Source: a virus
Lineage: Duplodnaviria > Heunggongvirae > Uroviricota > Caudoviricetes
DNA length: 11,069 nucleotides
Strand: one strand, 5' to 3'
IMG/VR virus record: IMGVR_UViG_2585427777_000015
The position numbers were made by a program, and so were the translations under genes. Below are positions 1-11,069 of this stretch, one piece after another. Position 1 is the first letter of the stretch; the number at the start of each line of letters is the position of its first letter. Under the pieces are notes generated by a model. That model had not been told where the DNA came from, did not search any database, and was given only the letters and a program-made list of their open reading frames with translations.

Positions 1-285
1 TTCCGTCATGGCACCGAGAAAATCATTCAGCGTACCTGGTCTGGAGCCTTCATAGACGGTAATGGTCCCAACATGTGAAGGCGGAAAACCTTCAACCAGC
101 AGGGTGACGCTGTACTGACCATGCTCAACATCCATGCTGTAACGTCCGGCTTCATCCGGATTTTCAGAGGCCACCGTGTTCACCACCACCGTGCTGCTGG
201 TTCGTCTGGCCTTCAGCACAATGGTGCAGTTCTGTACTGGTTTTCCTGTGCCATCTTTAAGCACGCCAGAAATTTTTACTGTCAT
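1..285 (-). CDS. stf: Side tail fibre protein Stf, N-terminal 95 codons (partial, continues beyond window start)
   Basis: Minus-strand ATG at 285-283 preceded by GGTGGAAAAGT; translation MTVKISGVLKDGTGKPVQNCTIVLKARR...GFPPSHVGTITVYE matches my recollection of the conserved N-terminus of lambda Stf (orf401). Position after lom is the lambda gene order. Confidence 0.85.
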   Translation of the reverse strand, partial: MTVKISGVLKDGTGKPVQNCTIVLKARRTSSTVVVNTVASENPDEAGRYSMDVEHGQYSVTLLVEGFPPSHVGTITVYEGSRPGTLNDFLGAMTE

Positions 286-296
286 ACTTTTCCACC

Positions 297-332
297 AATA
301 AAAAAAGCCCGCAGCAGTGACGCCACGGGCTT
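297..332 (-). terminator. Putative intrinsic terminator between lom and stf
   Basis: Minus-strand hairpin (stem AAGCCCG/CGGGCTT, plus 305-332, 14-nt loop) followed by a T7 run (plus A-run 300-306). The loop is long, so only moderate. Confidence 0.45.
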
Positions 333-436
333 CAGGACAGTGTAACTTTACGTTTCCTCAAACGCAGTTCACCCCATAAGGTGGATGAACCTGCGTATCA
401 TAACAATATTTACAGAAGATAAATCGGCGTCTGTTG

Positions 437-1036
437 TCAGAAACGGTATCCGATACCAACAATAAATGCATCCGTTCGCCAGTCGCCACTACCGGAACCT
501 TCATAAGCAAGGTCAATGGTCACGGATTCGGTCGGATTAAACTGCACGCCAGCCCCCCACGCCAGAGACGTGTTGCTGTGGCGACCGTCATCACTTCCGG
601 TCAGCACATCGTGCGTTTTCCCCTTGTTGTCAGTTACGCGGAGATAATCCCCGGAGAAAGTCGACACACGGCTGTAAGCCACACCCACCATCGCATACGC
701 GCTGAACCATTCATTCACGCGTACAGACGGCCCCGCCATCACGCTGAACCAGCGGTTACGCACGGAATCTTCATGCCAGCGGGTATCGCTGTAGCGCGTT
801 TTTTGCTCATCCTCAGCATTGGCATAACTGAAGGACGTAATCAGCCCCAGCGCGTCCGTAAACTCATAACGGTATTTCACGTTAATCCCGTTCAGATCAT
901 CACTACCGGGAACGTTCGTCGAGGCATGGAGATACCCCGCGCTCAGCGTGGACTGATGTTCTGCTGCACTCGCTGGCGTAGCAGCGGCGACCTGCCAGAC
1001 TACTGCGGACAAAATAACAGCACATAATTTACGCAT
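437..1036 (-). CDS. lom: Lom outer-membrane protein (Ail/Lom/OmpX beta-barrel family)
   Basis: 199-aa ORF with signal peptide (MRKLCAVILSAVVWQVAAATPASA) and C-terminal motif DLAYEGSGSGDWRTDAFIVGIGYRF ending in aromatic F, matching lambda Lom as I recall it. SD GAGAGG upstream of ATG at 1036-1034. Located directly after J as in lambda. Confidence 0.9.
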   Translation of the reverse strand: MRKLCAVILSAVVWQVAAATPASAAEHQSTLSAGYLHASTNVPGSDDLNGINVKYRYEFTDALGLITSFSYANAEDEQKTRYSDTRWHEDSVRNRWFSVMAGPSVRVNEWFSAYAMVGVAYSRVSTFSGDYLRVTDNKGKTHDVLTGSDDGRHSNTSLAWGAGVQFNPTESVTIDLAYEGSGSGDWRTDAFIVGIGYRF

Positions 1037-1057
1037 AATTACCTCTCGCTTTTCTGC

Positions 1058-1084
1058 AATAAAAAAGGCGCCATTTCTGGCGCC
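1058..1084 (-). terminator. Intrinsic terminator between J and lom
   Basis: Perfect 6-bp GC stem GGCGCC/GGCGCC (plus 1067-1084, loop ATTTCT) followed on the minus strand by TTTTTTATT. Confidence 0.6.
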
Positions 1085-1103
1085 CGTATCTGGGTTATAA
1101 AAT

Positions 1104-4100
1104 TCAGCTAATCGTGATGCCTGCAGTGGCTTTCTTCATCACCACAACCAGCAAATCGCTGATACTTGCTGTGGGATACCAGTTATTTACCAGCCATGCT
1201 GACACCGAAAACTCCAGTGTCATGTGACCGTGACCGGCAGGCATATCAATAACACCACTGTAAATCAGCGTATTATCCAGCGCGGTACGGTTATAAATTT
1301 CAGCACCGTTTTTCCGCACTATCAGACGGCATGAGGAGTAAATATCAGTATGCTCTTTCTCATGTTTAGCGCCGCTGAATGCCACCGCCGGAATAACAAT
1401 CTGCCGGTCAAACGGCTGATCGTCATAAACCCTGACGGTAATGGTTCCTGATGGCCACCGCTCCGGTGCACGGGAGTCCCGAGGGAAAGCTTTGCCCACT
1501 GTTTTAACGAGATCGCCTTCAATCTGGTTCGCGGACAATTTTCCCAGAACCCGACAGTTCTCGTTAATCGTGACGTTGTTGAGCGTCCCGGAGTTCGCAT
1601 TCACGTTACCGCTGATATCGGCATTTTTCGCCGTCAGCCGCCCGTCCGGTGTCAGGGAAAATGCCGGAGGATTACCGCCGCTGGTAATGGTGGGAGCCGT
1701 CAGATATTTCAGGAACACTTCATTCATAAATATCTGATCGCCCTGACCAACAAACATCGGCTTTGTGTTGCCATTCGCAGGATTAATCATCGCAATCCTG
1801 TCTGCCGCCAGCAGCACCTGACTCTGCATTCCTGCTGGCGTATTCTCAATACCGGCACCGATACCCGCAATATAAAGGCGTCCGTCCTGCATCTGCTGCA
1901 GTTTCACGGCCCACATGCTGTTCAGGTTATTATTTGTATCAACCTGAACTTTCTGTATCTGCTGGATTGCCGCACTCTGATTTTCCAGTTTTTTATTGAC
2001 GGTCTGCGTGATTTCATTGCTGACATTCGTAATGGACGTCCTGATTTCAGCCAGGTCCGGCGCAAGCTGACCGTTATCAATCTGCGTCCACAGCTCCTGG
2101 GCCAGATGTGTTTTCCCGATTTCTCCTTTGAAAAAATCCAGGTAACCTTCCGCATCATCGCTCGCCCGACCGACAGCCTCCACGAATGCCGATTTGCCAA
2201 CAGTATTCACACTGCGGATATAAAAATAATAATCATGGCCCGGCTTGATATTGATACTGGCAGCTATCCAGTACAGCGCCGAGCCAAGATAGCGGGCTGC
2301 GGTTTCAACCTGCCTGATATCCGCAATCCGCTTTTCTGAGAACCAGAACTCAAACTGTACCGTCGGATCATAAACGGCAAGATACGGCGTGGCGGTTATC
2401 TGAAAATAGCCCGGCGTCAGCTCAATCCGCGACGGCGCTGCCGGTGCGGCAATCCGGAACGATACCGATGCCGGATCGCCCTGCTGCCCCCAGGCATTTG
2501 CCGCCCGGACTGTCAGCCTGTAGTTCCCTGGCGCCAGTTGCGTGAAGCGGTATGTGGTTTCCGTCGTCCTGGCCGTGCTGACCAGCCGCTCACTGCCATC
2601 ATCCGCTGCCACGGTCAGGCGAAGCAGGAAGCTCACGCCCTTCACCACCTTCGGCGTGTCCCAGCGGGCCAGTACCTGATACTCCCCGCTGTCTGCGGTG
2701 ACTTCGGCAGTCAGGTGCTGCACCGCTGGCGGCGTGACACCATTCACCGTGCCGCTCTGGTCGCCGTCAAAGTGCGCCCCGTTATCCACGATGGCTTCTT
2801 TTTCCGGTACATGCTGCACGGCGGTGATGGCATACGTGCCGTCATCGTTCTCACGGATACTCACGCAGCGGAACAGGCGCTGGCGCAGCGTCGGCAGCTT
2901 CAGCCCCCACACGCTGTATTCGGCAACGCCGTCAGGAACACGGCTCACTTTCACCTTCACGCCGTCGGTGACGGACTGGACCTCCACGCTGACCGGATTC
3001 CCCTGTCCGTCAACCAGGCTTATCAGCGTGGTGCCGGAGGATGGCAGCGTGATTTCACGGTCGAGCGTCAGCGTCCGGGTCTGGCTGTTTACCGCCAGCA
3101 CGCGCCCGCCGGTGCTGATACCGGCATAGTCATCATCACAGATTTCAATGACATCGCCCGGCACATGGCGAAGCCCTTCTGCGCCGACGCTGAAATCCAC
3201 GGTCTGCGTTTCCAGCAGTTCTGTTTTAATCAGCCACAGCCCGGCGCGGTGTGCCTGCCCCCGACTGGTACAGCCAAAGGCATCCATCTTCGTGACGTTA
3301 CGACCGTAACGGGCAATGGCCTGCGTGTCCTCCACAAGCTCTGTCGCCGTCTCCCAGCCGTTATCCGGGTCAATCCAGTTCACCTCAACGGCATTATGGC
3401 GGTCCTTCAGGGCGCTGAAGCTGTAGCGGAACGGCGCGCCATCATCCGGCATCACCACATTACTGCGGTTATAGGTCCACACCTTATCCGACGGTCGGTC
3501 CTGCACGAACGTCAGCGTCTGCCCGTTCCATACCGGCATACAGCGCATCGCCGAGCAGAAATCACTGAGCACATCCCACGCCTTGCGCTGTGTGGTCAGG
3601 TAAGCGTTACAGGTGATGCGCGGCTCCGTGCCACCAAAGCCATCCGGCACTGACTGGTCGCAGTACTGGCCGATGACATACAGCGCCCATTTATCCACAT
3701 CCGCCGCACCAAGACGTTTCCCCATGCCGTAGCGCGGGTGGGTCAGCATATCCCACAGACACCATGCCATGTTGTTGCTGTATGCTGGCTTAAACGTTCC
3801 GTCCCAGATACCGCTGTATTGCCGCGTCTGCGGGTTATAGTTCGACGGCACCTGCAGAATGCGCCCGCGAAGATGATAATTACGGCTCACCTGCTGGCTG
3901 CCGAACTGCTCCGAGTCCACCTGCACGCCGACCAGTGCCGTGTTCGGGTAGCACTGTTTCACATCGATGATTTCGGTGTATGACGACCAGAGCGTTTTGT
4001 TCTGCAGCTGGTCTGTGGTGCTGTCCGGCGTCATCCTGCGCATCCGGATATTAAACGGGCGCGGCGGCAGGTTACCCACCACCACCGAGGCCAGATACTG

Positions 4101-4583
4101 TGAGGTGGTTTTGCCTTTAATGGTGATGTCTTTTTCCGTCACCCAGCCACCGTTACGTTGTATCTGAACCAGCAGGCGGACTTCCGACGGATTCCGGTCC
4201 CCCTTTGAGGTGGTTTCCACCAGAGCCTGCACACCGAAGGTAAAGCGCAGACGGTCGATGTTTGCCGACGTGATGGTCCGGGTGATCGGCGTGTCATATT
4301 TCACTTCCGTACCCAGCACCGTCTCGGAACCGGAGGATTCAAATCCCTCCGGCGGTGTCTGCTCCTGCTCACCTGCCCGGAACACCACCGTGACACCGGA
4401 GATGTTGGTATTCCCCTCACTGTCCAGCACCGGTGTACTGTTCAGCAGCACGCTTTTTAATCCATCCACCGGACCTTCAATCGGCCCTTCGCTGATGGCA
4501 TCGATCACACTCAGTAATTGCGTGGATTTCAGGTTGTCCTTCGCTTCGCGCGGGGTATGCCCCTTACTGCTTCCTTTACCCAT
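1104..4583 (-). CDS. J: Tail tip fibre / host specificity protein J (central tail fibre, receptor-binding)
   Basis: 1159-aa ORF starting [54 protein letters not shown], the lambda gpJ N-terminus as I recall it; size (lambda J about 1132 aa) and position between I and lom agree. SD GGAG/GAGGA upstream of ATG at 4583. Confidence 0.95.
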
Positions 4584-4596
4584 TCCTCACACTCCA

Positions 4597-4625
4597 TAAA
4601 CAACAAAGCCGCCCAAAAGGCGGCT
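4597..4625 (-). terminator. Putative terminator downstream of the lipoprotein moron, immediately upstream of J
   Basis: Minus-strand hairpin AGCCGCC-TTTTG-GGCGGCT (plus 4607-4625) followed by TTGTTGTTTATGG (U-rich but interrupted). Confidence 0.45.
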
Positions 4626-4649
4626 CATGAGTTACAGCAGGATTAACTA

Positions 4650-4988
4650 TTATTTACATGCATTAACACTATCAGCAAAAATTTTTGGCGTTAATGCTGG
4701 TACACGTTCATAAAGAGTAAAACTACTGCCATTTCCTGCTTTTTTGATATCAAGCACAACATCATATCCCCCCATAGCCTGTGGAACTAAAAGGCTTACC
4801 CCATTCTCAATAGGAAGGGATGTTATAGGTGTTCCATTACCAGTCCATTGTCTGGATATGCAGCCTGACAATTCATCAATATTTTTTAATGAATTACCTT
4901 CCATTACAGGTTTTCCGGATTTTACGTAATCCAAAGATTTACATCCTGTTAAGGCAATAATCGTGCAGAATAAAATCGTTTTGTTCAT
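4650..4988 (-). CDS. Small predicted lipoprotein (about 112 aa), moron inserted between I and J; function unknown
   Basis: ORF with probable ATG start at 4988-4986 (the track's longer ORF starts at an upstream TTG). N-terminus MNKTILFCTIIALTGC is a lipoprotein signal peptide with lipobox LTGC. Region 4630-5060 is visibly AT-rich against GC-rich tail genes. Lambda has only about 60 nt between I and J. Confidence 0.6.
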   Translation of the reverse strand: MNKTILFCTIIALTGCKSLDYVKSGKPVMEGNSLKNIDELSGCISRQWTGNGTPITSLPIENGVSLLVPQAMGGYDVVLDIKKAGNGSSFTLYERVPALTPKIFADSVNACK

Positions 4989-5060
4989 ATAGCTAACCAA
5001 TAGAATAATTATCAGTGTTCGATATAAATATTAAATCAGTTAGAACATGAGTAAATAATA

Positions 5061-5702
5061 TTACCGCCCAATTACCACAACCTGACCACCATCCCCTTCA
5101 TCTGCCGTGCTGATCTCCTGAGATGCCACACGTGACCCCACGCGCATTTCACCGTACAGAACAGGCAGGACATTGCCCTGGGCAACCATGTTATCCAGTG
5201 AGGAGAAATAGGTGTTCTGTTTGCCGTTATCCGTTGTCTGTGTACGTGGAGTTTTGGGTTTAGGGGCCAGCATCTGTGCGACACCACCAAGCGTCATCGC
5301 TGCCCCCATAGAAAAGAGAATGTTACTGAAAGCGATACTGATTCCTGGCATCCAGATTGCCGTAGCAATCAGCGCCGCACCCAGCACTGCCTGAAAAACA
5401 CCACCACTTTTGGCACCCGCCAGACGCGGTACGATGTGGATCACGGCACCATTTGCCAGCGGCTCATTAAGACGGGATGATAATTCGGTTTCTCCTGCAT
5501 CCCGCCCGGCAATCCGTACCTGATACCAGCCATCGCTCAGTTTCTGACGAAACGCCGGGAGCTGTGTGGCCAGTGCGCGGATGGCTTCAGCCCCCGTTTT
5601 CACACGAAGGTCGATGCGGCGGCCAAATCGTTGCAAATCCCCGTAAAGGCAGATGCGTGCCATGCCCGGTGACGCCAGAGGGAGTGTGTGCGTCGCTGCC
5701 AT
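5061..5702 (-). CDS. I: Tail tip assembly protein I
   Basis: 213-aa ORF MAATHTLPLASPGMARICLYGDLQRFGRRIDLRVKTGAEAIRALATQLPAF... matching lambda gpI as recalled; its 5' end overlaps the 3' end of K by about 100 nt in another frame, as in lambda. Confidence 0.9.
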   Translation of the reverse strand: MAATHTLPLASPGMARICLYGDLQRFGRRIDLRVKTGAEAIRALATQLPAFRQKLSDGWYQVRIAGRDAGETELSSRLNEPLANGAVIHIVPRLAGAKSGGVFQAVLGAALIATAIWMPGISIAFSNILFSMGAAMTLGGVAQMLAPKPKTPRTQTTDNGKQNTYFSSLDNMVAQGNVLPVLYGEMRVGSRVASQEISTADEGDGGQVVVIGR

Positions 5703-6343
5703 TTGTCGGTGTACCTCTCTCGTTTGCTCAGTTGTTCAGGAATATGGTGCAGCAGCTCGCCGTCACCACAGTAAATGGCGGCATGATTCGGCACCGATGA
5801 ACCAAAACAGCACAGCAGCACATCGCCCGGCTGCGCCTCTGTCAGTGCGACACGGTAAAAACCAGTAGCCTCCATATTGTCAAGATAGAGATTCTGACCG
5901 TGACGCCACCAGTCATCCCCGCGATGAAAATTCGGCATCTCAATCCCCGCCAGATGATAAGCATCCCGGAACAGCGTGTAACAGTCCGTCACCCCGTGCT
6001 CAAAGCGCCGCCCGGTGAGATGCGGCACACAGCGGAACTTATGAATCGCCCCCCGGCAGACCAGCCACCACGGCAAATCACTCTGCACCTGCAGCCGCCG
6101 GTCAGCCTCACTCAGCCAGGGCAGACCACCGGGGTGGCTGTGGACCAGCGCCACAATCTCACCCTGCATTTCTGCCTGCAGCCAGTCCTCCGGAGCCATC
6201 CGGAAATAATCCTCCGGCTCACCGGAAATATTCACGCCGGGAAAATATCTTTCCCCCTCCGGCGCTCTCACCACGAAGCCGCACGACTCCGCTGGCGCAC
6301 ATCGCCGGGCGTGCGCCAGAATCGCTGATTCTGTCTCTGTCAT
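5600..6343 (-). CDS. K: Tail tip assembly protein K (JAMM/MPN + NlpC/P60 two-domain protein)
   Basis: Start taken at ATG 6343-6341 (MTETESAILAHARRCAPAESCGF...), 4 nt after the L stop; the track's longer ORF begins inside L. JAMM-like motif VHSHPGGLPWLSEAD and NlpC/P60-like Cys/His region (GVTDCYTLF ... NHAAIY) are visible. Confidence 0.9.
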   Translation of the reverse strand: MTETESAILAHARRCAPAESCGFVVRAPEGERYFPGVNISGEPEDYFRMAPEDWLQAEMQGEIVALVHSHPGGLPWLSEADRRLQVQSDLPWWLVCRGAIHKFRCVPHLTGRRFEHGVTDCYTLFRDAYHLAGIEMPNFHRGDDWWRHGQNLYLDNMEATGFYRVALTEAQPGDVLLCCFGSSVPNHAAIYCGDGELLHHIPEQLSKRERYTDKWQRRTHSLWRHRAWHASAFTGICNDLAAASTFV

Positions 6344-6347
6344 GGGA

Positions 6348-7046
6348 TTACTGCGAAAGTTTGTTAATGGAAAGGAAGCCGCCAAAGTTGCCGACGTTAT
6401 TGCGAAACTTACAGCCGCTCAGGCATTTGCTGCATTTATCCTTCGTGATATCGGACGTCGGCTGGTCATATTCATCCGCGACTGCCGGACCGTGATAACC
6501 GCACTCATCACCGCGATAGGTCCAGGTGCAGGTGTTGGCCAGCATGATACGCCCCGGAAAAACAGCGCCATCCGTTTCCGTCGGCGTGGACAGTACAAAG
6601 GAGGCACTCACCGCGCTCAGTTCGCTGCACTGCTCGATGCGCCAGCGGCTGATCACCTCCTGCTCCGGATCGGCGTCACTGTTTCCGTTGACGAAGTTCA
6701 CCGCATCCAGAAAACGGGCGTAAACCTTACGCCGAACCACCGTTCCGCCGACCAGACTCTGCAGATCTTCCGCCATCCCGGTGACCATACCGTACAGGTT
6801 AGAAACCGTCAGCGTGGGGCGCGTACTGGTGCCTTTGCCATTCAGTTCAAAACCACTCCCCTGAATGGGATACGGCTGATACTGTCGCCCCTGCCAGGTG
6901 ACCGGCTCACCTTTTTCGTTCTGCTCATTACAGAAAAAATAACGTTCTCCACCGACCTCTGTCAGGTCGATTTCCCAGAGCACCACGCTGGCCGACTGCT
7001 CCGCACGGGTGCATTCATTCAGTGTTTCCTGCCGGATATCCTGCAT
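6348..7046 (-). CDS. L: Tail tip protein L
   Basis: 232-aa ORF, same length as lambda gpL; C-terminal cysteine cluster (CTWTYRGDECGY ... CSKCLSGCKF) consistent with the Fe-S binding region of gpL. Start ATG overlaps the M stop by 1 nt, as in lambda. Confidence 0.9.
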   Translation of the reverse strand: MQDIRQETLNECTRAEQSASVVLWEIDLTEVGGERYFFCNEQNEKGEPVTWQGRQYQPYPIQGSGFELNGKGTSTRPTLTVSNLYGMVTGMAEDLQSLVGGTVVRRKVYARFLDAVNFVNGNSDADPEQEVISRWRIEQCSELSAVSASFVLSTPTETDGAVFPGRIMLANTCTWTYRGDECGYHGPAVADEYDQPTSDITKDKCSKCLSGCKFRNNVGNFGGFLSINKLSQ

Positions 7047-7378
7047 CAGTTCACCACCTGTTCAAACTCTGCGCTGAACTCAACACGCAGCATACTGACC
7101 CGCGACGACCATTTTGCGCAGGTCACCTTTATCTGCCGCCACTCATAAGGCGGCGTCCACAGAAAGGCTTTCCAGCCCCCGTGCTCTTCCAGAAACGACT
7201 CCAGTACCGTGGCCTCCTCACGGGGGACAGAAAGCGTCACGCTGTACGTTTTCAGGTTGGCATTCAGCCCGGCAGGCGCTCGCTGAGAATAGCCATCACC
7301 AAAGCGCACCTTTCTTACAGAAGGGGCCGAAGCCACATCCATACCGGGTTTCACTTTCCAGCGGAAGGTCTTCATCAT
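7046..7378 (-). CDS. M: Tail tip protein M
   Basis: 110-aa ORF MMKTFRWKVKPGMDV... matching lambda gpM size and position; ATG overlaps the H stop (ATGA). Confidence 0.9.
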   Translation of the reverse strand: MMKTFRWKVKPGMDVASAPSVRKVRFGDGYSQRAPAGLNANLKTYSVTLSVPREEATVLESFLEEHGGWKAFLWTPPYEWRQIKVTCAKWSSRVSMLRVEFSAEFEQVVN

Positions 7379-7620
7379 CCACCTCCGGAGAACAGACCAC
7401 CATCGCGCATCTGTGCCTGAATTTCATCACGGGCACCCTTGCGGGCCATGTCATACACTGCCTTCATCATCTGTGGACCTGGCAGACCATTCGTACCGTC
7501 GTTCTGAATCACCACGTGATTGTTCTGATTAAAATTAATGCCTTCAGCCCGCCGCATCTGCGCCGGACTTCCGGCACCGCCCACATAACCACCTTCCGCA
7601 TATATGCACCATATACCACT
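7375..7620 (-). pseudogene. H: 3'-terminal remnant (about 80 codons) of tape-measure gene H
   Basis: Frame open from an in-frame stop at 7621-7623 to the TGA at 7377-7375; translation ...GGAGSPAQMRRAEGINFNQNNHVVIQNDGTNGLPGPQMMKAVYDMARKGARDEIQAQMRDGGLFSGGG resembles the lambda gpH C-terminus and has the classic 4-nt overlap with M. A full H would be about 850 codons; the upstream sequence is an unrelated gene. Confidence 0.8.
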
Positions 7621-8507
7621 TCATATTGCGTACCGTGTTCTTGTTTCCACGCGTATGTCGTGTCGCCACAAATCCAGGGGACTGATGCCGGACTTCCACC
7701 GTGACACTGCGCCGCCAGCCCGGCAAGGTCAGCACGGAACTGCTGTACCATTGCAAGAAATGCTGCTGGCTGCTGGGCGTAACTGGCATTCGTCATATCG
7801 AATTCCCCCTGCATCCAGCATATCGCCAGCAAAACGTTTTTCGGGTTTTTCTGCAATGCTGCCTTCGTGCGGAAAAGCAGATCCTGATATAACGGCTTAC
7901 CCACTCCCCAGCGAGCCGAATCCTGACTGGCTCCCGTGGACTCGCTGAATGTCCCCTCCGTGCCCTGGGTGAATGCCGAACCACCACGACAGCATGGTAC
8001 CAGCAGGATCCCCGCATTATTAGGGATATACGGAAGCAGTTTTTTGGCAATATGTAAGCCCTGTCCGACACAGCCGTACTGCCCTTTGCTCAGGTCAGCC
8101 CGGGGATGGTTAATCGTACTCATATCCTGAACATCATGCAGACAATGGTCAGCAGGAATGATGTCGTTAAATACGCATACTTCACCACCGGGAGTCACTG
8201 TGTTACGACGGGCCAGTTGCTTAATGCGCGGATGGGGCGCATCGTATGAATCCGGAAGCGGAAGCCCTTCACCGTAAGCCATGGCATTGGATTGCCCGGC
8301 CAGTACGATGACGTAGTACCACTCCGGCTCAGTTGCACCACTGACGACCACATCACCTTCTGCTGCAATCGCCTGCATCAGGGTATAAGGGGTTATGGCC
8401 ACCGGACTACCAAACGGCTGCCAGCCCTCCTTCAGTTTTTGTGTCAGTCGTTTCGCAAGGTCTGACGGCGATGCCGCCCTGACCACGTCATAGTGTTTAA
8501 ATGCCAT
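7509..8507 (-). CDS. NanS-p-like sialate O-acetylesterase (DUF1737 N-domain + SGNH/SASA esterase), apparently 3'-truncated and fused out of frame to the H remnant
   Basis: Strong SD GGGAGGA before ATG 8507. N-terminus MAFKHYDVVRAASPSDLAKRLTQKLKEGW (DUF1737-like), then VIVLAGQSNAMAYGEGLPLPD...PHPRIKQLAR...ILLVPCCRGGSAFT...CWMQGEFD...WICGDTTYAWK, which tracks E. coli NanS/YjhS as I recall it. Similarity ends near YGAY (about 7602); the last ~30 codons read H-remnant DNA in the wrong frame. Confidence 0.8.
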   Translation of the reverse strand: MAFKHYDVVRAASPSDLAKRLTQKLKEGWQPFGSPVAITPYTLMQAIAAEGDVVVSGATEPEWYYVIVLAGQSNAMAYGEGLPLPDSYDAPHPRIKQLARRNTVTPGGEVCVFNDIIPADHCLHDVQDMSTINHPRADLSKGQYGCVGQGLHIAKKLLPYIPNNAGILLVPCCRGGSAFTQGTEGTFSESTGASQDSARWGVGKPLYQDLLFRTKAALQKNPKNVLLAICWMQGEFDMTNASYAQQPAAFLAMVQQFRADLAGLAAQCHGGSPASVPWICGDTTYAWKQEHGTQYEVVYGAYMRKVVMWAVPEVRRRCGGLKALILIRTITW

Positions 8508-8700
8508 GAATCCTCCCGGGCGGGATAATGTTGTGAGTCAGATAAGGAGCAGGCTGAAGTCCGGAAGTTACAGGACAATGGCAGAAGGGAGACTACAGCC
8601 CGCAATTCGAAAAAGACCGCGCAGTTGCGCAGAGTGATTACTATGGGGTATTATTCGCCAGCTGAAATATTACTTCACGTTTTATTGTTTATTCCTTGCC

Positions 8701-8729
8701 GCCCGCGTCTCCCAGCGCGGGCTTTTTTT
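8701..8729 (+). terminator. Plus-strand-oriented intrinsic terminator-like element
   Basis: Stem GCCCGCG/CGCGGGC (8701-8707 and 8716-8722, loop TCTCCCAG) followed by T7 (8723-8729) on the plus strand. No plus-strand gene is evident upstream. Confidence 0.4.
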
Positions 8730-8740
8730 GTCCATAAGAA

Positions 8741-8760
8741 AGCCCCTCCGGAGAGGGGCT
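8741..8760. repeat. Perfect 8-bp inverted repeat / hairpin
   Basis: AGCCCCTC-CGGA-GAGGGGCT, a perfect palindrome 12 nt downstream of the 8701-8729 element. Confidence 0.4.

Positions 8761-11069: not shown

Follow-up and report, generated by a model that had tools for sequence, protein, structure and literature searches.

The window (the whole stretch of DNA analysed here, 11,069 nucleotides of IMG/VR virus record IMGVR_UViG_2585427777_000015, Caudoviricetes) carries a tail operon in the lambda-type order M-L-K-I-J-lom-stf, as judged from its open reading frames and from Pfam matches for I, K and lom; the start of stf lies at the left end of the window. Gene J is one intact open reading frame (1104..4583, minus strand) that, by the ORF list and its translation, encodes a protein of 1159 aa. 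This protein matches the NCBIfam family lambda_TipJ (NF049904) over its full length and belongs to the family: it scores 2385 bits where the cutoff is 1950, with residues 1-1159 aligned to profile positions 1-1163. Its Pfam domains are, in order, FNIII-A_GpJ (86-207), Phage-tail_3 (330-498), Ig_J (610-714), Ig_J_second (716-818), Phage_Tail_Tip (872-1000) and Ig_GpJ_C (1029-1159); this order of a hub, two FNIII/Ig domains, a fibre and a C-terminal Ig-like receptor-binding domain (RBD) fits the lambda TipJ family. A complete prophage of Escherichia coli 042 has the same gene order as the tail operon of the window, and its gpJ is identical to the window J at 1155 of 1159 residues (99.7%). The features of the locus are collected in Table 1.

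Table 1. Features of gene J and its neighbours in the window (aa positions within J refer to the 1159-aa protein)
Feature	Window position	Strand	Basis
Lambda-like N-terminal part of J (hub domains and two FNIII/Ig), aa 1-820	2124..4583	-	804/820 aa identical to lambda J
Replaced alpha-helical shaft and fibre top, aa 821-900	1884..2123	-	Lambda alignment, drop in DNA identity
Beta-prism central straight fibre, aa 872-1000	1584..1970	-	Pfam PF09327 Phage_Tail_Tip, E 2.2e-31
Receptor-binding cassette, aa 992-1159	1107..1610	-	Equals 'gpJ 1A2' insert
Ig-like RBD proper, aa 1029-1159	1107..1499	-	Pfam PF12421 Ig_GpJ_C, E 5.1e-37
Hypervariable segment 1, aa 1037-1043, SRAPERW, predicted loop	1455..1475	-	18-sequence alignment
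Hypervariable segment 2, aa 1075-1082, EKEHTDIY, hairpin turn	1338..1361	-	18-sequence alignment
Hypervariable segment 3, aa 1099-1108, 10 residues, turn	1260..1289	-	18-sequence alignment
Hypervariable segment 4, aa 1129-1134, AWLVNN, loop	1182..1199	-	18-sequence alignment
112-aa lipoprotein 'moron' between I and J	4650..4988	-	Lipobox LTGC, 40% G+C island
G+C-rich terminator-like hairpin between lipoprotein stop and J start	4606..4626	-	Consensus scan, pattern match only
lom (Ail/Lom outer-membrane protein), downstream of J	437..1036	-	Pfam Ail_Lom, E 4e-124

The window J is 83% identical in amino acids to lambda J (J02459, 1132 aa), and we observed that the identity changes along the protein: 98% over aa 1-820 (804/820), 7 of 18 aligned residues plus 28 extra residues in the shaft (aa 821-866; the name of this alpha-helical domain is taken from Ge et al. 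2024, PMC11101478), 32% at the top of the prism (11/34, aa 867-900), 75% in the prism (68/91, aa 901-991) and 46% over aa 992-1159 (77/168), with 40% in the Ig_GpJ_C RBD itself (53/131, aa 1029-1159). The original prediction that the N-terminal part of J is lambda-like thus holds. It had also read the length of 1159 aa, against about 1132 aa for lambda J, as a sign of indels, under the coordinates 1104-1900, which correspond to J aa 895-1159 and span the beta-prism fibre and the RBD. The length difference is real, but it is located in the helical shaft and not in the RBD, the net 27 additional residues being a 28-aa shaft insertion (about aa 837-866, window 1986..2075) minus one RBD residue. 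A different C-terminus would have been contradicted, as the original prediction stated, if the final 250 residues had proved nearly identical to lambda J; when aligned, the RBD is only 40-46% identical, and given the segment identities (46% over aa 992-1159) there is no such near-identity. The hub, the FNIII domains, the overall architecture and the Ig-like fold of the RBD are common to the window J and the lambda J structures (PDB 8iyk, 8xcj, 8xck); lambda J differs in having a shaft 28 aa shorter, and its receptor is LamB, not OmpC.

The DNA of the gene is a mosaic. Nucleotides 1-2400 of J are 89-98% identical to lambda, identity then falls to 28-69% (nt 2401-2880) and is 89% over nt 2881-3000, around a conserved 20-residue stretch in the prism at which published gpJ chimeras were joined (Brödel et al., PMC11338833). 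Against the J gene of VT1-Sakai, nt 1-2160 are just 59-88% identical, whereas from nt 2161 on (the 3' 1.3 kb) identity is 98-100%. The same division is seen with a wider set of relatives: in VT1-Sakai (Sp15), PPompW prophages and the Stx2a phages with long tails from E. coli O157/O145, the 3' 1.3 kb of J is 98-100% identical in DNA and the RBD 98-100% identical in protein to the window J, but the 5' 2.1 kb of their J genes is just 59-88% identical and their records are without the lipoprotein gene upstream; the VT1-Sakai J is moreover split by mutation, unlike the intact window J. Other prophages combine a given RBD type with either a long or a short shaft, and the shaft and RBD modules reassort freely among prophages. 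About 40% of complete E. coli genomes contain the window RBD type, which makes the RBD finding as such ordinary and already known. We found no receptor data in the literature for VT1-Sakai-type J proteins or long-tailed Stx phages; the Chi-hotspot paper on lambdoid phages has no description of the PhiR/mEp phages, which carry related J genes. A 2026 preprint on receptor prediction was set aside as a guide, as it concerns Drexlerviridae GpJ and not lambda-like J.

An experimentally characterised counterpart of the cassette is 'GpJ 1A2', for which Brödel et al. (Nature 2024, PMC11338833) print a DNA sequence in their Supplement 1. The 1A2 sequence was read by machine from a PDF and has dropped bases, so that a frameshift-tolerant alignment was used. 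In this alignment 155 of the 168 codons for J aa 992-1159 are identical to the 1A2 insert, eight are unreadable and five are discordant (13/168 codons cannot be confirmed); all five discordant codons are beside OCR damage and one of them is an in-frame stop. The same procedure gave just 126/219 for lambda J against the 1A2 text. At every cleanly read codon, then, the final 168 aa of J agree with the insert of gpJ 1A2. The suggestion that the C-terminus could be a mosaic replacement of a non-LamB type is borne out by this match to an OmpC-dependent insert, together with the VT1-Sakai-like 3' cassette.

In 1A2 the insert was recoded and fused by engineering to residues 1-964 of lambda J (PMC11338833), so that the chimera has lambda's short shaft and prism, whereas the window J is a natural full-length protein with a shaft 28 aa longer and a diverged prism top. 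Its OmpC dependence, like the solved complexes considered below, is known from the literature. In an MG1655 host deleted for lamB and ompC, with ompC variants supplied on a plasmid, delivery by 1A2 was 76-99% for 20 out of 23 OmpC variants (e.g. 98.3% with OmpC G17 from the O157 strain EDL933) and about 1-2% for G1 (the OmpC of MG1655, K-12), G2 and G40 (PMC11338833). In the source sheet for panel C of Extended Data Fig. 2 of the same paper, the EDL933 OmpC strain is given the low numbers of panel B; this looks like a duplication, contradicted by the text and by three other sheets.

An AlphaFold2 model of aa 992-1159 has block-mean pLDDT values mostly of 77-96 across the Ig-like RBD. Its best structural matches (TM 0.73-0.76) are A8 gpJ (9wca/9wcb; 62% identity, TM 0.73, with E 1.2e-18 for 9wcb) and lambda gpJ (8xck/8xcj; 46% identity, TM 0.75). 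PDB 9wca is A8 gpJ in the closed state, and 9wcb, entitled 'Open state of A8 gpJ 713 central tail fiber with OmpC G17 from E. coli EDL933', contains OmpC chains; according to the model, the window RBD has the fold of this solved OmpC-bound gpJ RBD. A8 is also the next closest RBD after 1A2, with 66% identity across the C-terminal 168 aa. It is an OmpC user that has the same fold and the conserved 12-residue C-terminal strand in common with the window J and the 1A2 type, but the two differ in four hypervariable segments, A8 having a 5-residue insertion and a 4-residue deletion, and A8 accepts K-12 OmpC, which 1A2 does not (PMC11338833). We defined the hypervariable segments as the runs of lowest conservation in an alignment of 18 RBD sequences mapped onto the secondary structure of the model. 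The four segments would be the receptor-contact loops (segment 1 may correspond to one of lambda's loops L1-L4).

Two other receptor assignments were weighed. The C-terminus could be a diverged lambda- or phage 21-like domain that still binds LamB: the Ig-like fold and the Pfam family are those of the lambda RBD, and work on phage 21 indicates that lambda-type RBDs shift among LamB, OmpC and OmpF by few mutations. We regard this as extremely improbable, since the RBD is only 40-46% identical to lambda and the 1A2 insert is functional in a host deleted for lamB, while in wild-type, LamB-positive MG1655 it delivered to 5.2% at an MOI of 50, compared with 97.7% for wild-type lambda at an MOI of 174 (PMC11338833); these identities and published data largely refute a LamB-type RBD. 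Phage 21, considered as an OmpC phage, was dropped from the comparison: its native receptor is LamB.

That the C-terminus is aimed at yet another receptor, such as FhuA (used by HK022, N15 and phi80) or a different outer-membrane protein, is very unlikely too. Many lambdoid phages do use FhuA, and binding to OmpC, OmpX and BtuB has been reported for Gifsy-1 J, from which additional receptors for J are conceivable. However, HK022 J (FhuA-dependent, with cor) and HK97 J, both lambda-like tail-tip proteins, align with the window J only in the tail-tip fibre region (28-39% identical) and have no sequence similarity to its distal part, and on this ground a distal end of the FhuA or HK97 type was rejected; moreover, the gene that follows J is lom, and no cor-type gene follows J. 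Gifsy-1 J was set aside as an OmpC model, its C-terminus being a different module (reportedly just 18% identical to that of lambda). The reading we favour, with high confidence, is that the 3' end of J is a non-LamB recombinational cassette with an OmpC-type RBD of the 1A2 kind, joined to a lambda-like hub-forming part.

Upstream of J, the original prediction had placed a possible exclusion lipoprotein. The gene is a genuine lipoprotein gene, but nothing ties its product to exclusion or to OmpC. The protein has a signal peptide and a lipobox LTGC with Lys at +2 and is predicted to be an outer-membrane lipoprotein; it matches PHROG 914 (function unknown; E 1e-32). It has no match in Pfam, PADLOC or PDB sequences, and NCBIfam gives no functional lead. 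Foldseek searches of PDB and BFVD returned no informative match, the best being Flpp3 (E 0.011) and an uncharacterised Pseudomonas phage protein. In HK022 and HK97, too, the I|J site is occupied by morons, and gp22 of HK97, at this same site, is unrelated to the window lipoprotein. Homologues are found in Klebsiella, Enterobacter, Kluyvera and Jejubacter: in Klebsiella prophages they lie between K and I, and J there exceeds 3100 aa, and in Enterobacter they lie between T and the tape measure. Overall the lipoprotein occupies three different operon positions and precedes J genes of at least four RBD types.

A role in superinfection exclusion, in which the lipoprotein would mask OmpC in the way that Cor and Llp mask FhuA, would agree with the signal peptide and lipobox, with the moron architecture (a low-G+C island followed by a hairpin) and with the RBD types found downstream: in the IMG/VR loci, 29 out of 35 complete J genes that follow the lipoprotein have an RBD of the OmpC types 1A2 or A8, an enrichment that is no test because the sample of loci is clonal. 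Against it, the lipoprotein is also found upstream of at least two other RBD types, so that it is not strictly linked to one receptor-binding type; most phages with a 1A2-type RBD are without it, and the DNA of its gene has no match in 50,697 phage records. The K/I and T/tape-measure positions of the homologues and the lack of a PADLOC match or of an informative match among solved or viral structures argue in the same direction, and we consider the exclusion role unlikely. It is similarly doubtful that the lipoprotein is a new prophage factor at the cell surface, e.g. one that masks OmpC or otherwise blocks the entry of lambda-like phages; as a moron it could travel in the tail operons of Enterobacteriaceae prophages.

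The prophage itself appears truncated. At 8100..7601 the window matches, with 100% identity, the first half of an esterase gene from the late regulatory region, and at 7602..7300 it matches, again with 100% identity, the final 228 nt of the tape-measure gene H together with M, the two segments overlapping by 2 nt at the junction 7601/7602; holin, lysis, terminase and head genes, Z, U, V, G, T and most of H are absent from the window. As tail-tube, tape-measure, head and lysis genes are missing, the window J may never enter a particle. J could then be a silent passenger in a truncated remnant, useful just as a cassette to be recombined into other resident lambdoid prophages, and the junction, the missing genes and the free reassortment of shaft and RBD modules are consistent with this. 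On the other side, the J reading frame is intact and nearly identical to the J of the complete 042 prophage, and the junction is seen nowhere else: it is absent from 5426 complete E. coli genomes, and a junction 40-mer has no match in IMG/VR, species-representative genomes or metagenome contigs, so it could be an assembly artefact and not a real deletion. We give the silent-passenger possibility slightly less than an even chance. It concerns the use of the gene in this genome, and the receptor assignment is unaffected by it.

In the preferred assignment of J to OmpC, the cassette consists of shaft, fibre prism and Ig-like RBD, common to the J genes of VT1-Sakai, PPompW and many Stx phages. With the 1A2 insert placed on lambda J residue 964, lambda particles inject DNA via the trimeric porin OmpC and not via LamB. 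By analogy with lambda-LamB and A8-OmpC, the variable loops of the trimeric Ig-like domain would be inserted into the porin trimer from its extracellular face, and the spreading of the Ig-like domains may, again by analogy, pass up the beta-prism, so that the helical shaft flips and the tail tip opens. The functional data were obtained with a chimera in which shaft and prism are those of lambda, and not with the full-length window J; the native protein, whose shaft is 28 aa longer, probably behaves like the 1A2 chimera. Since the longer helical shaft is found independently of the RBD type, one possibility is that it adjusts how the tail tip is triggered.

It is textbook knowledge that the C-termini of J are exchanged in mosaic fashion, and this RBD variant, very common in E. 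coli and experimentally characterised, adds no new biology. What the assignment provides, by way of the 1A2 data, is a receptor for this J variant: the OmpC of most natural E. coli types, and not LamB. It ties a natural J allele to a delivery vector that was engineered and has already been applied in animals, and it helps to predict which hosts can be infected by the numerous E. coli prophages and Stx phages with this cassette.

At its distal end J has a swapped-in receptor-binding module, very probably OmpC-specific, of the natural type that was the source of the published 1A2 chimera; the J that carries it is lambda-like and has a longer helical shaft. On the minus strand of the window lie the distal genes of a lambda-type tail operon, and the J among them is intact: the match to the curated lambda_TipJ model spans the full length, all six Pfam domains expected for lambda J are present, and 1155 of the 1159 residues are identical to the gpJ of a complete prophage in E. 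coli 042. Identity with lambda J (1132 a.a.) is 83% overall, with a very uneven spread along the protein (see the table). The original prediction had suspected a C-terminus of non-lambda type, and alignment bears this out, the last 250 residues not being near-identical to those of lambda J. The difference in length (28 extra residues minus 1) lies outside the receptor-binding domain (RBD), in the alpha-helical shaft, as the element that flips upon receptor binding is termed in the lambda structure paper (PMC11101478).

Features of the window, and identity of successive segments of J with lambda J
Feature	Position	Strand	Remarks
Side tail fibre gene, first 95 codons	left edge of window	minus	
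lom	437..1036	minus	after J
J	1104..4583	minus	single intact ORF, 1159 a.a.
J segment	a.a. 1-820		804/820 identical (98%)
J segment	a.a. 821-866		7/18 aligned residues identical; 28 extra residues
J segment	a.a. 867-900		11/34 identical
J segment	a.a. 901-991		68/91 identical (75%)
J segment	a.a. 992-1159		77/168 identical (46%)
J segment, Pfam receptor-binding domain	a.a. 1029-1159		53/131 identical (40%)
Lipoprotein ORF, 112 a.a.	4650..4988	minus	between I and J
I	5061..5702	minus	
K		minus	between L and I
L	6348..7046	minus	
M	7046..7378	minus	
H, last 76 codons		minus	first in tail-operon order, before M
Three tRNA genes	9016-9265		downstream of methyltransferase gene; ARAGORN: Arg(tct), Arg(tcg), Met(cat)
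DNA methyltransferase gene (N6_N4_Mtase)	9315-10364		Q-proximal late regulatory region
94-a.a. ORF	10515-10799		Q-proximal late regulatory region

The contrasting DNA identity to lambda and to VT1-Sakai (the Sakai Stx1 prophage, AP000400) along J indicates that the gene is recombinant, with a 3' cassette of wide distribution behind a lambda-like 5' part. Against lambda, identity is 89-98% in nt 1-2400, 28-69% in nt 2401-2880, 89% in a short conserved stretch (nt 2881-3000) and 52-59% in the remainder; against VT1-Sakai the pattern is reversed, 59-88% in nt 1-2160 being followed by 98-100% from nt 2161 through the stop. Over its final 797 nt, J shares 99.9% identity with VT1-Sakai, O145/O157 PPompW prophages and other phages. 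J tips with this RBD type are very common in E. coli: sequences with 95% or more DNA identity to it are found in ~2,250 of the 3,805 matching records, which come from 5,426 complete genomes of the species, and at the protein level the type occurs in 53 phage records, including many O157 Stx2a phages. VT1-Sakai (locus L002) has the same 3' J cassette; its J, however, is split by mutation into two ORFs, and its I-J spacer (240 nt) is without the lipoprotein gene.

Among solved structures, the J C-terminus is best matched by 'A8 gpJ 713' (9wca/9wcb; 427 bits, versus 358 bits for lambda J). A8 is one of two chimeras in which natural E. coli gpJ C-termini were joined to lambda J at residue 964, the lambda particles being redirected to OmpC in place of LamB (Brödel et al., Nature 2024, PMC11338833); entry 9wcb contains OmpC chains and is titled 'Open state of A8 gpJ 713 central tail fiber with OmpC G17 from E. 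coli EDL933'. A8 is 66% identical to the last 168 residues of the window J. The recoded DNA of the second chimera, 'GpJ 1A2', is printed in the supplement (PMC11338833); bases were dropped when this text was machine-read, and it was aligned to the window J by frameshift-tolerant dynamic programming. Over the 168 residues past the fusion point (a.a. 992-1159), 155 codons are identical, eight are unreadable and five are discordant; all five adjoin plainly damaged text, and among them is an in-frame stop, impossible in a working gene. Upstream of the fusion the printed sequence tracks lambda, as expected, and lambda J run through the same procedure gave 126/219. The receptor-binding cassette of the window is thus, within the limits of the machine-read text, the 1A2 insert.

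In MG1655 with lamB and ompC deleted and ompC variants supplied on a plasmid, 1A2 particles at the highest dose gave 76-99% delivery for 20 OmpC variants (98.3% with G17, the EDL933 variant) and ~1-2% for three others (G1, the MG1655 variant, G2 and G40), and on LamB-positive wild-type MG1655 they gave 5.2% at MOI 50, versus 97.7% at MOI 174 for wild-type lambda (PMC11338833). By these figures, measured on the 1A2 chimera, the receptor of the window J would be OmpC, with specificity at the level of the OmpC allele, and LamB would be neither needed nor used. In the source data for Extended Data Fig. 2 (supplementary file 10, PMC11338833), the 1A2/A8 numbers of panel C (OmpC-EDL933) equal those of panel B (OmpC-MG1655) and conflict with the text, Fig. 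1b, Extended Data Fig. 1 (G17) and Extended Data Fig. 8a; panel C is probably a duplication or copy error in the deposited sheet. A FhuA-type tip, as in HK022 (a FhuA-dependent phage that carries cor), or an HK97-type tip was also considered and rejected: HK022 J and HK97 J resemble the window J only in the tail-tip fibre region, and a search for similarity to its distal domain found none.

The AlphaFold2 model of a.a. 992-1159 (18 homologues as input) has a mean pLDDT of 78.9, with high confidence over most of the beta-sandwich. Foldseek places 9wca/9wcb (62% identity, TM 0.73) and lambda 8xck/8xcj (46% identity, TM 0.75) far above all other matches. Conservation within the RBD family is lowest in four short segments (a.a. 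1037-1043, 1075-1082, 1099-1108 and 1129-1134), all in loops or turns of the model, which may correspond to the receptor-contact loops of lambda.

Shaft and tip of J are separate exchangeable modules. Among 35 complete J genes from related IMG/VR loci (forms of 1159, 1131, 1160, 1132 and 1137 a.a.), long and short shafts are freely combined with different RBDs: the 1A2-type tip occurs with the long (+28 a.a.; 1159 a.a.) and the short shaft (1131 a.a.), and the A8-type tip likewise (1160 and 1132 a.a.). Two IMG/VR loci (L035 and L039) have natural J genes whose RBD is 100% identical to that of A8. In two J fragments (P0048 and P0050, alignment A1) the first half of the RBD is 1A2-like and the second half different, which suggests recombination within the RBD itself.

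The I-J spacer (4584-5060) is a 477-nt island of 40% G+C, with a G+C-rich hairpin after the lipoprotein ORF, immediately ahead of J. The 112-a.a. product, a member of PHROG 914 (function unknown) with no match in Pfam or PADLOC, has a signal peptide, a conserved lipobox (LTG|C, Lys at +2), the motif PQAMGGYDVVLD and two more conserved cysteines; its AlphaFold model is confident (pLDDT 85.5) and found no informative neighbour among solved and viral structures. The island is present in 334 of the 5,426 complete E. coli genomes, and a DNA-level search of phage records returned none. In Klebsiella prophages (where J exceeds 3,100 a.a.) homologues with 50-60% identity sit between K and I; in Enterobacter they sit between T and the tape-measure gene. 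HK97 and HK022 have annotated morons, unrelated to this lipoprotein, at the I|J and K|I sites; given these differing positions and shared sites, the gene appears to be a moron that moves among lambda-like tail operons. In IMG/VR, the J genes downstream of it have a 1A2-type tip in 26 of 35 cases, an A8 tip in three and a third type in six, and it additionally precedes two 1084-a.a. J genes of a fourth kind. The original prediction of a possible exclusion lipoprotein upstream of J stands as to the lipoprotein; exclusion is a possible role that draws no support from the present findings, and the gene is not tied to one receptor type.

Upstream of M, H breaks off: 7602..7300 matches the final 228 nt of H together with M in the 042 prophage at 100% identity, and 8100..7601 matches, also at 100%, the first half of a SASA/NanS-p-type esterase gene, normally found after the Q antiterminator region and before the lysis genes. 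These segments, within 7300-8507, overlap by 2 nt (junction 7601/7602), and the esterase, cut at about codon 302, is joined directly to the end of H, so that the lysis, packaging (terminase), head and tail-shaft genes are missing from the window prophage. All 5,426 complete E. coli genomes lack the junction, and a 40-mer spanning it has no match in IMG/VR, species-representative genomes or metagenome contigs; the explanation is a strain-specific deletion (a truncated prophage) or else an assembly chimera. The layout near Q, with a methyltransferase gene and a small ORF, is one that Stx-type lambdoid prophages typically show, but the window contains no stx gene. The CAT-anticodon tRNA is probably a lysidine-modified tRNA-Ile2, because RefSeq annotates its counterpart in a near-identical prophage as tRNA-Ile.

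Should the deletion be real, the prophage itself could not assemble this copy of J, whose value would be mainly as a recombination cassette. The J of the window represents ordinary mosaicism in a well-studied protein, and the receptor answer for its type is already in the literature.

Follow-up and report, generated by a model that had tools for sequence, protein, structure and literature searches.

We found that an 11,069-nt stretch of tailed-phage DNA (the window) carries, between the tail assembly gene I and the host-specificity gene J of a lambda-like prophage, a small inserted gene for a predicted lipoprotein of 112 amino acids. The gene is a moron by the presence/absence definition—it stands between genes that are otherwise adjacent—and its product is, judged by profile and homologue matches, a member of the PHROG 914/phiKO2 gp19/Serratia OS31 p54 family. 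We tentatively propose that it is an outer-membrane accessory lipoprotein conferring envelope-level phage exclusion against siphophages, which would protect the lysogen or infected cell; this is our best explanation, held somewhat short of probable.

The insert between I and J

The locus comprises the following features:

5061–5702, minus strand: tail assembly gene I, the upstream neighbour (stop codon TAA at 5063–5061; Pfam Lambda_tail_I, E = 4.5e-24)
4989–5060, minus strand: AT-rich spacer between I and the lipoprotein ORF (72 nt, GC 0.22)
4650–4988, minus strand: lipoprotein precursor gene, 112 aa (stop codon 4652–4650; ORF and translation)
4635–5060, minus strand: approximate extent of the inserted DNA, ~430 nt relative to 434/PhiR49_1 (alignment of I–J spacers)
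4596–4626, minus strand: intrinsic-terminator-like hairpin with a U-rich tail (stem-loop 4626–4606, tail 4605–4596; terminator scan)
1104–4583, minus strand: host-specificity gene J, the downstream neighbour (ORF and the J annotation of a near-identical E. coli 042 gene)

The I–J spacer spans 477 nt (4584–5060; on the minus strand, the last nucleotide of I is 5061 and the first of J is 4583), compared with 60 nt at the lambda-equivalent coordinates of phage 434 and likewise 60 nt in PhiR49_1, in agreement with the initial annotation, which had put the gap at about 480 nt here and about 60 nt in lambda. The insert, which is absent from 434 and PhiR49_1, runs from immediately past the end of I to just before the hairpin of the slot. 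The GC content of the gene is 0.36 versus 0.57 and 0.59 in the two flanking 2-kb stretches, bearing out the sharp drop relative to the flanking tail genes that had been noted before, and the composition of the insert is foreign to its flanks. Gene I of the window shares ~90% nucleotide identity with the I genes of PhiR49_1, mEp332 and mEp460, and the C-terminal 200 aa of J fall into receptor-binding domain (RBD) cluster 0, the commonest J type beside the lipoprotein gene (clustering of 41 loci). No Rfam RNA family was found within 4584–5060. The prophage of the window is a defective remnant that can no longer make virions, in which the lipoprotein gene is intact; J is closely followed by lom, another moron-type gene for an outer-membrane protein (437–1036; Pfam Ail_Lom, E = 4e-124).

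We applied the Juhala/Hendrix definition of a moron, and found extra DNA between adjacent genes with a composition distinct from that of the flanks. The insert is present in ~349 of 8,774 homologous I–J junctions of complete E. coli genomes (~4%) and absent from ~96%. Relatives occur in many Klebsiella and Enterobacter prophages, and the allele of the window itself is carried by 337 of the 5,426 complete E. coli genomes (~6%); no isolated phage among 50,697 records carried the E. coli allele. Some copies are frameshifted (98 or 37 aa, at 4 of the 41 loci), and further alleles contain internal stops.

The predicted lipoprotein

The ORF listing extends the gene to a TTG at 5000; homologues all start at ATG, so 4988 was used as the start. 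The encoded protein begins with MNKTILFCTIIALTGC, and its signal peptide (residues 1–15) consists of an n-region with Lys3 followed by an 11-residue hydrophobic core. We scored lipoboxes as [LVI][ASTVI][GAS]C within the first ~35 residues together with a positive n-region and a hydrophobic core. Inspection of the 112-aa sequence found all of these features of signal peptidase II substrates, with a canonical LTGC ending in Cys16, and a lipobox is present in 130 of 140 family representatives; the clear lipoprotein signal claimed by the initial annotation is thus upheld. The motif and the other conserved cysteines lie at these positions:

4952–4941, minus strand: lipobox L-T-G-C (Cys16 codon 4943–4941)
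4862–4860, minus strand: codon of conserved Cys43 (homologue alignments)
4658–4656, minus strand: codon of conserved Cys111 (homologue alignments)

By established rules, Cys16 would be lipidated after cleavage by Lsp. In E. coli, Asp at position +2 keeps lipoproteins from outer-membrane sorting (the Lol-avoidance rule). The residue that follows the lipid Cys16 in the window protein is Lys, and Asp at +2 occurs in 0 of the 140 representatives; with Lys rather than Asp at +2, the protein would be expected to be sorted by the Lol pathway to the inner leaflet of the outer membrane. An AF2 model (pLDDT 85.5) suggests a short tether that would hold a compact alpha/beta (helix-grip-like) domain in the periplasm, and a Cys43–Cys111 disulfide probably stabilises this domain.

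The window protein matches PHROG 914 over its full length (E = 1.1e-32; residues 1–112 on profile positions 1–118 of 118). Homologues form 125 clusters at E < 1e-3, nearly all of 105–125 aa, and C16, C43 and C111 are invariant across 45 diverse sequences. Because of this match (E = 1e-32), the 125 homologue clusters, the three invariant cysteines and a dN/dS of 0.08–0.31 (where estimable), we conclude that 4650–4988 on the minus strand is a real accessory gene under purifying selection. The Fraca protein VUF53278 connects the window protein (28% identity, with the lipobox and both further Cys kept) to phiKO2 gp19 (49% identity, E = 2e-25), whose GenBank record already reads 'putative moron gene product'. 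On these alignments, the family is one of uncharacterised lipoproteins of ~112 aa with one lipid Cys and two more invariant Cys; exactly three Cys in the mature part were counted in 110 of the 140 representatives. Two much longer candidate homologues, P0070 (1047 aa) and P0118 (782 aa), were judged spurious, being repetitive sequences with multiple short matches.

Profile searches indicate that this lipoprotein family is absent from Pfam, NCBIfam and PADLOC. The window protein matched no Pfam family at E ≤ 0.1, Lambda_Bor and Ail_Lom included, and the 45 family members gave no Pfam match at E ≤ 0.01 except three isolated single-member matches (E 0.005–0.009) to unrelated or generic families. 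Its sole NCBIfam match was to a VirB7 signal peptide (E = 0.085), the PADLOC anti-phage defence profiles gave 0 families at E ≤ 1, and a sequence profile search of the PDB returned only FlgP, matching at the signal peptide. Literature searches by PHROG number and RefSeq protein accession found nothing. The closest solved fold to the model is Flpp3, a Francisella DUF3568 lipoprotein (Foldseek E = 0.011, TM 0.51), and both Flpp3 and the N-terminal domain of BamC are structural neighbours at about 6–12% identity. The predicted fold is generic, being common to KA1, DUF302 and Bet v 1-like proteins, and justifies no functional inference. Among BFVD viral structures there was one credible relative, an uncharacterised protein of Pseudomonas phage phiAH14a (TM 0.83), and nothing annotated. 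The profile and structure searches, checked also for a structural tail match that would have spoken against an accessory role, gave none; the protein is a predicted lipoprotein, not a tail component.

Tail-operon slots, the hairpin and expression

Within the tail operons of siphophages, the family occupies three intergenic slots or more: T–H in Enterobacter (where HK97 has its exclusion moron gp15), K–I in Klebsiella, phiKO2, Fraca and LMessi, and I–J at all E. coli loci. Klebsiella and Enterobacter orthologues in the other slots share 50–60% identity with the window protein, pointing to a gene that moves among T–H, K–I and I–J; in HK97 these same three slots are annotated as moron slots (gp22/23, gp15). 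In the contexts examined, the gene without exception points the same way as the tail genes and is lower in GC (0.41–0.46 versus 0.44–0.54 in the flanks of orthologous contexts), and in all but one a clear hairpin follows it closely, ahead of the next tail gene.

The hairpin upstream of J (GAGCCGCC-UUU-GGGCGGCUU at 4626–4606, tail UGUUGUUUAU) folds at −16.7 kcal/mol (z = −3.4) and directly abuts the J ribosome-binding site (GGAG...GAGGA ATG). Phages 434 and PhiR49_1, which lack the insert, carry a homologous hairpin with a compensatory G:C to A:U change, and at the T–H slot a hairpin is likewise common to the HK97 gp15 locus and the Enterobacter orthologue locus. These comparisons indicate that the terminator-like hairpins are features of the slots rather than something carried in by the inserted genes. 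The hairpin with a U-rich tail described by the initial annotation is therefore present, as a property of the I–J slot rather than of the moron.

Expression of the gene is less easily read from its upstream spacer, which contains no recognisable Shine-Dalgarno and the following promoter-like pairs:

5055–5050 and 5033–5028, minus strand: weak sigma-70-like hexamers TTTACT and TAATAT, 16 nt between (8/12 match)
5035–5030 and 5013–5008, minus strand: weak sigma-70-like hexamers TTTAAT and GATAAT (8/12 match)

A promoter scan found no minus-strand site at the 9/12 threshold. The spacer holds four 8/12 matches versus 1.15 in composition-preserving shuffles (p ~0.05), a count only marginally above expectation from AT-richness alone. 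The hexamers on which a promoter-like stretch had been proposed are thus present, but at 8/12 they fall below the threshold, in DNA of 22% GC. In orthologous contexts, the gene begins 32–86 nt after the preceding tail gene with no common promoter motif, and several orthologues combine a strong Shine-Dalgarno with a spacer too short to house a promoter; the Klebsiella and phiKO2 copies lie only ~32–36 nt after K, with a good Shine-Dalgarno. Because of these short spacers and Shine-Dalgarno sequences, the orthologues are probably transcribed together with the late genes. At a minimum, expression would come from read-through of the Q-antiterminated late transcript; in the E. coli lineage, the 72-nt spacer may in addition hold a weak promoter for the gene itself. 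The 'classic moron architecture' ascribed to the locus accordingly survives in part: the insertion between adjacent genes and the foreign GC stand, but the promoter matches reach only 8/12 and the hairpin was not brought by the insert.

Function of the lipoprotein

The exclusion that we tentatively favour would start from the predicted lipoprotein tethered at the inner leaflet of the outer membrane, its domain in the periplasm, where it may act on a conserved component of the host envelope or on a conserved post-adsorption step (candidates are insertion of the tail tip, or transit of the DNA across the outer membrane and periplasm). Among small envelope proteins whose genes lie within or next to tail genes, the best studied (gp15, Lpp010, Lpp021 and Cor) are documented to act in exclusion, and Bujak et al. 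(2020) proposed this role in silico for p54 of Serratia phage OS31 (PMC7556043). Between E. coli and Klebsiella/Enterobacter prophages the lipoprotein retains 50–52% aa identity, compared with 29–41% for the flanking tail proteins; such higher conservation would be expected if it contacts a conserved host component. Several observations weigh against exclusion. The protein resembles no proven exclusion protein in sequence or fold, and the E. coli allele was found in none of the 50,697 isolated-phage records. Distant family members lie outside tail operons, in a phage early region and a genomic island, so that the family is not tied to tails and might serve the envelope more generally. Expression in a lysogen is a further difficulty, given the lack of a 9/12 promoter and of a Shine-Dalgarno in the E. 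coli lineage and the little promoter room in orthologues.

A conserved target is favoured over masking of the receptor of the neighbouring J because the allele does not track the receptor-binding end of J. Among the 41 clustered loci, the same allele (98–100% aa identity) occurs with at least four J C-terminal types—93–100%, 68% or 50% identical, or unrelated—and the 50%-identical type is also found without the lipoprotein gene, in PhiR49_1 and Stx2c phages; no co-variation of the allele with the receptor-binding domain of its own receptor-binding protein (RBP) was found. The suggestion of the initial annotation that the lipoprotein masks the specific receptor of the adjacent J, as a functional analogue of Cor or Llp (both FhuA), therefore seems to us distinctly unlikely. 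It would suit a predicted outer-membrane lipoprotein encoded beside a receptor-binding gene, was suggested likewise for OS31 p54 (PMC7556043), and has a parallel in the unrelated lipoprotein beside J of mEp010, which excludes LamB-dependent phages including lambda (PMC11893012). Further evidence nevertheless runs against it, in that the orthologues adjoin K, I or H, not J, Fraca has a separate cor, the likeness to Cor or Lpp010 is confined to the signal peptide, and there is no Llp-like fold. A bolder form of exclusion, which we consider rather unlikely, is a new receptor-independent class of exclusion lipoprotein that would act from the inner face of the outer membrane, either blocking a step common to lambda-like siphophages (such as tail-tip insertion, or passage of the tape measure/DNA across the outer membrane and periplasm) or inactivating the K peptidase of the tail tip. 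Such a mode of action would account for the pairing of a single allele with many J types and for the movement of the gene from one tail-operon slot to another. No lambdoid-phage lipoprotein has been reported to exclude lambda-type phages (PMC11893012), and a member of this class, if true, would be the first one shown to do so.

Explanations other than exclusion start from the same predicted envelope protein. The gene could be a lysogenic-conversion or host-envelope fitness factor, acting in serum resistance, adhesion, or modulation of envelope stress or permeability by the logic of bor and lom; we regard this as a serious minority reading. The presence of lom just downstream of J, the relatives in non-tail contexts including a genomic island, the retention of the gene in defective prophages such as that of the window, and the PDB title of Flpp3 ('F. 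tularensis virulence determinant') all speak for it, but the likeness to the Flpp3 fold is weak, there is no Pfam match to Bor or another family, no minus-strand promoter at 9/12 would support expression in the lysogen, and this reading would not explain why the enterobacterial subfamily favours slots in tail operons. If the protein were made from the late transcript only, it might instead help the lytic cycle, by sparing virions from receptors on lysing cells or debris or by modulating outer-membrane disruption. Its constant co-orientation with the tail genes and the spacing and Shine-Dalgarno after K in Klebsiella and phiKO2, which imply late-gene co-transcription, agree with such a role, and protection of progeny is a known second role of T5 Llp; we nonetheless think it improbable, given that the gene is dispensable (most related phages are without it), that it is intact in a remnant prophage unable to make virions, and that it does not co-vary with the receptor-binding end of J, which argues equally against masking of debris receptors. 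We consider it highly improbable, finally, that the product forms part of the tail tip or helps to assemble it, or that the ORF is non-functional and lies in junk DNA. The position inside the tail-tip gene block and the occasional frameshifted or interrupted copies could be read in that way, but the predicted signal peptide and lipobox would export the protein from cytoplasmic tail assembly, ~96% of homologous junctions do without the gene, no tail-protein similarity was found, and conservation across genera, a dN/dS well below 1 and the three invariant Cys rule out junk.

Exclusion at the envelope, our preferred reading, would if true affect which therapeutic or temperate siphophages infect carrier strains, and would extend the few known lipoprotein exclusion mechanisms by one that is independent of the receptor. 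Should the product be only a bystander in the envelope, the gene would count as an ordinary moron. The mobility among slots and the slot-owned hairpins are usable to find other accessory genes of tail operons.

Comparison with known systems

The nearest parallel in position is HK97 gp15, a moron that is reported (Cumby et al. 2012) to act in superinfection exclusion by blocking DNA entry, and is reportedly an inner-membrane protein by topology. The Enterobacter orthologue, 50% identical to the window protein, lies exactly where gp15 does in HK97, with T and the tape-measure gene on its two sides and the same conserved hairpin following it, and gp15 and the window family are both small envelope proteins dispensable for tail assembly. 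The genomic slot is nevertheless all that they have in common: gp15 has 62 aa and is not a lipoprotein, whereas the window protein is a predicted lipoprotein of 112 aa, and hhalign found no homology to gp15/YebO-like proteins (probability 0.1%). The lambda morons lom and bor are likewise accessory outer-membrane protein genes of the lambdoid late region, with no sequence relation to the 112-aa protein (no Pfam Bor or Ail_Lom match). Across all of these comparisons, no proven exclusion protein was found to resemble the window protein by homology or by fold.

T5 Llp, a FhuA-blocking lipoprotein that has been solved with FhuA, acts from the periplasmic face. Like the window protein it is a lipoprotein encoded beside a receptor-binding protein gene, and no similarity in sequence or fold was found between the two. 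Cor (of phi80, N15, HK022, T1 and mEp167) is an outer-membrane lipoprotein that inactivates FhuA, and shares with the window protein a small size, a prophage origin, predicted outer-membrane location and a place in the tail gene region. Unlike Cor, which acts on FhuA, the window lipoprotein has no association with a given J type; Cor is also shorter (77 aa in Fraca) and encoded downstream of J rather than between I and J. An hhalign comparison with Fraca Cor aligned only 30 columns, covering the signal peptide and lipobox, and found no homology of the mature domain. Fraca encodes both cor and a homologue of the window protein; the two are therefore not redundant there, which neither helps nor hurts exclusion in general.

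Lpp010 and Lpp021 of mEpimmI coliphages were shown experimentally to exclude phages, in the case of Lpp010 the LamB-dependent phages including lambda (PMC11893012). Both are lipoproteins encoded in the structural/tail cluster beside J, as is the window lipoprotein; Lpp010, however, is an 82-aa protein whose gene is on the opposite strand, downstream of J, and its likeness to the window family is confined to the signal peptide. The nearest known system is the family itself, as represented by phiKO2 gp19, Fraca and OS31. The phiKO2 and Fraca genes lie between K and I instead of I and J, and begin after a short spacer with a Shine-Dalgarno instead of a 72-nt AT-rich spacer without one; this family and the window gene nonetheless agree in size, in orientation with the tail operon, in their lower GC and in the hairpin that follows the gene.

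Gene content of the remnant prophage

The prophage in the window is a deletion remnant that lacks all lysis and head genes and most tail genes. Every gene from M to lom lies on the minus strand.

Features of the window (coordinates, strand where assigned, identity)
437–1036, minus, lom (Ail/Lom outer-membrane β-barrel; Pfam Ail_Lom), directly downstream of J
1104–4583, minus, J
4650–4988, minus, 112-aa ORF (LPP)
5061–5702, minus, I (Pfam Lambda_tail_I)
5600–6385, minus, K
6348–7046, minus, L
7046–7378, minus, M
7375–7584, 3′ end of the tape-measure gene (last 69 codons)
7509–8507, truncated NanS-like esterase ORF (DUF1737 + SASA)
8730–8939, minus, STnc100 sRNA (Rfam, 152 bits)
9016–9265, minus, three tRNA genes (Met-CAT, Arg-TCG, Arg-TCT)
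9315–10364, DNA methylase gene (N6_N4_Mtase)

The tape-measure end abuts the esterase gene at a junction near 7602/7603 (within 7375–7620); this contiguous junction was found in 0 of 5,426 complete E. coli genomes, where matches end at 7602. LPP, J and lom are still intact; lom gives the tail module a second accessory gene for an outer-membrane protein. Upstream of the remnant are the three tRNA genes, the sRNA and the methylase gene, with the sRNA and tRNAs between the methylase and esterase genes. Stx-type lambdoid phages usually carry such a set downstream of Q; no stx genes were found beside it here.

An accessory gene for a predicted lipoprotein between I and J

The I–J spacer measures 477 nt in the window versus 60 nt in phage 434 (lambda-equivalent coordinates), and GC content is 0.335–0.40 across 4600–5100 versus 0.52–0.60 on either side (200-nt sliding window); LPP itself has a GC content of 0.36 and its flanks 0.57 and 0.59. 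With both length and GC dip measured, the initial annotation of a spacer far longer than that of lambda, carrying a 112-aa ORF with GC sharply below that of the flanking tail genes, was therefore correct as written. BLAST comparison of 4200–5500 with 50,697 phage records matched many lambdoid phages in which the I and J ends are approximately 90% identical; none of them carries the insert (query coverage, 65%). In complete E. coli genomes the I–J junction was matched at 8,774 places, about 349 of them with the insert. Alignment with the insert-less phages 434 and PhiR49_1 placed its limits at the I stop codon and approximately 4635. LPP is an accessory insert. An unrelated 249-nt insert occupies the same slot in Escherichia phage PhiR12_2 (L006, 684–932), where a hairpin and T-run precede J and no gene is annotated.

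Pfam, NCBIfam and PADLOC yielded no family for the 112-aa protein; PHROG 914 (function unknown) matched it over its full length (E = 1e-32). Of 5,426 complete E. coli genomes, 337 carry LPP DNA at 95–100% identity, with its product annotated as hypothetical; in E. coli 042 the gene is flanked by a tail assembly protein and gpJ in an apparently complete prophage. Homologues with 50–60% identity were found in Klebsiella, Enterobacter, Kluyvera and Jejubacter, and a profile search of 1.8 billion representatives gave 125 homologue clusters, nearly all of 105–125 aa. Only three columns are invariant across 45 diverse members (the lipobox Cys, C43 and C111); among 140 family representatives, 130 have a lipobox, the mature part of 110 contains exactly three Cys and none has Asp at +2. 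Orthologue pairs gave dN/dS values of 0.08–0.31, computed only where dS was unsaturated. The ORF is a real gene. By established rules, Lsp would cleave before Cys16, the protein would be sorted to the outer membrane because it carries no Lol-avoidance Asp, and one disulfide would form in the periplasm. Frameshifts or truncations affect a few E. coli copies, leaving 98 or 37 aa (L063, L064, L065 and L013-type loci), and truncation is also seen in several of the adjacent J genes, a pattern that fits the decay of cryptic prophages.

Family members in three tail-operon slots

Gene order is I–LPP–J in 59/59 E. coli IMG/VR loci, K–LPP–I in Klebsiella prophages (52% identity) and in phages phiKO2 (gp19), Fraca, LMessi and Serratia OS31, and T–LPP–H in HK97-like Enterobacter prophages (50% identity). 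Distant members (24–40% identity) were found in one phage early region and one genomic island. The GenBank record of phiKO2 names gp19 ‘putative moron gene product’, and the annotated morons (add-on genes) of HK97 are gp15 in T–H, and gp22 and gp23 in I–J, which is therefore a known moron hot spot. HK97 also has a small ORF in its 320-nt K–I gap (L087, 5061–5159), encoding 32 aa (MYTVGFGWIFVGIFIGLILWFFINRASVRANR) and followed by an annotated terminator; the product appears to be a single transmembrane helix and is another candidate tiny envelope protein in a tail-operon slot. One IMG/VR prophage (L066, 2063–5970) carries approximately 4 kb of further cargo, mostly opposite-strand ORFs, between K and LPP, so the K–I slot can hold multi-gene cargo.

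A hairpin with a U-tail follows LPP (4626–4596; −16.7 kcal/mol, z = −3.4), as initially annotated, but it does not appear to be a terminator owned by the moron: the 60-nt spacer of insert-less 434 and PhiR49_1 has a homologous hairpin whose stem differs by a compensatory G:C to A:U change. The I–J hairpin belongs to the slot and is there with or without cargo. The T–H slot shows the same arrangement: a conserved hairpin (GACCCGC...GCGGGU7) precedes the tape-measure gene, and immediately 5′ of it sits the LPP orthologue in Enterobacter or, in HK97, the unrelated gp15. Terminator-like hairpins before J or the tape-measure gene lie at 4596–4626 in the window and, in other loci, at 703–722 (L004), 1599–1623 (L092) and approximately 6360–6385 (L084, Enterobacter prophage). 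Across phages they are conserved in empty slots and in slots with differing cargo alike (window versus 434; HK97 gp15 versus Enterobacter LPP), and phiKO2 and HK97 have annotated terminators before I and J even where cargo is absent. In seven of the eight distinct contexts examined, a clear hairpin follows the LPP-family gene and abuts the ribosome-binding site of the tail gene after it; the hairpin of L066 is weak. Apparently these hairpins are fixed ‘landing pads’, with morons being swapped just upstream of them; equally, the lambda/434 I–J hairpin could be what remains of a lost moron.

Upstream of LPP, the promoter-like hexamers of the initial annotation are present, but a promoter is not established: TTTACT-16-TAATAT, noted there, and TTTAAT-16-GATAAT each match at 8/12 positions, and the promoter scan gave no minus-strand promoter of at least 9/12. 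The 72-nt spacer (GC, 0.22) holds four 8/12 matches versus 1.15 in shuffles (p ~0.05). No Shine–Dalgarno sequence precedes the LPP ATG in the window's lineage; orthologues in other slots have good ones, but their spacers are just 32–86 nt long and share no promoter motif. At a minimum LPP is probably read with the late operon; it may also be expressed independently in a lysogen. In L084 (5915–6000, upstream of the orthologue), a CCUCC-N8-GGAGG stem, which the E. coli version lacks, would sequester the LPP Shine–Dalgarno sequence, a possible case of translational control.

Proposed function

From its position beside J, the initial annotation suggested a receptor-masking exclusion lipoprotein like Cor or Llp; this reading was not supported. 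In profile comparisons, the Cor of Fraca (which encodes an LPP-family gene and cor together) aligned with the family in the signal peptide only, as did Lpp010 of mEp010, the only lipoprotein for which experiments have demonstrated exclusion of LamB-dependent phages, lambda among them (PMC11893012). Llp was absent from the structural matches. A receptor-tuned protein should track the receptor-binding domain of its own phage, and LPP does not. When the last 200 aa of J were clustered for 41 loci with complete J, LPP alleles 98–100% identical to that of the window occurred with at least four J clusters: that including the window's own J (25 loci), and others 50% identical (6 loci), 68% identical (3 loci) or without detectable similarity to it (2 loci). 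PhiR49_1 and Stx2c phages, both without LPP, have the 50% J end, and phage 2H10 and Stx2a phages have the 68% one. Recent recombination in J weakens this argument without reversing it, and we regard receptor-specific masking as unlikely.

Cor is an exclusion factor, and HK97 gp15, in the T–H slot, is reportedly another. Lpp010 and Lpp021 are exclusion factors encoded beside J (PMC11893012). Because exclusion is thus the role of the best-studied small envelope proteins in these slots or beside J, our tentative preference, as the likeliest function of LPP, is exclusion of phages at a step that does not depend on the receptor-binding end of J. Across genera, LPP is better conserved than the adjacent tail proteins (50–52% versus 29–41%), which fits contact with a conserved host component. 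A Bor/Lom-like role in host fitness is a less probable but serious alternative; a late-cycle helper seems improbable, and a structural protein or junk very improbable.

Earlier records of the family are the phiKO2 annotation, PHROG 914 and the study of Bujak et al. 2020 (PMC7556043), in which a Cor-like role was suggested for OS31 p54 solely on its position and size. To this we add the three-slot distribution, the slot-resident hairpins, a structural model, the Cys pattern of the whole family and the absence of co-variation between LPP and J. The window locus adds a member, in a new slot, to a known type of element.

Follow-up and report, generated by a model that had tools for sequence, protein, structure and literature searches.

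Gene content of the locus

The window (the whole 11,069-nucleotide stretch of DNA analysed here) is identical to the complete NCBI contig JOST01000156.1 of E. coli 5-366-08_S4_C1 (GCA_000713855.1, exact look-up). A literature search found no paper on strain 5-366-08. The genes of the window mark it as the late region of a lambda-like (non-Stx) E. coli prophage. Both contig ends lie inside the prophage, where they fall in the repeated prophage genes Q and tail fibre, and all genes of interest are on the minus strand. Our reference is the EC488 prophage (NZ_CP109874.1, 2,790,000–2,830,000) together with its equivalents in EC1, KE40, HR5-1 and WP7-S17-ESBL-01, whose flanks match the window at 98.8–100% DNA identity. 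These prophages share the order of the window (Q, methylase, three tRNAs, nanS-p ... H, M, L, K, I, J, lom, tail fibre) but carry 17,419 bp that are missing from it. From Q to the tail fibre, the features are as follows.

10939–11069, minus strand: 3′ end of the antiterminator gene Q, last 42 codons and stop; the remainder lies past the contig end
10841–10856, minus strand: candidate tR′-type terminator immediately downstream of Q, a GC-rich hairpin followed by a T run (consensus scan)
10515–10712, minus strand: 65-aa phage ORF, phrog_331, function not assigned (annotation and gene callers)
9315–10364, minus strand: DNA methyltransferase (N6_N4_Mtase), late-region cargo (Pfam E = 2.3e-44; DNA-methyltransferase in EC488)
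9016–9265, minus strand: three tRNA genes, CAT, Arg-TCG and Arg-TCT (ARAGORN; EC488 annotation)
7603–8507, minus strand: 5′ part of nanS-p, codons 1–302, with DUF1737 and the esterase domain short of its His block (Pfam DUF1737, SASA; 100% DNA identity to SASA esterase genes from 7601 on; protein alignment)
7601–7602, no strand: deletion junction, 2-bp ‘TA’ present in both parents (BLAST and base-by-base view)
7509–7600, minus strand: out-of-frame tail of the fusion ORF, 30 codons and stop, through H DNA (ORF translation, alignment)
7375–7602, minus strand: remnant of the tape-measure gene H, last 75 codons and stop, N-terminal part gone (equals the 3′ end of EC488 H)
7046–7378, minus strand: M, intact tail-tip gene (Pfam Phage_min_tail E = 1e-39; 0 differences from EC488)
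6348–7046, minus strand: L, intact tail-tip gene (Pfam Phage_tail_L E = 5e-101; 0 aa differences)
5600–6343, minus strand: K (JAB and NlpC/P60), intact tail-tip gene (Pfam; EC488 comparison)
5061–5702, minus strand: I, intact tail assembly gene (Pfam; EC488 comparison)
4650–4988, minus strand: 112-aa lipoprotein-like ORF between I and J, phrog_914, function not assigned
1104–4583, minus strand: J, tail-tip/host-recognition gene, 1159 aa, intact here, frameshifted in a sister assembly
437–1036, minus strand: lom (Ail/Lom outer-membrane protein), intact (Pfam E = 4e-124; 0 differences)
1–285, minus strand: side tail-fibre gene, 5′ end only, truncated where the contig stops (phage_tail_N)

The translated Q fragment matches, without a difference, the C-terminal end of the EC488 ‘antitermination protein’ (273 aa). 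The hairpin at 10841–10856 is presumably of the tR′ type, an assignment made by position only. Another terminator-like hairpin (10528–10511) follows the 65-aa ORF, for which the mechanical ORF spans 10515–10799 (minus strand, 94 aa, GTG start), the annotation and the gene callers taking the 65-aa version. The CAT tRNA (9190–9265, minus strand) is Met according to ARAGORN and tRNA-Ile in the EC488 annotation, presumably of the ileX/ileZ type with a lysidine modification. The CAT/Arg-TCG/Arg-TCT trio is similar to the tRNA cluster that Stx phages carry; the stx operon does not follow here.

On the tail side M, L, K, I and J, which the first-pass annotation had listed as an intact tail-tip module, are full length, as are lom and the lipoprotein-like ORF; each has 0–1 aa differences from EC488. 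The stop codon of H overlaps the start of M, which has its own GGAGGTG Shine–Dalgarno sequence. The 112-aa ORF between I and J has a signal peptide and a lipobox (…ALTGC), gives no Pfam match and is conserved in EC488; it may be a moron, for example a superinfection-exclusion lipoprotein. A 371-aa open frame on the plus strand (2538–3653), antisense to J, is probably a codon-composition by-product of the long J ORF and not a gene.

The nanS-p/H junction and the missing block

BLAST aligns window positions 2–7602 (tail side) with positions 3748–11348 of the EC488 prophage locus at 99.79% identity, and positions 7601–8969 (nanS side) with 28766–30134. The two blocks are collinear and in the same orientation in EC488; the 17,419 bp between them are what the window is missing. 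Viewed base by base, the switch from one parent to the other falls at 7601/7602, on a shared ‘TA’ beyond which similarity ends. The nanS-p sequence at the junction continues to ...GGTGCATATA, the H sequence starts at TATGCGGAAGG... and continues onward, and the breakpoints correspond to codon 302/303 of nanS-p and codon 781/782 of H. The same view found neither an IS element nor filler DNA at the junction. The first-pass annotation had placed a nanS/H deletion junction at 7585–7625, which is thus borne out, and had called for a search for microhomology at the flanks, which yields only the 2-bp ‘TA’. An overlap of this size is within chance expectation (at least 2 bp are shared in ∼ 16% of random joins) and tells little about the enzymes involved; it does not discriminate between slippage and end-joining-like repair. 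Near the breakpoints the two parents agree at only ∼ 25% of positions, the random level, whichever offset between −6 and +6 is taken, and homologous or repeat-mediated recombination was rejected on this basis. A chance pattern is ruled out because each flank is 99.8–100% identical over kilobases to annotated genes in many genomes.

The ORF that crosses the junction (7509–8507, minus strand) encodes 332 aa and is deposited as KEO25092.1, ‘hypothetical protein AC77_1788’. Its residues 1–302 are identical to the 617-aa SASA-family esterase of EC488 and the protein alignment stops there, in line with the earlier reading that NanS-like sequence runs until about 7602. The nanS frame differs from that of H and the fusion is therefore out of frame; the tail of 30 residues, MRKVVMWAVPEVRRRCGGLKALILIRTITW (the ‘about 30 codons’ of the first reading), is translated from H DNA and ends at the stop codon at 7509–7511. 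In its own frame the H remnant comprises 228 bases (7375–7602) and its C-terminus overlaps M in the way that had been described; the ‘∼ 80 codons’ reported as kept are 75 by count, corresponding to residues 782–856, identical to EC488 H. A 123-nt part of the remnant matches annotated tape-measure genes at 100% identity. Neither Pfam domain of EC488 H (TMP_2, 54–256; Tape_meas_lam_C, 631–705) extends into the remnant, and a Pfam search with its 69-aa ORF found nothing. The window thus has no single long ORF combining TMP_2 and Tape_meas_lam_C, the combination that marks a lambda-type gpH.

According to the EC488 annotation, the missing block starts with the 3′ 315 codons of nanS-p (303–617), a class II holin, a YdfR-family protein, lysozyme and an Rz-type lysis protein. 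It also holds the packaging and head genes (terminase small and large subunits, head–tail joining protein, portal, S49 protease), the capsid genes (decoration protein, major capsid protein, FI), the genes for a second head–tail joining protein, a tail protein, U, the major tail protein, G and T, and several small ORFs, and it ends in H codons 1–781 of 856. The lost tail genes can be summarized as Z, U, V, G and T. What had been proposed from the sequence was a single deletion that took away the 3′ half of nanS-p together with the genes for lysis, terminase, portal, head and proximal tail, and with them about 90% of H; exactly these genes occupy the 17,419 bp in EC488 (315 of the 617 nanS-p codons; 781/856 = 91% of H).

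The flanks have the same spacing as in EC488 in at least five other complete genomes (EC1, WP7-S17-ESBL-01, HR5-1, HR12-1 and KE40); in two further genomes it differs by ∼ 0.7 kb. One deletion is sufficient to explain the window because the flanks keep the order and orientation of an intact prophage. An inversion, translocation or transposition as the single event was rejected, flank order and orientation being unchanged. Head or lysis genes just outside the window, which would have spoken for another explanation, cannot sit inside the element, since the window is unbroken from Q to the tail fibre. The near identity of the flanks to intact prophages indicates that the deletion is recent.

A history of several steps (two or more successive deletions, an IS-mediated deletion with later loss of the IS, or an exchange by recombination of two different co-resident prophages) is in our view improbable. 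Related prophages do decay stepwise. The E1433 prophage at potB (NZ_CM180511.1, 1263514–1274627; 93.7% identity over the aligned parts) has undergone a number of distinct internal deletions and frameshifts across this region, and in the window the nanS-side flank beyond 8700 is slightly less EC488-like than the tail side. However, the junction is seamless and carries neither an IS remnant nor filler; several complete genomes have the two flanks within a single prophage, with order, orientation and spacing unchanged; and a search of 5,426 complete genomes turned up no intermediate junction. The late region of E1433 has likewise collapsed, to ∼ 11 kb from methylase to J, but it has multiple other break points, retains a holin fragment and a capsid gene, and has a truncated M and a frameshifted L. 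Because these break points differ and are multiple, its decay is independent of that seen here.

Distribution of the junction and fate of the fused reading frame

Among 5,426 complete E. coli genomes (megablast), the tail side aligns to 7602 and the esterase side from 7601, each at 99–100% identity, but the junction itself is absent and no genome spans both sides in one place. None of 50,697 phage records gives a junction-spanning match, the alignments again stopping at 7601/7602, and a 30-mer across the junction is absent from the GTDB representative genomes and the JGI metagenomes. A widespread natural architecture was therefore rejected. The exact fusion protein is on record on only two contigs among ∼ 15 billion proteins. 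The second contig with the same protein and junction is JAGGFU010000073.1 (GCA_025403915.1), which comes from another project. It covers window positions 571–8898, so that its ends differ from those of the window, and it differs from the window by 2 SNPs and a private 10-bp deletion in J (1921–1930), which splits J into ORFs of 889 and 270 aa. Sample counts given by the look-up are 2 and 4 for these contigs.

The junction is a rare, lineage-specific allele. The deletion has been inherited, since the same junction is found in two independent assemblies, and the frameshift in J in one of the two indicates that decay is continuing. The split J of the sister assembly also suggests that the tail-tip module is decaying, without strong selection on it.

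We give almost no credence to an assembly chimera, in which a nanS-p contig and a tail contig, derived from one or two intact prophages, were wrongly joined. That the window comes from a short-read draft assembly, with both contig ends in repeated prophage genes, and that complete genomes give no match to the junction would be consistent with such an error. Mis-joins by graph assemblers, however, arise where k-mers of tens of bases are shared, and here the overlap of the two sides is just 2 bp. The second assembly, which has a different origin, different contig boundaries and private mutations, shows the identical junction, and more than one sample is reported for either contig (2 and 4, as given above). 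A repeated mis-join at a 2-bp overlap is very unlikely given that the junction recurs independently.

The interval between nanS-p and the tRNAs was also compared. EC488 has ∼ 381 bp more here (window 8739–9018 versus 30000–30650 of the EC488 locus), flanked by imperfect direct repeats of ∼ 100 bp (74/101 identical), of which the window has one hybrid copy. JAGGFU010000073.1 ends inside this repeat, at window position 8898. The interval is a mosaic/indel point, unrelated to the main deletion.

The fusion ORF retains DUF1737 (Pfam PF08410, residues 3–50, E = 6.5e-16) and SGNH block I with the nucleophile Ser (GQSN, residues 71–74), which is identical to that of the full-length protein. The NanS-like esterase domain comprises residues 59–379 of the full-length relative (alignment to 3PT5). 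The last SGNH block, listed as RSSH/RASH/RPTH (PMC10462455), contains the catalytic His; it is RPTH at residues 356–359 of the full-length relative and is absent here. Also absent from the 332-aa product is the C-terminal lectin-like domain (PDB 6YP6; Pfam DUF6645), found at residues 422–613 of the EC488 protein. Because the His block and the carbohydrate-binding module are missing, the product is predicted to be inactive. The NanS-p proteins of 933W (L0105) and phi24B (vb_24B_21/gp84) share with it the N-terminal DUF1737 and a NanS-like SGNH esterase domain over its first three quarters, and their genes are likewise positioned downstream of Q and tRNAs. They differ in having the last SGNH block with its His and the lectin-like domain, and in the window, unlike in the Stx phages, there is no stx operon between the tRNAs and nanS-p. 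With both the His block and the lectin domain gone, the fusion ORF is by its domain content a NanS-p pseudogene remnant, not a functional member of the family, and KEO25092.1 should be annotated as a nanS-p/H fusion pseudogene rather than as a ‘hypothetical protein’. We found no natural NanS-p homologue with such a C-terminal end, which would have counted against a fusion; the tail is encoded by H DNA read in another frame, and this DNA matches annotated tape-measure genes at 100% identity.

DUF1737 of the phi24B NanS-p homologue (gp84) has been described in a preprint as a capsid-decorating domain that is released by proteolysis (bioRxiv 10.64898/2026.04.10.717836), which is the context for window positions 8358–8507. 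If true, nanS-p would be a structural gene rather than pure cargo. A decorating role adds no function to the fusion in the present case, since the capsid genes have been lost. The idea of a short NanS-p isoform that is natural and functional, or of a NanS–H fusion protein that serves a purpose, can practically be dismissed: the ORF is open for 332 codons and keeps DUF1737, reported to bind capsids on its own in phi24B, and the GQSN Ser block, but its tail is the wrong reading frame of H, the His block and lectin domain are missing, the exact protein is known from just the two contigs among ∼ 15 billion proteins and no capsid genes are left to decorate.

Proposed origin and consequences

It is highly probable that one internal 17,419-bp deletion by illegitimate recombination made this element a cryptic prophage, with a fusion product that is predicted to be inactive. 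Homology-independent recombination would have joined nanS-p codon 302/303 to H codon 781/782, with replication slippage or end-joining-like break repair as the conceivable routes. The deletion is read from assembled contigs; in principle an excised copy of the 17.4-kb segment could lie elsewhere in the genome, or the history could have had two steps.

Loss of the genes for lysis, DNA packaging, head and tail tube would make particle formation and cell lysis impossible. In lambda no particles are formed without terminase, portal, capsid, V, U, Z, G/T and H, and there is no lysis without holin and endolysin. With these particle and lysis genes missing, we infer that the element is a cryptic prophage, unable to kill its host by lysis. 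The first-pass annotation had likewise anticipated a defective prophage as the outcome of the deletion, and the sequence agrees: the gene order is lambdoid and essential lysis, packaging, head and tail genes are missing.

The deletion leaves the methylase, tRNAs, M-L-K-I-J, lom and the tail fibre as contiguous late genes. If Q and its promoter are intact, late transcription would run through the methylase, the tRNAs and the truncated nanS-p into M–J and lom, ∼ 3.4 kb downstream of Q. A simple scan of the minus strand downstream of Q found no sigma-70 promoter for the late operon, only terminator-like hairpins, and such hairpins also precede nanS. We can imagine that the deletion, in moving M-L-K-I-J/lom/tail fibre from ∼ 21 kb to ∼ 3.4 kb downstream of Q, allows a heterologous or resident Q to express the cassette and thereby to supply host-range proteins to co-resident lambdoid phages, but this idea is very doubtful, partly because J is broken in the sister strain. 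If it were true, J and the tail-tip proteins would be provided to helper virions, leading to phenotypic mixing of host range, and the remnant would be a ready recombination donor of host-range genes that does not kill its host.

The window contains no integrase, no replication module and no helper-exploitation genes of the PICI or cf-PICI-like kind. The element does not look like an evolved phage satellite, as its junction is an out-of-frame scar found in only two assemblies. No new mechanism or system is revealed; this is ordinary prophage decay. In E. coli, prophages inactivated by internal deletions, with tail and cargo genes remaining, are a well-known phenomenon, Rac being an example. Rac of E. 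coli K-12 is, like the element described here, a defective lambdoid prophage with a late region cut to fragments by deletions: the tape-measure remnant ynaA beside lomR, stfR and tfaR, and an Rz pseudogene. In contrast to the window, Rac has also lost M-L-K-I-J and has kept part of the tape-measure domain, whereas here the tail-tip genes survive and the other breakpoint lies in nanS-p. Rac is ancient and fixed in K-12; the deletion in the window is rare and recent.

The locus provides a base-resolved example of the step by which a functional lambdoid prophage becomes cryptic in a single event. The junction could be used as a marker of the lineage that carries it, and the frameshift in J is a datable sequel in the sister strain.
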